Origin: Minisyncoccota bacterium
GTDB taxonomy: Bacteria; Patescibacteriota; Minisyncoccia; Phycocordibacterales; UBA2100
Assembly (NCBI GenBank): GCA_043780835.1
Contig: JAYWCB010000009.1
Coordinates: 1 to 61,081 of the forward strand
Reading direction: 5' to 3'
DNA length: 61,081 bases
Made by a program: the position numbers and the translations under genes. The first letter of the stretch is position 1. The number at the start of each line of letters is the position of its first letter. The notes beneath the pieces were generated by a model, which did no database searches, was not told the DNA's origin, and saw nothing but the letters and a program-made list of their open reading frames with translations. This document shows, in pieces, positions 1 through 61,081 of this stretch.

Positions 1-1220
1 GCGCCATGTCCGATCATGCGACGATTCGTGCCGCCCATGCGACCTGTTTCGCCGACTGAGAACGGCGGAAAATTGTAGTGGAGCATAAAGCTCTTTTTCG
101 CCTCCTGGTATTCGATGGTGTCGATGAGTTGCGCATCACCGGGTCCGCCGAGCGTAAGTGCTGCAAGTACATGCGTTGCACCGCGATAGAAGAGGCCCGA
201 GCCGTGGACCACCGGGTGAAGTGTCGCAACTTCTGCATACAGCGGTCGAATTTCATCCAGCGCACGACCGTCGACACGCTTCCCTTCTTGAATGGCAAGT
301 TCATGCACGTACTCATCCATTTTATGTTCATAGAGCGCATCAATTTTTCCCGGTTGTGCATCGGGTAAGGTGGCAATAACGTGAGCCATCCAATCGGACT
401 TCAATCCGTTGAACGCTTCCTTGTCGAGTCGTCCATCATAAGTGGCGATTTTTGGCACCATGTATGATTTCCACATCGCCTCTATCACGCCGGCCATTTC
501 CGCATCCTCCGGCTTCACGAAATTGAATTTTTCCTTTCCGCGCTCGTCCACAATCGACTGTTGCCACGCCTGAATCTTTTCGATTTCTTCGCTCGCTTTT
601 GCAAGTGCGTGTTCGAGTGTGGCTTCGGATGCTTCATTTGCTCCGATTTCGATCATGTTGATGAGCTTGTCTTTGCCGCATGCGAGCAAGTCCATTCGCA
701 CGCCTTCTGCTTCACGCTCTTTGTAGCTTGGGTTTACGATAAACGTGCCGTCATCAGCGAGTTCGAGGCGCATCGCCGACACCGGACCGTTCCACGGAAT
801 ATTCGACGTGGCGATGGCCAGTGATGCGGCGTTTACCGCGAGCACATCGGTATCGTAGTCTTCAATTGAGAGTACGGTGATGATCACCTGCACATCGCGC
901 TTGAGTCCCTTGGGGAACAGTGGTCGAATCGTGCGGTCCACAATGCGGCCCGAAAGCACTGCTTCTTCAGACGGTCGGCCTTCGCGACGCATAAAGCGCG
1001 AGCCGAGGATTGCCCCCGCTGCATAGAACTTCTCCTCGTATTCCACCGAAAGTGGAAAGTAATCGAGATTGCTTTCCCGGCTACCCATGACCACGGTCGC
1101 GAGAACCGCGCTGTTTCCGTATCGTAAAAGCACCGAGCCGGATGCCTGATCCGCCCAATCATTAAATTCAGCTGTTAACGTTTGTCCCCCCACTTCGAGA
1201 GAATATATTTTCTTTTCCAT
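1..1220 (-). CDS. pnp: Polyribonucleotide nucleotidyltransferase (PNPase); 3' part runs off the window
   Basis: Hand translation from ATG at 1220: MEKKIYSLEVGGQTLTAEF..YFPLSVEYEEKFYAAG..RREGRPS..VHGSGLFYRG..FMLHYNFPPFSVGETGR..RRMIGHG. Absent from the ORF track because it has no stop in the window. Confidence 0.97.
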   Translation of the reverse strand, partial: MEKKIYSLEVGGQTLTAEFNDWADQASGSVLLRYGNSAVLATVVMGSRESNLDYFPLSVEYEEKFYAAGAILGSRFMRREGRPSEEAVLSGRIVDRTIRPLFPKGLKRDVQVIITVLSIEDYDTDVLAVNAASLAIATSNIPWNGPVSAMRLELADDGTFIVNPSYKEREAEGVRMDLLACGKDKLINMIEIGANEASEATLEHALAKASEEIEKIQAWQQSIVDERGKEKFNFVKPEDAEMAGVIEAMWKSYMVPKIATYDGRLDKEAFNGLKSDWMAHVIATLPDAQPGKIDALYEHKMDEYVHELAIQEGKRVDGRALDEIRPLYAEVATLHPVVHGSGLFYRGATHVLAALTLGGPGDAQLIDTIEYQEAKKSFMLHYNFPPFSVGETGRMGGTNRRMIGHG

Positions 1221-1363
1221 TTTCGGATCGATTATTGACCCTCAGATTTTAGTTCTCAAACCCAATGCCATGTATCGGCTTGAGAGCTACCTATCCAAGG
1301 GCCCTATTAATAGAGGCACTCTAACAGGAATCCACTCAGCGACCAAGGTGGATGGTCGTCGCG

Positions 1364-3073
1364 TTATTTCACGAAGAGTCGCGCTAACCGGATGTCTTCG
1401 AACGAGCGTTCACCCTTGAGGGCTTGATAAATCGGCGTGAGCGCGGTCAGTTTTTTCTTTTTTATAACGGAAACAATAGAAGCGAGCTCTATTTGCTTCG
1501 AGGACGAAAGCAGGTCGCTCAATGCTTCTATCGGGAGCGCCCCCTGTTGTTTCAATTGTTCGAGGTGTGAGACGATCGTGCCCGGTTTGAGACAGCGTTT
1601 GAGGGCGATGTCTTCGAGGGATAATTTCTGTAAGACAAGTTCCAACGTTGCCGCGTAGGTATCGACGCGATCGCCTTTGGCAACGTGCACGTGTGTGCCG
1701 GCCGGATCACCGCCGAGCGCACGTACGAATGTATCGGAGAATGTCGTGTGTTCGACCTCTTCCATTGCTTCAAATCGTTTTCTCGCTGACGCGGAGTTGA
1801 GTTTGAAATGCGTATCTTGTGCGGTGATATCAGGGTGCACCAACAGTGCTCGTTCGTTGTATCCGAGCAGATACAGTCCGGAAAGTTCGCGAACACGGGA
1901 GAGCGCAACGTATCCTTGGCCGTATTCAAACGCTCCCGAGAGATCCACCGCTGCTGAATCCAAGGTCAGTCCTTGGCTTTTATGTACGGTAATTGCCCAG
2001 GCCAGCCGTAACGGGAGCTGCGCTATACGGGCAAGAATCTTACCGCCGTCCGCAATTGACCACTCAGCAGGCTGTACGAGAATGGATCGGCCGGAGTTTG
2101 TTTTCACCACAGGCCCGGCATCGTTGAATTCAACCACTTCTCCGAGCGTTCCGTTTGCATACACGCCCTCGAGACTATTTTTTGTAAACATGACACGTGC
2201 ACCGATCTTGAGCACGAGTGTTTCCGGAGAAATACACCCACGTTTGAGTGCGTCAATCAGGTGTGCACTTCCCTTCGATACCATCTGGTATGTGTGCAGT
2301 TCATCTTCGATAACAGAAAGTCGATGCGTGTTTTCGCGATCAACATCAGCGTTATGCGAATAGAGTCGAGCGGAATGTTCCGGCACGTCTTCGAGATCGG
2401 TAGCCCGCGACGACAAAAGTTCGTGGTGACTATCATCAATTTTTCCGCGTCGAATTGCCGTCAGGAGCGCAAGAAACGGTGCGTCGTTTTGCCGGTGTTG
2501 TTCAGACAGATAGCAGACGATCGGATTTGCCGCGTTCCATGCGGGTGACGCATACGAAAACGAAACGGTGCGCTTTTTTTGTTCCCGGGGTGATCCGCCC
2601 ATCTCTATCGTGGCGATCTCCGGCTGTTCGTTTTTTGTAACCGGCGGTAATTGGTAGAAGTCACCCACAAAAACCACCTGCATGCCGCCCCAGGGTTTCT
2701 CGGTGCGCTTGAGTGCACGAATCGCGCGCTCAGCCATGGAGAGCGTGCGTGCATCGATCATCGAAATCTCGTCGATGATGAGCACACTCGACGCCGCCGC
2801 ACGCTTCACGAGGCGCTCTCGTGAGGTGATCTCATCGAGATCGTATTCGGTGAGATCGCGCTTCACACCGATGCCCGTCCACGCATGGATTGTCATACCG
2901 CCCACGTGTGTAGCAGCGATCCCGGTGGATGCAGTAATCGCCGGTTCGATGCCGCGCTCACGCAGCCATTTCACATATGTATTGATGGTGTGCGTCTTTC
3001 CGCTGCCGGGCTCACCGGTGAGAAACACGTTCGCGCCGGTCTGTAATGCTTTGAGCGCAGTATCTTGCTTCAT
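1364..3073 (-). CDS. PIF1/RecD-like SF1B helicase with C-terminal helix-turn-helix
   Basis: Walker A GEPGSGKT, IIDEISM, GDFYQLPPV, QHRQ, AWAITVHKSQGLTL, GQGYVALSRV; C-terminal TLEL..SLEDIA..R.L..GTIVSHL. Start placed at ATG 3073 (ORF track extends to 3115). Confidence 0.9.
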   Translation of the reverse strand: MKQDTALKALQTGANVFLTGEPGSGKTHTINTYVKWLRERGIEPAITASTGIAATHVGGMTIHAWTGIGVKRDLTEYDLDEITSRERLVKRAAASSVLIIDEISMIDARTLSMAERAIRALKRTEKPWGGMQVVFVGDFYQLPPVTKNEQPEIATIEMGGSPREQKKRTVSFSYASPAWNAANPIVCYLSEQHRQNDAPFLALLTAIRRGKIDDSHHELLSSRATDLEDVPEHSARLYSHNADVDRENTHRLSVIEDELHTYQMVSKGSAHLIDALKRGCISPETLVLKIGARVMFTKNSLEGVYANGTLGEVVEFNDAGPVVKTNSGRSILVQPAEWSIADGGKILARIAQLPLRLAWAITVHKSQGLTLDSAAVDLSGAFEYGQGYVALSRVRELSGLYLLGYNERALLVHPDITAQDTHFKLNSASARKRFEAMEEVEHTTFSDTFVRALGGDPAGTHVHVAKGDRVDTYAATLELVLQKLSLEDIALKRCLKPGTIVSHLEQLKQQGALPIEALSDLLSSSKQIELASIVSVIKKKKLTALTPIYQALKGERSFEDIRLARLFVK

Positions 3074-3099
3074 GCGCTGCAGTGTAGCAAACACCGTTA

Positions 3100-3849
3100 C
3101 TACCCTTTCGCCCACACGATATTGAAGATGCTGCGAAGCGCATCGGCAGTCGCTTTGTCGTCGATGATTGTCGCCACAATGTTCTTGGAATCGGTTATGC
3201 GCACAAACATCTCCGCGATCTCGATTGAGAGATGATTTTCCTGTGCATATTCACCCACTCGCTGTACTTGAATGTGTCTGCCCTCCGCAGCGAACTGCTT
3301 GAATTCCGGAAAATCGCCAATGTCGGTGTCGGGAGTAACAATCTTAAACGAAATATCCTTCTCAACGCAGGCGGGTGTCCATGAACGGAAAAGTGCACGC
3401 ACGCTCTCCTCGGCATCCTCTGACCCGCCGTAAAAGGAATGGAAGGTCTTCCCTTTCATCGAATCGATCTTATAGTCCTGCGCTTCGGTAAAGCCCTTGA
3501 TGCCACTATAAAAATACACTTTTGGCTTCCCCGCGCCGCCCAAGCTCATAAGGCGCGGGATCATTGCCTGCACTGCGTTCAGCTTTCCCTTTTGTTCCGA
3601 GAGGTATTCCGAGAGGTCTTTGGCGGCGTAGATTGCCTTTTTTGCATGCGGAACCTTGAGCACGAGTCCTTTTTTGCGCAGGTCTTCGAGAATTATATAG
3701 ACGGTCGGCTTCTTTACATCGCAGTGCAGTGCAATTTCGTAGGCGGTAGAGCTCTCGAGGCTCAAAAGCGCAACGTACACCTTCGCCTCTTTTTCGGTAA
3801 ATCCGATCTGTTCGAGGTTTTTTGCAATATCTTCCTGCGGCTTTGCCAT
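3100..3849 (-). CDS. TrmB-family transcriptional regulator (N-terminal wHTH)
   Basis: LEQIGFTEKEAKVYVALL..TAYEIA..VKKPTVYIILEDLRKKGLV; V.FYSG..G at the start of the C-terminal domain. Confidence 0.85.
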   Translation of the reverse strand: MAKPQEDIAKNLEQIGFTEKEAKVYVALLSLESSTAYEIALHCDVKKPTVYIILEDLRKKGLVLKVPHAKKAIYAAKDLSEYLSEQKGKLNAVQAMIPRLMSLGGAGKPKVYFYSGIKGFTEAQDYKIDSMKGKTFHSFYGGSEDAEESVRALFRSWTPACVEKDISFKIVTPDTDIGDFPEFKQFAAEGRHIQVQRVGEYAQENHLSIEIAEMFVRITDSKNIVATIIDDKATADALRSIFNIVWAKG

Positions 3850-4034
3850 AGATACATGATATGCAGAAATTATATATAGTCAACATTTCTGACTACTATC
3901 TATATTGTAGCTGTAAATATACATTTTCCGGACAAAAAAGAACGTGCATTTTGACTAAACTTGCCAAAGCGACAATAATGTTGCCAGGTAAAGAGATGAA
4001 ACCGGCCTACAGGCCAACCACAGGAGACTACCCA

Positions 4035-4706
4035 ATGCGTATCCTTGTCATCGACGACTCTATGACTCATCGCAAGGCTGCCGAGATCCTACTGAAGGAT
4101 CATGATGCAACTATCGTAGCGACCTATGATGAGGCGCAAAAACTGCTCACAAAACAAATCGACTGGGAAAAGCTGAGTTCACAAATGATCGTGGAGGGGC
4201 TTTCAGACGAGTCACCCCGTGATGCAACCTGGAATGCTGCGTATGAGCGTGCAAAAGAGGATGCAACTACGCGTCCGAACTTCGATGCGGTGTTGTGTGA
4301 CCTGCTACTGCCTGCATCAGAACAGGCGCAAGGAAAAAAGGGCCGGGTGCATGTGGGGACAGAAATGCCTCTCGGAACAACCCTTGCATTTCTTGCCCTC
4401 GCTGCAGGTATCAAGCGCGTGGCTGTGGTTACCGATACAAATCACCACAATCATCCGGCTTCGGCCGCGTTTGATCACTTCAAGGGCGCATTCTCTGCCG
4501 GAGATGTACGAGTTTTCTGTACCAACAGGAGTGAGTACCTGGCACCAATGGATGAGCGTACGTTCGAGATTTTCAGTTGGGATTTCTATCGGACCCGCGA
4601 GTTTGAAGAACGATTTCCATACAACGAAGAGACCAAGGAGTGCACGGGAATCCAGACGATCAAAAATTGGCAAAAAGTACTAGATCAGCTCATCGGAGCG
4701 AATTGA
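4035..4706 (+). CDS. Stand-alone receiver (REC)-like protein with insertions
   Basis: MRILVIDD, FDAVLCDLLLP, VAVVT, late Lys (IKNW); SD-like CAGGAG at 4021-4026 before ATG 4035. Confidence 0.65.
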   Translation: MRILVIDDSMTHRKAAEILLKDHDATIVATYDEAQKLLTKQIDWEKLSSQMIVEGLSDESPRDATWNAAYERAKEDATTRPNFDAVLCDLLLPASEQAQGKKGRVHVGTEMPLGTTLAFLALAAGIKRVAVVTDTNHHNHPASAAFDHFKGAFSAGDVRVFCTNRSEYLAPMDERTFEIFSWDFYRTREFEERFPYNEETKECTGIQTIKNWQKVLDQLIGAN

Positions 4707-4827
4707 GATCCACTTGGCAACAGAAACAACACCCCATGCTCTTTCCGGAGAAGTTACGACTTCTCCGTTCGACTGAACTCGCAAACGCGTTGTGGGTTCT
4801 GAGAATAACTAACAAAACATAAAAAAT

Positions 4828-6054
4828 ATGGAATTAGCAAAACAATATAACAATGTTGCTGATGCGTTTACTGAGAGCATCGTGGTCGGTAATGCGGAAA
4901 GCCGACGAATATTTTACTCGTATCTGGACAACATATTGCGTGGAAAGGTAGTACTCGACCTCGCGTGTGGCGACGGAGCCGATATGACTCATTACGAAAG
5001 TCTGGGGGCAACGGTGTACGGTATCGATGCGTCGGAAGAATTGATTGCAAAAGCAAAAGCACGATTACCGAATGCCGATATTCGCGTCGGTGAGTTTGAA
5101 AAGCTTCCCTTTAAGGACGGATCGTTTGATGTGGTCCTTTCAAAGTATGCGATACAAACCGCTTTACATATCGCGCCGTGCCTCGATGAGATACATCGCG
5201 TCCTTAAGCCCGGCGGCGTGCTTGTGTACCTGGTCACGCATCCGTTTCGACAGTATTTCGAGAAACGCGAGCGTAGAGCCGATTATTTTGAGCAAAAGAT
5301 TGTGAAGTCAACATTCTTTGACGGCTTGGTAACCGTGCAGGAGCCGACACATACAATAAATGAATACTTGAGTCCGAAGTTCTTAACTGAGTTCGATGTT
5401 ATTGGTTTTGGAGAATATTGGGATGTTGAAGCAGAACAAGTGGATGGGAAGAAGTATCCCGGATACTTTATTCTGAAGGCAGTTAAACGGACCTCGTCTC
5501 CGGCAAAGCATAATATTAAACTTGCGATATTTGGTTCCGCGAGTGATGAAATGTCGATAGAGCAGCGCGAGATTGCGGCACGACTCGGTTGGTATTTAGC
5601 AGAACTCGGCGTTACGGTCGTATCCGGTGCATGTCGTGGTATGCCGGGAGTGGTAATCGAATCAGCACACCGCCATGGTGCAAAAACTGTCGCGTACTCA
5701 CCGGACAGCGACGAACAGAATCATCACGCACGCATGGATAATCTTGAATTGAGCCACTTTACCGAACATAACTTTGTGCCAGGATTCACGGCGAGGAGCC
5801 TGGCAATGCTCAATAGCGTCGATGGGGTGCTGGTACTCAATGGTCGTATGGGCACGCTCTCTGAATACGCAATTGCGCTCGAAGAAGGCCTTCCTGCAGC
5901 AGTAGTAACCTCGACCGGCGGGATAGCCAAACACCTTGAGGTGATTACGAAGCAATGCGAGAAAACGTTTGTTCGTGAGCCAATTTTCGAACCTGATTAC
6001 AAAGTGGCAGTGGACACGCTCATTGCGGGGATTCTTTCGTCGCGCGACAAGTAA
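4828..6054 (+). CDS. Class I SAM methyltransferase fused to a SLOG (LOG/TIGR00725-like) domain
   Basis: VLDLACGDG, GIDASEELI, LPFKDGSFDVV in the N-half; IFGSA, VVSGACRGMP, DGVLVLNGRMGTLSEY in the C-half. Confidence 0.8.
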   Translation: MELAKQYNNVADAFTESIVVGNAESRRIFYSYLDNILRGKVVLDLACGDGADMTHYESLGATVYGIDASEELIAKAKARLPNADIRVGEFEKLPFKDGSFDVVLSKYAIQTALHIAPCLDEIHRVLKPGGVLVYLVTHPFRQYFEKRERRADYFEQKIVKSTFFDGLVTVQEPTHTINEYLSPKFLTEFDVIGFGEYWDVEAEQVDGKKYPGYFILKAVKRTSSPAKHNIKLAIFGSASDEMSIEQREIAARLGWYLAELGVTVVSGACRGMPGVVIESAHRHGAKTVAYSPDSDEQNHHARMDNLELSHFTEHNFVPGFTARSLAMLNSVDGVLVLNGRMGTLSEYAIALEEGLPAAVVTSTGGIAKHLEVITKQCEKTFVREPIFEPDYKVAVDTLIAGILSSRDK

Positions 6055-6079
6055 AAAGCCCCGACGATGCCGGGGCTTT
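6055..6079. terminator. Bidirectional intrinsic terminator
   Basis: AAAGCCCCG-loop-CGGGGCTTT between convergent genes. Confidence 0.75.
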
Positions 6080-6092
6080 CACTTTTGATTAT

Positions 6093-6710
6093 TTATTCCA
6101 CACCGGTTGCTCCGGCGATGTCTTCGATGATTTTTTGCACATCGGCATCTGAGGAATTTTCCGGCGCATCCATTTTTCCAATAGCGCGCCGTGCGCCGCC
6201 TCGATAGTTAATGAGATAACGGCGAGGATCTTCATCGAGGTCGAGAAAGTGATCTGCAGCCGCTTTCAGCATACTCGAGGTTGAGCGGCCAAACGACGCG
6301 ACTTCAACTTGGCATCCCCCATGAACCTGGAGGTACTTAACCAACGGCACGAAGTCTCCGTCACCGGTAAAGAGGATCACCGTGTCGAGTTTCGGTGACA
6401 TAGTGATCGCGTCAACCGCCATACCAACGTCCCAGTCTGCTTTTTTTGCACCGCCAAAGAAAACCTGGAGGTCTTTTGTAGTCGTTTCGATGCCTATTTT
6501 GCCGAGGGCTTCAAAAAAGCCTTTCTCCTCGCCGCTTTCAGTCGTAACCACATAGGCGCGAGCACGAATGAGGCGACGGCCTGCAACAGAGTCCTTGAGG
6601 ACATTGCCGAAGTTTACGCGTGAATGATAAATGTTCTTTGCGCTGTGATAGAGATTCTGTGTATCGATGAAAACGCCAACGCGCTGCTCAGGATGTTTAA
6701 TGATTGCCAT
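6093..6710 (-). CDS. NYN (LabA/DUF88, PIN-like) domain protein
   Basis: GVFIDTQNL, KADWDVGMAVDA, LFTGDGDFVPLV; start at MAIIKHP. Confidence 0.9.
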   Translation of the reverse strand: MAIIKHPEQRVGVFIDTQNLYHSAKNIYHSRVNFGNVLKDSVAGRRLIRARAYVVTTESGEEKGFFEALGKIGIETTTKDLQVFFGGAKKADWDVGMAVDAITMSPKLDTVILFTGDGDFVPLVKYLQVHGGCQVEVASFGRSTSSMLKAAADHFLDLDEDPRRYLINYRGGARRAIGKMDAPENSSDADVQKIIEDIAGATGVE

Positions 6711-6845
6711 AGAAATAAAACAAATTGTAAAAAGGTTCAAAACAATCGAACCAAACGTCGAAAATACCTCTGAAAATCTTTGTGGAGTCCCGTAAAGGGA
6801 GATGTCGGCTAAAAATGATGCGCGGCGTATGCGGCGCAATCGACC

Positions 6846-7112
6846 TTACTTTTTCAGGCCGAGCTTCTTCACGAGCGTGCCGTAAGCGCGCTTGTTGTTT
6901 TCTTCCAAGTATTTCAAATGTTTACGGCGATCGGCAACGAGACCCAACAGTCCGCGTCGTGAGTGCTTGTCTTTGTTATTTTTGCTCAAATGAGCAGAAA
7001 GCTCCTCGATTCGGCGTGTCAAAATCGCGATCTGCACCTCAGGAGACCCTGTATCGGTGTCGTGACGCTTCGTCTTTGAGATTTCATTGGCCTTCTTTCG
7101 CTTCGTAAGCAT
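6846..7112 (-). CDS. rpsO: 30S ribosomal protein S15
   Basis: DTGSPEVQIAILT..HL..DKHSRRGLL..RRKHLKYL. Confidence 0.98.
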   Translation of the reverse strand: MLTKRKKANEISKTKRHDTDTGSPEVQIAILTRRIEELSAHLSKNNKDKHSRRGLLGLVADRRKHLKYLEENNKRAYGTLVKKLGLKK

Positions 7113-7211
7113 GAAAGCGAGGATAGCATATTAAATGGCTTAATGCAAGGCCCCCGCGGCTAAACGCCGCGGGGGCCTCAGGAGTCATTTTATGGCCGAA
7201 AGGGCCGCTTT

Positions 7212-7733
7212 TTACTTCGCTTTTGCGGCGGGAGCCGGCTTCACATCAACAAGCTGTACCTCGAATACGATTGTTGAGTTTGCAGGGATGATAACCGCGC
7301 CAGTCTGGGGGTTGGTCACCGGCTTGTTGCCGTACGCGAGCGCAGGCGGAACTGCCATAACGCGCTGACCGCCGATTTTCATACCGTTTACCCCGATCTG
7401 GAAGCCAGGGATCATGTCCTGGGAGCCAAGTACGAATGTGAGCGGCTGATTACCGTGTGCCTGTGAGCTATCAAAAACTGTACCGTCGGTCAATTTGCCG
7501 ACATACAGCACTGAAACCTGTGATCCTGGTGTCGCGACTGCGCCGGTACCGATTTTAACTTCCTGAGCCTGCACCTGATCAGTGCTCGACGCGTTCGCGG
7601 TTGTGGCTGTCGGTTGTGGCACTGCCGCGGCGGTTGCAGGTGCATCACCCTTCATAAATTTGTATGTTGCAAATCCTCCGAGGAGGACAACGAGGACGAC
7701 AATAACCCAAATAATAGTGTTGCGTGTGTTCAT
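7212..7733 (-). CDS. FKBP-type peptidyl-prolyl isomerase with N-terminal membrane anchor
   Basis: VSVLYVGKL.DG.VFDSS, MIPGFQIG..GMKIGG.R..VPPALAYG, IPANSTIVFEVQL; hydrophobic N-terminus. Confidence 0.92.
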   Translation of the reverse strand: MNTRNTIIWVIVVLVVLLGGFATYKFMKGDAPATAAAVPQPTATTANASSTDQVQAQEVKIGTGAVATPGSQVSVLYVGKLTDGTVFDSSQAHGNQPLTFVLGSQDMIPGFQIGVNGMKIGGQRVMAVPPALAYGNKPVTNPQTGAVIIPANSTIVFEVQLVDVKPAPAAKAK

Positions 7734-7832
7734 ATCGCCACAGGATACCGCGTGAGCCATATCGCGCAAGGAAAAAAGACTAAAAAAACCTTGATAAAGC
7801 AGACGAAAAACGCGAAAGCGTATACTGCGTCT

Positions 7833-8987
7833 ATGGAGCCGCTTGCTTCCCAGATCCGCCCAAAGACACTTCCGGAGTTTGTAGGGCAAGAGCATTTGAC
7901 CGGCAAGGGTAAGCCACTGCGAGTCGCAATCGAGAAAAAGGAATTATTCTCGTTCATTTTGTGGGGCCCGCCGGGCAGCGGCAAAACCACGCTTGCGCGG
8001 ATTTACGCGATGGCGCTCGACGCACAATTCCACGAAATCTCCGCAGTAGAGGCGGGAAAAGAAGATATTCGGCGCGTACTGCCTACAAAAGGCGCGCTCT
8101 TAAAAAATAAGCCGGTCATTTTGTTTGTCGACGAAATCCATCGTTTTAATAAAGCGCAGCAGGATTTCCTGCTCCCCTTTGTGGAGCGTGGAGACATTAC
8201 CCTCATTGGTGCAACGACCGAAAACCCAAGCTTTGAAATTATTTCTCCTCTGCTCTCGCGTGCACGAGTATTCGACTTGCACGAACACAGTGACAAAGAA
8301 ATGGAGAAAATCCTCGCGCGAACAAAAGTAAACATGCCGAAAGACGCGCGTGACTGGCTCGTGCAAATGGCAGCTGGTGACGCGCGACAAGCAATCACTG
8401 CCCTCGAAACCGCAGAGAAGTTGTACGGCGATATCACGATTGATTCGCTGAAAGAAGCGATTCAATCCACCCACATACGCTACGACAAAAAAGGTGACGA
8501 GCATTACAACACTATCTCGGCCTTTATTAAATCCATGCGGGCCTCGCAACCGGATGCGGCTCTCTACTATTTGGCGCGGATGGTAGAAGCCGGAGAAGAT
8601 CCGAAATTCATTGCGCGACGGATGGTGATTTTCGCCAGCGAAGACATTGGTCTCGCGCAGCCGACCGCACTCGTGGTTGCAAACGCGGTGTTCGAAGCGG
8701 TAAATAAAATCGGCTATCCGGAGGCCACGATCAATCTTGCGCACGGCGTCGCATATCTCGCGCAATGCAAAAAAGATCGACGCTCATATGTCGCGATCTT
8801 TGCCGCGCTCGAAGATGTAAAAAAACTTGGTGCACTCCCCATCCCGATGCGTGTGCGCAATGCCCCGACGAAATTGATGAAAGATCTGGGGTATCACAAA
8901 GGGTATAAGCTCTACGATCAGGAATCGTACCTGCCCGACAAGCTTAAAAAGAAAAAGTATCTGGACGACGGGCCCGAGGCACACTAA
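7833..8987 (+). CDS. rarA: Replication-associated recombination protein A (RarA/MgsA)
   Basis: PLASQIRPKTL.EFVGQ, WGPPGSGKT, LFVDEIHRFNKAQQD, IGATTENPSF, ISAFIKSMRAS. Confidence 0.95.
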   Translation: MEPLASQIRPKTLPEFVGQEHLTGKGKPLRVAIEKKELFSFILWGPPGSGKTTLARIYAMALDAQFHEISAVEAGKEDIRRVLPTKGALLKNKPVILFVDEIHRFNKAQQDFLLPFVERGDITLIGATTENPSFEIISPLLSRARVFDLHEHSDKEMEKILARTKVNMPKDARDWLVQMAAGDARQAITALETAEKLYGDITIDSLKEAIQSTHIRYDKKGDEHYNTISAFIKSMRASQPDAALYYLARMVEAGEDPKFIARRMVIFASEDIGLAQPTALVVANAVFEAVNKIGYPEATINLAHGVAYLAQCKKDRRSYVAIFAALEDVKKLGALPIPMRVRNAPTKLMKDLGYHKGYKLYDQESYLPDKLKKKKYLDDGPEAH

Positions 8988-9676
8988 ATTGCTTTGAGAA
9001 AAGCCTCAAATGAGTTTGTCATCACGGTGCTTTTGAATCGTTCGATATCGTCGCGCACAATCGTGTAGTCGGCTTTCTGCACGGCCGCATCAGTTCGTGC
9101 GTCATGCTGTAAGAACGGATAGGCAAATACGGTGATCGGTTTTCCGATTTCATGCTCGATGTCGGCCTTGTCCCCGCCTACTTCGTTGAAGAGCTGTGCA
9201 TCGGAGAGGGATTTCAGGTGAGCGTGCGTCTTTGAATGTCCACCAATTTCCATTCCTGCGCTCGCAATCGTGCGCACGTCTGCCCAGCTCATGTGTGCAT
9301 TGTCCCCCAGAAGTTCGCTTGTGATAAAGAACGTTGCCGGAATCCTTCGTGCAGTAAAGAGCGGCAATACCTGCACCTGTCCAGGGAGCGCATCATCGAA
9401 GCTGAGGATGACCGGGTGATCCGGTAGTTTGTTATGTGCATGGAGCGTCTCTGCGACCGCAAACGTGAGCGGTGTGTACCCTTTTGATTTCAAATAGTCG
9501 AGCTCCTTCGAGAGAAGCGGTGCTTCAACGGTGTATCCATCAGCTGGCCGCGTACTGCTCGCAATGTCGTGATAGATAAGTACGGGGATAATGTGTTTGC
9601 GCGGCCACACCGTAAAGCCAATCAATATGAAAACAATCCCAAGTAATGCGTACGGGTACCGCCACACAGATGTCAT
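8984..9676 (-). CDS. Polysaccharide deacetylase (CE4/NodB), membrane-anchored
   Basis: IPVLIYH, ILSFDDA, ATFFI, EIGGHSKTHAHL, FAYPF. Confidence 0.88.
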   Translation of the reverse strand: MTSVWRYPYALLGIVFILIGFTVWPRKHIIPVLIYHDIASSTRPADGYTVEAPLLSKELDYLKSKGYTPLTFAVAETLHAHNKLPDHPVILSFDDALPGQVQVLPLFTARRIPATFFITSELLGDNAHMSWADVRTIASAGMEIGGHSKTHAHLKSLSDAQLFNEVGGDKADIEHEIGKPITVFAYPFLQHDARTDAAVQKADYTIVRDDIERFKSTVMTNSFEAFLKAI

Positions 9677-9724
9677 CCGGAAAGTATACAGTCTCGATAT
9701 TGTGCGACGTGTAATACTATATAC

Positions 9725-10663
9725 ATGGCATCGGATCTTAGTCTCCTTAAAACGCAATTCCTCGAATATCTCGAAATTGAAAAAGGGCGGAGTGTGAAAA
9801 CGGTTGAAAATTATGACCGCTACCTGAAGCGCTTTTTTGATTTTGCGAAAGTTATGGAACCGGGCGCGATTACCGAGCAGATGGTGCGAGAGTTTCGCAT
9901 CAATCTCAATCGTTCTGCCGGCACAAACGGCACGATGAAAAAGAATACGCAGAATTACCACCTCATCGCGCTACGCGCGTTTCTCAAGTTTATGCGTAAG
10001 CGAGATGTGATCAGCCTCAACCCCGAACGAATCGAGCTCGCCAAAGTTGGCGGACGCGACCTCGATCTTATTACCTCGGCAGAGCTCGAGCGCCTGATGT
10101 CCGCCCCAGGCGGATCGGCCTCGGGCCGAAAAGACTCGCAGAGCGACGAGCTTGTGGTGCTACGCGACCGCGCGATCCTTGAACTTCTATTCTCTACGGG
10201 ACTGCGTGTATCGGAGTTGTGTAATTTGAATCAGGATCTTGATCTTACGCGCGACGAGTTTTCTGTACGCGGTAAGGGTGAAAAAGTGCGTGTTGTGTTT
10301 CTATCGGACGAAGCAAAAAAAGCGGTCGCAGCCTATCTCAAAAAGCGCGGAGACTTTGGCGAAGCGTTGTTTGTGGGCTACAGCAAAGCGCGAAAGACAA
10401 AAGACCTCTCACGGCTCACTCCCCGCTCTGTTGAGCGCCTCGTAAAAAATTATGCAATGAAAGCCGGTATCACCCGCAAAGTGACACCCCATGTGATTCG
10501 CCACTCATTTGCCACTGATCTTCTTTCGAATGGTGCCGACCTGCGTTCAGTACAAGCACTGCTTGGTCATGCAAACATTGCAACGACTCAGGTATATACA
10601 CACGTGACCGACTCGCATCTGCGCGACGTTCACAAACTGTTTCACGGTAAACGCAGAAAATAA
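9725..10663 (+). CDS. XerC/XerD-family tyrosine recombinase
   Basis: RDRAILELLFSTGLRVSEL, GKGEKVR, TPHVIRHSFAT, LLGHANIATTQVY: complete R-K-H-R-H-Y set. Confidence 0.93.
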   Translation: MASDLSLLKTQFLEYLEIEKGRSVKTVENYDRYLKRFFDFAKVMEPGAITEQMVREFRINLNRSAGTNGTMKKNTQNYHLIALRAFLKFMRKRDVISLNPERIELAKVGGRDLDLITSAELERLMSAPGGSASGRKDSQSDELVVLRDRAILELLFSTGLRVSELCNLNQDLDLTRDEFSVRGKGEKVRVVFLSDEAKKAVAAYLKKRGDFGEALFVGYSKARKTKDLSRLTPRSVERLVKNYAMKAGITRKVTPHVIRHSFATDLLSNGADLRSVQALLGHANIATTQVYTHVTDSHLRDVHKLFHGKRRK

Positions 10664-10691
10664 AAAAAGCCCGCGAATTCGCGGGCTTTTT
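10664..10691. terminator. Bidirectional intrinsic terminator
   Basis: AAAAAGCCCGCG-AATT-CGCGGGCTTTTT. Confidence 0.8.
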
Positions 10692-10720
10692 GATCACGAA
10701 GAACTTGGGATACGCAAGTC

Positions 10721-10876
10721 CTATTTCTTTTGCGTGCTTTCCTGATTCTTTTTTGAACGTTCTAACAGATTGAGTCGGTCCTGCTCGAGTCGATTCAAAT
10801 CGAAACCCTTGCGTTTGAGATACTCGGCGGTAGTTTCCGTCGCGTTTGCCTCGGTCGTTTTTTCCGGGCCGCACAT
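10721..10876 (-). CDS. Small 51-aa protein (below ORF-track cutoff)
   Basis: SD AAAGGAAGG then ATG: MCGPEKTTEANATETTAEYLKRKGFDLNRLEQDRLNLLERSKKNQESTQKK*; ends before the terminator. Confidence 0.5.
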   Translation of the reverse strand: MCGPEKTTEANATETTAEYLKRKGFDLNRLEQDRLNLLERSKKNQESTQKK

Positions 10877-11012
10877 TTGAACCTTCCTTTCTGTTCCAGG
10901 ATATCAATTACCCGTATCTTTATGTCACACAAAAACTATAATGTCAAATTATTAAAAAAGGCGGCACAAGAACGTGCCGCCTTTCCCTCCGGATTGAATG
11001 CTGGTTGAGCTA

Positions 11013-11219
11013 TTACTGATTTGCTTGTCGCTTGAAGAAGAGTGACTGCACTCGTGCAGGGCGCTTGAGAGTCGTTACCGCGTATCGTGATGCCTGTTCA
11101 GGCTGACGAACACGAAACATCCCTACACTCTCTTCTCGTACCGCGTTGAACGTGGACCACTCGCGGCTGCCCTTCTCTGCTGAAAACAAACTCATCTGAT
11201 TGTTCTGAAATCGGTTCAT
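11013..11219 (-). CDS. Hypothetical small protein (68 aa)
   Basis: Fills an otherwise empty gap; followed by hairpin AAGGCGGCAC..GTGCCGCCTT (~10958-10983). Confidence 0.4.
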   Translation of the reverse strand: MNRFQNNQMSLFSAEKGSREWSTFNAVREESVGMFRVRQPEQASRYAVTTLKRPARVQSLFFKRQANQ

Positions 11220-11374
11220 AGGTGCGCACGCGAACGGGTTTTTATTTGTCCGTCCTCGTTAAAGTGAAGACGTTTCATTCCCCCGCGTATGACAGTTATA
11301 GCTTTTCACTCGTGAGTCCAACATGAAGATTTTCATGATCAGATCCACAAAAGCTTTATGATAGGATTTTCGAT

Positions 11375-12172
11375 ATGAAACTGGCTACCTGGAATGTAAA
11401 TGGAATACGCAATGTGCATAAGAAGGGGCTACTTACTCCTTTTTTTGAGCGAGAACAGCCCGACATTGTCGGTTTTCAGGAAACGAAAGCGGAACAACAT
11501 CAGTCAGAAGTTGATTTTCAGGATTACGAAGAGTATTGGAATTCTTCCAAAAGTAGAAAGGGATATTCCGGCACCGCAATATTCTCAAAACCCAGTACTG
11601 AAGCCGTTTTATATGACTTTCCAGAGGAGATTACTGCGAAATACTCACTCGCCGACAAGTACGGAGATCCCAACGCAGAAGGCAGAGTTATCGCTGCTGA
11701 ATACGAAAATTTCCATTTTGTAACGGTATATACGCCAAACTCCAAAGACGACCTCAGTCGCATTCCGCTCCGTCACAAAAACTGGGACCCTGCGTTTCTC
11801 GAATATATGAAACAGCTTGAGCAGACGAAGCCGGTTATATTTTGCGGTGATCTCAACGTGGCGCATACGGAAGACGATCTTGCAAACCCGAAGCCCAACA
11901 TGGGAAAAAAGGGTTTCACCGCCGAGGAGCGTTCCGGTATCGACAATATGATTGAAGCCGGTTTCATAGACGCGTTCAGATTGCAAAACAGTGGTAAAGG
12001 ACACTACACATGGTGGAGTCATTTCGCCAATGCCCGTGAGAGAAATGTCGGGTGGCGGATTGATTACTTCTTTGTAAGTGAATCGCTTGTCCCATTGATC
12101 TCTCGAGTGAAGATTCATGCTGATATTATGGGCTCCGATCATTGCCCAGTGACCCTTGAGCTTGATATATAG
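11375..12172 (+). CDS. xth: Exodeoxyribonuclease III / AP endonuclease
   Basis: LATWNVNGIR, FQETK, GYSGTA, VYTPNS, GDLNVAH, YTWWS, GWRIDYF, SDHCP. Confidence 0.96.
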   Translation: MKLATWNVNGIRNVHKKGLLTPFFEREQPDIVGFQETKAEQHQSEVDFQDYEEYWNSSKSRKGYSGTAIFSKPSTEAVLYDFPEEITAKYSLADKYGDPNAEGRVIAAEYENFHFVTVYTPNSKDDLSRIPLRHKNWDPAFLEYMKQLEQTKPVIFCGDLNVAHTEDDLANPKPNMGKKGFTAEERSGIDNMIEAGFIDAFRLQNSGKGHYTWWSHFANARERNVGWRIDYFFVSESLVPLISRVKIHADIMGSDHCPVTLELDI

Positions 12173-12189
12173 GCAAGAAACAGACATTT

Positions 12190-12224
12190 GTCCGTTATCC
12201 ACTTATACACAGGAGTTATCCACA
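12190..12224 (+). promoter_or_regulatory. Triple DnaA-box cassette A
   Basis: TTATCCACT 12195-12203, TTATACACA 12203-12211, TTATCCACA 12216-12224 in an AT-rich intergenic region. Confidence 0.75.
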
Positions 12225-12523
12225 GTTATGTCCTTTACATGTTTATAAAGGACAGTAGTATTACCAACGGTTGGTCTTTACAGGTTTTCGTTGATTCTAA
12301 ATAACGAAATATATAGCGGTACAAATGTATAACGCCAAAAATATAAAGGATGTCCTCCGGCATTCATTGAAAGCAAAGTACTTTGTCCAAAAAGAGATTT
12401 CGTGTTCTTTAAAAGAATGAACGAGACCACAATAAAAGTCGCCTGACGGCGGCTATCCAAAAGAGAGAAATGGGTAGCTACGTCAGGCGATTTTTCTTTT
12501 GGGACCCTAAAACGACTTACTGG

Positions 12524-14002
12524 CTAAGACACGTGATGTTTCTTGCGCAATAGCGCAACTGCAGCCTCGTCTTCGGAAACGCGACGATCCTTTCCTTGTT
12601 CACCCAGTTTCTTGAGAAGTTCGTCGTCCATAGACATCATTTCCAATGCACGGGACTCTAAATATACGGCTGTATTCTTAGCTGGTTCGTCTAAAACCTC
12701 TTCGAGGAGCGCGTGCAAAATCCATCCGATCCGCGGACCGGCAGATTGACCAATTTCCATCAGTCTGACTCCATCAATTTTTAACATCCCTACCGATACC
12801 GGGTCTCGGAGCGCTTCGTCGATCATCGACATGTATTTTCGCAGGCGAAACGGATGAGCCTTGGGTCGTCCGGTGCCGATACGGTCGCACACGCGAAGAT
12901 TGAGCAAATCCTCGATATTTTCCTGTCCTACGCGAGCTATGAGTCGCCGCACTGCCGAGAGTGTTATCTGGTCCGGATCTGAGAAAAACATGTGAGAGCG
13001 AACTAAAAGCACCACCTTTTCTATCAAATCCTTCGGATATTTGAGTTCGGATAGGATTTTCTTTGCCATGCGGGCTGACACCACATCATGCCCGTGAAAG
13101 GTCCAGTCTTTCTTATCCTCGGACCACTCTCGAGTCGCCGGCTTCCCTATATCGTGCAGAAGAGCTGCAAGGCGCACATCAAGCGGCCAGTGTTGATCGG
13201 CTGCATGCTGCAGGCTTCGCAAGAGGTGTTCGAATACGTCAAATGAATGCGCCTGATTTTGGTCGCAACCAATTCCCTCTTCCAATTCCGGCAAAACATA
13301 TTTGATGACCCCGAGTTTTTGAGCAGTGTAAATTGCCTGTAACGGGCGATCTGACTGAATAATGCGGGTGAATTCATCGCGGATACGCTCTTTAGATATT
13401 TTTTCCAACTGCGGTGCGTTTCGCGCTACACCCTCCATGGTTGCTCCGTCGATCGCAAAATCGAGCTCAGCAGCGATTCGGATGGCTCTGAGCATTCGCA
13501 ACGCGTCCTCTTCAAAGCGTGTGTGAGCATCCCCCACCGTTACGAGGACTTTTCGTGCAATATCGTCACGACCACCATGCTCATCAACGAGATTACCCGT
13601 AGAAGGGTCGTAGGCAATCGCATTGATCGTAAAATCGCGTCGCTCAAGGTCGTCGCGTAGCGTGTCGCTGAACTGAATTTCATCGGGATGGCGGGCATTG
13701 GTGTACTTTCCTTCGATACGATACGGAGTGATCTCGACCACTTTCAGCTTCGGGTTCTCGGATTGGGTTACAACACCGACGGTGCCATAACTGTTTTCAT
13801 AAAAAGTCTCCTCGTAGAGGGCTTGAATTTGTTCCGGCTTTGCGTTCGTCGTAATATCCCAGTCTTTCGGTTCGCGACCGATTAAAAGATCCCGTACGCA
13901 ACCGCCGACAAGATAGGCTTCGTACCCCGCCTTGATAAGTGTCGCGTGTACATCAAGAATTTCTTGCGGAATCACGAGCTCCGTTTGTTCCATAGCGTTC
14001 AT
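12524..14002 (-). CDS. cca: CCA-adding tRNA nucleotidyltransferase with HD domain
   Basis: YLVGGCVRD..KDWDITT, DLERRDFTINAIA, RFEEDALRMLRAIR, SKERIRDE, LLHDIGKP, FHGHD. Confidence 0.92.
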   Translation of the reverse strand: MNAMEQTELVIPQEILDVHATLIKAGYEAYLVGGCVRDLLIGREPKDWDITTNAKPEQIQALYEETFYENSYGTVGVVTQSENPKLKVVEITPYRIEGKYTNARHPDEIQFSDTLRDDLERRDFTINAIAYDPSTGNLVDEHGGRDDIARKVLVTVGDAHTRFEEDALRMLRAIRIAAELDFAIDGATMEGVARNAPQLEKISKERIRDEFTRIIQSDRPLQAIYTAQKLGVIKYVLPELEEGIGCDQNQAHSFDVFEHLLRSLQHAADQHWPLDVRLAALLHDIGKPATREWSEDKKDWTFHGHDVVSARMAKKILSELKYPKDLIEKVVLLVRSHMFFSDPDQITLSAVRRLIARVGQENIEDLLNLRVCDRIGTGRPKAHPFRLRKYMSMIDEALRDPVSVGMLKIDGVRLMEIGQSAGPRIGWILHALLEEVLDEPAKNTAVYLESRALEMMSMDDELLKKLGEQGKDRRVSEDEAAVALLRKKHHVS

Positions 14003-14069
14003 TGTACTGCGTTAGTGTGAATTAAATCACGGTAGACCGATGCGGTCGCATCGGTCTTGTTGATTTTTG

Positions 14070-14141
14070 TGCTCCCGGAGGGATTCGAACCCCCAATAAC
14101 AGTTCCGAAGACTGTCGTGATATCCATTTCACTACGAGAGC
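14070..14141 (-). tRNA. tRNA-Arg (anticodon TCG), CCA not encoded
   Basis: Cloverleaf: acceptor GCTCTCG/CGGGAGC, anticodon arm ACAGT-CTTCGGA-ACTGT, T-loop TTCGAAT. Confidence 0.93.
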
Positions 14142-14259
14142 AATGCCTCGCTATACTACCCTACTCTTCCTGATTCACTAACAGCGTTAGTGCTGATACC
14201 GGGAATCTCCTTCGCCTCTCGCTTTGTCGTCGCAGTCGGAATCGATCAAGTGCTCACTA

Positions 14260-14418
14260 GATACGGGGAATCGGCGTAACTCACTAAACGTAGCTTCGCT
14301 CGTTAAGAGGTCACTGCCCTGGCTCAACCCGATGCTCGGGTCTCCGCCTTTCGATTCCCCGTAGCCGACTACAAAAATATAGTCGTACGAAGCTCGCGCT
14401 TCTCCCTCGTTATTTTTG
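14260..14418 (-). repeat. tRNA-Gly-associated structured element, copy 1
   Basis: Homologous to 17812-17968 (shared CGGCGT.ACTCACTAAAC, GGTCACTGCCCTGGCTC, CCGATGCTCGGG, CTCCGCCTT, ACTACAAAAATATAGTCGT); arms match the adjacent tRNA. Confidence 0.85.
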
Positions 14419-14489
14419 TGCGGATACGGGGAATCGAACCCCGATCCCGTCCTTGGCAAGGACGTGTTCTACCACTAAACCATATCCGC
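14419..14489 (-). tRNA. tRNA-Gly (anticodon GCC), CCA not encoded
   Basis: Acceptor GCGGATA/TATCCGC, CGTCC-TTGCCAA-GGACG, T-loop TTCGATT. Confidence 0.95.
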
Positions 14490-14637
14490 ATTATGTTACT
14501 CACCTTCTCAAACCTACTTCCAGGCTGAGTATCATCCATCGAAGCCATATCCGCGCATACACACCGCTTCAATGGCTGGATTATACAGCAGTCGTTTACT
14601 CCAGCAATATTTCATCCCCCATTCCCTATCAGTTTCG

Positions 14638-15627
14638 CTAATTGTTTTCCTCGGTCTTTGTAATCACGGTCTTTTTCTCCTCTGGTAGCGCCATAACCGG
14701 TCGCATGACGGGGTTTGTCCGATATGCACTGTAAAGTCCGATTGCTGCAGCAACGAGGAGGATTACCGGAATGAAATAACTCAATCGGCAACCCGACTCG
14801 AAGTGCCAGAAAAGCAACAGTGCAACGAGTGGAACCCCGATCAATATTGCAGGTAATGCGCCGTGCCGAAGTGCGAGCGCAGGCTCCGAGAGCCCTACAA
14901 ACGCGGTAATCACAAAGAATATTGCCAGCAGGATAAACCACAACTGATACGAGCCGTTTTTGGAGCACATCGTTGCAATAAGGCTTCCGATAGTAGACGT
15001 AGACGATGTTGTGCCCACCAAAGAAGTCGGACGTGAAACTTGACCCTCGTTTGTGGCTCCGTGTGAGGCGCGATGAATTACCGGCGTTTTTACATGTGTC
15101 TCAGGCATAGACCCTGTACCGTTCAAAACCGTTGAGCTCGCTGAGCTAATAGGTGCAGGCGAAACTGCCGCGGGGCTACTGGTCTCAATGGCCCCCTTCG
15201 CATCTGTTGTGAAAGAAACCTGAGAAAGACAAACCGGTGCATTTGGCAGTGCAGAAAGCAGCGTAATGGTTACAGGAAGTTTCCCGTCAATTTTAGCAGT
15301 AGTGTCTATATGGAGGCGTAATGATCCGTCGGGATCAATGCGACGTGTCATGTAGCTAAAAGGTATCGATACATCCCCTGCCGCCCCGAGCACACCCACA
15401 TAGGCAGGGTCGGATAACACGATATCAAATGAGTCGAGTTCCCCATCATAGATATACGGAGTAACGCTCTTTACAAATAGTGGTGCACAGGAGGATCCAC
15501 CTTGGGGCAGGACTTGTTTAGTAATCACTCCGGCACCGGCAGCTGCAGCTAGTGCAGGGGTTGAAAGCAACATGAATGCTGCAAAGGTTGCGACGATGCC
15601 TCGCGATACGCGGGATGCCGTGTTCAT
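14638..15627 (-). CDS. Hypothetical exported/membrane protein
   Basis: Signal-peptide-like N-terminus, Ser/Thr/Pro-rich linker, three C-terminal hydrophobic segments. Confidence 0.7.
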   Translation of the reverse strand: MNTASRVSRGIVATFAAFMLLSTPALAAAAGAGVITKQVLPQGGSSCAPLFVKSVTPYIYDGELDSFDIVLSDPAYVGVLGAAGDVSIPFSYMTRRIDPDGSLRLHIDTTAKIDGKLPVTITLLSALPNAPVCLSQVSFTTDAKGAIETSSPAAVSPAPISSASSTVLNGTGSMPETHVKTPVIHRASHGATNEGQVSRPTSLVGTTSSTSTIGSLIATMCSKNGSYQLWFILLAIFFVITAFVGLSEPALALRHGALPAILIGVPLVALLLFWHFESGCRLSYFIPVILLVAAAIGLYSAYRTNPVMRPVMALPEEKKTVITKTEENN

Positions 15628-15797
15628 ACGAATGTCGACACCCTATGTCCTCTCCGCAAATGCGTCAAGCGGCCGCGAGCCACATTCGCTGACGTGTCAA
15701 ATCCGTGTTATAGCGCTTTAAATAAGGATATTTTCGACCTTCACAGAATGTCCATGACGTTCGTTATATACGGACAAAATGAGTAAAAAGTGAAAAA

Positions 15798-15832
15798 TGT
15801 GGATAACCTATGGGTATAAGTGGATAACGGAC
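15798..15832 (-). promoter_or_regulatory. Triple DnaA-box cassette B (inverted copy of A)
   Basis: TGTGGATAA 15798-15806, TGGGTATAA 15811-15819, AGTGGATAA 15819-15827; reverse complement matches 12190-12224 at 31/35. Confidence 0.75.
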
Positions 15833-15986
15833 AGCAGAAGTATCGATCAATAGTCCGTAACCAGATATTATCATGGCTCAGTAGAGCCGTTTATTATAAA
15901 TCTCTCACAGACATATAAAAAGGATAAATTATCCAGATCATTGGTACATAAGTAACGTCGAACGTTTCCCGTGAAATGTCGCTATA

Positions 15987-16382
15987 ATGATCCCAATGGT
16001 CGCATTCAGCAAGAGCAGAAGGCTAGGGAACCTGGGGGAGGATATTGCCTGTACCTTTCTTGTCTCCAAGGGCTTCGCAATTTTAGAACGAAATCATTTA
16101 CGCCCATGGGGAGAAATCGATATTGTGGCTCGTTTCAATGATGTATATAGGTTCGTTGAGGTAAAGACCATTTCACGTGAAAAGGGTTCACGGGAAACGC
16201 GAGTCAATATGACAGCAGAGGATCACATTCATCCGGCAAAGATGCAGAAAATTGCCCGAACTGTCGAGGTATATATGACATCCATCAAGGATGATCTCGA
16301 CTTTCAGATTGACGTTGTAACAGTGGAGCTCGATACGCTAACGAGGCGAGCTCGATGTAAACTATACGAACAGGTGCTTTGA
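15987..16382 (+). CDS. yraN: YraN (UPF0102) family nuclease-like protein
   Basis: LGNLGEDIA..L..KGF.IL.RN..WGEIDIVA..FVEVKT..FQIDVV. Confidence 0.9.
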   Translation: MIPMVAFSKSRRLGNLGEDIACTFLVSKGFAILERNHLRPWGEIDIVARFNDVYRFVEVKTISREKGSRETRVNMTAEDHIHPAKMQKIARTVEVYMTSIKDDLDFQIDVVTVELDTLTRRARCKLYEQVL

Positions 16383-16443
16383 AAACCTATAATTGAAGCC
16401 GTTTGTTGTAATGGACATACGAATGTCCATTATGTCTTTCCAG

Positions 16444-16514
16444 TCGGGACGCCGAGAATCGAACTCGGTCTACTTGGTCCCAAACCAAGCGTACTACCGG
16501 TATACTACGTCCCG
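16444..16514 (-). tRNA. tRNA-Pro (anticodon TGG), CCA not encoded
   Basis: Acceptor CGGGACG/CGTCCCG, CTTGG-TTTGGGA-CCAAG, T-loop TTCGATT. Confidence 0.93.
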
Positions 16515-16604
16515 CGATATATATATGTCTTCGATCGATATTCTACGTTACACGTAGAACGTGACCAATGACTAGAGGATACTAACACAATCTTGGCAGG
16601 GGAC

Positions 16605-17789
16605 TTAGCGTTTTAACAGAATAGCGGCAATCAATTTTTGGGCTAAACCAAGCGCGATCGGTTCAAAGTCTTCCGATGCTCTCTTTGGGTCAGCTGCCAA
16701 TGTGCCACTGAGTCCTTTTCCTGTCAGGTTTATAAGATCGCGGTTTATATACGCGGTGGTGATTGCGTGCAGATCACGCTCCGCCGTTGTTGCGCCATCA
16801 CTTGTGGTTGTGATGAGTCCGACAGCTCGATTCCATTGATTCACGACTCCTCCACCAGAAGAGCCACTTTGTGCACCGATGATACCTCCCAGAGAAATAG
16901 CATCAGCTTTGCCGACCGAGAAGGTAAGTAACTGTCTTACGGCCGTTATTGACGTGACAGGGTACAGATTTGACTGAACAATGCTGCCACCCTCAAATTC
17001 CACTGGATAACTAGCAGCAAGCACGTTGTCGTCCACAAATGCGATTGCTTCGCGCACATCGGGTGCTACATATGGAAACGAAGCCGGAAGGGGACTGCCG
17101 TCGAGTGTTGATATGAGGTAAAGGAGAGCGTAATCATGTTCACCCGTACCGAGGGCATGAGATTTGAGGATGTCTGCTGCATGGGTTTCGATCCAAATAG
17201 GGGGCATGTAAAGGACAACGGGGATCCACTTACTCACTGCAGGGGCGCCGGTGCGAACAACGCACTGTAGATCGGTTTTACGGCTTTGGGCGATGAGCAC
17301 GTATTGAGCAACATGCGCATTCGTAAGGACAACTCCACGTGGATCGACCACAATGCCGCTACCGGTAATCGGCTTGAGGGCCCCTTCAGACCGAGTAAAG
17401 CAGTAAATATTTACCAAGGCTGCGCGGGCTGAATTGTTGACCACCTCGAATGCGAGCGGGGGATTTGGGTACGGGATTTCAATACGAACAATATCATTGG
17501 GGGATGTCGTGGCGTTTATATGTATTGCCTTTACCGCTTGAATACGAGCTTTCTGAGCCTTGTGCGACGTTGTGGCTACGACCGTTGTTGTGCTCTCTGG
17601 TATTACGGACGGTGAAGTGGTGGCAGTGCTTTGCTCTGGTTCAGATGTCGTAACCGGCGGGGTACTTGTGGAAATCGAAATGTCGGGTGCCGCAGGGGTA
17701 GGGTAGGCATGCAGTATTAGGAATACAATGGACGCGATAAGAGCCACGAGAAGCGCGCCGTGCGCAAAGATGCTGCGCCTATCATTCAT
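16605..17789 (-). CDS. Membrane-anchored trypsin-like serine protease
   Basis: N-terminal TM, Thr/Pro linker, GSGIVV, LTNAHV (His), HDYALL (Asp), GSSGG (Ser). Confidence 0.85.
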   Translation of the reverse strand: MNDRRSIFAHGALLVALIASIVFLILHAYPTPAAPDISISTSTPPVTTSEPEQSTATTSPSVIPESTTTVVATTSHKAQKARIQAVKAIHINATTSPNDIVRIEIPYPNPPLAFEVVNNSARAALVNIYCFTRSEGALKPITGSGIVVDPRGVVLTNAHVAQYVLIAQSRKTDLQCVVRTGAPAVSKWIPVVLYMPPIWIETHAADILKSHALGTGEHDYALLYLISTLDGSPLPASFPYVAPDVREAIAFVDDNVLAASYPVEFEGGSIVQSNLYPVTSITAVRQLLTFSVGKADAISLGGIIGAQSGSSGGGVVNQWNRAVGLITTTSDGATTAERDLHAITTAYINRDLINLTGKGLSGTLAADPKRASEDFEPIALGLAQKLIAAILLKR

Positions 17790-17811
17790 GTGCGGATTAT
17801 ACGGTATTTGC

Positions 17812-17968
17812 AATAGGAGAAACGGCGTGACTCACTAAACTCACTTCCGTTCTTTAAGTGGTCACTGCCCTGGCTCGTTCCGATGCTCGGGGCTCCGCCT
17901 TCCGATCCTCCTATTCCACTACAAAAATATAGTCGTTCAACACTCGCGTGTTGAGCTCGTGATTTTTG
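17812..17968 (-). repeat. tRNA-Gly-associated structured element, copy 2
   Basis: Homologous to 14260-14418; arms match the adjacent tRNA-Gly(TCC). Confidence 0.85.
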
Positions 17969-27661: not shown

Positions 27662-29005
27662 TTACTCAGCGTCTTTTTCTTTGTCGTTGGTTACTTCGCC
27701 CTGCTGTTCTTCGACAACTTCGTCGGCAACGTCGCGATCTTGTTCGACAGGGTCGAGGTTTTCAACGCCTTCGTCCTTTGCTTCGTCGTCATCACCCGAA
27801 ATGTCTTTCTTTGCTTCTGCAAATGTGTCTTCGGTTGCGCTCACATTTTCAACATCAGTCGGCACGGACTGTACCGGCTCAGTTGTGTCAGCTGCTGCCA
27901 CTTGTTCACCTCCCATAGAGCGGATGTCTATTTTCCAACCCGTGAGCCGTGCCGCAAGGCGTACGTTCTGTCCGCCGCGACCGATCGCGAGTGATTGCTG
28001 GTCTTCAGCCACCTGCACAATCGCACGGCTGTCTTCTTCAAAGAGTTCAATAGAAAGCACTTGTGCAGGCTTGAGCGCTTCTTTCACGTAGTCGCCTGCA
28101 GTCTGAGACCACTCCACCACGTCGATCTTTTCACCACCAAGTTCAGAGGTAACGACCGCAACACGTACGCCGCGCTGACCCACGAGTGCGCCGACCGGAT
28201 CAACGTGATCGTCTTTCGAGTGCACAGCGATTTTGGCACGTGAGCCAGGTTCGCGGACAATTCCTTTTACCTCCACAACGCCGGATGCCATCTCAGGTAC
28301 TTCGGTTTCGAAGAGTTTGGTCAAAAAGCGGGGGTGCGAACGCGAAAGTCGGATGAATGTGCCGCGGACGCCTTCGTCGACGCGCAGCAAGAGTGCGCGC
28401 ACACGCTCGCCTTGTCGGTAGCGCTCACCAGGGATTTGTTCGTCGTACGGGAGAATTGCTGTTGCCCGACCGAGGTCGATATAGAGGTTACCTCGCTCAA
28501 AGCGCTGCACATGGCCTGTGACGATTTCACCCTCACGTTCGCCATACTCCTCTATAATAGAGGCACGCTCTGCCTCTCGAACCTTTTGCATTATGACCTG
28601 TTTTGCAGCCTGAGCGGCAATACGACCGAAATCTTCTTGCGATTCAAGTGGGAATGAGATTTCCTCATCGAGCGCTGCGTCGCGCTTAATGCGGCGGGCG
28701 TCTTCGAGCATGATGTGCTGTTCTGGGTTGAATCGTGAGCGGTGGTCGTTGTCGTCGCTCGCTTCTTCATCTTCGCGGCGCACGAGTGTGGCGTCCACTA
28801 CGATTTTTGCTTGGCGGAACTCCATGTCACCGCTTTCCGGGTTGAAGTTTGCGCGGATGATTTGCCCTCGTTTACCGTATTCGCGGCGGTACGCGGCGGC
28901 GAGTGCTGTCGCGAGTGCGTCGATTACAGACTCGCGCGAAATACCGCGCTCTGCTTGGAGCTCCTCGAGAGCTGAGTTCAGTGATTTGAGATCAAAGAGT
29001 GCCAT
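27662..29005 (-). CDS. nusA: Transcription termination/antitermination factor NusA with acidic tail
   Basis: FGRIAAQAAKQVIMQK, S1 domain, REPGSRAKIAV, GALVGQRG.RV, SLAIGRGGQNVRLAARLTGWKIDI. Confidence 0.97.
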   Translation of the reverse strand: MALFDLKSLNSALEELQAERGISRESVIDALATALAAAYRREYGKRGQIIRANFNPESGDMEFRQAKIVVDATLVRREDEEASDDNDHRSRFNPEQHIMLEDARRIKRDAALDEEISFPLESQEDFGRIAAQAAKQVIMQKVREAERASIIEEYGEREGEIVTGHVQRFERGNLYIDLGRATAILPYDEQIPGERYRQGERVRALLLRVDEGVRGTFIRLSRSHPRFLTKLFETEVPEMASGVVEVKGIVREPGSRAKIAVHSKDDHVDPVGALVGQRGVRVAVVTSELGGEKIDVVEWSQTAGDYVKEALKPAQVLSIELFEEDSRAIVQVAEDQQSLAIGRGGQNVRLAARLTGWKIDIRSMGGEQVAAADTTEPVQSVPTDVENVSATEDTFAEAKKDISGDDDEAKDEGVENLDPVEQDRDVADEVVEEQQGEVTNDKEKDAE

Positions 29006-29047
29006 ATGGAATGTGTTGTAAATTCGTTCTTTTCGGGCGACCCTTTC

Positions 29048-29072
29048 AAAAAAAGGATCCGCCAGAGGCGGA
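29048..29072 (-). terminator. Leader terminator/attenuator upstream of nusA
   Basis: Sense TCCGCC-TCT-GGCGGA-TCC-T7, about 45 nt before the nusA ATG. Confidence 0.55.
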
Positions 29073-29219
29073 ACTAATGAAGGCAGTATACGGACGCCTC
29101 ACGGAGTCGTCAAGCACAATGGTCTCGCCGGAAACAAATCTATTTATTAGCTATATTCCACGGCGGATCAACATGATCCGCCTCTTCTCGTATGCGTGCT
29201 GATATACTGCGTATGATAT

Positions 29220-30950
29220 ATGTACATTTCGGAGACACATTTGAAAACCTTTCTCGCGGATGCGGGACTCGTTTCGCAAAAAGAATTTGACGCAGCGGAA
29301 GCGGAGGCAAAAGAAAACGGTCAAACAGTCGGAGAAGTACTGACTGCCAAGAACGCAATCGGTGAAGACGAATTGCGCCGCACGTATGCGTATATTCTCG
29401 GCATTCCGTTCGTGTCGCTTGCAGGCACACAAATTAAATATGAGACACTCTCGCTTATTCCCGAACCCGTTGCGCGACGCAACAACATCATTGCGTATAA
29501 CCACCGGGGTGACGAGCTCGAAGTCGCCATGCTTGATACCGACGATTTAGCGGCAATTGATTTCATTAAGAAAAAGACACATTTGAATGTGCAGGCGCGC
29601 TTAACCGACGCCGCATCAATTAAATACGCGCTCAAGCAATATCAGCAAGGACTCAAGGACAATCTGGGCGACGTAATAGAGCGCGAGACCGCCGTGCTCG
29701 CGAGTGCTGCAACGAATATCGATGAGAAGCAGATGGCAGAAGGAGTGCCGGCGGTTCGAATCGTAGATACGCTTCTGCGTCATGCAAGCGCGCAGGGCGC
29801 ATCCGACATTCATATCGAGCCTCTGCAGGAAACACTTTTGATTCGCTATCGCATCGACGGCCTTCTGCATGACGCGATGGAGTTGCCCAAACATGCGGCA
29901 GCTGCGATCACGGCGCGTATTAAAGTGCTTGCAAACATGAAGCTCGACGAAAAACGTCTCCCGCAAGACGGACGTTTTGGCACCGACAACGGCGGCGAGC
30001 GCGTCTCATTCCGCGTGTCGGTGCTGCCTACCTATTTCGGTGAGAAAATCGTGATGCGTTTGCTTCGTGACAATATTTCAGGCTTCACGCTCGAGGGTAT
30101 CGGTTTTCACGGCGTAGGTCTCGAGCGGATGCACGATGCCGTCCGCAAAACGACGGGCCTGATACTCACGACCGGTCCCACCGGCGCAGGAAAATCGACC
30201 ACGCTCTATACATTGCTCGATATTGTAAACACTCCTGACGTCAATATATCTACCATTGAAGACCCGATTGAATATCAAATGGCGCGAGTCAATCAGACAC
30301 AGGTGCGCCCGGAAATCGGATTCACGTTTGCCAATGGTCTGCGTTCGCTCGTTCGGCAGGACCCCGACATCGTTATGGTCGGTGAAATCCGTGACAAAGA
30401 AACGGCGGCGCTCGCGGTGAATGCCGCACTCACCGGTCACTTGGTGCTCTCAACCCTCCACACAAATTCTGCAGCAGGCGCGGTTGCTCGTTTACTCGAT
30501 ATGGGAATCGAACCGTTTCTACTTGTTTCAACGCTGCGAGTCATTATCGGACAACGTCTTGTGCGGCGACTCACACCGGATCGCGAACCGTACGATCTCT
30601 CAAAAGCGCAACAATCGGATCTTGAGAAGACTGTGGATCAGGGCACCGTTCTCAAGGCACTGAAGGAAGAAAAAATCGTTGCAAACGACATCACATGGAA
30701 AAATGTGCCCTTCTATAAAGCGCACGAGGGCGGGCAGTCTCCGTCGGGATATGCAACGCGCGTCGGTATTTACGAAGTGCTCCCGGTAACGGCAACGATC
30801 AAAGAGCTCATTATGAAAAGCGCGAGCGGTGATCAAATTCATGATCAGGCAAGAAAAGAGGGCATGCTCACGATGAGTGAAGATGGTATTTTTAAAGCAG
30901 TACAAGGTACGACAACTATTGAAGAGGTGCTTCGAGTAATTACCGATTAG
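29220..30950 (+). CDS. pilB: Type IV pilus assembly ATPase (PilB/GspE family)
   Basis: ASDIHIEP, LDEKRLPQDGR, TGPTGAGKSTTLY, TIEDPIEY, RQDPDIVMVGEIRD, LTGHLVLSTLHTN. Confidence 0.93.
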   Translation: MYISETHLKTFLADAGLVSQKEFDAAEAEAKENGQTVGEVLTAKNAIGEDELRRTYAYILGIPFVSLAGTQIKYETLSLIPEPVARRNNIIAYNHRGDELEVAMLDTDDLAAIDFIKKKTHLNVQARLTDAASIKYALKQYQQGLKDNLGDVIERETAVLASAATNIDEKQMAEGVPAVRIVDTLLRHASAQGASDIHIEPLQETLLIRYRIDGLLHDAMELPKHAAAAITARIKVLANMKLDEKRLPQDGRFGTDNGGERVSFRVSVLPTYFGEKIVMRLLRDNISGFTLEGIGFHGVGLERMHDAVRKTTGLILTTGPTGAGKSTTLYTLLDIVNTPDVNISTIEDPIEYQMARVNQTQVRPEIGFTFANGLRSLVRQDPDIVMVGEIRDKETAALAVNAALTGHLVLSTLHTNSAAGAVARLLDMGIEPFLLVSTLRVIIGQRLVRRLTPDREPYDLSKAQQSDLEKTVDQGTVLKALKEEKIVANDITWKNVPFYKAHEGGQSPSGYATRVGIYEVLPVTATIKELIMKSASGDQIHDQARKEGMLTMSEDGIFKAVQGTTTIEEVLRVITD

Positions 30951-31632
30951 CGGACGACGCAATCACCAGAAGCAACATCGCGAAGTTTTGCGCGACGAAG
31001 AACCAATAAAAGAAGTAGCCGGTCATTGGTCCACGCTTATTGTTATAGAGCAAAATAAGAGGTAATGCGAGCGCCGCATACTTTTCAAAGGGATGCATCA
31101 CGAACGCGTTTCCAAATCCGGGTGCAATAAAAAAACGCAGATTTGTCAGTATTGAAAGTATAAAAATCTGGCTCGCTACCATGAGCAGCGGCCTGTTATA
31201 AAACACGTAGAACGCAAGAATAGAAAGTACGCCTCCGGCGCCGTAATCGGTATGCAATACGCTCGCGAGAACTACGCACGCACCGGCGCCGAGCACGCCG
31301 AGCATCGGATTACTCGCGCGCTGTATGAGACGGATAGCGAGCAATCCAAAAAACAATGTGAACAACACATTAAAAAAGAGCGGATGCGTGCCATGCATAT
31401 AAAATCCGATTTCGTACGGGACTTGTGCGAGAACTGCGAAGAATGCTAAACGACCGAGATACACGTCAATGTTGCTCGTATATATTGCGCCGTTGGCTAT
31501 CAGCCACGCAATTAACGGATATGAAAGTCTGCCAATGACTTGCAGGGGAAATGCGTGCGGAAAGTAAAATAATGCAAAATGATCTACGAGCATCGCACAC
31601 ACCGCGATGACTTTTATCCAGAATGCGTTCAT
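30940..31632 (-). CDS. traX: TraX-family membrane acyltransferase
   Basis: IKVIAVCAMLVDH..IGRLSYPLIAWLIANG..T..Y..RL..FA..AQVPY, FNVLFTL, DYG..GV, YFFYWF. Confidence 0.8.
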   Translation of the reverse strand: MNAFWIKVIAVCAMLVDHFALFYFPHAFPLQVIGRLSYPLIAWLIANGAIYTSNIDVYLGRLAFFAVLAQVPYEIGFYMHGTHPLFFNVLFTLFFGLLAIRLIQRASNPMLGVLGAGACVVLASVLHTDYGAGGVLSILAFYVFYNRPLLMVASQIFILSILTNLRFFIAPGFGNAFVMHPFEKYAALALPLILLYNNKRGPMTGYFFYWFFVAQNFAMLLLVIASSANR

Positions 31633-31720
31633 ATCACAACGATACCACTATTGGTTTTGTCGGGTTAATGCACACGTGATCGTTGCCGTTTATGAAGACA
31701 GTGACATACTTGAGGCACGT

Positions 31721-33487
31721 ATGTGGATCATTGGACTTGCGGTTGCAGGACTCGCCATTCTTCTCAATAGGAGTCTCGCCGAGCGCGTCGATAGATTAGA
31801 AAAGCACGTTCGAGAACTCTCAAATAAACAGGTACAGTCGAGCGACGCGTCCCTACGGGCCGCGGCAACCGCTCAACAAATTCCTAGATCACTTGTGGAG
31901 CCGGTATCCGCCGCCGCTCCAATGGCTCAAAACACAGGAGCGATTGCTGCAGGAGTGAGTTCGGAAGATATATTTTTCAATTGGCTCAAAGACAATTGGC
32001 TTCTCAAACTCGGGGCGCTTTTACTGCTCATTGGGTTCGGGTGGCTGGTCAGCTATGCGTTTCTTAATAATTGGATCGGGCCCGCCGGCCGTATCGGACT
32101 TGGCATGTTGAGTGGGACGGCAATCATGATAATTGGATTTTGGCGCATCCGCACATTTGCGGCACAAGGGGGCATCTTTATCGCTCTCGGCGCAACGGTG
32201 ATGTTGCTTACTACATATGCCGCACGCGGAATCTACGGATTCTTCACGCCGGCAAGCGCGCTTGTATTTATGTTTGCGGTCTCCGCACTCGTCGCACTTG
32301 CAAGCGGAATCTACAATAGGAAATCGCTCGCCATCGCAAGTGTCTTTTTGGCGGGAGCTGCACCAATGCTTACGGCATCAGCTACTCAAAATTACATAGC
32401 GCTTTTTGCATATCTGTTCGCCGTCGTCTTGGGATCTGTTTGGATTACCGTGTGGAAAGACTATCGGGAAGTGGTACTTGCGTCGCTTTTAATCGTTTTG
32501 TATTACAGCATGCCGAGTTTGCTCGGTATACATACAGCTGATCGAGATCTGCTTCTCCTTTTTGTATACGGATTTTCGGCGATCTTTTATGTATCCCACA
32601 CGGCTGGCCTCATACGACTGACCGGCAAAGCCGCAACCGCAGATCTTTTAGTCGCACTTGGGAATTCACTTTTGCTTGCTGTATGGATTTACGTTGCCGC
32701 GCAAAAAGAATGGCAAAGTCTTATTCTCATGGCGTGGGCCGTCGTGTTCGTCGTGGGAGCATTTGTTGTGTTCCGTAGAAACGGCGCACGGGAACCTCTG
32801 TATCTGTATGCCGGCGTGGGTCTTGCATACATTGCAGCGGCAACCGCAATTGAGTTGAGTGGTGCGGCACTTACGCTGGCATACATCTTTGAAGCAGCGG
32901 TGCTATCGCTTAGTTTGTATGGGCTTACGAAAGACATCGTAGTCGCGCAACGGGCATCGATTGCGCTTGCCGGTCCCGCGCTCCTCTCATTCGAAAGTAT
33001 GACGTCAAGTGCCTGGAATCTCGGCGTTTTCAATGAACATTTTTTTGTTCTTGCAGCCATGACTGCCGCACTTTTCATATTGGGCGGCATGTACTTTGAG
33101 GCTGCGCAACGTTCGACTGATGATGTAAAGCGCGGTAACGCAGCATTGCTGATCATTGGCACTCTCTATGCGTACATATTGTTATGGCTTTCTCTTCACG
33201 CGGCGATGCCTCAGCAGCCCGATACGGCCGTGATGATCGCACTCTTCATATATACCGTGATCGGTGTTGCTGCGTATGTGTACGGCAGCTCAGATGATTC
33301 GTCGGGCTTGAAAGCGTACGGCGGCACGATGCTTGCGCTTGTTGTCGCGCGACTCATGATAGTCGACGTGTGGCATATGGCATTGACCGGACGCATCATT
33401 ACATTTTTTCTCATTGGAACGCTCCTAATGAGCACGGCTTTTATCGGGAAGCGAAAGCAGACAATTCATGCAGACACTAAAATATAA
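31721..33487 (+). CDS. DUF2339-like multi-pass membrane protein
   Basis: N-terminal ..ERVDRLE coiled coil, NWLLKLGALLLLIG, IGP.GRI.LG, many TM helices, C-terminal RIITFF.IG.LL. Confidence 0.8.
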   Translation: MWIIGLAVAGLAILLNRSLAERVDRLEKHVRELSNKQVQSSDASLRAAATAQQIPRSLVEPVSAAAPMAQNTGAIAAGVSSEDIFFNWLKDNWLLKLGALLLLIGFGWLVSYAFLNNWIGPAGRIGLGMLSGTAIMIIGFWRIRTFAAQGGIFIALGATVMLLTTYAARGIYGFFTPASALVFMFAVSALVALASGIYNRKSLAIASVFLAGAAPMLTASATQNYIALFAYLFAVVLGSVWITVWKDYREVVLASLLIVLYYSMPSLLGIHTADRDLLLLFVYGFSAIFYVSHTAGLIRLTGKAATADLLVALGNSLLLAVWIYVAAQKEWQSLILMAWAVVFVVGAFVVFRRNGAREPLYLYAGVGLAYIAAATAIELSGAALTLAYIFEAAVLSLSLYGLTKDIVVAQRASIALAGPALLSFESMTSSAWNLGVFNEHFFVLAAMTAALFILGGMYFEAAQRSTDDVKRGNAALLIIGTLYAYILLWLSLHAAMPQQPDTAVMIALFIYTVIGVAAYVYGSSDDSSGLKAYGGTMLALVVARLMIVDVWHMALTGRIITFFLIGTLLMSTAFIGKRKQTIHADTKI

Positions 33488-34616
33488 AGTCGGTGCGATC
33501 ATCTTTTTTGTTCTCTGTGGTGCATCTATTGTCTCTGCGCAAGGGATCGCATCAAGTGCCTTTCGAGAGTTTATTGATGTAGAAACATCGGTACTGAATC
33601 TGCAGGTACCTACCGTCATAGAAATACCACTGAATGTCCGCTTAGACCGCGAAGAATTTGGGGTCTATGACATGACAGAGTCGGTGTTCATACCGTATCA
33701 ATTCATGTCGCAACAAAAAACTACCCACTTTAGTGCGAAATCCGACGATACGTTCAATGCCTCGTTTTTGACCGACAACAATCTCGCTTCGTCAGCGGAT
33801 TTTGAAGTCCCGGGGGATCGAGCGGTATCGGCATCCATAGAACTACAAAGTGATGAAATGGTACGTGCCTCGTCTATTTCTCTCCTCCTGGGGAAAAATG
33901 TTTCGCTCCCCACATACGTATCATTGCGTGTTGATGGCGCACGTGTGGTTGTTGCCCGTCGACTGCTGACGTCGAGTACGATCGATTTTCCCGAAACATC
34001 AGCTCATTCATGGATTATCGATCTCGAACATATTCAACCGCTCCGCATTGCAGAATTACGCATCAATGAGACGGGCAATGCGCAAGGCGCGCGGTCGGTG
34101 CGCTTTCTGGCCCAGCCGAAGCACGTGTATCGCGTGTTCTTCGATGCGGATCGCTCAGGCCCGCCTCCTGTGGGCGAAGCGGGAAACCTGGCAACAGCCA
34201 CTGGCGTACGGGTTATTTCGGGCAGTCCAATTCAGAGAAACACGTTGTATACAGAATCCGATCTTGATGCAGACGGAATTCCCGACATCGGGGATAACTG
34301 TGTCAGTGTAAGTAATACTGATCAAAAAGATGCCGACAACAACGGTCTTGGCGACGTGTGTCAGGATTTTGATCTCGACGGTATTTCTAATGCGCGCGAT
34401 AACTGCATCAACGAACCAAATGCAAATCAAGCAGACGCGGACAGTGACGGTATCGGTGACGTGTGTGATACACAAGAGAGTCGTTTTACTGAGCGGTATC
34501 CATGGCTCCCCTGGGTTGGAATCGGCATCGCCGCGCTCGTTATTCTATCGCTTTTCGGCATCATGCTTATGACCGCACCAAAATCAGACGCGTTGCCTGA
34601 AAATCCAGTGCTGTAA
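33468..34616 (+). CDS. Exported protein with thrombospondin type-3 (Ca-binding) repeats and C-terminal TM
   Basis: DLDADGIPDIGDNC..N.DQ.DAD.NG.GDVC repeated; signal peptide. Confidence 0.85.
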   Translation: MQTLKYKVGAIIFFVLCGASIVSAQGIASSAFREFIDVETSVLNLQVPTVIEIPLNVRLDREEFGVYDMTESVFIPYQFMSQQKTTHFSAKSDDTFNASFLTDNNLASSADFEVPGDRAVSASIELQSDEMVRASSISLLLGKNVSLPTYVSLRVDGARVVVARRLLTSSTIDFPETSAHSWIIDLEHIQPLRIAELRINETGNAQGARSVRFLAQPKHVYRVFFDADRSGPPPVGEAGNLATATGVRVISGSPIQRNTLYTESDLDADGIPDIGDNCVSVSNTDQKDADNNGLGDVCQDFDLDGISNARDNCINEPNANQADADSDGIGDVCDTQESRFTERYPWLPWVGIGIAALVILSLFGIMLMTAPKSDALPENPVL

Positions 34617-34681
34617 TTTCTTGTCCACGAAGCACACATTACCGCATCGAATGCGTCGTTCGATGCAATATACTGCTTGTA

Positions 34682-35899
34682 ATGGCGCACTTCTCCTACA
34701 CTGCAGAAAAAAATGACGGCGAAATCTATAAAGGTGTTGCCGAGGCGGCCGATCGCTTCGAGCTGTATCAAATTATTCGACGGGAAGGCGCGCGTGTTAT
34801 TTCGGTAAACGAAGACTCGAGCAACAGTAAATTAAGTTGGGCGTACTGGAATTCGCTGTTCAGTACCGTAAAAGAGTATGACAAGATTCTTCTTGCTAGA
34901 AATTTAGGGGCGATGCTCGGCGCCGGTCTTTCGCTTGCACGCGCGCTTTCAGTGATTGAGCGTCAGTCAAAGAACGCAAAACTCGCAAAGACTGTTGCGG
35001 AGCTCGCCGGAGATGTCCGTCGGGGCGATGCGTTGCATGTGGCGCTCGCGAAATACCCAGCCGTGTTTTCCAAGTTGATGATCGCAATGGTACGCGCCGG
35101 TGAAGAGGGGGGAGACTTGTCTCAATCGCTCGCGGTTACGTCTGATCAAATGGAGCGGATTTTTGATCTCAAAAAGAAAATTCGCGGCGCGATGCTCTAC
35201 CCCTGCATCATTCTCATTGCAATTGTCGGCATCGGAGTACTTATGATGATCAAGGTTGTTCCCACGCTCGCGCAGACATTTGCCGAAATGAACGCAAAAT
35301 TGCCGCAATCCACCCTCTTTGTCATCGCAATCAGTAATTTTCTGGTACACAATACGGTGGGAGCCATTATTTTATTGTGTGCAGGGGTCATCGGTGCGTA
35401 CTTGCTCGCAAAAACAAAAACCGGACAGCGTATTTCTGACTATGTATTTATCCAACTTCCTATCATCGGAGAGATGGTTCGTGAGGTAAACGCGGCCCGC
35501 ACCGCACGCACACTCGCATCGCTCTCAGCCTCGGGCGTTGATGTGCTCACGAGCCTGGAAATAACTCAGGAGGTCGTGCAAAATTCCTTTTTTCAAGATG
35601 TACTCAAAGAAGCACGAAAATCCGTAGGAGAGGGGGAGCCGCTTTCAGCGACATTCGTGCGTAGCGAAAAATTATACCCGTCGTTTGTGGGGGAAATGAT
35701 GTCCGTCGGAGAAGAGACAGGGCAAACGGCAGAGATGCTCAAGCGTCTCGCTACGTACTATGAGGCCGAAGTCGACCGTAAAACTAAGGATATGTCGACG
35801 ATCATCGAACCGTTTCTGATGCTTTTCATCGGCGGTGCTGTCGGATTTTTCGCAATCTCCATGATTTCACCGATTTATCAGCTCTCGGAGCATATTTAA
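34682..35899 (+). CDS. pilC: Type IV pilus platform protein (PilC/GspF)
   Basis: ARNLGAML.AGL.L..AL, MVRAGEEGG.L, GAMLYP, GEETG, IIEPFLML.IG. Confidence 0.92.
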   Translation: MAHFSYTAEKNDGEIYKGVAEAADRFELYQIIRREGARVISVNEDSSNSKLSWAYWNSLFSTVKEYDKILLARNLGAMLGAGLSLARALSVIERQSKNAKLAKTVAELAGDVRRGDALHVALAKYPAVFSKLMIAMVRAGEEGGDLSQSLAVTSDQMERIFDLKKKIRGAMLYPCIILIAIVGIGVLMMIKVVPTLAQTFAEMNAKLPQSTLFVIAISNFLVHNTVGAIILLCAGVIGAYLLAKTKTGQRISDYVFIQLPIIGEMVREVNAARTARTLASLSASGVDVLTSLEITQEVVQNSFFQDVLKEARKSVGEGEPLSATFVRSEKLYPSFVGEMMSVGEETGQTAEMLKRLATYYEAEVDRKTKDMSTIIEPFLMLFIGGAVGFFAISMISPIYQLSEHI

Positions 35900-35931
35900 C
35901 GCGGGCGCGCTCGTGAACCTGTACGCCGTAC

Positions 35932-37683
35932 ATGGAGATACATACGCAGCACAAAAACCGGGTCGCCCATCAGCAGGCAGGGCTCACGTTGATCGACACG
36001 ATTGTCGGAACGGCACTCATGCTCGTGGTTTTTATGGGTATCTCTGCTGCGTTTCAACTTACGGTCGATGTGGTGAGCAATAGTAAAGCACGAGCGGGTG
36101 CAATCGCACTCGCGAATGAACGAATGGAGTATCTGAAAAGTCTTTCCTATGGCCAAGTCGGCGTAACGGGAGGAATTCCATCAGGAATTGTTCCGCAGAT
36201 AGAATCGATTGCACTGAACGGTGTGTCGTATACGCGACGTACGCTGGTGTACTACTCTGATGATCCGGCCGATGGCACCGGGGCAGCTGATACCAACGGC
36301 ATCATTGCTGACTATAAAACAATTCGCGTTGAAATTTCGTGGACTACAAAGCGAGTCGCCCACAGTATTCAAGTCGTGGGGCGTATGTCGCCGCCGGGTG
36401 TTGAAACCGCGGTCGCAGGCGGCACGCTTACGATAAACGTAGTCGATGCAAACGCCGCACCTGTACGCGATGCGCAGATCGATATCACAAATAGTTCAAC
36501 TTCCCCGGCTGTTTCGATACGTACTTATACCAACGACCTCGGGTCGATCACGTTCATCGGAGCGCCGGCAGCAAGCGGGTATCAAATTGTCGTATCAAAA
36601 ACAGGATATTCAACTGAGCAAACATATCCCCTTACTTCGCAGAATCCAAATCCGAATCCGCGGCATCTCACGGTGTCGAACAATCTCACCACCTCGTATA
36701 CATTTGCCATCGATGTACTTGCAAACAAAACGATTCAGACGTTTAAGGCGACCGAGCCGCGTGTATGGACTGATCCGCTCTCGAGCGGCACTTATATAGC
36801 AACAACGAGCAATACCGTGCTTTCGGGGGGTATGGTGCGACTCGCAGGATCGGCACCATATGCATCGAGCGGATTCGTGCTCTCTACGGATATCTCAACA
36901 GCACTGCTTTCGAGGTGGAACGCACTCTCGTGGATTGATGCGATGCCTGCGCAAACCGCGATACGATACTCGCTTTACACCATGCAGGGAGGTAACCCCA
37001 CACTCATTCCCGATAGCGCGCTACCGGGTAATGGAACAGGGTTCACCAGTTCACCGGTTGATCTTTCAGGACTTTCGACGAGCACGTATCCGTCGGTTCG
37101 TATTGGCGCCACGCTCACCACGAGCAGTGCGAGCTCAACACCATCGATAGATGTATGGACTGTGTCATATGACTACGGACCGGAAGTCTTACCGAATCTT
37201 TCAGTGACGATGCGCGGGTTGAAGACGATTGGAAACAGCCCGACGATCTATAAAAACAACGCGACCAGCACCAGTAATAACACCGGTGTTATTTCACTAC
37301 CGTACATCGAGTGGGACACCTATTCGGTCGATGTATCTGCGGTGAGCGGATATGAAACGGCAGAAGTCTGCGCGCCGCAGCCGGAATTACTCTCTCCGGG
37401 AGCGGATCAATTAACGCGCCTCTTCGTTGCGACGAATACGCCGCGCTCGCTCATTGTGGACGTGCGCGATAGTAATGGCTCATATATTGCAAATGCGGCG
37501 GTACAATTATTCAGTACCTCGACAAATAAAACATTGCAGACATCTCTGTGCGGCCAGGTGTATTTCCCCGCGCTCAACAGTGGCACGTATTCGTTGAACG
37601 TTTCCAAGACTGGGTTTCAAAATAAAACGGCAACAACCACGATCTCTTCAGATACACGCACATCCATTGTGCTCGTCCCATAA
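35932..37683 (+). CDS. Large minor pilin (PilV-like) with Ig-like/carboxypeptidase-regulatory-like domains
   Basis: Prepilin motif QAG|LTLID, hydrophobic helix, A..LANERME; repeated V.D..G.P..A.V..YT..G..YxI.VSKTG. Confidence 0.75.
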   Translation: MEIHTQHKNRVAHQQAGLTLIDTIVGTALMLVVFMGISAAFQLTVDVVSNSKARAGAIALANERMEYLKSLSYGQVGVTGGIPSGIVPQIESIALNGVSYTRRTLVYYSDDPADGTGAADTNGIIADYKTIRVEISWTTKRVAHSIQVVGRMSPPGVETAVAGGTLTINVVDANAAPVRDAQIDITNSSTSPAVSIRTYTNDLGSITFIGAPAASGYQIVVSKTGYSTEQTYPLTSQNPNPNPRHLTVSNNLTTSYTFAIDVLANKTIQTFKATEPRVWTDPLSSGTYIATTSNTVLSGGMVRLAGSAPYASSGFVLSTDISTALLSRWNALSWIDAMPAQTAIRYSLYTMQGGNPTLIPDSALPGNGTGFTSSPVDLSGLSTSTYPSVRIGATLTTSSASSTPSIDVWTVSYDYGPEVLPNLSVTMRGLKTIGNSPTIYKNNATSTSNNTGVISLPYIEWDTYSVDVSAVSGYETAEVCAPQPELLSPGADQLTRLFVATNTPRSLIVDVRDSNGSYIANAAVQLFSTSTNKTLQTSLCGQVYFPALNSGTYSLNVSKTGFQNKTATTTISSDTRTSIVLVP

Positions 37684-37687
37684 CAGT

Positions 37688-38284
37688 ATGAATTCTTCAC
37701 AACGTGGCATGTCATTTATTGAAACAATGGTTTGGATTGCGCTGATGGTTTCAGCGATAACCGCTGTCGCGTCAACGGTTCTTTATTTTTACCGGACAAA
37801 CGCATATTCGCTTGAGCAGTCGACAGCAGTCACCTCTGCGCAGCACGGACTCGATAGCATGGTACGAACCATCCGTGAGGCATCTTTTTCCAGTCAAGGT
37901 GCGTTTCCAATCGTATCGGTCTCCCCAAACGATTTTGTATTTTACGCAGATGTGGATAGCGACCCGCTTGTAGAACGGGTGCATTATTATTTGAACGGCA
38001 CGACCATGATGCGCGGAATTTTAAAGCCGACGGGAAATCCTCCGGACTATATCGGCGCAGAAACGACCGACGTTGTTGCAGAATATGTCAGAAATGCATC
38101 CGTGGGATCATCTACGTTTCAGTATTACGATGCGCTCGGCGCGCAAGTCGCCTCATCCACCACCGCATATACAGGGGTACGTTTCGTGAAAGTCACGCTC
38201 GGTGTGAATGTAAACCTCGCCACGCTCCCAAACCAGCTTACACTGTATTCATCCGCAGCAATCCGTAACTTGATCGGCAAATGA
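37688..38284 (+). CDS. Minor pilin (PilW-like)
   Basis: Prepilin motif QRG|MSFIE followed by a hydrophobic helix. Confidence 0.8.
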   Translation: MNSSQRGMSFIETMVWIALMVSAITAVASTVLYFYRTNAYSLEQSTAVTSAQHGLDSMVRTIREASFSSQGAFPIVSVSPNDFVFYADVDSDPLVERVHYYLNGTTMMRGILKPTGNPPDYIGAETTDVVAEYVRNASVGSSTFQYYDALGAQVASSTTAYTGVRFVKVTLGVNVNLATLPNQLTLYSSAAIRNLIGK

Positions 38285-38285
38285 T

Positions 38286-39704
38286 ATGAAAAATCATTCA
38301 CTGTCTCGTGGTGTGACGACGCTTCTGGTGCTTTTATATATGGCGCTGTTTGTATTGATTTTAAGTACAATTTCGGGATACGCACTCACGCAGTCCCGAT
38401 ACGGTCGCGCGCTCGCCGCGCGCGAACAAGCGCTCCATGTCGCCGAAGCAGGGATCGAATATTACCGATGGTACTTGGCCCACAATGCTTCGATTCTTAC
38501 CAGTGGGACTGGTCTGATTACCAAAACATACACGGAGACAGATCCAGAAACGGGAGCAGTGGGGGATGCGACTATTACCGCGAGCGCATCGATGCAGTGC
38601 GGTACCGTGCAGTGGATAGATTTAGAATCAAAGGGAATTGCGTATGCTGATCGTCAATTTTCGCGTACGCTTAAGGCACGTTACATGCGTCCTACCGTTG
38701 CTGAATATTCATACGTCGTGAATACCAACGTCTGGGCAGGACCCGACAGAAATATCCGTGGTCCGTATCACTCGAATGGGGGCGTTCGTATGGACGGAAG
38801 CAGCAACTCCACGGTTTCGAGCTCCGTATCCAATTGGAACTGCAACGCAAGTTACGGTTGCCCATCTCCACAATCAAATGCTCCCGGGGTTATTGGAAAT
38901 GGTACAAATCCCGAGTTGTGGAAATTCCCCGTACCAACAATCGATTTTGCACTAATCGCGGTAAATTTCACGGATTTGAAGGCAAAAGCACAGACCGGCG
39001 GGGGTGTGTATTATGGTCCCGCGAGTGGTTCTGTTAACAATCGCGGCTACCATGTGATATTTAACGCGAACGGCACATATACGCTCTATCGCGTGACGTC
39101 CACTGACGGCTATCCGAGTCAGTCGAGTCAGTTTGGCAATACAAGTGAATTCAGTGTCATCGCTGCAGAAACACTCATCGGAACCTTTCCGGTACCCGCG
39201 ACGTGCTCACTTATGTATTTTGAAGATCGAGTGTGGGTAGAGGGGACCGTGAATGCGAAAGTGACGGTGGTTGCTGCTACGCTCTCCAACGGCAATACGC
39301 CCGACGCGTTCCTCAACAATAATATTTATTACAGTAAGTACGATGGAACTAACGGGCTGACTGTTATAGCCCAGCGGAACGTTCTTATTCCTCTCATCGT
39401 TCCCGACAATATGGAAATTCACGGCATTTTTGTTGCGCAAAGCGGGCACTACGGCCGAGATTATTTTTCGACGAATAGTATTCCCTCGGCGTTGGATCAG
39501 TATGTATCGCAAACGAGCTTGCGCACGATCGGTACAGTCGTTTCCAACGGTCGTACGGGCACCTCGTGGATCTGCGGCGGCATTTTTTGTTCTGGATTTC
39601 AAACGAGATACGATTACTTTGATCAACCGCTCTCGCTTTCCCCGCCTCCATTCACGCCAATAACGACGACCGACTATGGTTTTTCGCTGTGGAGGGAGAA
39701 GTAG
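38286..39704 (+). CDS. PilX-like minor pilin
   Basis: SRG|VTTLLVL, ALHVAEAGIEY. Confidence 0.75.
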   Translation: MKNHSLSRGVTTLLVLLYMALFVLILSTISGYALTQSRYGRALAAREQALHVAEAGIEYYRWYLAHNASILTSGTGLITKTYTETDPETGAVGDATITASASMQCGTVQWIDLESKGIAYADRQFSRTLKARYMRPTVAEYSYVVNTNVWAGPDRNIRGPYHSNGGVRMDGSSNSTVSSSVSNWNCNASYGCPSPQSNAPGVIGNGTNPELWKFPVPTIDFALIAVNFTDLKAKAQTGGGVYYGPASGSVNNRGYHVIFNANGTYTLYRVTSTDGYPSQSSQFGNTSEFSVIAAETLIGTFPVPATCSLMYFEDRVWVEGTVNAKVTVVAATLSNGNTPDAFLNNNIYYSKYDGTNGLTVIAQRNVLIPLIVPDNMEIHGIFVAQSGHYGRDYFSTNSIPSALDQYVSQTSLRTIGTVVSNGRTGTSWICGGIFCSGFQTRYDYFDQPLSLSPPPFTPITTTDYGFSLWREK

Positions 39705-39846
39705 CTCGGGTATCCTCTGCTATTTCGGAGTACGAACTTTTCTACTGAAAAGTTCTCAATCCTCGCGCCAAGCGCTGCGGGGCCTCCGAAATAGCAGAGG
39801 ATACGCTCGTGGGTGATGAAAATTCGACCATGATACAATTCGGCGC

Positions 39847-40599
39847 ATGAAATCTCTGCTCGTTGCGAATTGGAAAATGAATCCCGCTACATTTAAGGAG
39901 GCAAAGGCGCTTCTCGATGCGACGAAAAAAGCAGGGGACAAGGCGCGACAAGTCTCCATCGTGCTTGCTCCGCCGAGTGTGTACTTACGGCAGCTACGGC
40001 TTCTTTATAAAGGTACGCGTATCTCGTTCTGTGCACAAAACGCAAATGCGGAACCGGGTGGAGCGTTCACCGGTGATATTTCTCTGGTTCAAGTTCGCGA
40101 TGCAAAAGCCACGTTCGTTCTTGTCGGGCACGCCGAACGCCGTGCGGCCGGGGAGACGAACGATGACACCAAGAAAAAGGTCGCTGCTTCGCTCGCACTC
40201 AATATGACGCCGGTACTCTGCATTGGTGAGACGCAGCGAACGAGCTCGGGCGATCATTTCGCGTTTGTCGCGGACCAGCTTAAAACAGGACTCACCGGCG
40301 TTCAAAAACCGATGCTAAAAAAAGTATTGATTGCATACGAACCGGTCTGGGCCATCGGCGCATCGGTTCCTATGTCTGCGCGAGACATGCATGAAATGGC
40401 AATTTTTATACGTAAAACGGTCGTGGGCATGCACGGCGACATTGGCATGCAGATGCGGATTTTGTACGGCGGCTCGATCGATGCGACAAATGCGGCCGAG
40501 ATGTGTCGCGACGGAGATGTGGAAGGATTGCTCGTCGGACGCGCATCATCCGATCCGCGTAAAATTACGGCGCTTATCACCGCTCTGAACGCCGCGTAA
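39847..40599 (+). CDS. tpiA: Triosephosphate isomerase
   Basis: ANWKMN, GHAERR, IAYEPVWAIG, LYGGSI, GLLVGRAS. Confidence 0.97.
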   Translation: MKSLLVANWKMNPATFKEAKALLDATKKAGDKARQVSIVLAPPSVYLRQLRLLYKGTRISFCAQNANAEPGGAFTGDISLVQVRDAKATFVLVGHAERRAAGETNDDTKKKVAASLALNMTPVLCIGETQRTSSGDHFAFVADQLKTGLTGVQKPMLKKVLIAYEPVWAIGASVPMSARDMHEMAIFIRKTVVGMHGDIGMQMRILYGGSIDATNAAEMCRDGDVEGLLVGRASSDPRKITALITALNAA

Positions 40600-40601
40600 T
40601 C

Positions 40602-41729
40602 ATGAAATGCATCCGCGACGTTCCCGAGAGCGAGCTCACGGGTAAATATATTCTCGTACGAGCAGGATTTGATGTGCCTCTTACCGCACACGGCGAGGTC
40701 GCCGATCTCTTCCGTGTACATCGGTCCGCAGAAACAATCGCCTACCTCGCAAAACTCGGCGCCCGTGTCATCATTCTCTCGCATATCGGACGCGATCCGG
40801 AAGAAACAAACGCACCGGTTGCGCGAGCGCTGAAGAGCGAGGTCGCGCTCACCTATGTAAAGGATTTGACGGGACAAGTCGCGCACGATGCCAAGCACGC
40901 GATGCGCGACGGCGACGTGCTCATGCTCGAAAATTTGCGACGTGATCCGCGCGAAGTAAAAAATGACGACGGACTCGCGCGAGAGCTTGCAGGCCTCGGT
41001 GATATATACGTCAATGACGCTTTTTCTGCCGCGCATCGCTCACATGCATCGATTGTGGGTATCCCAAAATATCTGCCGCACTATTCGGGGCTTCTCATTG
41101 ATGCGGAAGTTCGCGAGCTTTCAAAAGCGCGTAATCCGCAGCATCCGTCATTTGCCATATTAGGTGGAGCAAAATTTGAAACAAAGGCACCGCTCATCCG
41201 ATCCCTGTTAAACGCGTATGACTCAGTTTTCATTACCGGCGCCCTTGCCAACGACGTTTTCAAGGCGCGGGGTCTGCCGGTGGGCCGCTCAACAATTTCA
41301 ACAGAACTACCCGGAGAAGACGTGCTCAGTAATCCTCATTTTTTGGCTCCCGTCGATGTAACTGTCGAGCGGCTTGATAAGCAGGCGCAGGTGAAGGTTC
41401 CGGCGGATGTCGTTTCCGGAGACAAGATTGTAGACATCGGTCCCGAAACAATCGCTCTCATTGCGCCAAAAATAGCAGAAGCAAAATTTATTCTATGGAA
41501 TGGCCCGACGGGGCTCTACGAAGCCGGCTACGGTGAGTGGACGCACGCGATTGCTGAATTAATCGCAAAGTGTGACGCGCAAAAAGTTATTGGCGGCGGC
41601 GATACCATTGCAGTAATTGAAGAAAGTGGCATGCGCCGCGAAAATCTTGGGTTTCTTTCAACCGGTGGAGGTGCGATGCTCGAGTACATTCTGGATGGAA
41701 CTCTTCCGGGGCTCGAAGCACTCAATTAA
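40602..41729 (+). CDS. pgk: Phosphoglycerate kinase
   Basis: SHIGR, LENLR, YVNDAFSAAHRSHAS, ILGGAK, DIGP.T, WNGP.G, GGGDT, STGGGA.LE. Confidence 0.97.
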   Translation: MKCIRDVPESELTGKYILVRAGFDVPLTAHGEVADLFRVHRSAETIAYLAKLGARVIILSHIGRDPEETNAPVARALKSEVALTYVKDLTGQVAHDAKHAMRDGDVLMLENLRRDPREVKNDDGLARELAGLGDIYVNDAFSAAHRSHASIVGIPKYLPHYSGLLIDAEVRELSKARNPQHPSFAILGGAKFETKAPLIRSLLNAYDSVFITGALANDVFKARGLPVGRSTISTELPGEDVLSNPHFLAPVDVTVERLDKQAQVKVPADVVSGDKIVDIGPETIALIAPKIAEAKFILWNGPTGLYEAGYGEWTHAIAELIAKCDAQKVIGGGDTIAVIEESGMRRENLGFLSTGGGAMLEYILDGTLPGLEALN

Positions 41730-41826
41730 TTGACTCGATTACGAGAAGAAAGATGTAGCCCCACGGTACGTCTCATGTGCGGGACAACGCATCTCTTTAT
41801 TCATACGATCGTCTTATAATTGAATT

Positions 41827-43311
41827 ATGAATACTAAATCGCTCGTTCGAGGTCTCATTATTTCAGTCGTACTTGCGGCGCCGTTGGCAGTATTTGCACA
41901 AGCGGTAGTATCAACCGGTGCAGGATCCACATCACCAGTAGCATCACCTGTATTTGCTCAATATCGAGCGTGCACTGTTCTTGATCGAAATCTCTCGCTG
42001 GGACAGCGTGGTGATGATGTGCGTGCACTGCAGGAGTACCTCATTGGTGAGGGAATTTTGAAAGCCACGGCAACCGGTTTTTTCGGTTCAATGACGCGTT
42101 CAGCCGTAACACAGTGGCAAATGGGTAATGGCGTACGTGCTGCTGGATCATTTGGTCCTCTTTCTCGCGAACGCATCAAAAGCCTGTGCGGCAATAGCAG
42201 AACACTTTCAGTAACGCCACAAAACGGCGACGCACCTCTTGTGGTCACATTTACAACAACTATCGGTATCAATGACGCGCTCCCCTGGGTTGATTTCGGT
42301 GATGGTCAGAAAGATGTCATGACAAAGGGTTCTTGTATCGCCATTATGGCAATCAAGGGCGGCCAAGGAGGAATTCGATGCGCCGCAACAGGTTCGCACA
42401 CGTATAGCCAAAATGGTTCGTACACTGCACGACTCAGTGCATCACCGAAGGGGTCGGTGGTTGTGACTGTAGGTGATCCGAATCCGAACAATGGATCAAT
42501 TACTGCGGATCCGCAATCGGGATCAGCGCCACTCGCGGTTACCTTCACGTACCATCCGTCGAGCGAAACCGGAACATACTGGATAGACTTCGGTGATGGC
42601 CAGGGCCAACAAATGGATGTGCATCAGATTTATTGTTTCCGCGCGCCATGTATCAGTCCATCGGTTGCGTCGCATACCTATACAACGCCGGGCACCTATA
42701 GCGCATACGTCACCGCGTATATCGGATGCATGCACACCACTCCTCGCTGCATGATTGCTACCGTGCTGCTCGCAAAAACCACTGTCACGGTGACGGATAC
42801 GAATAGTAGCGGTACTCCGGTGATCTCCGGATTCTCGGGACCGGTATCGCTGTCGGTCAATGAAGTGGGTACGTGGAAGATCATTGCTTCAGATCCTGCA
42901 AACGGATCATTGAATTACTCGATTTTGTGGGGAGATGAATCGACCAACGGAGCCATGCCGAATAAAACGATGGCACCTGCATCGAGTATTCAGCAAAACA
43001 CGTCATTCACACACTCGTATACGAGCGCCGGAAACTATACAGTCGCCGTAACGGTGACAAATGCTGCCGGAAAATCTTCGCAATCAACGGCGAGCGTACA
43101 GGTTGGACAAATGGTGTGCACGGCACAGTATCAGCCGGTATGCGCCCGTCCGAACGGGTGTTCAAACACCTGTGCACCTGGTATGAATTGCACGATGCAG
43201 TGTCAGCTCTACCCGCCACAGACGTATTCAAATCGGTGTGTCATGAATACCTCGAATGCAACGTTTATGCACGACGGAGCATGCGCCGGCAATGAGGGAT
43301 ATCTCCAGTAG
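41827..43311 (+). CDS. Secreted protein: peptidoglycan-binding domain, PKD repeats, C-terminal Kazal-like domain
   Basis: RNLSLG.RGDDV.ALQ.YL..G.FG..T..AV..WQ; three DFGDG/WGD..H.Y...G.Y repeats; CTAQYQPVC..TYSN.C..G.C. Confidence 0.8.
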   Translation: MNTKSLVRGLIISVVLAAPLAVFAQAVVSTGAGSTSPVASPVFAQYRACTVLDRNLSLGQRGDDVRALQEYLIGEGILKATATGFFGSMTRSAVTQWQMGNGVRAAGSFGPLSRERIKSLCGNSRTLSVTPQNGDAPLVVTFTTTIGINDALPWVDFGDGQKDVMTKGSCIAIMAIKGGQGGIRCAATGSHTYSQNGSYTARLSASPKGSVVVTVGDPNPNNGSITADPQSGSAPLAVTFTYHPSSETGTYWIDFGDGQGQQMDVHQIYCFRAPCISPSVASHTYTTPGTYSAYVTAYIGCMHTTPRCMIATVLLAKTTVTVTDTNSSGTPVISGFSGPVSLSVNEVGTWKIIASDPANGSLNYSILWGDESTNGAMPNKTMAPASSIQQNTSFTHSYTSAGNYTVAVTVTNAAGKSSQSTASVQVGQMVCTAQYQPVCARPNGCSNTCAPGMNCTMQCQLYPPQTYSNRCVMNTSNATFMHDGACAGNEGYLQ

Positions 43312-43377
43312 GTTGAAAAATTTCGACCAAAAAACGGCGCTCTCGAGCGCCGTTTTTTATTGGTCATAGGCGGCGAG

Positions 43378-43797
43378 TTACTTCTCCTCGGCGAGCGCGG
43401 CGATTGTTTTTTTGAGAATTGCTGAGCTCTCATCCGTGTCGAATGCGTGGTGCGGCCACAATTTTAGTCCGTCTCCTTTAAAGCGTGGGATCAAATGCAC
43501 GTGCGCGTGATGCACGACTTGCCCGGCATGTTCGCGGTTGTTCATCATGAGGTTCACGCCGTCGGCTGCTGCACCTGATTCGAGCGCGTGCGCAACTTTG
43601 TGAACCACCTGCTGAACACGCTCCCACGTTTCAACCGACATGTCGAAGATTGTTGCGGCGTGTATCTTGGGAATCACGAGTGTATGCCCGGGATTGACCG
43701 GATGAATATCTAAGAACGCGAGCGCCGCATCATCTTCGTACAATTTGTTCGATGGCAGATCGCCGCTCACTATTTTGCAAAAGATACATTCGTTCAT
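43378..43797 (-). CDS. HIT family nucleotide hydrolase
   Basis: CIFCKI, AFLDI.P..PGHTLVIPK.H, GQVVHHAHVHLIPR. Confidence 0.95.
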   Translation of the reverse strand: MNECIFCKIVSGDLPSNKLYEDDAALAFLDIHPVNPGHTLVIPKIHAATIFDMSVETWERVQQVVHKVAHALESGAAADGVNLMMNNREHAGQVVHHAHVHLIPRFKGDGLKLWPHHAFDTDESSAILKKTIAALAEEK

Positions 43798-43904
43798 GTC
43801 GTGAGTGTACTCCTTTGAGTATGAAGCGTCGATATACTTGTCGTACGGCAAAAGTCGTTCTGCGACACGCTCGCAGGGTGTGCTCGTGAGATACAATACT
43901 GCGC

Positions 43905-45584
43905 ATGGAAGTCGGAGAAATTGAATTGAGCGATGTCGTGCGAGCGCTGCTCAAGACGCGCGGTGTCGTTACCGTGGAAGATATTGAGGCATTTTTACGC
44001 CCTGACTATGCGCTCCATACGCATGCGGCTGAAATGATCGAGGATATGTCACTGGCGACGATGCGTCTCATCGATGCTATTGAAAACGATGAGCGCATCG
44101 CGGTCTATGCCGATTTCGACTGCGACGGAATTCCGGGCGCATCAGTCTTGAGTGATTTTTTTGAAAAGATCGGATATACAAACGTGCGCCTGTACATTCC
44201 GCATCGCGACAATGAAGGATATGGATTCCATACCGACGCGATTTCCGCACTCGCTGCAGATTCGGTAAAACTTATCATTACGGTCGACGTGGGCACCAAT
44301 GCGTACGACGCGGTCGTGCATTCGAATTCGCTCGGTGTTGATGTGATCGTCACCGATCATCATGAGCTCATCGGTGATCCTCCGCCTGCAATAGCGATTT
44401 TAAACCCGAAGCGGGGGACGTATCCGTTTCCCAGTCTGTGCGGAGCTGCAATGGCATTCAAATTGGTGCAGGCGACTTTGTACGAAGGCAAACGGCGCAG
44501 TATTGCACGGTATCTCGCTGTCGCCGATGGCTGGGAAAAATGGCTACTCGATTTGGTTGCCATTGCAACCATCGCCGATATGGTGCCGCTCATTGGCGAA
44601 AATCGCGTGCTCGCGCATTGGGGACTGCAAGTACTGCGTAAGTCACCGCGACCGGGGATTATCGCCCTCTGTATTAAATTGCGGCTGCGCAAAGCGGAAC
44701 TTACAGAACAAGACATCGGCTTTTCGATCGGTCCGCGCATCAATGCGGCGTCACGTATGGGCACACCGGACCTCGCACTTAAACTATTGACCACAAAAGA
44801 TCACATCGAAGCAACGGCCATCGCAGCAGAGTTGGAGAAACTGAATGCATCACGAAAGGGGGTCGTTGCCGGTATTGTGCGTGAAATCAAAAAACGCTCG
44901 AAGGAGCGATTTAGCGATACGGACCGTGTGGTCGTGCTTGGTAATCCCGACTGGAAGCCCGCACTCCTCGGTCTCGCGGCAAATTCAATTATGAACGACC
45001 GCGGAGGAGTGGTTTGTTTATGGGGAAGAGACAGTAAAGGAAATATTAAAGGCTCGTGTCGTTCCGATGGCGCGCTTTCGGTCGTCGATTTGTTTACTGC
45101 CGCCACAGGATCGTTTATAGAATTCGGCGGGCACGCAGCATCCGGTGGATTCTCTGTTATCCCGGAGAAGGTCCATACGCTCCAAGAAGACCTTGCTGCC
45201 GCGGCAGAAACTCTGGAACGGGCTCCACAGACAGAAACGGTGAGCGCCGATATGACGCTCACCTTGTCACAGATTTCGTGGCCGCTCTTTCGCGACATGG
45301 CACGGCTCGCGCCGTTTGGTATGGGTAATCCGAAACCGATCATCCGTATCAGTAAGACAAAAGTGGTGAGCCTGAAGCGATTCGGTAAGGAGCAGAATCA
45401 CGTGGAAGTCACGCTTGCATGTACCGAAACTGGAGAAACAGCGCGCGCCTATGATTTTTTTCGTGGGCCGGAAGATTTTACGAATATTCCGGCATTGGAA
45501 ATGACAACGACTGCGCTTGCAACGATTGAGCGAGACACCTTTCGCGGCGGACTCGCGCTGCGACTCCTCGATATGTTGCCATAA
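43905..45584 (+). CDS. recJ: Single-stranded DNA exonuclease RecJ
   Basis: YADFDCDG, ITVDVG, VTDHH, IADMVPL.GENR, GPRINAASRM, GSCRS, FGGHAASGG, PFGMGNPKP. Confidence 0.96.
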   Translation: MEVGEIELSDVVRALLKTRGVVTVEDIEAFLRPDYALHTHAAEMIEDMSLATMRLIDAIENDERIAVYADFDCDGIPGASVLSDFFEKIGYTNVRLYIPHRDNEGYGFHTDAISALAADSVKLIITVDVGTNAYDAVVHSNSLGVDVIVTDHHELIGDPPPAIAILNPKRGTYPFPSLCGAAMAFKLVQATLYEGKRRSIARYLAVADGWEKWLLDLVAIATIADMVPLIGENRVLAHWGLQVLRKSPRPGIIALCIKLRLRKAELTEQDIGFSIGPRINAASRMGTPDLALKLLTTKDHIEATAIAAELEKLNASRKGVVAGIVREIKKRSKERFSDTDRVVVLGNPDWKPALLGLAANSIMNDRGGVVCLWGRDSKGNIKGSCRSDGALSVVDLFTAATGSFIEFGGHAASGGFSVIPEKVHTLQEDLAAAAETLERAPQTETVSADMTLTLSQISWPLFRDMARLAPFGMGNPKPIIRISKTKVVSLKRFGKEQNHVEVTLACTETGETARAYDFFRGPEDFTNIPALEMTTTALATIERDTFRGGLALRLLDMLP

Positions 45585-45644
45585 AAAGCCACGTCCACAG
45601 GCTCCGTGTGTGTACGCGCAGGACATGCTAGCGTTGAGGTATGA

Positions 45645-45758
45645 ATCCCGTTAGAAATCGCGGACACGCGTATGCGGGGTTCGATTGAGCAGTACATATA
45701 ACAACTAATCAAGTAGGGTTCGGCACTTTTGTAGTCCGCGTCCTATTTCTAACGGGAT
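45645..45758 (+). promoter_or_regulatory. Long leader hairpin overlapping the downstream start codon
   Basis: ATCCCGTTAGAAAT 45645-45658 pairs with 45745-45758; CGCGGAC 45659-45665 pairs with 45734-45740. Confidence 0.5.
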
Positions 45759-46395
45759 GAACACATTTTCTATAGAGGCGGCATTTCGTTTCGGGTGGGA
45801 CACCTTCAAAAAACGTCCCGGATTTTTTATCGGCATGACGGTTATTATTCTCGTCGTTTCGTGGCTGAGCGGATTCATCCTTGGCATGCTGGGTCAAAAG
45901 GGAAACTTCATCAGCGGATTGTTCAATCTTGCAATTACCACGCTCGTTGATCTCGGCGTTGTCGCGACTATGTTGAAAGTGTATGACGCCCCGGATAGTG
46001 GGACATTTTCAGATTTGTGGCATCCACAGCAGTATTTCTCATACCTCGCTGCCACGCTCCTCACCGCGATTATCGTGGTTGTCGGACTGATTCTTCTGAT
46101 CGTGCCGGGTCTGATTGCGGCGGTTGCACTTATATTCGTAAAATTCATCGTTGTTGATCGCAACATGGGACCGATCGATGCGCTCAAAGAAAGTGCACGC
46201 ATCACCAAGGGTCACCGGGTAACGCTCCTTCTCTTTGTGCTCGCGGTCATCGTTCTCAATATCGTCGGTGCACTATTGCTCATTGTGCCGCTGCTTATTA
46301 CGATACCGATCTCGTCGCTTGCGATGGTGTACGCGTATCGAACAATCGCACATACCGCGAGTGAGGTCATGCCCGTAGCGGCGCCGGCTGTCTAA
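45757..46395 (+). CDS. Integral membrane protein (DUF975-like)
   Basis: Several TM helices; LIVPGLI, MGPIDALKESARITKG. Confidence 0.75.
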   Translation: MNTFSIEAAFRFGWDTFKKRPGFFIGMTVIILVVSWLSGFILGMLGQKGNFISGLFNLAITTLVDLGVVATMLKVYDAPDSGTFSDLWHPQQYFSYLAATLLTAIIVVVGLILLIVPGLIAAVALIFVKFIVVDRNMGPIDALKESARITKGHRVTLLLFVLAVIVLNIVGALLLIVPLLITIPISSLAMVYAYRTIAHTASEVMPVAAPAV

Positions 46396-46457
46396 GGAAT
46401 GAAAGAAACCACGAAACAAGAAAAACCCGGCTCGAGCCGGGTTTTTCTTCGTGTATC

Positions 46458-46877
46458 ATGTCGACGATGGAACGATTGATTCTCTATACAGACGGAGGTG
46501 CGCGCGGTAATCCCGGTCCTGCCGGTGCCGGTGCGATCGCATATGACGGTGATTCGATCGCGTTCGAGTTAAAGCAGTATCTCGGCGATCATCAGACAAA
46601 TAACTGGGCCGAGTACGAAGCGGTTGCACTCGCGCTTGCCGAAGCGCGAAATAGAGGCTTTGAAGGCCGCGCTATTGAGGTGCGTATGGATAGCAAGCTT
46701 GTCGTCGAACAGATATCCGGTAATTGGAAAATCAAAGAACCGACACTGAAACCGCAAGCGGCAAAAATACATGCACTGTTGAAACATTTTGCATCGTACA
46801 CATTTACCTACGTGCCACGCGAACAAAACAAAGAGGCAGATCGATTGGTAAATGAGGCGCTCGACGAAGTGCTTTGA
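46458..46877 (+). CDS. rnhA: Ribonuclease HI
   Basis: YTDGGARGNPGPAG, TNN.AEYEA, DSKLVVEQ, VPREQNKEAD.L.N. Confidence 0.94.
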   Translation: MSTMERLILYTDGGARGNPGPAGAGAIAYDGDSIAFELKQYLGDHQTNNWAEYEAVALALAEARNRGFEGRAIEVRMDSKLVVEQISGNWKIKEPTLKPQAAKIHALLKHFASYTFTYVPREQNKEADRLVNEALDEVL

Positions 46878-46889
46878 TACCCTGATGAG

Positions 46890-48369
46890 ATGCGCGGACA
46901 ACTCGGGCTTTACATCGTAGCCGGTTTTTTGTTGGGTGTCGGTATACGCTCTATTACGGCGGTATCAGTGCAGGTGCTTACCATGTGCATTGTGCTTAGT
47001 GCACTGTGCTTACTGACGGCGAGTGTATGGAAACAGTATGTATTTGTGCTCGCAGGCGTCGCGCTCTGCGGCGCATGTCTCGTTATCGGAATTCTTCGGT
47101 GCGACGCCGTGATGCCGCGACTCAACCCATACCTTGTCTCGAAAGTAGGAGCGCATGTTGTTATAAGCGGATATGTGGCCGATGAGCCGGATATTCGCGA
47201 GGGGAGCACTCGTTTGACGGTGGATGTGTCATCGATTGACGGGGTAGCAGTACGTGCACGTGTGCTTGTGGTTGCGCGGGCCTACGGAAGCGTGCAATAC
47301 GGAGATTTTGTTTCAGCCGAGGGAGTGCTACAAAAACCTACTGCATTTTTGAGCGGCGAAGGTCGTACGTTTAATTATCCTATGTATCTTGCGGTTCGAA
47401 ACATTTCATACGAACTATCATTTGCGCGCGCGCATCACCGGCGCATCTCCAAATCTGCTGAAGGCCGCTGCTCTCAATATAAAGATTATGTACATACGAG
47501 GTTTGCGGGCGGTTTTACCCGAACCGTACGCGGGTCTCGCTGCAGGAATTACCGCTGGCGATAAGCGGTCGGTCGGCGGTGCGTTGTCGGATGTGTTTCA
47601 GCGCGTATCCCTCATACACATACTGGTGCTTTCGGGGTACAACATCACGGTTGTGCTCGGTGCGCTCATGGGAGTTCTTGCACGTATCAGGCGCGAGCCG
47701 AGGCTCGTCATTGTGTTACTCATCGTTGCGTTCTTTGCGGTCGCCTCTGGTGGCGCGGCGAGCGCAATACGTGCGGGTGCAATGGCATTTTGCGCAGTTA
47801 CGGCGAGTATGTACGGGCGGCAATTTATTGCGCTCCGTGTTCTGCTTGCGGTTGTAAGCGCAATGGTTGTATGGAATCCGCTGCTGCTCATATACGATCC
47901 GGGCTTTCAACTTTCGTTTCTTGCAACACTCGGTCTCGTTCTTTTTTCGCCACACGCTACGCGTCTGCTGCACTCATGGCCTGCGCGATTCGGTATCCGG
48001 GAAATCGCTGCCGCGACGCTTTCCACACAGCTGTTGGTGTTACCGCTTCTGCTATACGGCAACGGGGTACTGAGCCTGGTCGCGCTCCCGGCAAATCTGT
48101 TTGCGCTCATTGCGGTACCGACCGCGATGGCTTTTTCTGGAATTGCAGCACTGAGTGGCATTCTGCTCGGCACATGGGGTACACTCTTTGCATTTCCTGC
48201 ATACATCTTACTCAGATACATTGTGTTTATTGCCACCACGTTTGCATCACTGCCGTTTGCGGCGGTGAGCGTGCCCGCGTTCAGTCCGATTATGCTTGTA
48301 CTTATGTATGCGGCACTATGCGGCGCATACGTGTACATTCAACGGCATCAACCTGCATCACAGACATAA
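46890..48369 (+). pseudogene. comEC: ComEC competence membrane channel, frameshifted at (GC)5 tract 47424-47433
   Basis: DUF4131/OB-like part (..FNYPMYL..ISY) in ORF 46890-47564; Competence part (G..HILVLSG.NI, AIRA, GFQLSFLAT, ANL) in ORF 47389-48369. Confidence 0.85.
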
Positions 48370-48414
48370 AAAAACAGCCGGCGAACCCGGCTGTTTTTTG
48401 CGAAGGTGAGCTAT

Positions 48415-48870
48415 TTACATTGTCTCACCGGAAACTGGCATTGCCTGTTTCTGCAGCCACCATCCGACGAGCGCGCTCGGAATCACCCAGTAACCCAAGA
48501 GTACAAGGGTTGACCAGCTCAAGAGGAACGGACCGAAGTTAGGAATGATCGAAAACATCTGCGAGATAGAACCGGTCTGTGCGAGCACACCGGTGACACC
48601 GGTCACGAAGGCTGTCACGATCGACACCAAGAATGCGATAACACCGAATATAATACCGGCGCGCATCGCTCGGGATCGAGCAACGGTTTTCAATGCCCAC
48701 CACGCAAAGACTGCCGAAAAGACGGCGGCGAGAATGACGTACGTGATGTACTGCGGCGTGATCACCTTTGTGGAGTTTGATGCCGGGATAAGAGCGACAA
48801 TTGCGGCGACAACGTTATTGATAATGTAGTTGCCAAGGAATGCAACCAGGATCGATCGTTCAAGATTCAT
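48415..48870 (-). CDS. Hypothetical membrane protein (about 4 TM)
   Basis: Four hydrophobic segments; ends at terminator AAAAAACAGCCGG..CCGGCTGTTTTTT. Confidence 0.7.
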   Translation of the reverse strand: MNLERSILVAFLGNYIINNVVAAIVALIPASNSTKVITPQYITYVILAAVFSAVFAWWALKTVARSRAMRAGIIFGVIAFLVSIVTAFVTGVTGVLAQTGSISQMFSIIPNFGPFLLSWSTLVLLGYWVIPSALVGWWLQKQAMPVSGETM

Positions 48871-49034
48871 ACATCTAAATAATTAATGGATTCGTGACCA
48901 TGCTAATAGCGTAAGCGTATCCTTACATGCGCACCTCTGCAAACGGCTTTTCAACACTTCGACTCGCCCCACCAGGTCTTGCTCAGTGTAAACACGGGGC
49001 GGCGTGGAGAAGTACCCTGAGCGTGTCGATGGGC

Positions 49035-49622
49035 TTATGTTGAAGCCTCCGCAAAGCGCTTTTCAATTATGCTCCAATTGAGATTTTTAAAGAATGCATC
49101 AATATACGCGCCCTTACCCTGGGCGCCGTAATCGAGGAGGAATGCGTGTTCCCACACATCGAGCGCGAGAATAACAGGCAGTGTTGCGAAGTGTCCTACG
49201 TGTTGCTCTCCAGAGAACCCGGCGAGAATGTGTTTACCGATCGGATCCCAATAAAGGAGCGCCCATCCCGGTCCGCGCATCAGACCAATCGCTTTCATGT
49301 ATGGCATAAGATGAGATGCATCTTTGTATTCTGTTGTCAGTGCGTCTTTCAGTGGTCCGTCGGAAAGCGGTGCAGCTCCACCCTCGAACTGCGAAAAGTA
49401 GATTTCATGCAGTCGCATACCGCCAAATTCGAATGAACGTCGGCGGATAAGCTCCGCGAGCGCGTGAGCATGTTTCTCGGAATCTTGTGCGTATTCGGGT
49501 AGCAACGCAGAAATGGCGTTGAAGTTTTTTACGTAGCCCGCGTAGAGGCCGAGATGTTCTTCAACGGATTTTTCCGAAATGCCGTCGAGTTTCGCAATGG
49601 AGAACGTTTTTGCTTCGTACAT
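49035..49622 (-). CDS. sod: Fe/Mn superoxide dismutase
   Basis: EEHLGLYAGYV, LHEIYF, G.GWALL, LALDVWEHAFLLDY..YIDAFF.N.NW. Confidence 0.9.
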   Translation of the reverse strand: MYEAKTFSIAKLDGISEKSVEEHLGLYAGYVKNFNAISALLPEYAQDSEKHAHALAELIRRRSFEFGGMRLHEIYFSQFEGGAAPLSDGPLKDALTTEYKDASHLMPYMKAIGLMRGPGWALLYWDPIGKHILAGFSGEQHVGHFATLPVILALDVWEHAFLLDYGAQGKGAYIDAFFKNLNWSIIEKRFAEAST

Positions 49623-49701
49623 ACAGTGAGAGATGAGGGATTATCGTAATGAGGCGAGTATATCACCAGGCATCATGAAGGTTGTATGACATACTTTTCA
49701 T

Positions 49702-50565
49702 ATGCAAAGGAGTCGCTTGCTCACGTTGGGCGCCATTTTTTTGCTGGCATCTGCTACCTGTCTTATTTGGATTGCTGCATTGCACGAAGATCGACAGGGG
49801 CTGCTGACGGTTTCATTTCTCGACATCGGTCAGGGCGATGCAATATTTATTGATTCACCAACCGGGCGGCAGGTACTTATCGACGGCGGTCCGGGTAGTG
49901 AGGTATTACGAAAACTGCCGACAGTCATGCCGTGGTATGACCGCTCAATAGATCTCATGATCGGGACGCATGCAGATTCCGATCACATTAGCGGACTCAT
50001 TGAGGTATTGCCGAGATACCGCGTCGGGGAGATTCTTGTCCCTTCGACGAAGGGGGATACAGAACCGTGGCGCACGTACTTACGCGAGGTGCATCTCGAA
50101 GAAGCCTCCGGCGCTCGTGTGCGCGTGGCGGAGCGTGGGGAGCGGATTGATCTCGGCGGCGGCGCATATGTGGATGTATTGTTTCCCGATCGCAAGCTTC
50201 CTGATATAGAAACAAACACGGGCTGCATTGTGACAAAACTCGTGTACGGAAAAACGTCGTTTATGTTGCCGTGCGATTCGCCGAAAATCATCGAAGAATA
50301 TCTTGCCGAACTCGATGGTGCTGAACTGAAATCCACCGTGCTAAAAGCCGGGCATCACGGATCAAAAAATTCTTCATCAGCGCTCTTTGTCGGGCTCGTC
50401 GATCCCTCATATGTGGTGTTTTCACGCGGGTGTAAAAACAGGTACGGCCATCCTGCACCTGAAACAATCGCGACTTTTGAGCGTTTTCGTATACCTACAA
50501 GCGACACCTGCACAGAGGGAACCGTCACATTTGTATCAGATGGACAAACGGTGATGCGTAAGTAG
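49702..50565 (+). CDS. ComEC/Rec2-type metallo-beta-lactamase-fold nuclease domain as a separate gene
   Basis: FLDIGQGDAI, LIDGG, THADSDHISG, LKAGHHGSKNSS, NRYGHP.PET. Confidence 0.9.
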   Translation: MQRSRLLTLGAIFLLASATCLIWIAALHEDRQGLLTVSFLDIGQGDAIFIDSPTGRQVLIDGGPGSEVLRKLPTVMPWYDRSIDLMIGTHADSDHISGLIEVLPRYRVGEILVPSTKGDTEPWRTYLREVHLEEASGARVRVAERGERIDLGGGAYVDVLFPDRKLPDIETNTGCIVTKLVYGKTSFMLPCDSPKIIEEYLAELDGAELKSTVLKAGHHGSKNSSSALFVGLVDPSYVVFSRGCKNRYGHPAPETIATFERFRIPTSDTCTEGTVTFVSDGQTVMRK

Positions 50566-50597
50566 GATAGCGAAGGAATGTAATCGGAGGATTGTAC

Positions 50598-50996
50598 ATG
50601 GTCAGTCTAGTCATCTTTTTTCTCTCGCTTGTGATTTTCGGCATCGCTTCACTCTTGGGTTACCACGTGGCGGCTCCGATGGTTCTGGCAGATTTCAATA
50701 CGGGACTCTTGCTCAGTATCGGTATTGCCATCGGCGTTACGGTAATGACGTATTCGATGTTTAATCTGCGTACTGACGGTCGCGAGGCGCTCGTTCTGTG
50801 GTATTCCTTTGACAGTCCGGCAATGCTCGCGTTGGGAGCAGTTACGGCATTTGTGAGTAGCGCGTTCTTCGGATGTGGCGCATTTGTGCTTGCGTTCATA
50901 TTCGGTGGAATCGCGAGTATTCTCGTCGTGCGTGCTGTTGCTCGCGGCCCGGTGTACGGATGGGAAGAATTTGTGACGAGACGCCTACGGCAGTAG
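50598..50996 (+). CDS. Hypothetical membrane protein
   Basis: SD GGAGG at 50586-50590; hydrophobic throughout. Confidence 0.65.
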   Translation: MVSLVIFFLSLVIFGIASLLGYHVAAPMVLADFNTGLLLSIGIAIGVTVMTYSMFNLRTDGREALVLWYSFDSPAMLALGAVTAFVSSAFFGCGAFVLAFIFGGIASILVVRAVARGPVYGWEEFVTRRLRQ

Positions 50997-51048
50997 ATGC
51001 GAAAAAAAAGCCCCGGTTAACCGGGGCTTTTTGTTTTTCTGTTTGAAT

Positions 51049-51291
51049 TTAGATGAGGCCCGCTTTCTTGAGCGTTATGAATGCGCCGCGCTTTTTCATG
51101 GTCTTGAGGCCGCGGGCAGAAACGGTTACCGTAACCTTCTTGCCGAGTTCCGGAATGAAAAGGGTCTTTGATTGGAAATTCACCTGACGGCGGCGCTTGC
51201 CGGTCGGGTTGAACTTGGTCGCACGAACGCGGTTTGAATAGCCGCCCCCGACCTGCGATGTAGCTCCACTGATTGCGCAAACTCGTGCCAT
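51049..51291 (-). CDS. rpmB: 50S ribosomal protein L28
   Basis: MARVCAISG..G..YS..KRR..VN.Q.K..KVTV.VSARGLKT. Confidence 0.93.
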   Translation of the reverse strand: MARVCAISGATSQVGGGYSNRVRATKFNPTGKRRRQVNFQSKTLFIPELGKKVTVTVSARGLKTMKKRGAFITLKKAGLI

Positions 51292-51414
51292 AAGTCCGCG
51301 TATCCTAGCTTGTAATAGAGTGCCTGTCAAAAAAGCATTCCCGACGAGATATAAGTCATTGTACTTCACAAATCAACAGTAAAATTGACACCTCACGGGG
51401 TATACTACGCATCT

Positions 51415-52041
51415 ATGGACATTGCAGACACACTCTTTATCGTTGCGGTGGTCATTTTCTCTGCCGTTATTCACGAAGTTATGCATGGCGTGGCTGCCGA
51501 CTGGCTGGGCGATCATACGGCACGCTATGCAGGGCGTCTCACGCTGAATCCTATCCCGCACCTTGATCTATGGGGCTCTATCATTATTCCCATCTCACTA
51601 GCCCTTACTCACTCGCCGATTTTCTTCGGGTACGCGAAGCCAGTTCCGTACAACCCATATAATCTCAGACCGGGACGCTTTTCCGAAGCTATGGTGGCCT
51701 TCGCGGGTCCGCTTTCGAACCTCGCTATTGCCATAGTGATGTCGGTGGTTATTCGAGCGGGTGTCGTTTCAAATATGGCTGCGAGCCTCGTGTTCACCGT
51801 GGTGGTGGTCAATATGATGCTCTTTCTATTCAACTTGATACCAATACCGCCCCTCGACGGATCAAAAGTAATAGAAGCTCTCTTGCCACGCGCCTTGCAG
51901 CACGGCTATGCCACCTGGCGATCACGTATGGAAAGTAATCCGCTCACGGGGATGGTGCTCGTGGTTGTCATTATATTGATGCTTGGCGGTGCTTTTGGCT
52001 CGTTTGTGTACAGCGCGGCAAGCGCACTCGCCGGTGTATAA
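51415..52041 (+). CDS. Site-2 protease (M50 family)
   Basis: [44 protein letters not shown]. Confidence 0.93.
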
Positions 52042-52050
52042 ATGGCCGGC

Positions 52051-52079
52051 TTGCACACCACGGGCTGTGTATGTATACT
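52051..52079 (+). promoter_or_regulatory. Sigma70-type promoter for rpsL-rpsG
   Basis: TTGCAC-N17-TATACT. Confidence 0.55.
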
Positions 52080-52114
52080 CGTCGCACGTCCCTCAGGGGA
52101 TTTTTCATTGCTAC

Positions 52115-52531
52115 ATGGCAACAATCAATCAACTCACGCGCAGTGGTCGCACCAAAAAGACCCGTCCTTCAAAGACGGTCGCACTTTCGCGCGGATTCAA
52201 TACATTAAAAAACCGCCCGTCGTTTTACCCTGCTCCATTTAAGCGCGGAGTGTGCACTCGTGTCACAACGAAAACTCCTCGTAAGCCGAACTCCGCTATT
52301 CGTAAAATCGCCCGTGTCCGTCTTTCCAACGGCATGGAAATCACTGCATACATTCCGGGAGAGGGACACAACCTGCAGGAACACTCAGTGGTGCTCGTAC
52401 GCGGCGGTCGTGTGAAAGACATCGGTATCCGTTACACGATTGTGCGCGGTAAGCTCGATGCAACCGGTGTCGATAAACGCCGACGAGGACGATCACGATA
52501 CGGTGCCAAAAAGCCAAAAGCAGCCAAATAA
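52115..52531 (+). CDS. rpsL: 30S ribosomal protein S12
   Basis: [41 protein letters not shown]. Confidence 0.98.
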
Positions 52532-52536
52532 TTTAT

Positions 52537-52998
52537 ATGCGACGACCAGTAAAAAATCGAAAACAACCGGCTCCGGATGAAATCTACGGGTCTCTTAAGG
52601 TTGCAAAGCTCATCAATTACGTGATGGAGCGCGGCAAGAAGGACACCGCTCGCAAAATCGTTTACAAAGTGATGGACGAGCTCAAGAAGGAAGGCGACCC
52701 GGTCATCATCCTCGACGAAGCGCTCGAAAATGCAGCACCGACGGTAGAGGTACGCTCACGCCGCGTAGGTGGAGCAAACTACCAGGTGCCGCGAGAAGTT
52801 CGCCCGGAACGCCGCCTCTCACTCGGGCTACGCTGGATCGTTGAAGCCGCAGAAGGCACCAAGGGTAAGCCGATGCACGAAACGCTTTTGAAAGAAATTC
52901 AGGCAGCACACAAGGGAGAGGGTGTTGCAGTCAACAAGAAAGAAACGACCCATCGCATGGCCGAGGCCAACAAAGCATTCGCCCACTTTGCGTGGTAA
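52537..52998 (+). CDS. rpsG: 30S ribosomal protein S7
   Basis: KLIN.VM..GKK..A, SRRVGGANYQVP, HRMAEANKAFAH. Confidence 0.98.
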   Translation: MRRPVKNRKQPAPDEIYGSLKVAKLINYVMERGKKDTARKIVYKVMDELKKEGDPVIILDEALENAAPTVEVRSRRVGGANYQVPREVRPERRLSLGLRWIVEAAEGTKGKPMHETLLKEIQAAHKGEGVAVNKKETTHRMAEANKAFAHFAW

Positions 52999-53015
52999 TC
53001 ACAAAAAAGCAAACG

Positions 53016-53042
53016 AAACGGCGCCGATAGGCGCCGTTTTTT
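53016..53042 (+). terminator. Intrinsic terminator after rpsG
   Basis: AAACGGCGCC-GATA-GGCGCCGTTTTTT. Confidence 0.8.
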
Positions 53043-53061
53043 GTATCCTGGTCTTTTGTGC

Positions 53062-53418
53062 TCAATTGAGAACGCGTTTGGCCAGAGGGAGGATTTCACG
53101 GTCAGCATTCGGTGCCGGTGTGGCATTGCGGATGCCCATAGTGCAGAGAACGTCGGTATCGACGTTACCGCGATGGACCCAGCGTTTGCCCGTTTCGTCT
53201 TTCACATGCACTGAACCGCCGTTCATAGGAAGCACGAAGAACTGAGCTTCCAGGCGATTGCGCTGCAGGCGGTCGATCTCATCGCTTGGAAGGTCGAGGT
53301 CCTCGATATAGGCCAGTTGGCGGGCGAGATTATCGTCTTGGTCTGCCGCCGCGCCTTCCTCTATTTCAACAAAACCGAGCTCTTTCAGTCGAGTAGCATG
53401 GATGCTTTCGGTCTTCAT
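53062..53418 (-). CDS. Hypothetical protein (118 aa)
   Basis: SD-like AAGGA; ends at the rpsG terminator. Confidence 0.6.
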   Translation of the reverse strand: MKTESIHATRLKELGFVEIEEGAAADQDDNLARQLAYIEDLDLPSDEIDRLQRNRLEAQFFVLPMNGGSVHVKDETGKRWVHRGNVDTDVLCTMGIRNATPAPNADREILPLAKRVLN

Positions 53419-53704
53419 GGCGGATATCCTTGCTGTTGCTACAGATATGGGCGACGAATGTCGGCCTCTGGTATTATTATGTATTAGATATCGTTTTTGT
53501 CAATTAAGCCTGTTCTCACCACTACTTCATGCCCGCCCCTCTACGCTTAGCATTATTTCAATAAAATCAATTTGCTATGAAAGGAATTGTTTTGTGGTTT
53601 CTTGGAGTACCGGTGACGGTGATCATTCTTTTGTACATCTTCCATATTCTCTAAAAAAGCAAAGTGGCGCCATGAAGCGCCACTTTGTATTTGTACAGAA
53701 TGAA

Positions 53705-54205
53705 CTATTTTGGAATTTCGGGGAAAACTCCAACGTCGAGATCGTCTGCGGTGCATACGGTTTTCCCGTCGCAATCAACGACACCGTTCGCGAAGGCTCT
53801 CGAGAGCTTTTCACCTATACGCGCACGCTTCATGTGGAGTGTGTAGGTGACAAGCTTCGCGCTCGGTGTAATTTGGCCGGTGAATTTGATCTCGCCTGAC
53901 CCAAGTGCGCGGCCATAGCCGACTGCTCCGTAATGCCCCTGGAAAAATCCGAGCATTTGCCAGAGTGCATCCACCTGTAAGCAACCCGGCATAACCGGAT
54001 CTGCCGTAAAGTGGCAGTTAAAGAACCACAAATGTGGTGCGATATCGAGTTCTGCTTTCACGATTCCTTTCCCGAATGCGCCACCGGTCTTCTCGAGTTC
54101 CGAAATGCGATCAAACATGAGAAACGGCGGTGCGGGCAAACTAGGCCGGGGTGCAAACTTTCGCAAGCCGGAATCAAGCAAATGCTCGTAACTGAAAGAA
54201 ACCAT
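53705..54205 (-). CDS. fabA: FabA-type 3-hydroxyacyl-ACP dehydratase/isomerase
   Basis: LPAPPFLMFDRI, WFFNCHF..DPVMPGCL..DALWQMLGF, GRALGSGEIKFTGQITP; SD GAGGAGG. Confidence 0.9.
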   Translation of the reverse strand: MVSFSYEHLLDSGLRKFAPRPSLPAPPFLMFDRISELEKTGGAFGKGIVKAELDIAPHLWFFNCHFTADPVMPGCLQVDALWQMLGFFQGHYGAVGYGRALGSGEIKFTGQITPSAKLVTYTLHMKRARIGEKLSRAFANGVVDCDGKTVCTADDLDVGVFPEIPK

Positions 54206-54291
54206 TCGATCCTCCTCGGTTGGACAGCATCCTGTATACCGCGCAGCGCCTGCTCTGTCGACAGAACGGGCAAGTATCGTAGGATTGTCAC

Positions 54292-54981
54292 ATGCACGAT
54301 GTAAAGCTCGGTGGCGGCTGGAAGGAAAAACTCGCAGATCAATTCGATCAGAGCTATTTTAAGCAGCTGACCGAATTCGTTCGAAACGAATATGTTTCGG
54401 CAACCGTGTACCCGAATCCAAAAAATATCTTTCGCGCATTCAACGAAACGCCGTTTGATTCGGTACGGGTGGTGATTCTTGGACAGGATCCATATCACGG
54501 CGATGGTCAGGCAAACGGGCTGTGTTTCGCGGTAAACACGGGTGTGAAAGCGCCGCCGTCGCTACAAAATATTTTTAAGGAGCTTGAGAGCGATCTTGGT
54601 TCGATAGGCTCACCACAGGCGGGGCATCCGGTCAGTCGCGATACTGATCTTGGTCGTTGGGCGAAGCAGGGTGTTCTATTATTGAACGCCACACTCACGG
54701 TACGCGCTGCATCCGCCGGCTCACATCAAAAAAAGGGTTGGGAAGCGTTTACAGATGCCGCGATAAAAAAACTCAACGACGAACGAGAGGGAATCGTGTT
54801 CGTCTTGTGGGGCAATTATGCGAAACAAAAGGGTGCGCATATTAATCGTGCAAAGCATTGCGTGATCGAGTCAGCACACCCATCACCCCTCTCGGCGTAT
54901 AATGGTTTTTTCGGTTCGAAACCGTTCTCGAAAGCCAACGAATATCTATTGAGAAAAGGTGCAACTGCTATTGAGTGGTAA
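54292..54981 (+). CDS. ung: Uracil-DNA glycosylase (family 1)
   Basis: VVILGQDPYHG, PPSLQNI, QGVLLLN, FVLWG, SAHPSPLS. Confidence 0.97.
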   Translation: MHDVKLGGGWKEKLADQFDQSYFKQLTEFVRNEYVSATVYPNPKNIFRAFNETPFDSVRVVILGQDPYHGDGQANGLCFAVNTGVKAPPSLQNIFKELESDLGSIGSPQAGHPVSRDTDLGRWAKQGVLLLNATLTVRAASAGSHQKKGWEAFTDAAIKKLNDEREGIVFVLWGNYAKQKGAHINRAKHCVIESAHPSPLSAYNGFFGSKPFSKANEYLLRKGATAIEW

Positions 54982-55052
54982 GACTAGCGCAACCGTAAAA
55001 CAGGCGTATCGTTATATATGGAAGCGGGAATCAGTCCCGACCCAAGGAGGAA

Positions 55053-55232
55053 ATGCCAATGCGTATTCGTATCGGCACTGACGACACGTCATTCTTAGGC
55101 ACATTGCTGTTGATTGCATTTCTCGGAGCTATTACCTGGGGCGCTTTCAGTTCGGTGGTGCACCATGGCAGGAATGCCACATTCACTGGACCGCAATCGA
55201 CTCCCGCGACGACTCTTACTCAGCTCCGTTAA
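55053..55232 (+). CDS. Small single-TM protein (59 aa)
   Basis: SD AAGGAGG; MPMRIRIGTDDTSFLGTLLLIAFLGAITWGAFSS..; followed by a hairpin. Confidence 0.6.
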   Translation: MPMRIRIGTDDTSFLGTLLLIAFLGAITWGAFSSVVHHGRNATFTGPQSTPATTLTQLR

Positions 55233-55344
55233 AAAGAAGTAAAGGGCCTCGAGAAATCGGGGTCTTTGCTTTTATGGATACATCGTCGTATCGTATTCGT
55301 CGGCAGCCGGAATGAGCTGTCTTCTCTATGGAGGAGGAAATCAC

Positions 55345-55488
55345 GTGAGTACAAACGCAAAGATCGGATGGGGTCTCGCTGTGGTCGTCGTCATCGGCGT
55401 GCTCTGGTACGCGCTATCGAAGAAGCCGGCACCCGTCGTCAAGAAGTCGCACATCCCCGACATCGTTCAGATGGTCCGCGCTGCATAA
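55345..55488 (+). CDS. Small single-TM protein (47 aa, GTG start)
   Basis: SD GGAGGAGG; MSTNAKIGWGLAVVVVIGVLWYALSKKPAP..; followed by a hairpin with T-tract. Confidence 0.6.
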   Translation: MSTNAKIGWGLAVVVVIGVLWYALSKKPAPVVKKSHIPDIVQMVRAA

Positions 55489-55678
55489 TCGTCGACATGA
55501 GTCGGCGCAAGACCTCGCTTTCGAGCGGGGTCTTTGCTTTTTGGGGTCATTTCGCCTATATTACGTGGACGCCGCAGGCGTTTTTTGTTTGTGGCTAGCG
55601 AGGAGCGAAGTGGGAGCGTGCTCACATTTCGTCGGAGCGACGGCACAACAATAAGTCATTATTTGTGAAATAAATATT

Positions 55679-57820
55679 ATGGAAAGAGATTATCCCCTGG
55701 AGAAAGTTCGAAACTTCGGCATCGTGGCCCACGTGGACGCGGGCAAAACGACCACGTCGGAGCGCATCCTCTACTACACAGGGGAATCTCACAAAATCGG
55801 CGAAGTGCACGACGGCAATACCGTGACCGACTGGATGGAACAGGAGCGCGAACGCGGCATCACCATCACCGCGGCAGCAATCACCTGTTTCTGGAACCCG
55901 TCGTACATGGGCGACGACCTTTCACAAAAAGTGCGATTCAACGTGATCGATACACCAGGACACATCGACTTCACCTCAGAAGTGAAGCGATCTATGCGTG
56001 TGCTCGACGGGGCAGTTGTGGTATTCGACGGCGTAGCCGGTGTGGAACCGCAGTCCGAAACCAACTGGCGCTATGCTGAAGAAGCAGAAGTGCCACGTAT
56101 TTGCTACATCAACAAGCTCGACCGTACCGGGGCGTCATTTGAAAAATCATACGCGTCCATCCTCGATCGTCTTTCCACCAAGGCGGTGCGCCTGCAGATT
56201 CCCGTCGGCGCAGAAGGAGACTTCGAAGCCGTGATCGACGTGCTTGAGATGAAAATGTTCCGATTCGAAGGAGAAATGGGCAAAAATGTCTCCGCACACG
56301 AAATTCCGGAGGCCTACATGGCCGACGCGAAGAAGTACCACGATGAAATCGTGGAGCGTATCGTGGAAACCAACGACGCACTCATGACTGATTTCCTCGA
56401 AGGGAAAATTCCTGAACTCGATGTGCTCAGGAAAACGCTTCGTCAGGCGGTTATCGAAAACAAAATCTTTCCGGTACTTACCGGCTCATCGCTCAAGAAT
56501 AAGGGCGTGCAGCGCGTACTCGATGCAGTCGTCGATTACCTCCCGTCTCCGCTCGATCTTCCGCAAGCAATCGGTATGAATCCAGATACAGGATTGGAGG
56601 AGCCGCGTCCGTCTGACGACTCGGCGCCGTTCGCTGCACTCGTCTTCAAGCTCCAGACAGACCCATTCGTAGGAAATCTTGCGTTCTTCCGCGTCTACTC
56701 GGGTTCTATCTCCGCCGGCGACACCGTGTATAACGCAGCTAATAATAGAAAAGAGCGGCTCGGTCGCGTCGTGCGATTGCAGGCTGACAAGCGCGAAGAA
56801 GTAAAAACGGTCTACGCCGGAGAAATCGCAGCCGCGGTGGGCCTCAAGGAGATCAAGATCGGAAACACGCTCTGTGATGCTGCGCATCCGATCATCCTCG
56901 AATCGATCATCTTCCCAGAGCCGGTAGTATCGATGCGTATCGAACCGGACACCAAGGCCGATCAGGAACGGATGGGCATCGCACTCTCGAAACTTTCCGA
57001 CGAAGACCCGACCTTCCGCGTGAAGTCGGATCCGGAAACGATGGAAACGATCATTTCCGGCATGGGTGAACTGCATCTCGACATCATCGTCGATCGTATG
57101 AAGCGTGAATTTGCGGTCAACGCAAAAACCGGCAAGCCGCAGGTGGCATATCGCGAAACGATTCAGGGCAACTCAGATGTGGAATACAAGCACATGAAGC
57201 AGACGGGCGGTCGCGGTCAATACGGTCACGTAAAGATTAAGATGGCACCACTGAAGCCGATTGAAGAGGGGGTAAAGATCAAGAACAACGTCGATCGCGA
57301 AGACCACTTCGAATTCATCAACAGCATCAAAGGAGGCGTTATTCCGCAGGAATTCATTCCGGCAGTTCGCAAAGGACTCAAAGAAGGAATGGAGCGCGGC
57401 GTGCTCGCCGGCTTCCCGATGGTGGATGTGTCAGTCGATCTCTACGACGGCAGCTACCACGATGTGGACTCATCCGAAATCGCATTTAAACTTGCTGCGC
57501 TTAACGCATTTCAAGAAGCGTGCAAGGCGGCAAAGCCGGTCATCCTAGAGCCGATTATGAAACTCGAAGTCGTTGTCCCTGAAAAGTTCATGGGTGACGT
57601 AACGGGCATGATCAACTCCAAGCGCGGCTCCATCGAAGCGATGGGCGAGCGTGGTCAGGCAAAGGTCATTACCGCAAAAGTGCCACTCTCCGAACTCTTT
57701 GGATTCACCACGCAGCTTCGCTCTCTCACCGAAGGCCGCGGCGTACCAAACCTCGAGTTCTCGCACTACACAGTGGTGCCAAGAAACGTGCAGGACGACA
57801 TCATTGCCTCAAGAAAGTAA
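55679..57820 (+). CDS. fusA: Elongation factor G
   Basis: AHVDAGKTT, QERERGITI, DTPGHIDF, NKLDR, KPQVAYRE, DGSYHDVDSS, LEPIMKLEV. Confidence 0.98.
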   Translation: MERDYPLEKVRNFGIVAHVDAGKTTTSERILYYTGESHKIGEVHDGNTVTDWMEQERERGITITAAAITCFWNPSYMGDDLSQKVRFNVIDTPGHIDFTSEVKRSMRVLDGAVVVFDGVAGVEPQSETNWRYAEEAEVPRICYINKLDRTGASFEKSYASILDRLSTKAVRLQIPVGAEGDFEAVIDVLEMKMFRFEGEMGKNVSAHEIPEAYMADAKKYHDEIVERIVETNDALMTDFLEGKIPELDVLRKTLRQAVIENKIFPVLTGSSLKNKGVQRVLDAVVDYLPSPLDLPQAIGMNPDTGLEEPRPSDDSAPFAALVFKLQTDPFVGNLAFFRVYSGSISAGDTVYNAANNRKERLGRVVRLQADKREEVKTVYAGEIAAAVGLKEIKIGNTLCDAAHPIILESIIFPEPVVSMRIEPDTKADQERMGIALSKLSDEDPTFRVKSDPETMETIISGMGELHLDIIVDRMKREFAVNAKTGKPQVAYRETIQGNSDVEYKHMKQTGGRGQYGHVKIKMAPLKPIEEGVKIKNNVDREDHFEFINSIKGGVIPQEFIPAVRKGLKEGMERGVLAGFPMVDVSVDLYDGSYHDVDSSEIAFKLAALNAFQEACKAAKPVILEPIMKLEVVVPEKFMGDVTGMINSKRGSIEAMGERGQAKVITAKVPLSELFGFTTQLRSLTEGRGVPNLEFSHYTVVPRNVQDDIIASRK

Positions 57821-57879
57821 CAGAACAGGTATACACATAGAGCAGCCGCCCGAGAGGGCGGCTGCTCTATACTGTAGCG

Positions 57880-60800
57880 ATGTTTCGAACACTCACCACA
57901 CTCGGGGCGGTGCTTATCATCGCCACGCTTGTGTATGGAGCCACGAATCTAAAGATCAACAGGAACGCTCTGTTCGCCGCTGCATTCTTAGGCACGACTG
58001 CCGGCACTCCTCAAAAATTCGTCGACTCGAGCGACAACGGCTACGGGTATGCGTATGCTCCGTCGATCATCAGTGCTGATGGTACGTGGCATATGTACTA
58101 CTGCAGTACGGGGGTGGGCGGCACGGGCGGTAGCTGGGATACTGTTCGCCATGCGACGTCGCAAGACCTCATGCATTGGTCGGCACCCGACAGCGTCGTC
58201 ATGACTTCCGATATGACCAACGAGCGGGCATCGTGCGATCCTTCAGTCGTATATTACGACGCCGGCGACGGTCCCTACTACTATCTCTTCTATTCTGGCA
58301 ATCAACTCAATACTCAGACGGTGAACTTCGTCGCGCGCTCGTCGAGTCCCACGGGGCCATTCGCCAAACTCACGACCAATAATACCTGGGTAGTAAATGC
58401 ACCCAATCCGAAAATAATCCTCTCACCGCTCCATGCCGTTCCCGACAGTGTGGGCTGGTATGGCCTCGGTCAACCGACGGTCGTCGCCAAAGACGGCAAA
58501 CTCTACCAGTGGTTCACCGATACGACGTCGCAATACTCCGGCTCACAGATCGACTTACTCTACTTGAGTGTCTCAAGTGATCCGAGCAGTTGGCCCACGC
58601 GCACCGTCACGAATTTCGTCGGCGATGGCGTGCCCGAATCTGTAGATATTAAATATGACGCGACGATCGGACAGTTCATCATGTTCGGGATCGGCAATCA
58701 GCACAGCGCAAGCGCATATGTGTTTACACGCACTTCGACCGATGGGATCACCTGGTCGGATGCGACTACTATTCTTTCGGCGGGAGTCTTGCCACCATGG
58801 TCGAACAATATCGGCGTTTCGGGAAGTCGCACCGGGGAATTGCTCCGTAATTCTATTGAAATCGCTTACGGCGCACCGTACGATCTCGTGAATAACATCA
58901 GTTGGGCGCAGTGGGACCTCTACGGCCAGGTTTTTTCGAACCCCGCCCCCACCGGCACTTTCGACGCGCCTGTAACCGATTGCCAAGCGGAGAACGGCTG
59001 GGCATATGATCAAAGCGACATGACACAAAATCTCCAGATCCATTTTTACGCGGACGGTCCCGCCGGTGCGGGGACATTCCTCGGGGCAGTCACCGCCAAT
59101 AGTTCGCGACCCGATCTTGGTGTCAGCGGCAACCACGGTTTCAGCTACGCGCTCCCGAGTTCTCTCAAAGACGGCCGCGCACATACACTCTATGGCTATG
59201 CGATCGACGTGCCGGGCGGCTCCAATAATCCTCTTATCGGCAACTCGCCAAAGACCATCCAATGCGCGCCACCCGCCCAAGCTTGTTCCTTCAACAACCA
59301 ATTAGTTGCAAGTGGTGCTTCCGTTACTGCGTATCAATCTTCGAGCGTCGCATATGGAAGTACGTGCGTGTCGCAAACACGCACCTGCACCAATGGAGTG
59401 CTCTCCGGAAGCAGTGCGTACCAATATTCGTCATGCTCAGAAGGTGCAAACCCCGCCCCCACCGGCACTTTCGACGCGCCTGTAACCGATTGCCAAGCGG
59501 AGAACGGCTGGGCATATGATCAAAGCGACATGACGCAAAATCTCCAGGTCCACTTTTATATAGATGGTCCCGCGGGCAGTGGGACATTCCTCGGGGCAGT
59601 CACCGCCAATAGCCCGCGCCCCGATCTCGGTGTCAGTGGCAACCACGGTTTCAGCTACACGCTTCCGAGTTCGCTTAAAGACGGCCGCACACACACTCTC
59701 TACGGCTATGCGATCGACGTGCCGGGCGGCTCCAATAATCCTCTTATCGGCAACTCGCCAAAGACGATCACGTGTGCGGCTTCCACTCCCACCGCCACCA
59801 TTACCGCCGACTCCGCTAGTATCCAAGTCGGTCAGTCCACTGTCATCCACGCGACATTTAACCCGGGCGCCGGCAACACGCTGACCAATTCCAACATCAA
59901 CACCGGTCCCACCACCCCGGCACAAGGACAAGACTGGAGCGCTCAACCAACGCGCACCTATACGTTTACACCTTCTAATATCGGCACCTATACGTTTTAC
60001 GCGGCGCTGCAAACAGACCGAACATCTCCAAACACGTATGCCCAGGTTGTGGTGACGGTAGGAGCTGCAGCATCATGTACGTTCAATGGTGCATCTGTCG
60101 CGAGCGACTCCACCGTCATCGCATACCAGTCGTCAACGGTGTCGTACGGAACGCAATGTGTGACACAAACGCGCACCTGTACAAATGGAGTACTGAGCGG
60201 TTCGTATGCCAATGCTTCGTGCACCGTTGCCGCGGCGCAATCATGCACACTCAACGGCACGACCGTCGCACACGGAGCATCGCGCACGTTCTACTCCGAC
60301 GCCGCTGTCGCGTTCGGAGTTTCCTGCGCCAACTATGCGCAAAGCCGCACATGTACCAACGGAATGCTCTCCGGGAACGCGACGTATCAATACTCTTCCT
60401 GCGCCGTCGGAGACGCGAACGCCTGTTCATTCAATAGTTTGCCAGTCGCGCACGGTGCTTCCGTGAGTGCGTATCAAGCACAGAGTGCTCCGTTCGGCAG
60501 TACCTGCGCATCGCAGCGTCGTGTGTGCAGCAACGGAGTATTGTCGGGAGCGTATCAGTATTCCTCCTGTTCAGTCGGCACAGCTGCGTCGTGCAGCTTC
60601 ATCGGTGCTGGAGTCGCAAACGGCGCGAGCGTGACCGCGTACCAGGCACCATCTGTCGCATACGGACAAAACTGCGTTTCGCAACAACGCCTCTGCACCG
60701 ACGGCACTTTCTCCGGCAGTTTTAGCAACGCATCCTGCACCGTTGACTCCGTGAGTCCACCAACGAGTGGTGGCGGCGGAGGTAGCATCTTCGACCCTCC

Positions 60801-61081
60801 ATCCGTTACGCCACCTACCGCTCCCATAACCACGGGAGCTTCGTCACCGCTCGACGTGCCGGATCAGTCATCGACCGGACAGTCCTGCGTATTGACCAGC
60901 AAAAATCTCGCAATTGGTTCTCGTGGTGCAGACGTTCTTTCCTTGCAGAAATTCTTCATCTCGCAAGGATTACTCACAACAGACAGCGCCAGTGGCTACT
61001 TTGGTCAGCTCACGATGGTGGCACTACAGACGTGGCAGAAGGCACATGGCGTTGTCACAGACGGTGCGCCGGCGACGACCG
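57880..61081 (+). CDS. Large secreted modular protein (more than 1067 aa; runs off the window): GH43/GH32-clan-like beta-propeller, duplicated Ig-like module, Cys-rich repeats, peptidoglycan-binding domain
   Basis: Hand translation open from ATG 57880 to the window end: hydrophobic N-terminus; YAPSII..WHMYYC..ATSQDLMHW..CDPSVV..YYLFYSG..GQPTVV; repeats; NLAIGSRGADVLSLQ..GYFG.LT..ALQ.WQ. Confidence 0.85.
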   Translation, partial: MFRTLTTLGAVLIIATLVYGATNLKINRNALFAAAFLGTTAGTPQKFVDSSDNGYGYAYAPSIISADGTWHMYYCSTGVGGTGGSWDTVRHATSQDLMHWSAPDSVVMTSDMTNERASCDPSVVYYDAGDGPYYYLFYSGNQLNTQTVNFVARSSSPTGPFAKLTTNNTWVVNAPNPKIILSPLHAVPDSVGWYGLGQPTVVAKDGKLYQWFTDTTSQYSGSQIDLLYLSVSSDPSSWPTRTVTNFVGDGVPESVDIKYDATIGQFIMFGIGNQHSASAYVFTRTSTDGITWSDATTILSAGVLPPWSNNIGVSGSRTGELLRNSIEIAYGAPYDLVNNISWAQWDLYGQVFSNPAPTGTFDAPVTDCQAENGWAYDQSDMTQNLQIHFYADGPAGAGTFLGAVTANSSRPDLGVSGNHGFSYALPSSLKDGRAHTLYGYAIDVPGGSNNPLIGNSPKTIQCAPPAQACSFNNQLVASGASVTAYQSSSVAYGSTCVSQTRTCTNGVLSGSSAYQYSSCSEGANPAPTGTFDAPVTDCQAENGWAYDQSDMTQNLQVHFYIDGPAGSGTFLGAVTANSPRPDLGVSGNHGFSYTLPSSLKDGRTHTLYGYAIDVPGGSNNPLIGNSPKTITCAASTPTATITADSASIQVGQSTVIHATFNPGAGNTLTNSNINTGPTTPAQGQDWSAQPTRTYTFTPSNIGTYTFYAALQTDRTSPNTYAQVVVTVGAAASCTFNGASVASDSTVIAYQSSTVSYGTQCVTQTRTCTNGVLSGSYANASCTVAAAQSCTLNGTTVAHGASRTFYSDAAVAFGVSCANYAQSRTCTNGMLSGNATYQYSSCAVGDANACSFNSLPVAHGASVSAYQAQSAPFGSTCASQRRVCSNGVLSGAYQYSSCSVGTAASCSFIGAGVANGASVTAYQAPSVAYGQNCVSQQRLCTDGTFSGSFSNASCTVDSVSPPTSGGGGGSIFDPPSVTPPTAPITTGASSPLDVPDQSSTGQSCVLTSKNLAIGSRGADVLSLQKFFISQGLLTTDSASGYFGQLTMVALQTWQKAHGVVTDGAPATT
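58939..59765 (+). repeat. Intragenic direct repeat, 2 x 317 bp, period 510 bp
   Basis: 58939-59255 vs 59449-59765; 26 mismatches by hand count (about 92% identity). Confidence 0.9.

Follow-up and report, generated by a model that had tools for sequence, protein, structure and literature searches.

The window, that is, the whole stretch of DNA analysed here, comprises 61,081 nucleotides of contig JAYWCB010000009.1 from a Minisyncoccota bacterium, whose genome amounts to 1.245 Mb in 17 contigs and is 95.8% complete. By the names of its homologues and by the related loci, it falls within the Saccharibacteria / Patescibacteria. At the locus under study, a TrmB gene on the reverse strand is followed by a REC-like gene and the gene for the protein P0001, both on the forward strand (Table 1). 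P0001 is encoded by a single open reading frame, which begins with ATG and contains no internal stop, and the N-terminus of the 408-residue protein, MELAKQYNN, agrees with those of its homologues. A class I SAM methyltransferase (MTase) occupies residues 1–221 and a SLOG cluster-4 domain residues 230–408, with eight linker residues between them. The AlphaFold2 model of the whole protein, computed from a 73-row alignment, shows two Rossmann-type domains with a mean pLDDT of 94.6 and a pTM of 0.70, which indicates that both domains are confident and that their mutual orientation is less so. The original prediction had described one 408-residue frame with a class I MTase and a SLOG domain, and the reading frame, Pfam and the AlphaFold2 model agree with it; the motifs that it quoted, GSA, SGA..GMP and GRMGTLSE, are present within FGSAS, SGACRGMPG and NGRMGTLSE. 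A terminator-like hairpin lies directly 3' of the P0001 stop codon and separates the gene from a convergent NYN gene.

Table 1. Features of the P0001 locus, numbered from the first nucleotide of the window.
Feature	Position	Strand	Description
Genome-specific block (about 5 kb)	1223..6185		PIF1-like helicase, TrmB, REC-like and MTase-SLOG genes; missing in G056 and G159
TrmB-family winged-helix regulator	3100..3849	-	Pfam TrmB, E 1e-17; divergent from REC-like and MTase-SLOG genes
REC-like orphan gene	4035..4706	+	No Pfam match; immediately upstream of MTase-SLOG, same strand
P0001 (MTase-SLOG)	4828..6054	+	408-residue single open reading frame
Methyltransferase half	4828..5490	+	Residues 1–221; class I SAM-dependent, small-molecule type; Pfam Methyltransf_11
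Linker	5491..5514	+	TSSPAKHN, 8 residues; compared among the six fused proteins
SLOG cluster-4 (LOG-like) half	5515..6054	+	Residues 230–408 and stop codon; Pfam PF18306
Terminator-like hairpin	6055..6079	+	AAAGCCCCG...CGGGGCTTT, then T-rich tail; consensus scan, pattern match only

The probability that the join is an artefact, in which an assembly chimera or a sequencing frameshift merged two neighbouring genes, is practically negligible, even though the majority of the relatives have both halves as separate adjacent genes. About 5.8 billion protein clusters were searched, and five further fused homologues (P0002–P0006), with 55–79% identity over the full length, were found in other assemblies. 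The fused proteins come from different samples, and their linkers vary (KRTSSPAKHNIKLAIF, KRHAPLRLAVL, KRPAITLAVF and others); the frame of P0001 is open without any correction. In addition, a 52.5-kb Logan contig from run X1, with a depth of 14.8, agrees with the window at every position from 4700 to 6100 and thus matches the junction exactly. Because X1 is probably the source sample, this contig counts as an independent assembly and not as an independent sample. The fused homologues from other samples, together with the contig across the junction, rule out the assembly chimera near residue 220 that the original prediction had considered, and the MTase-SLOG fusion is genuine. Only six fused proteins in total were seen among the matches from the 5.8 billion clusters, so that the fusion, which the original prediction did not recognise, is indeed rare and uncharacterised rather than common with a known function. 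No description of the methyltransferase-SLOG pairing was found in the accessible literature, a scope that leaves aside the SLOG survey of Burroughs et al. (2015).

The two halves are more widely distributed as neighbouring genes. When contigs of one genome per species were screened with a profile built from the SLOG-subfamily alignment A1, 28 loci were found, mostly in Saccharibacteria, with others in Moranii-, Pacei-, Falkow-, Nomura- and Shapirobacteria, in four DPANN archaea and on two contigs labelled Bacteroidia. As determined by tblastn and ORF calling, the SLOG gene in 23 of these 28 loci is directly preceded, on its own strand, by a gene for an orthologous methyltransferase with 30–56% identity over the full 221 residues. 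The split genes are 0–10 nt apart or overlap, and the position of the linker in P0001 corresponds to the stop codon, the gap of a few base pairs and the SLOG start codon of the split operons. Variant arrangements consist of two methyltransferase genes followed by one SLOG gene, or of two tandem pairs (L037, L039 and L044), and for each half two paralogous clades, A and B, can be distinguished.

A maximum-likelihood tree was built from the two halves joined end to end, and in it the split pair L031 clusters with the six fused proteins (support 99/99); the six may descend from one fusion event, which is recovered in 48% of the bootstrap trees. A fusion in the reverse order was also found, where the same SLOG subfamily (43–46% identity) is N-terminal in the DPANN loci L048 and L051 and in P0163 and P0208. 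The methyltransferase in these proteins is of a different class I type, with 26% identity in the SAM core only, and the DPANN reverse-order fusion is of independent origin. Taken over all arrangements, at least 25 of the 28 loci tie the SLOG subfamily to a SAM methyltransferase. In P0001, the two genes of a conserved methyltransferase-then-SLOG operon are fused; the operon occurs sporadically in CPR/Patescibacteria.

The methyltransferase half belongs to class I according to its match to Pfam Methyltransf_11 (PF08241; residues 43–133, E 4e-24, 85.5 bits against a gathering cut-off of 21.2), its intact SAM motif I (LDLACGDG, 43–50) and the intact acidic residue at the end of strand beta-2 (GIDAS, 65–69). 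The AlphaFold2 model, together with Foldseek, gives the seven-stranded Rossmann-like methyltransferase fold, with a Foldseek probability of 1.00 to many class I methyltransferases and TM values of 0.6–0.75 by target length. The top matches are the small-molecule methyltransferases 3l8d, 3g5l, 2p8j and 8ys9, and the fold neighbours are mostly structural-genomics proteins, in addition to phosphatidylethanolamine N-methyltransferase, DhpI and ToxA. The modelled fold thus matches small-molecule methyltransferases and not nucleic-acid methyltransferases; these structural-genomics and diverse small-molecule matches give no specific clue to the substrate. The scores for the UbiE/MenG quinone methyltransferases in NCBIfam, after which some sources name the homologues, are far below the cut-offs (TIGR01934, 58.5 against 158; NF001244, 55.4 against 216).

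The family-specific motifs of this half in P0001 are THPFRQ (137–142), EPTHT (172–176) and YPGYF (210–214). Stand-alone CPR methyltransferases of about 224 residues share 50–62% identity with it. The genome contains no second orthologue of this methyltransferase family, and the next best protein is 33% identical in the SAM core only. Close stand-alone methyltransferases without any SLOG neighbour exist, for example in two of five genomes, which means that the methyltransferase is not strictly dependent on a SLOG partner.

The SLOG half is placed in Pfam LDcluster4 (SLOG cluster 4, PF18306) by a match over residues 230–367 (E 9e-18, 64.7 bits against 26.3), and it carries the motifs FGSAS at 235–239, SGACRGMPG at 266–274 and NGRMGTLSE at 338–346. 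The AlphaFold2 model of this domain alone has a pLDDT of 96 and a pTM of 0.91. Its best match in the PDB by Foldseek is TM1055 (1rcu; TM 0.77/0.84), which is also the best profile match (E 5e-10) and shares the assignment to PF18306; we know of no function for TM1055. For the TIGR00725 family, with which TM1055 is grouped here, P0001 scores 49.8 against a cut-off of 106.9, and a literature search on TIGR00725 returned no match. The Rossmannoid SLOG fold of the type-I LOGs is shared as well, with a TM of about 0.76 to structures with bound AMP (5zbk and 5zbl), and further Foldseek matches are LOG-family proteins of several organisms and, less well, DprA.

In the LOG of C. glutamicum, Arg99 and Glu122 are the proposed catalytic residues, and the phosphate is held by the backbone of the motif together with Thr119 and Ser19 (PMC4979012). 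In the HMMER alignment to the LOG of P. aeruginosa (5zbj), the equivalents of Arg99 and Glu122 are R323 in GFTARS and E346 in NGRMGTLSE, and those of Ser19 and Thr119 are S237 in FGSAS and T343 in NGRMGTLSE. All four residues are invariant in the 26 SLOG-subfamily sequences. Unlike the type-I LOGs, which have the strict motif PGGxGTxxE, P0001 reads NGRMGTLSE, where G, G, T and the final E are retained, Pro is replaced by Asn, and Arg340, an additional invariant residue of the subfamily, takes the place of the second Gly in PGG. The residues that contact the adenine and prenyl groups in LOG, Met96, His97, Lys100 and Glu121, are replaced by Phe, Thr, Ser and Ser, respectively. Nor does P0001 reach the LOG-model cut-offs (PF03641, 17.1 against 27; TIGR00730, 33.3 against 96.35). 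A further difference from the type-I LOGs is that the SLOG subfamily of P0001 is almost always paired with or fused to a methyltransferase. Since the catalytic and phosphate residues are invariant and the base-contact residues are replaced, the pocket is intact and not degenerate, a state that the original prediction had named as a refutation, yet it must have another specificity than the cytokinin LOGs.

The altered motif and the scores under the cut-offs of the LOG models count against reading the SLOG half as an N-glycosidase, as does the finding that molybdenum-cofactor carrier proteins match its fold about equally well. These carrier proteins are binders and not enzymes. It is conceivable that the SLOG half serves in the same manner as the carrier of a phosphorylated cofactor or pterin and that the methyltransferase modifies this cofactor. 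The carriers 6y01 and 2iz6 are good fold matches, with a TM of about 0.73 by query and 0.84 by target, and are recovered in the profile search with an E of 3e-4. However, the Arg and Glu of LOG-type catalysis are conserved, the other fusions of the methyltransferase family indicate the chemistry of purine and pyrimidine nucleotides, and cofactor-biosynthesis genes are not recurrent nearby, which makes a cofactor carrier very improbable.

The other fusions of the methyltransferase family came to light when 1.84 billion cluster representatives were searched exhaustively with HMMER. These proteins align with the family over the full length and have the HPxxQ, EPTHT and YPGFF motifs in common. In P0156, the methyltransferase is joined to a purine-type (type-I) phosphoribosyltransferase, for which the closest NCBIfam models are archaeal HGPRT and APRT (E 5e-33, under the cut-offs). 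In P0189, it is joined to a thymidylate-synthase-like domain, where the match is weak (E 1e-5). Phosphoribosyltransferase, thymidylate synthase and LOG all work at the boundary between the base and the (d)NMP, and the partners in P0156 and P0189 both act on (d)NMPs, which points to nucleotide chemistry for the methyltransferase family.

Two further fusions involve the relatives of P0001. In the locus L056, the SLOG domain is fused to a domain of 430 residues with a weak match to cytosylglucuronate synthase (31 bits, far under the cut-off). Cytosylglucuronate synthase consumes the free base released in the biosynthesis of blasticidin and mildiomycin, and the match is no more than a hint. The fused relative P0004 carries an extra SET domain, a hint that the substrate is a protein. 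This domain, as well as the stand-alone methyltransferases without a SLOG gene, counts against methylation of a base.

From these properties, P0001 is predicted to be a bifunctional cytoplasmic protein, composed of a nucleoside-monophosphate N-glycosidase and a base methyltransferase, a reading in which our confidence is about even. It is suggested by the domain architecture with its high-confidence models, by the linkage of SLOG and methyltransferase in operons and fusions, by the invariance of the catalytic and phosphate residues of LOG with 1rcu and the AMP-bound type-I LOGs as the nearest folds, by the phosphoribosyltransferase and thymidylate-synthase-like partners of the methyltransferase family, and by the small-molecule type of the methyltransferase fold. 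In the proposed mechanism, the SLOG half would act in the manner of LOG as a nucleoside-5'-monophosphate N-glycosidase that gives the free base and ribose-5-phosphate, and the methyltransferase half would methylate that base, most likely a purine. Methylation may take place on the nucleotide before the cleavage or on the free base after it, and the net products would be a free methylated nucleobase and ribose-5-phosphate. The purpose may be the disposal or salvage of scavenged nucleotides, or the production of a methylated-base metabolite.

A precedent for such a route is also available. The last step of bacimethrin biosynthesis is catalysed by the SAM methyltransferase BcmC, and P0001 resembles this route in that a predicted N-glycosidase is paired with a SAM methyltransferase. 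In the mildiomycin and bacimethrin pathways (MilA/MilB and BcmA/BcmB), an NMP is modified, and the base is then freed by a dedicated N-glycosidase (PMC4081090). Modification of an NMP and N-glycosidic release of the base are thus common to these pairs and to the route proposed for P0001, and this order of modification and release is consistent with the predicted function. The fusion in P0189 of the methyltransferase family of P0001 to a thymidylate-synthase-like domain belongs to the same theme. MilB and BcmB differ from P0001 in that they belong to the nucleoside 2-deoxyribosyltransferase superfamily, whereas P0001 contains a SLOG domain; unlike the Mil and Bcm systems, no biosynthetic cluster surrounds the MTase-SLOG module.

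Besides enzymes, the SLOG domains described include sensors that bind nucleotides or ligands (PMC6459960), and it is possible, but in our estimation unlikely, that P0001 is a methyltransferase regulated by a sensor. In this case, a non-catalytic SLOG domain, as in ThsA and YpsA, would switch the methyltransferase on a tRNA, an rRNA, a protein or an unrelated small molecule. The use of SLOG domains as sensors, the methyltransferase orthologues that manage without a SLOG partner, the protein-lysine-methyltransferase (SET) domain of P0004 and the alteration of the strict LOG motif would fit with this explanation. The invariance of the catalytic and phosphate-site residues in 26 diverged sequences speaks against it, because a pure binder has no need of them. 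Moreover, the other fusion partners of the methyltransferase family are nucleotide-metabolising enzymes and not sensors, and the methyltransferase fold is similar to that of small-molecule methyltransferases.

In almost every MTase-SLOG locus, a divergently transcribed gene for a protein of 250–285 residues lies directly upstream. In 18 cases, this gene belongs to a family of about 275 residues without a Pfam match (alignment A4), and in seven other loci it is a genuine Pfam TrmB regulator; TrmB-type regulators flank the module in L005, L048, L050–L052 and L057. The membership of the A4 family in TrmB is not established, as hhalign gave a probability of 37% over 42 columns. A search of the A4 profile against the PDB gave the winged helices of Fur, PerR and TFIIF with E values of 0.13–0.6. 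The N-terminus of the A4 family looks like a winged helix, and with hhalign and PDB matches this weak, the assignment as a winged-helix regulator is one that we infer. The module is usually, to judge from these matches, under a divergently transcribed regulator of the winged-helix type.

The REC-like gene, which the original prediction had suggested as a partner of the fused gene, does not belong to the module. No REC-like homologue is present in any of the 31 related loci (L005–L007 and L030–L057), and the nearest of the 111 CPR homologues of the protein are found in other gene contexts. In L058/L059, a TrmB/REC-like pair is 65% (TrmB) and 61% (REC-like) identical to that in the window and lies next to no MTase-SLOG gene, and for the REC-like gene of this genome, the conserved partner is most probably the TrmB gene in the window. 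The N-terminus of P0194 seemed REC-like by eye, and BLASTP gave no support for this. In a consensus scan of the region upstream of the REC-like and MTase-SLOG genes, sigma-70-like sites were found only at 3856–3979, so that the two genes are perhaps co-transcribed. The absence of REC-like genes from the other MTase-SLOG loci indicates that the gene is a local neighbour.

The fused gene is absent from both genomes of the same genus, G056 and G159. As found by DNA search and empty-site alignment, the PNPase and NYN genes are about 250–370 bp apart in these genomes, where the PNPase match ends at about position 1222 of the window and the NYN match begins at about 6186. The interval between them, listed in Table 1, is therefore a genome-specific block, and a search for direct or inverted repeats that mark its ends found none. 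The genome also encodes a second, more typical SLOG cluster-4 protein, P0121 (228 residues, contig 2), which is 25% identical to the fused one; throughout the order, it is the P0121 type of SLOG protein and not the fused protein that is widely conserved. Of 401 evenly sampled Patescibacteria genomes, five (about 1%) contain an orthologue of the methyltransferase, and SLOG is adjacent or fused in three of the five. Within the order, the methyltransferase orthologue was found, besides this genome, only in G166 and G148. The MTase-SLOG module is thus rare, with a patchy distribution, and its location is a variable region.

A rare, patchy distribution prone to horizontal transfer, the location in a block missing from the congeners and the tandem paralogous copies are features that would also suit a role in conflict or defence, where the pair would deplete or mark nucleotides, or process a nucleotide signal, to block a phage or a competing cell. 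Conflict systems centred on nucleotides do include SLOG domains (Burroughs 2015, as related in PMC6459960). However, PADLOC yields no system-specific match: the comparison with PADLOC-DB 2.0 gave only a generic methyltransferase-core match to mad2 (residues 35–142), and the matches to PsyrA and ShosA are sub-threshold, with E above 1e-4. No effector, nuclease, ATPase or sensor recurs among the neighbours, of which the regulator is the sole recurrent one; when 101 further flanking proteins were counted by Pfam family, none of the families was present in more than three loci. Copies of the module are absent from IMG/VR and INPHARED (GenBank phages), where the phage matches concern the generic methyltransferase core only. 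A defence system thus finds no support in PADLOC, in the neighbour tally or in the phage collections, and we consider this role improbable. Of the two roles offered by the original prediction, making or recycling a methylated nucleotide or base is the predicted function that fits the context best.

To our knowledge, the ultra-small symbionts of the CPR and DPANN have no nucleotide synthesis and depend on scavenged nucleotides. A broader and rather doubtful extension of the predicted function is that CPR and DPANN share a dedicated, as yet undescribed class of NMP glycosidase-methyltransferase modules, which would convert scavenged nucleotides to methylated bases such as methyl-purines, and that these would be exported as signals or antimetabolites against the host or competitors. 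The divergent winged-helix regulator might then sense the substrate or product, and the pairs of clades A and B and the arrangements with two methyltransferase genes might give different methylated bases.

The analysis delimits a compact module, consisting of one 408-residue protein or of two small genes and a regulator, which is directly testable and in which a SLOG subfamily is linked to SAM methyltransferases in almost all loci and by two independent fusions. If the predicted function does not hold, the pairing would be a clean system for probing the role of SLOG domains that are not LOGs. If it holds, it would provide the first function for a branch of the SLOG cluster-4 and TIGR00725-like proteins and a function for a CPR methyltransferase family that is currently mislabelled as 'UbiE', and methylated nucleobases could be metabolites or signals between an episymbiont and its host.

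The methyltransferase-SLOG fusion protein (MTase-SLOG) is encoded in a block of about 5 kb (window 1223-6185), which also carries a PIF1-like helicase with HTH_40, TrmB and a REC-like gene. As shown in the table, the last two have a counterpart at locus L058, to which the identity is 65% for TrmB and 61% for the REC-like protein, and where two 91-aa genes follow the pair in place of MTase-SLOG. Taken by themselves, the regulator TrmB and the orphan REC-like gene constitute a conserved divergent pair. The whole block is absent in both same-genus genomes, in which the spacing from pnp to the NYN gene is only about 250-370 bp; repeats flanking the block were looked for, and none were found. The genome size is 1.25 Mb, compared to about 0.7-0.8 Mb in the two same-genus genomes, a gap which is large for a CPR genus. 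The same genome encodes a second SLOG cluster-4 protein, P0121, which is the version conserved throughout the order.

Coordinates of MTase-SLOG-related features (MT, methyltransferase)
Feature	Position	Strand	Remarks
TrmB and orphan REC-like divergent pair	window 3100-4706		counterpart L058 3053-4675
P0121, stand-alone SLOG cluster-4	G000:C2:40099-40623 (L008 1390-2076)	-	228 aa; PF18306, 110 bits
L056 protein	L056 3654-5489		Shapirobacteria; 611 aa; about 430-aa N-terminal domain + SLOG
Tandem MT-SLOG pairs	L037 2157-5546; L039 2140-5543; L044 1463-5549
CPR-type regulator-MT-SLOG module	L054 3438-5537; also L049		contigs labelled Flavobacteriaceae and Bacteroidia
A4 family example	L037 3398-4222	-	about 275 aa; flanks MT-SLOG module

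Other fusions were also observed. The L056 protein has a SLOG part of the same subfamily as that of MTase-SLOG, and the protein's N-terminal domain weakly matches cytosylglucuronate synthase, which is of GT-B type and joins a sugar to a free base. Among metagenome proteins, P0004 (543 aa) unites three domains in one chain, a methyltransferase, a SLOG and a SET domain (SET E 1e-11), the methyltransferase family of MTase-SLOG is joined to a purine-type phosphoribosyltransferase in P0156 and to a thymidylate-synthase-like domain in P0189, and P0253 contains the SLOG cluster-4 domain twice in tandem.

In several Saccharibacteria, two paralogous MT-SLOG pairs of clades A and B lie in tandem, each with a separate divergent putative regulator of about 275 aa; at some loci, a single SLOG gene is preceded by two methyltransferases. 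The regulator at L054 is 45% identical to one from Saccharibacteria, and the presence of the module on the L054 and L049 contigs reflects either horizontal transfer or mis-binning. The regulator-like family (alignment A4) has no Pfam match, and Trp, His and Arg positions are invariant in its C-terminal two-thirds, a region which may be an undescribed ligand-binding domain.

Follow-up and report, generated by a model that had tools for sequence, protein, structure and literature searches.

The spacer between the tRNA-Gly(GCC) and tRNA-Arg(UCG) genes in the window (that is, the whole stretch of 61,081 nucleotides analyzed here) is 276 nt long and repeats the 3′ tail of the tRNA that it follows, once reversed and once forward, which raises the question of what kind of element lies there and whether it works as RNA or as DNA. 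A preliminary description had proposed, in transcript order, a tRNA, two small hairpins, an antisense arm, a core, and a distal copy of the tRNA tail, and our analysis reproduced this layout, with a tRNA recognized by both ARAGORN and Rfam, an arm complementary at 17 of 18 positions, a core, and a tail copy identical at 14 of 14 positions (Table 1). The intact unit, hereafter cassette A, comprises 163 nt (14255-14417).

The tail segment S of the tRNA, which consists of the 3′ portion of the T-loop and the 3′ strands of both the T-stem and the acceptor stem, has two potential counterparts within this unit. The arm (14350-14367) is complementary to the tRNA segment at 14421-14438 (17/18), and its complement matches tRNA-Gly(GCC) at 17 of 19 positions, as against no more than 12 of 19 for any other tRNA. 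The same arm pairs perfectly with the distal copy over 12 bp (14262-14273 with 14352-14363), so that the distal copy furnishes both (i) the 3′ strand of a closing helix, P1, and (ii) the downstream junction repeat of the unit. Allowing up to two mismatches, the tail 14-mer occurs six times in the window, against an expectation of 0.59, and none of 100 shuffled sequences reached six occurrences. One of the copies in the spacer, a third and weaker one (14195-14208; 12/14), is followed by GCAC and forms the end of an older remnant of another cassette type.

Table 1. Features in and around cassette A, with its paralogue B, in coordinates of the window
Feature	Position	Strand	Basis and remarks
tRNA-Gly(GCC)	14418-14489	minus	ARAGORN; Rfam tRNA, 71.4 bits; intact, CCA not gene-encoded
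Tail segment S in tRNA-Gly(GCC)	14421-14438	minus	Inverted repeat I1, 17/18; covariation of the rod, 9 copies
Leader, class I	14368-14417	minus	Alignment of 9 leaders; folds; compensatory pairs
Arm X′	14350-14367	minus	Antisense to both the tRNA tail and its distal copy
Type-1 core	14274-14349	minus	76 nt; MFE and centroid fold; RNAalifold, 5 copies
Distal tail copy X	14260-14273	minus	Direct repeat D1 and inverted repeat I3; equals 14423-14436, 14/14
Type-3 cassette, 3′-end remnant	14235-14255	minus	GAGCACTTGATCGATTCCGAC versus CGAGCGCTTGACCGATTC in relatives; compared by eye, unscored
Type-2 cassette, 3′-module remnant	14190-14234	minus	Repeats D1 and D3; homologous ends in L002, L003, and L005
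Native spacer before tRNA-Arg	14142-14189	minus	−10-like TAGTAT at 14153-14158; TAATAT or TAAGAT in relatives (sequence reading)
tRNA-Arg(UCG)	14069-14141	minus	ARAGORN, Rfam
tRNA-Arg trailer	14024-14066	minus	Leader-like A-run, hairpin, and U-run, with neither arm nor core; partial match to model R2; terminator-like site
Cassette B (paralogue)	17806-17967	minus	Behind tRNA-Gly(UCC), 17968-18039

The two small hairpins of the preliminary description are present in the leader, one at 14389-14402 (hp1, with a GCGA loop and compensatory pairs) and a second, predicted from folding, at 14368-14387. The leader can also form a longer helix, likewise marked by compensatory pairs, in which an A-run (14411-14419) pairs with a U-run (14371-14379), and an alignment of nine leaders revealed two unpaired constant stretches, AACGAG and CGACUAU. 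The core is predicted to fold as a three-way junction, in which a P2 hairpin (14321-14348; GCA loop) and a P3 domain (14274-14319) are joined by conserved junction bases, namely GAAAGGCGGA, GAGCC, and UUAGUGAG. Cassette A contains no credible open reading frame; the two that are listed on the minus strand (14187-14459 and 14369-14572) also cross the tRNA gene. On the minus strand, no terminator-like site was found between tRNA-Gly and cassette A, and the gene for the CCA-adding enzyme (cca, 12524-14002) follows tRNA-Arg in the same gene string.

As proposed previously, the two pairings of the arm are mutually exclusive. In the closed fold, the arm and the tail copy form the helix that closes the three-way junction of the core. 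An alignment of five type-1 cores showed 92.3% of cells paired and eight pairs with compensatory changes, and only 0-1 of 500 shuffles were as good. In the alternative fold, the rod, the tRNA tail, leader, and arm form one long structure in which the A-run behind the tRNA pairs with the U-run before the arm, and the apical hairpin covaries. We aligned nine copies that share this leader class, five behind tRNA-Gly (A, B, L038, L018, and L022; L numbers denote loci of relatives) and four behind tRNA-Arg (L001, L002, L003, and L006). In these, 96.9% of cells were paired and 15 of 33 pairs were compensatory, including leader pairs that do not derive from the tRNA, and none of 500 shuffles did as well. 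Constrained folding of cassette A gave near-equal energies for the rod (−103.2 kcal/mol) and the closed junction (−103.8 kcal/mol), whereas in cassette B pairing with the tRNA wins (−94.5 versus −80.2 kcal/mol). When the rod forms, the displaced 5′ strands of the tRNA are predicted to pair with the distal tail copy, which leaves four segments able to swap partners.

The preliminary description had spoken of two copies, and the second, cassette B, lies behind the neighboring tRNA-Gly(UCC) gene. The two units are 86% identical over an 84-nt BLAST match (spacer against window) and ∼85% identical over the core proper, and each follows its own tRNA. The arm of B (17901-17919) pairs with the tail of tRNA-Gly(UCC) at 19 of 19 positions, including two G-U pairs, and its tail copy (17810-17825) tracks tRNA-Gly(UCC) and not the GCC tRNA; an older, GCC-like tail remnant (17790-17805) lies directly beyond it. 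A covariance model of the type-1 core, R1, was built from five copies (A, B, L038, L010, and L001), which it scores at 93-131 bits, and it found no further type-1 copy in the window, even with filters off. In relatives, the type-1 core occurs behind tRNA-Gly(GCC) in L038, where it is fused to a complete type-3 core, behind tRNA-Pro(UGG) in L010, and within an array in L001. In all four type-1 copies that directly follow a tRNA, the arm fits the cognate tRNA best, as the preliminary description had suggested checking. A metagenome scan with a strict type-1 pattern returned a single match, L038, and the Logan contigs of the source study held no informative variant. Comparison of A with L038 showed 98% identity in the leader and 91% in the arm and core, against 63-74% in the flanks; a cassette so much more alike than its surroundings implies either strong constraint or recent exchange.

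As to the choice between RNA and DNA, the most telling stems are those of the sister type, type 3. Among its 10 copies, 24 of 38 pairs are compensatory, with 17 G-U cells against one A-C cell, and two columns alternate between G-U and A-U. This excess of G-U, judged from aligned sequences, points to folding of the tRNA-sense strand, as is typical of RNA. The corresponding counts are 7 versus 5 in type 1, which is weak, and 3 versus 0 in the rod. A search of RNA sequencing runs yielded none that includes this stretch; in those of relatives we saw tRNA words only, together with one low-depth contig from a soil metatranscriptome that is ∼85% like the type-3 core and could reflect DNA carry-over. 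Furthermore, the type-3 units in L003, L004/L006, and L005 start with long GC-rich hairpins and T-runs that resemble terminators, and which would stop co-transcription at those places.

To follow the site through relatives, we assembled 30 Paceibacteria/Kaiserbacteria-type loci by a protein-anchored search with the CCA-adding enzyme. The gene order tRNA-Gly(GCC), tRNA-Arg(UCG), cca is retained in many of these loci, with tRNA-Arg inverted in about a dozen, and the synteny with cca is kept with or without cassettes. The search for empty sites recommended in the preliminary description was productive: in eight relatives (L008, L009, L010, L014, L017, L019, L025, and L027) the Gly-Arg spacer measures only 9-39 nt and has no cassette, and in three of the eight (L010, L019, and L025) the tail segment is identical to that of tRNA-Gly in the window. 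Where cassettes are present, the spacer extends to 123-1126 nt and holds units, sometimes stacked, of at least three core types, all of which follow the plan of leader, arm, core, and tail copy; across copies, the direct repeats that bound them measure 8-19 nt. The spacer in the window is itself layered, with the intact type-1 unit, a type-3 remnant, and a type-2 remnant in succession. The earlier view of an insert at a tRNA 3′ end, bounded by a duplication of the tail, is thus borne out, and the same site holds other types, stacks, and remnants in relatives. Among ∼100 tRNAs of these loci, tail copies matching at 14 or more of 16 positions were found only downstream (11 direct and 10 inverted; none upstream). 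The tRNA-Gly(UCC) gene of L002 is followed by a type-1 remnant whose tail is of the GCC type, which indicates that units move between tRNAs.

The cassettes behind tRNA-Arg in L001-L006 show which part of the design is retained. Their arms are complementary to the tRNA at 16 of 16 positions, following a change in the acceptor stem, their leaders and cores differ visibly between loci, and the distal copy is down to 8-9 nt. In these cassettes, the match to the real tail is what persists, and the long closing helix with the distal copy is gone. If the arm served solely as a strand of P1, its perfect complementarity to the real tail would not be expected to outlast the shortening of the distal copy.

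A further site lies on the other strand, downstream of cca, where a hairpin with a U-run (12432-12500 in the window, with no insert there) is conserved among relatives. In L004, L006, and L011, a cassette stands behind this terminator-like hairpin, and its arm complements the U-run flank over 14-19 nt. A direct repeat of that flank spans 8 nt in L006 and 11 nt in L011; in L005, a rod with no core occupies this position. The core at the non-tRNA site in L004 is ∼85% identical, over 97 nt, to that of the tRNA-Arg cassette in L001. Related cores thus stand behind tRNA-Arg and behind a non-tRNA hairpin, each with an arm matched to its flank, which implies that arms follow whatever lies upstream. 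The preliminary description had held that homologues away from tRNAs, or with non-matching arms, would count against its proposal; the former do occur, whereas the arms are not mismatched but fit that other flank, so that the rule of arm matching widens rather than fails.

The preliminary description knew of no named family with this layout, and in this respect it needs correction, as the RtT repeats of Escherichia coli (RF00391) combine an arm, a multi-stem core, a tail copy, and an alternative pairing in the tyrT and tyrV loci. In tyrT-tyrV, each 178-bp RtT unit has a 22-nt arm that is complementary to the T-arm of tRNA-Tyr at 19 of 22 positions (86%) and lies 64-67 nt behind the tRNA. The Rfam consensus has a closing pair, GGGGAAGG/CCUUCCCC, followed by CCACCACCA, which equals the tRNA tail, and it terminates in AUCCUUCCCCCACCACCA. 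When tyrV was folded together with one RtT unit, we obtained the same strand swap, with the arm moving to the real tRNA and the 5′ strand of the tRNA moving to the tail copy. Transcripts of tRNA operons have been reported to release RtT as an RNA, and Northern blots detect RtT homologues near tRNA-Asn and tRNA-Lys (PMC4986893).

RtT and cassette A are alike in (i) their position in a tRNA trailer on the same strand, (ii) a unit end that copies the 3′ end of the neighboring tRNA, (iii) an internal arm, complementary to the T-stem, that is predicted to close a multi-stem core together with the tail copy, and (iv) the ability of the arm to switch to the real tRNA as the tRNA 5′ strand switches to the tail copy. 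Moreover, the number of units varies between strains in both, with RtT present at 1 to 10 places per E. coli genome. Since RtT shares the layout, the design has a named precedent. RF00391 did not match cassette A at the gathering score or at E values up to 10, and R1 gave only 7 bits, which is no match, on the E. coli RtT locus; as neither model finds the sequences of the other, the cassettes are not members of RF00391. The likeness, as judged from this comparison, is thus one of design, with no detectable similarity of sequence or model. The cassettes of CPR bacteria differ from RtT in several ways, by mixing several leader types with three or more core types, by standing behind many tRNAs and also behind a non-tRNA hairpin with arms re-matched, by carrying no Tpr-like small ORF, and, in the window, by forming one intact unit with remnants instead of near-identical tandem units. 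Their tail copy, unlike that of RtT, has no CCA, as this triplet is not encoded in the tRNA genes concerned.

Taken together, the best explanation is a family of non-coding folded cassettes that share the plan of RtT and sit in the tRNA trailers of Paceibacteria/Kaiserbacteria-type CPR bacteria, with cassette A as one intact unit; cassette A is not an integration scar. By comparison with RtT, the cassettes would best be filed as a diverse, CPR-wide new form of this kind of tRNA-trailer RNA. With a probability of roughly 0.6, in our estimate, they are co-transcribed structured RNAs, framed by mimicry of the tRNA tail, that turn over by recombination in the tail repeats.

In the mechanism that we propose for this RNA reading, the unit would be transcribed within the tRNA-Gly precursor, and the tail copy, once the tRNA has folded, would capture the arm in a helix that reproduces the acceptor/T-stem stack and the tRNA 3′ end. 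As this helix resembles a tRNA end, the enzymes that trim tRNA ends may also cut at the tail copy and free a stable cassette RNA, a release that has been reported for RtT; under this view the rod would be a competing fold of the unprocessed transcript. This picture is weakened in A, whose tail copy stops at 14 nt: with the last three acceptor bases missing, it imitates a whole tRNA end poorly. In the DNA itself, short recombination sites could be provided by the repeated tails and by the T-loop-derived sequences on either side of each core; through these sites, units would be added in front of older ones, deleted, or swapped between tRNAs. Re-matching of arms could take place by (i) recombination at the T-loop-derived sequences flanking every core, (ii) hairpin-templated correction of imperfect inverted repeats, or (iii) true target-templated insertion.

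Several known systems resemble parts of this proposal. The mascRNA of MALAT1 and viral tRNA-like structures are 3′ modules excised by tRNA-processing enzymes, and an acceptor/T-stem-like helix with a tRNA-like 3′ end could similarly recruit RNase P, RNase Z, and the CCA-adding enzyme. The cassettes differ from such modules in that no cloverleaf or elbow mimic was recognized by ARAGORN or the Rfam tRNA model, and in that their helix copies one specific neighboring tRNA. The Rfam scan called for by the preliminary description (cmscan of 13950-14650, E values up to 10) returned the two tRNAs and chance-level matches only, so that no Rfam family accounts for the element. Group I and class C group II introns, T-boxes, tmRNA, and known tRNA mimics gave no covariance-model match, ARAGORN found no tmRNA, and no hammerhead or other self-cleaving ribozyme was matched in Rfam. 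A plus-strand tRNA pseudogene ending at 14368 is rejected, as the T-stem partner is absent, and so is a retroviral-type primer-binding site, as the arm never spans CCA and ends at the gene-encoded end.

The best-surviving rival, which we nonetheless hold to be unlikely, is that the cassettes are protein-less, non-autonomous mobile DNA, in which a small circle or folded strand with a target-matching arm integrates at tRNA 3′ ends and other hairpin-ended sites by means of a recombinase supplied in trans. The hairpin of arm and tail copy would then be a duplex replica of the target, like an integron attC or the folded attP of CTX phage, and the fold would serve recombination, making an RNA function needless. 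Such mobility agrees with the coexistence of empty and filled sites, with stacks and 5′-truncated older units, with the GCC-type tail in L002, and with the related core behind a non-tRNA hairpin. The order of tail, leader, reversed tail, core, and tail, moreover, would fit a single strand exchange between a folded circle and its target. A single tyrosine recombinase gene, of the Xer type, lies 4 kb away. It looks like an ordinary chromosomal gene, however, and it is the only recombinase that we saw (122.7 against a cut-off of 265 in the integron-integrase model), so that the preliminary suggestion of a linked recombinase found no support: none is tied to the cassettes. Further points against mobile DNA are that no circular form was seen, that the targets are too different for one sequence-specific recombinase, that the direct repeats vary in length, and that conserved junction bases and G-U/A-U exchanges in stems are RNA-typical features unneeded in an att site. 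Viral contigs searched for the type-3 motif, as well as phage and plasmid collections searched by distant blastn, held no copies.

The established classes of mobile DNA fit the cassettes in part. Integron cassettes are short units arranged in arrays, and at the end of each lies an imperfect hairpin site, attC, whose outer box repeats the junction sequence of the previous unit, and the newest unit adjoins a fixed site, as it does here. Like attC, the folded attP of CTX phage, and Xer-exploiting elements, a folded single strand of the cassette could mimic a duplex target. We reject an integron identity, as GTTRRRY core sites, an integron integrase, and attI are all missing and the arms are tRNA-tail sequence; unlike in integrons, the "cargo" is a 50-nt hairpin with no gene, and the central part is conserved and RNA-like. 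Integrative elements in tRNA 3′ ends, such as prophages and islands, duplicate the tRNA tail as attL and attR, and they share with the cassettes a direct repeat, running from the T-loop to the 3′ end, that bounds the insert, an intact tRNA, and empty sites in relatives. Cassette A is unlike them in measuring 163 nt, in having no integrase, and in carrying a reversed att copy and a conserved folded core. A MITE is rejected as well, in that the reversed arm lies inside the unit, whose ends are not inverted repeats, and the direct repeats (8-19 nt) have no fixed length.

A more speculative version, which we think improbable, is that the cassettes, and perhaps RtT too, are protein-less elements whose two arms are both copied from any RNA-gene 3′ end behind which they land, be it a tRNA or a terminator tail, by base-pairing-addressed or hairpin-templated insertion that needs no sequence-specific recombinase. 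If this were true, each unit would deliver a tRNA-specific structured RNA, and the RNA's role, like the acquisition of arms, would be new to biology.

We find it quite improbable that the cassette is in essence a cis-acting RNA switch, as one of the two preliminary readings held. In such a switch, the A-run would offer the arm a toehold for displacing the 5′ strands of tRNA-Gly, so that this tRNA would be held as an inactive rod unless 3′ processing or capture by the decoy came first, and tRNA output would be tied to processing capacity. The near-equal energies of the two folds in A, the preference for the rod in B, the covariation of the rod beyond its tRNA-derived part, the retention of the real-tail match where the decoy shrank, and the CCA-adding enzyme gene in the same gene string all accord with such a mechanism. 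However, (i) the tRNA is transcribed and foldable before the arm exists, (ii) many relatives have no element at the same tRNA, (iii) the same design stands behind a non-tRNA hairpin, (iv) an elaborate conserved core would be left with no role, and (v) the cca synteny is independent of the cassettes. A T-box-like sensor for cca is rejected for this last reason, and because cassettes also occur at tRNAs that cca does not follow.

Finally, inert debris, meaning decayed tRNA duplicates or att scars of integrase-borne islands, lacking structure and function alike, would account for the plain displaced tRNA-Pro 3′ fragments, with neither arm nor core, that lie 34-44 nt behind tRNA-Pro in L006 and L022, as well as for the decayed remnants downstream of cassette A, but it is hardly credible for the cassette itself, whose core is conserved and covaries across tRNAs and genomes, whose reversed arm is not a product of integrase recombination, and whose conservation far exceeds that of its flanks.

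A full-text search of the literature yielded no description of such cassettes in CPR bacteria, and the families treated in two recent preprints, one about tRNA mimics and the other about noncoding clusters, are different ones. RtT has so far stood alone as an oddity of the E. coli tyrT operon, with a role described tentatively; the same design, a reversed and a forward tRNA tail around a folded core, recurs in distant, ultra-small bacteria. There, exchangeable core and leader types, re-fitted arms, and fast turnover between relatives give comparative leverage on the role of trailer RNAs, on the use of tRNA-end mimicry, and on how arms come to match a new neighbor. For annotation, there is a risk of reading such stretches as integration scars or tRNA pseudogenes.

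As a minor observation, the leader contains TATATT, a candidate −10 box. An internal promoter in the leader was considered and set aside: no conserved −35 element was found, and the TATAAT-like hexamer, which is kept and may have promoter activity, is at the same time one strand of the helix between the A-run and the U-run.

The order tRNA-Gly(GCC), tRNA-Arg, cca is conserved in most of the relatives, with or without cassettes, and in the window cca (12524-14002), which encodes the CCA-adding enzyme, directly follows tRNA-Arg. Neither tRNA gene (14069-14489) encodes a full CCA, each having a single C after the discriminator.

At the far end of cca, a hairpin with a U-run lies between clusters of the DnaA-box-like TTATCCACA and the cca end. 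This hairpin is conserved in all of the relatives in which our motif search could locate it (14/14) and matches no Rfam family. Across the relatives, the site is a hot spot for inserts, which comprise (i) cassettes with flank-matching arms at three loci (L004, L006, and L011), (ii) a rod that lacks a core at L005, and (iii) a different hairpin element of ∼130 nt at L002.

Features at the cca-side hairpin site and at tRNA genes in the window and in related loci (L numbers)
Feature	Location	Strand	Description
Conserved hairpin with U-run	window 12432-12500	+	∼65-nt hairpin
Corresponding hairpin site in relatives	L004 ∼2170-2429; L006 7555-7679 (-); L011 7535-7664 (-)		
tRNA-Arg trailer, leader-like module	window 14024-14066	-	CAAAAAUCA, 11-bp hairpin, UGAUUU
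GCC-like tail remnant ACCGTATAATCCGCAC	window 17790-17805	-	behind cassette B, immediately before peptidase gene ATG
Displaced tRNA-Pro 3' fragments	L006 ∼3190-3220; L022 ∼2490-2520 (-)		
Partial 5' duplication of tRNA-Gly(GCC)	window 14542-14554 (-); L038 1818-1832		

The remnant behind cassette B, the cassette that follows tRNA-Gly(UCC), is closer to the tRNA-Gly(GCC) tail than to the UCC tail and recurs at L002, which points to a GCC-type unit having formerly stood behind the UCC tRNA. L006 and L022 carry tRNA-Pro 3' fragments, without arm or core, 34-44 nt behind the tRNA-Pro gene. The L022 fragment, which includes the whole T-arm, derives from a different tRNA-Pro variant, and both fragments look like tiny tRNA 3'-half replacements. 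The first 13 nt of tRNA-Gly(GCC) recur (12/13) ∼65 nt upstream of the tRNA in the window and at L038, where the repeat also takes in the preceding ATAAT-like box; partial duplication therefore extends to the 5' side of this gene.

The tRNA-Arg trailer of the window has neither arm nor core, and full cassettes occupy this position in the closest relatives (L001-L006). The trailer either once had an arm and a core and has lost them, or is the native terminator ancestral to such leaders.

The short motifs GCGAGAG and GGCGAAG, beside a GC-rich hairpin, occur both in the RtT core of the E. coli K-12 tyrT-tyrV locus (L039, 1286709-1287236) and in the type-2 module of the CPR cassettes (window 14190-14234), which is too little to establish homology. 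The type-3 core (L018, 5722-5784) is ∼85% like a low-depth contig from a soil metatranscriptome run (X35), a weak hint that type-3-like cores are transcribed somewhere, with DNA carry-over a possible source of that contig.
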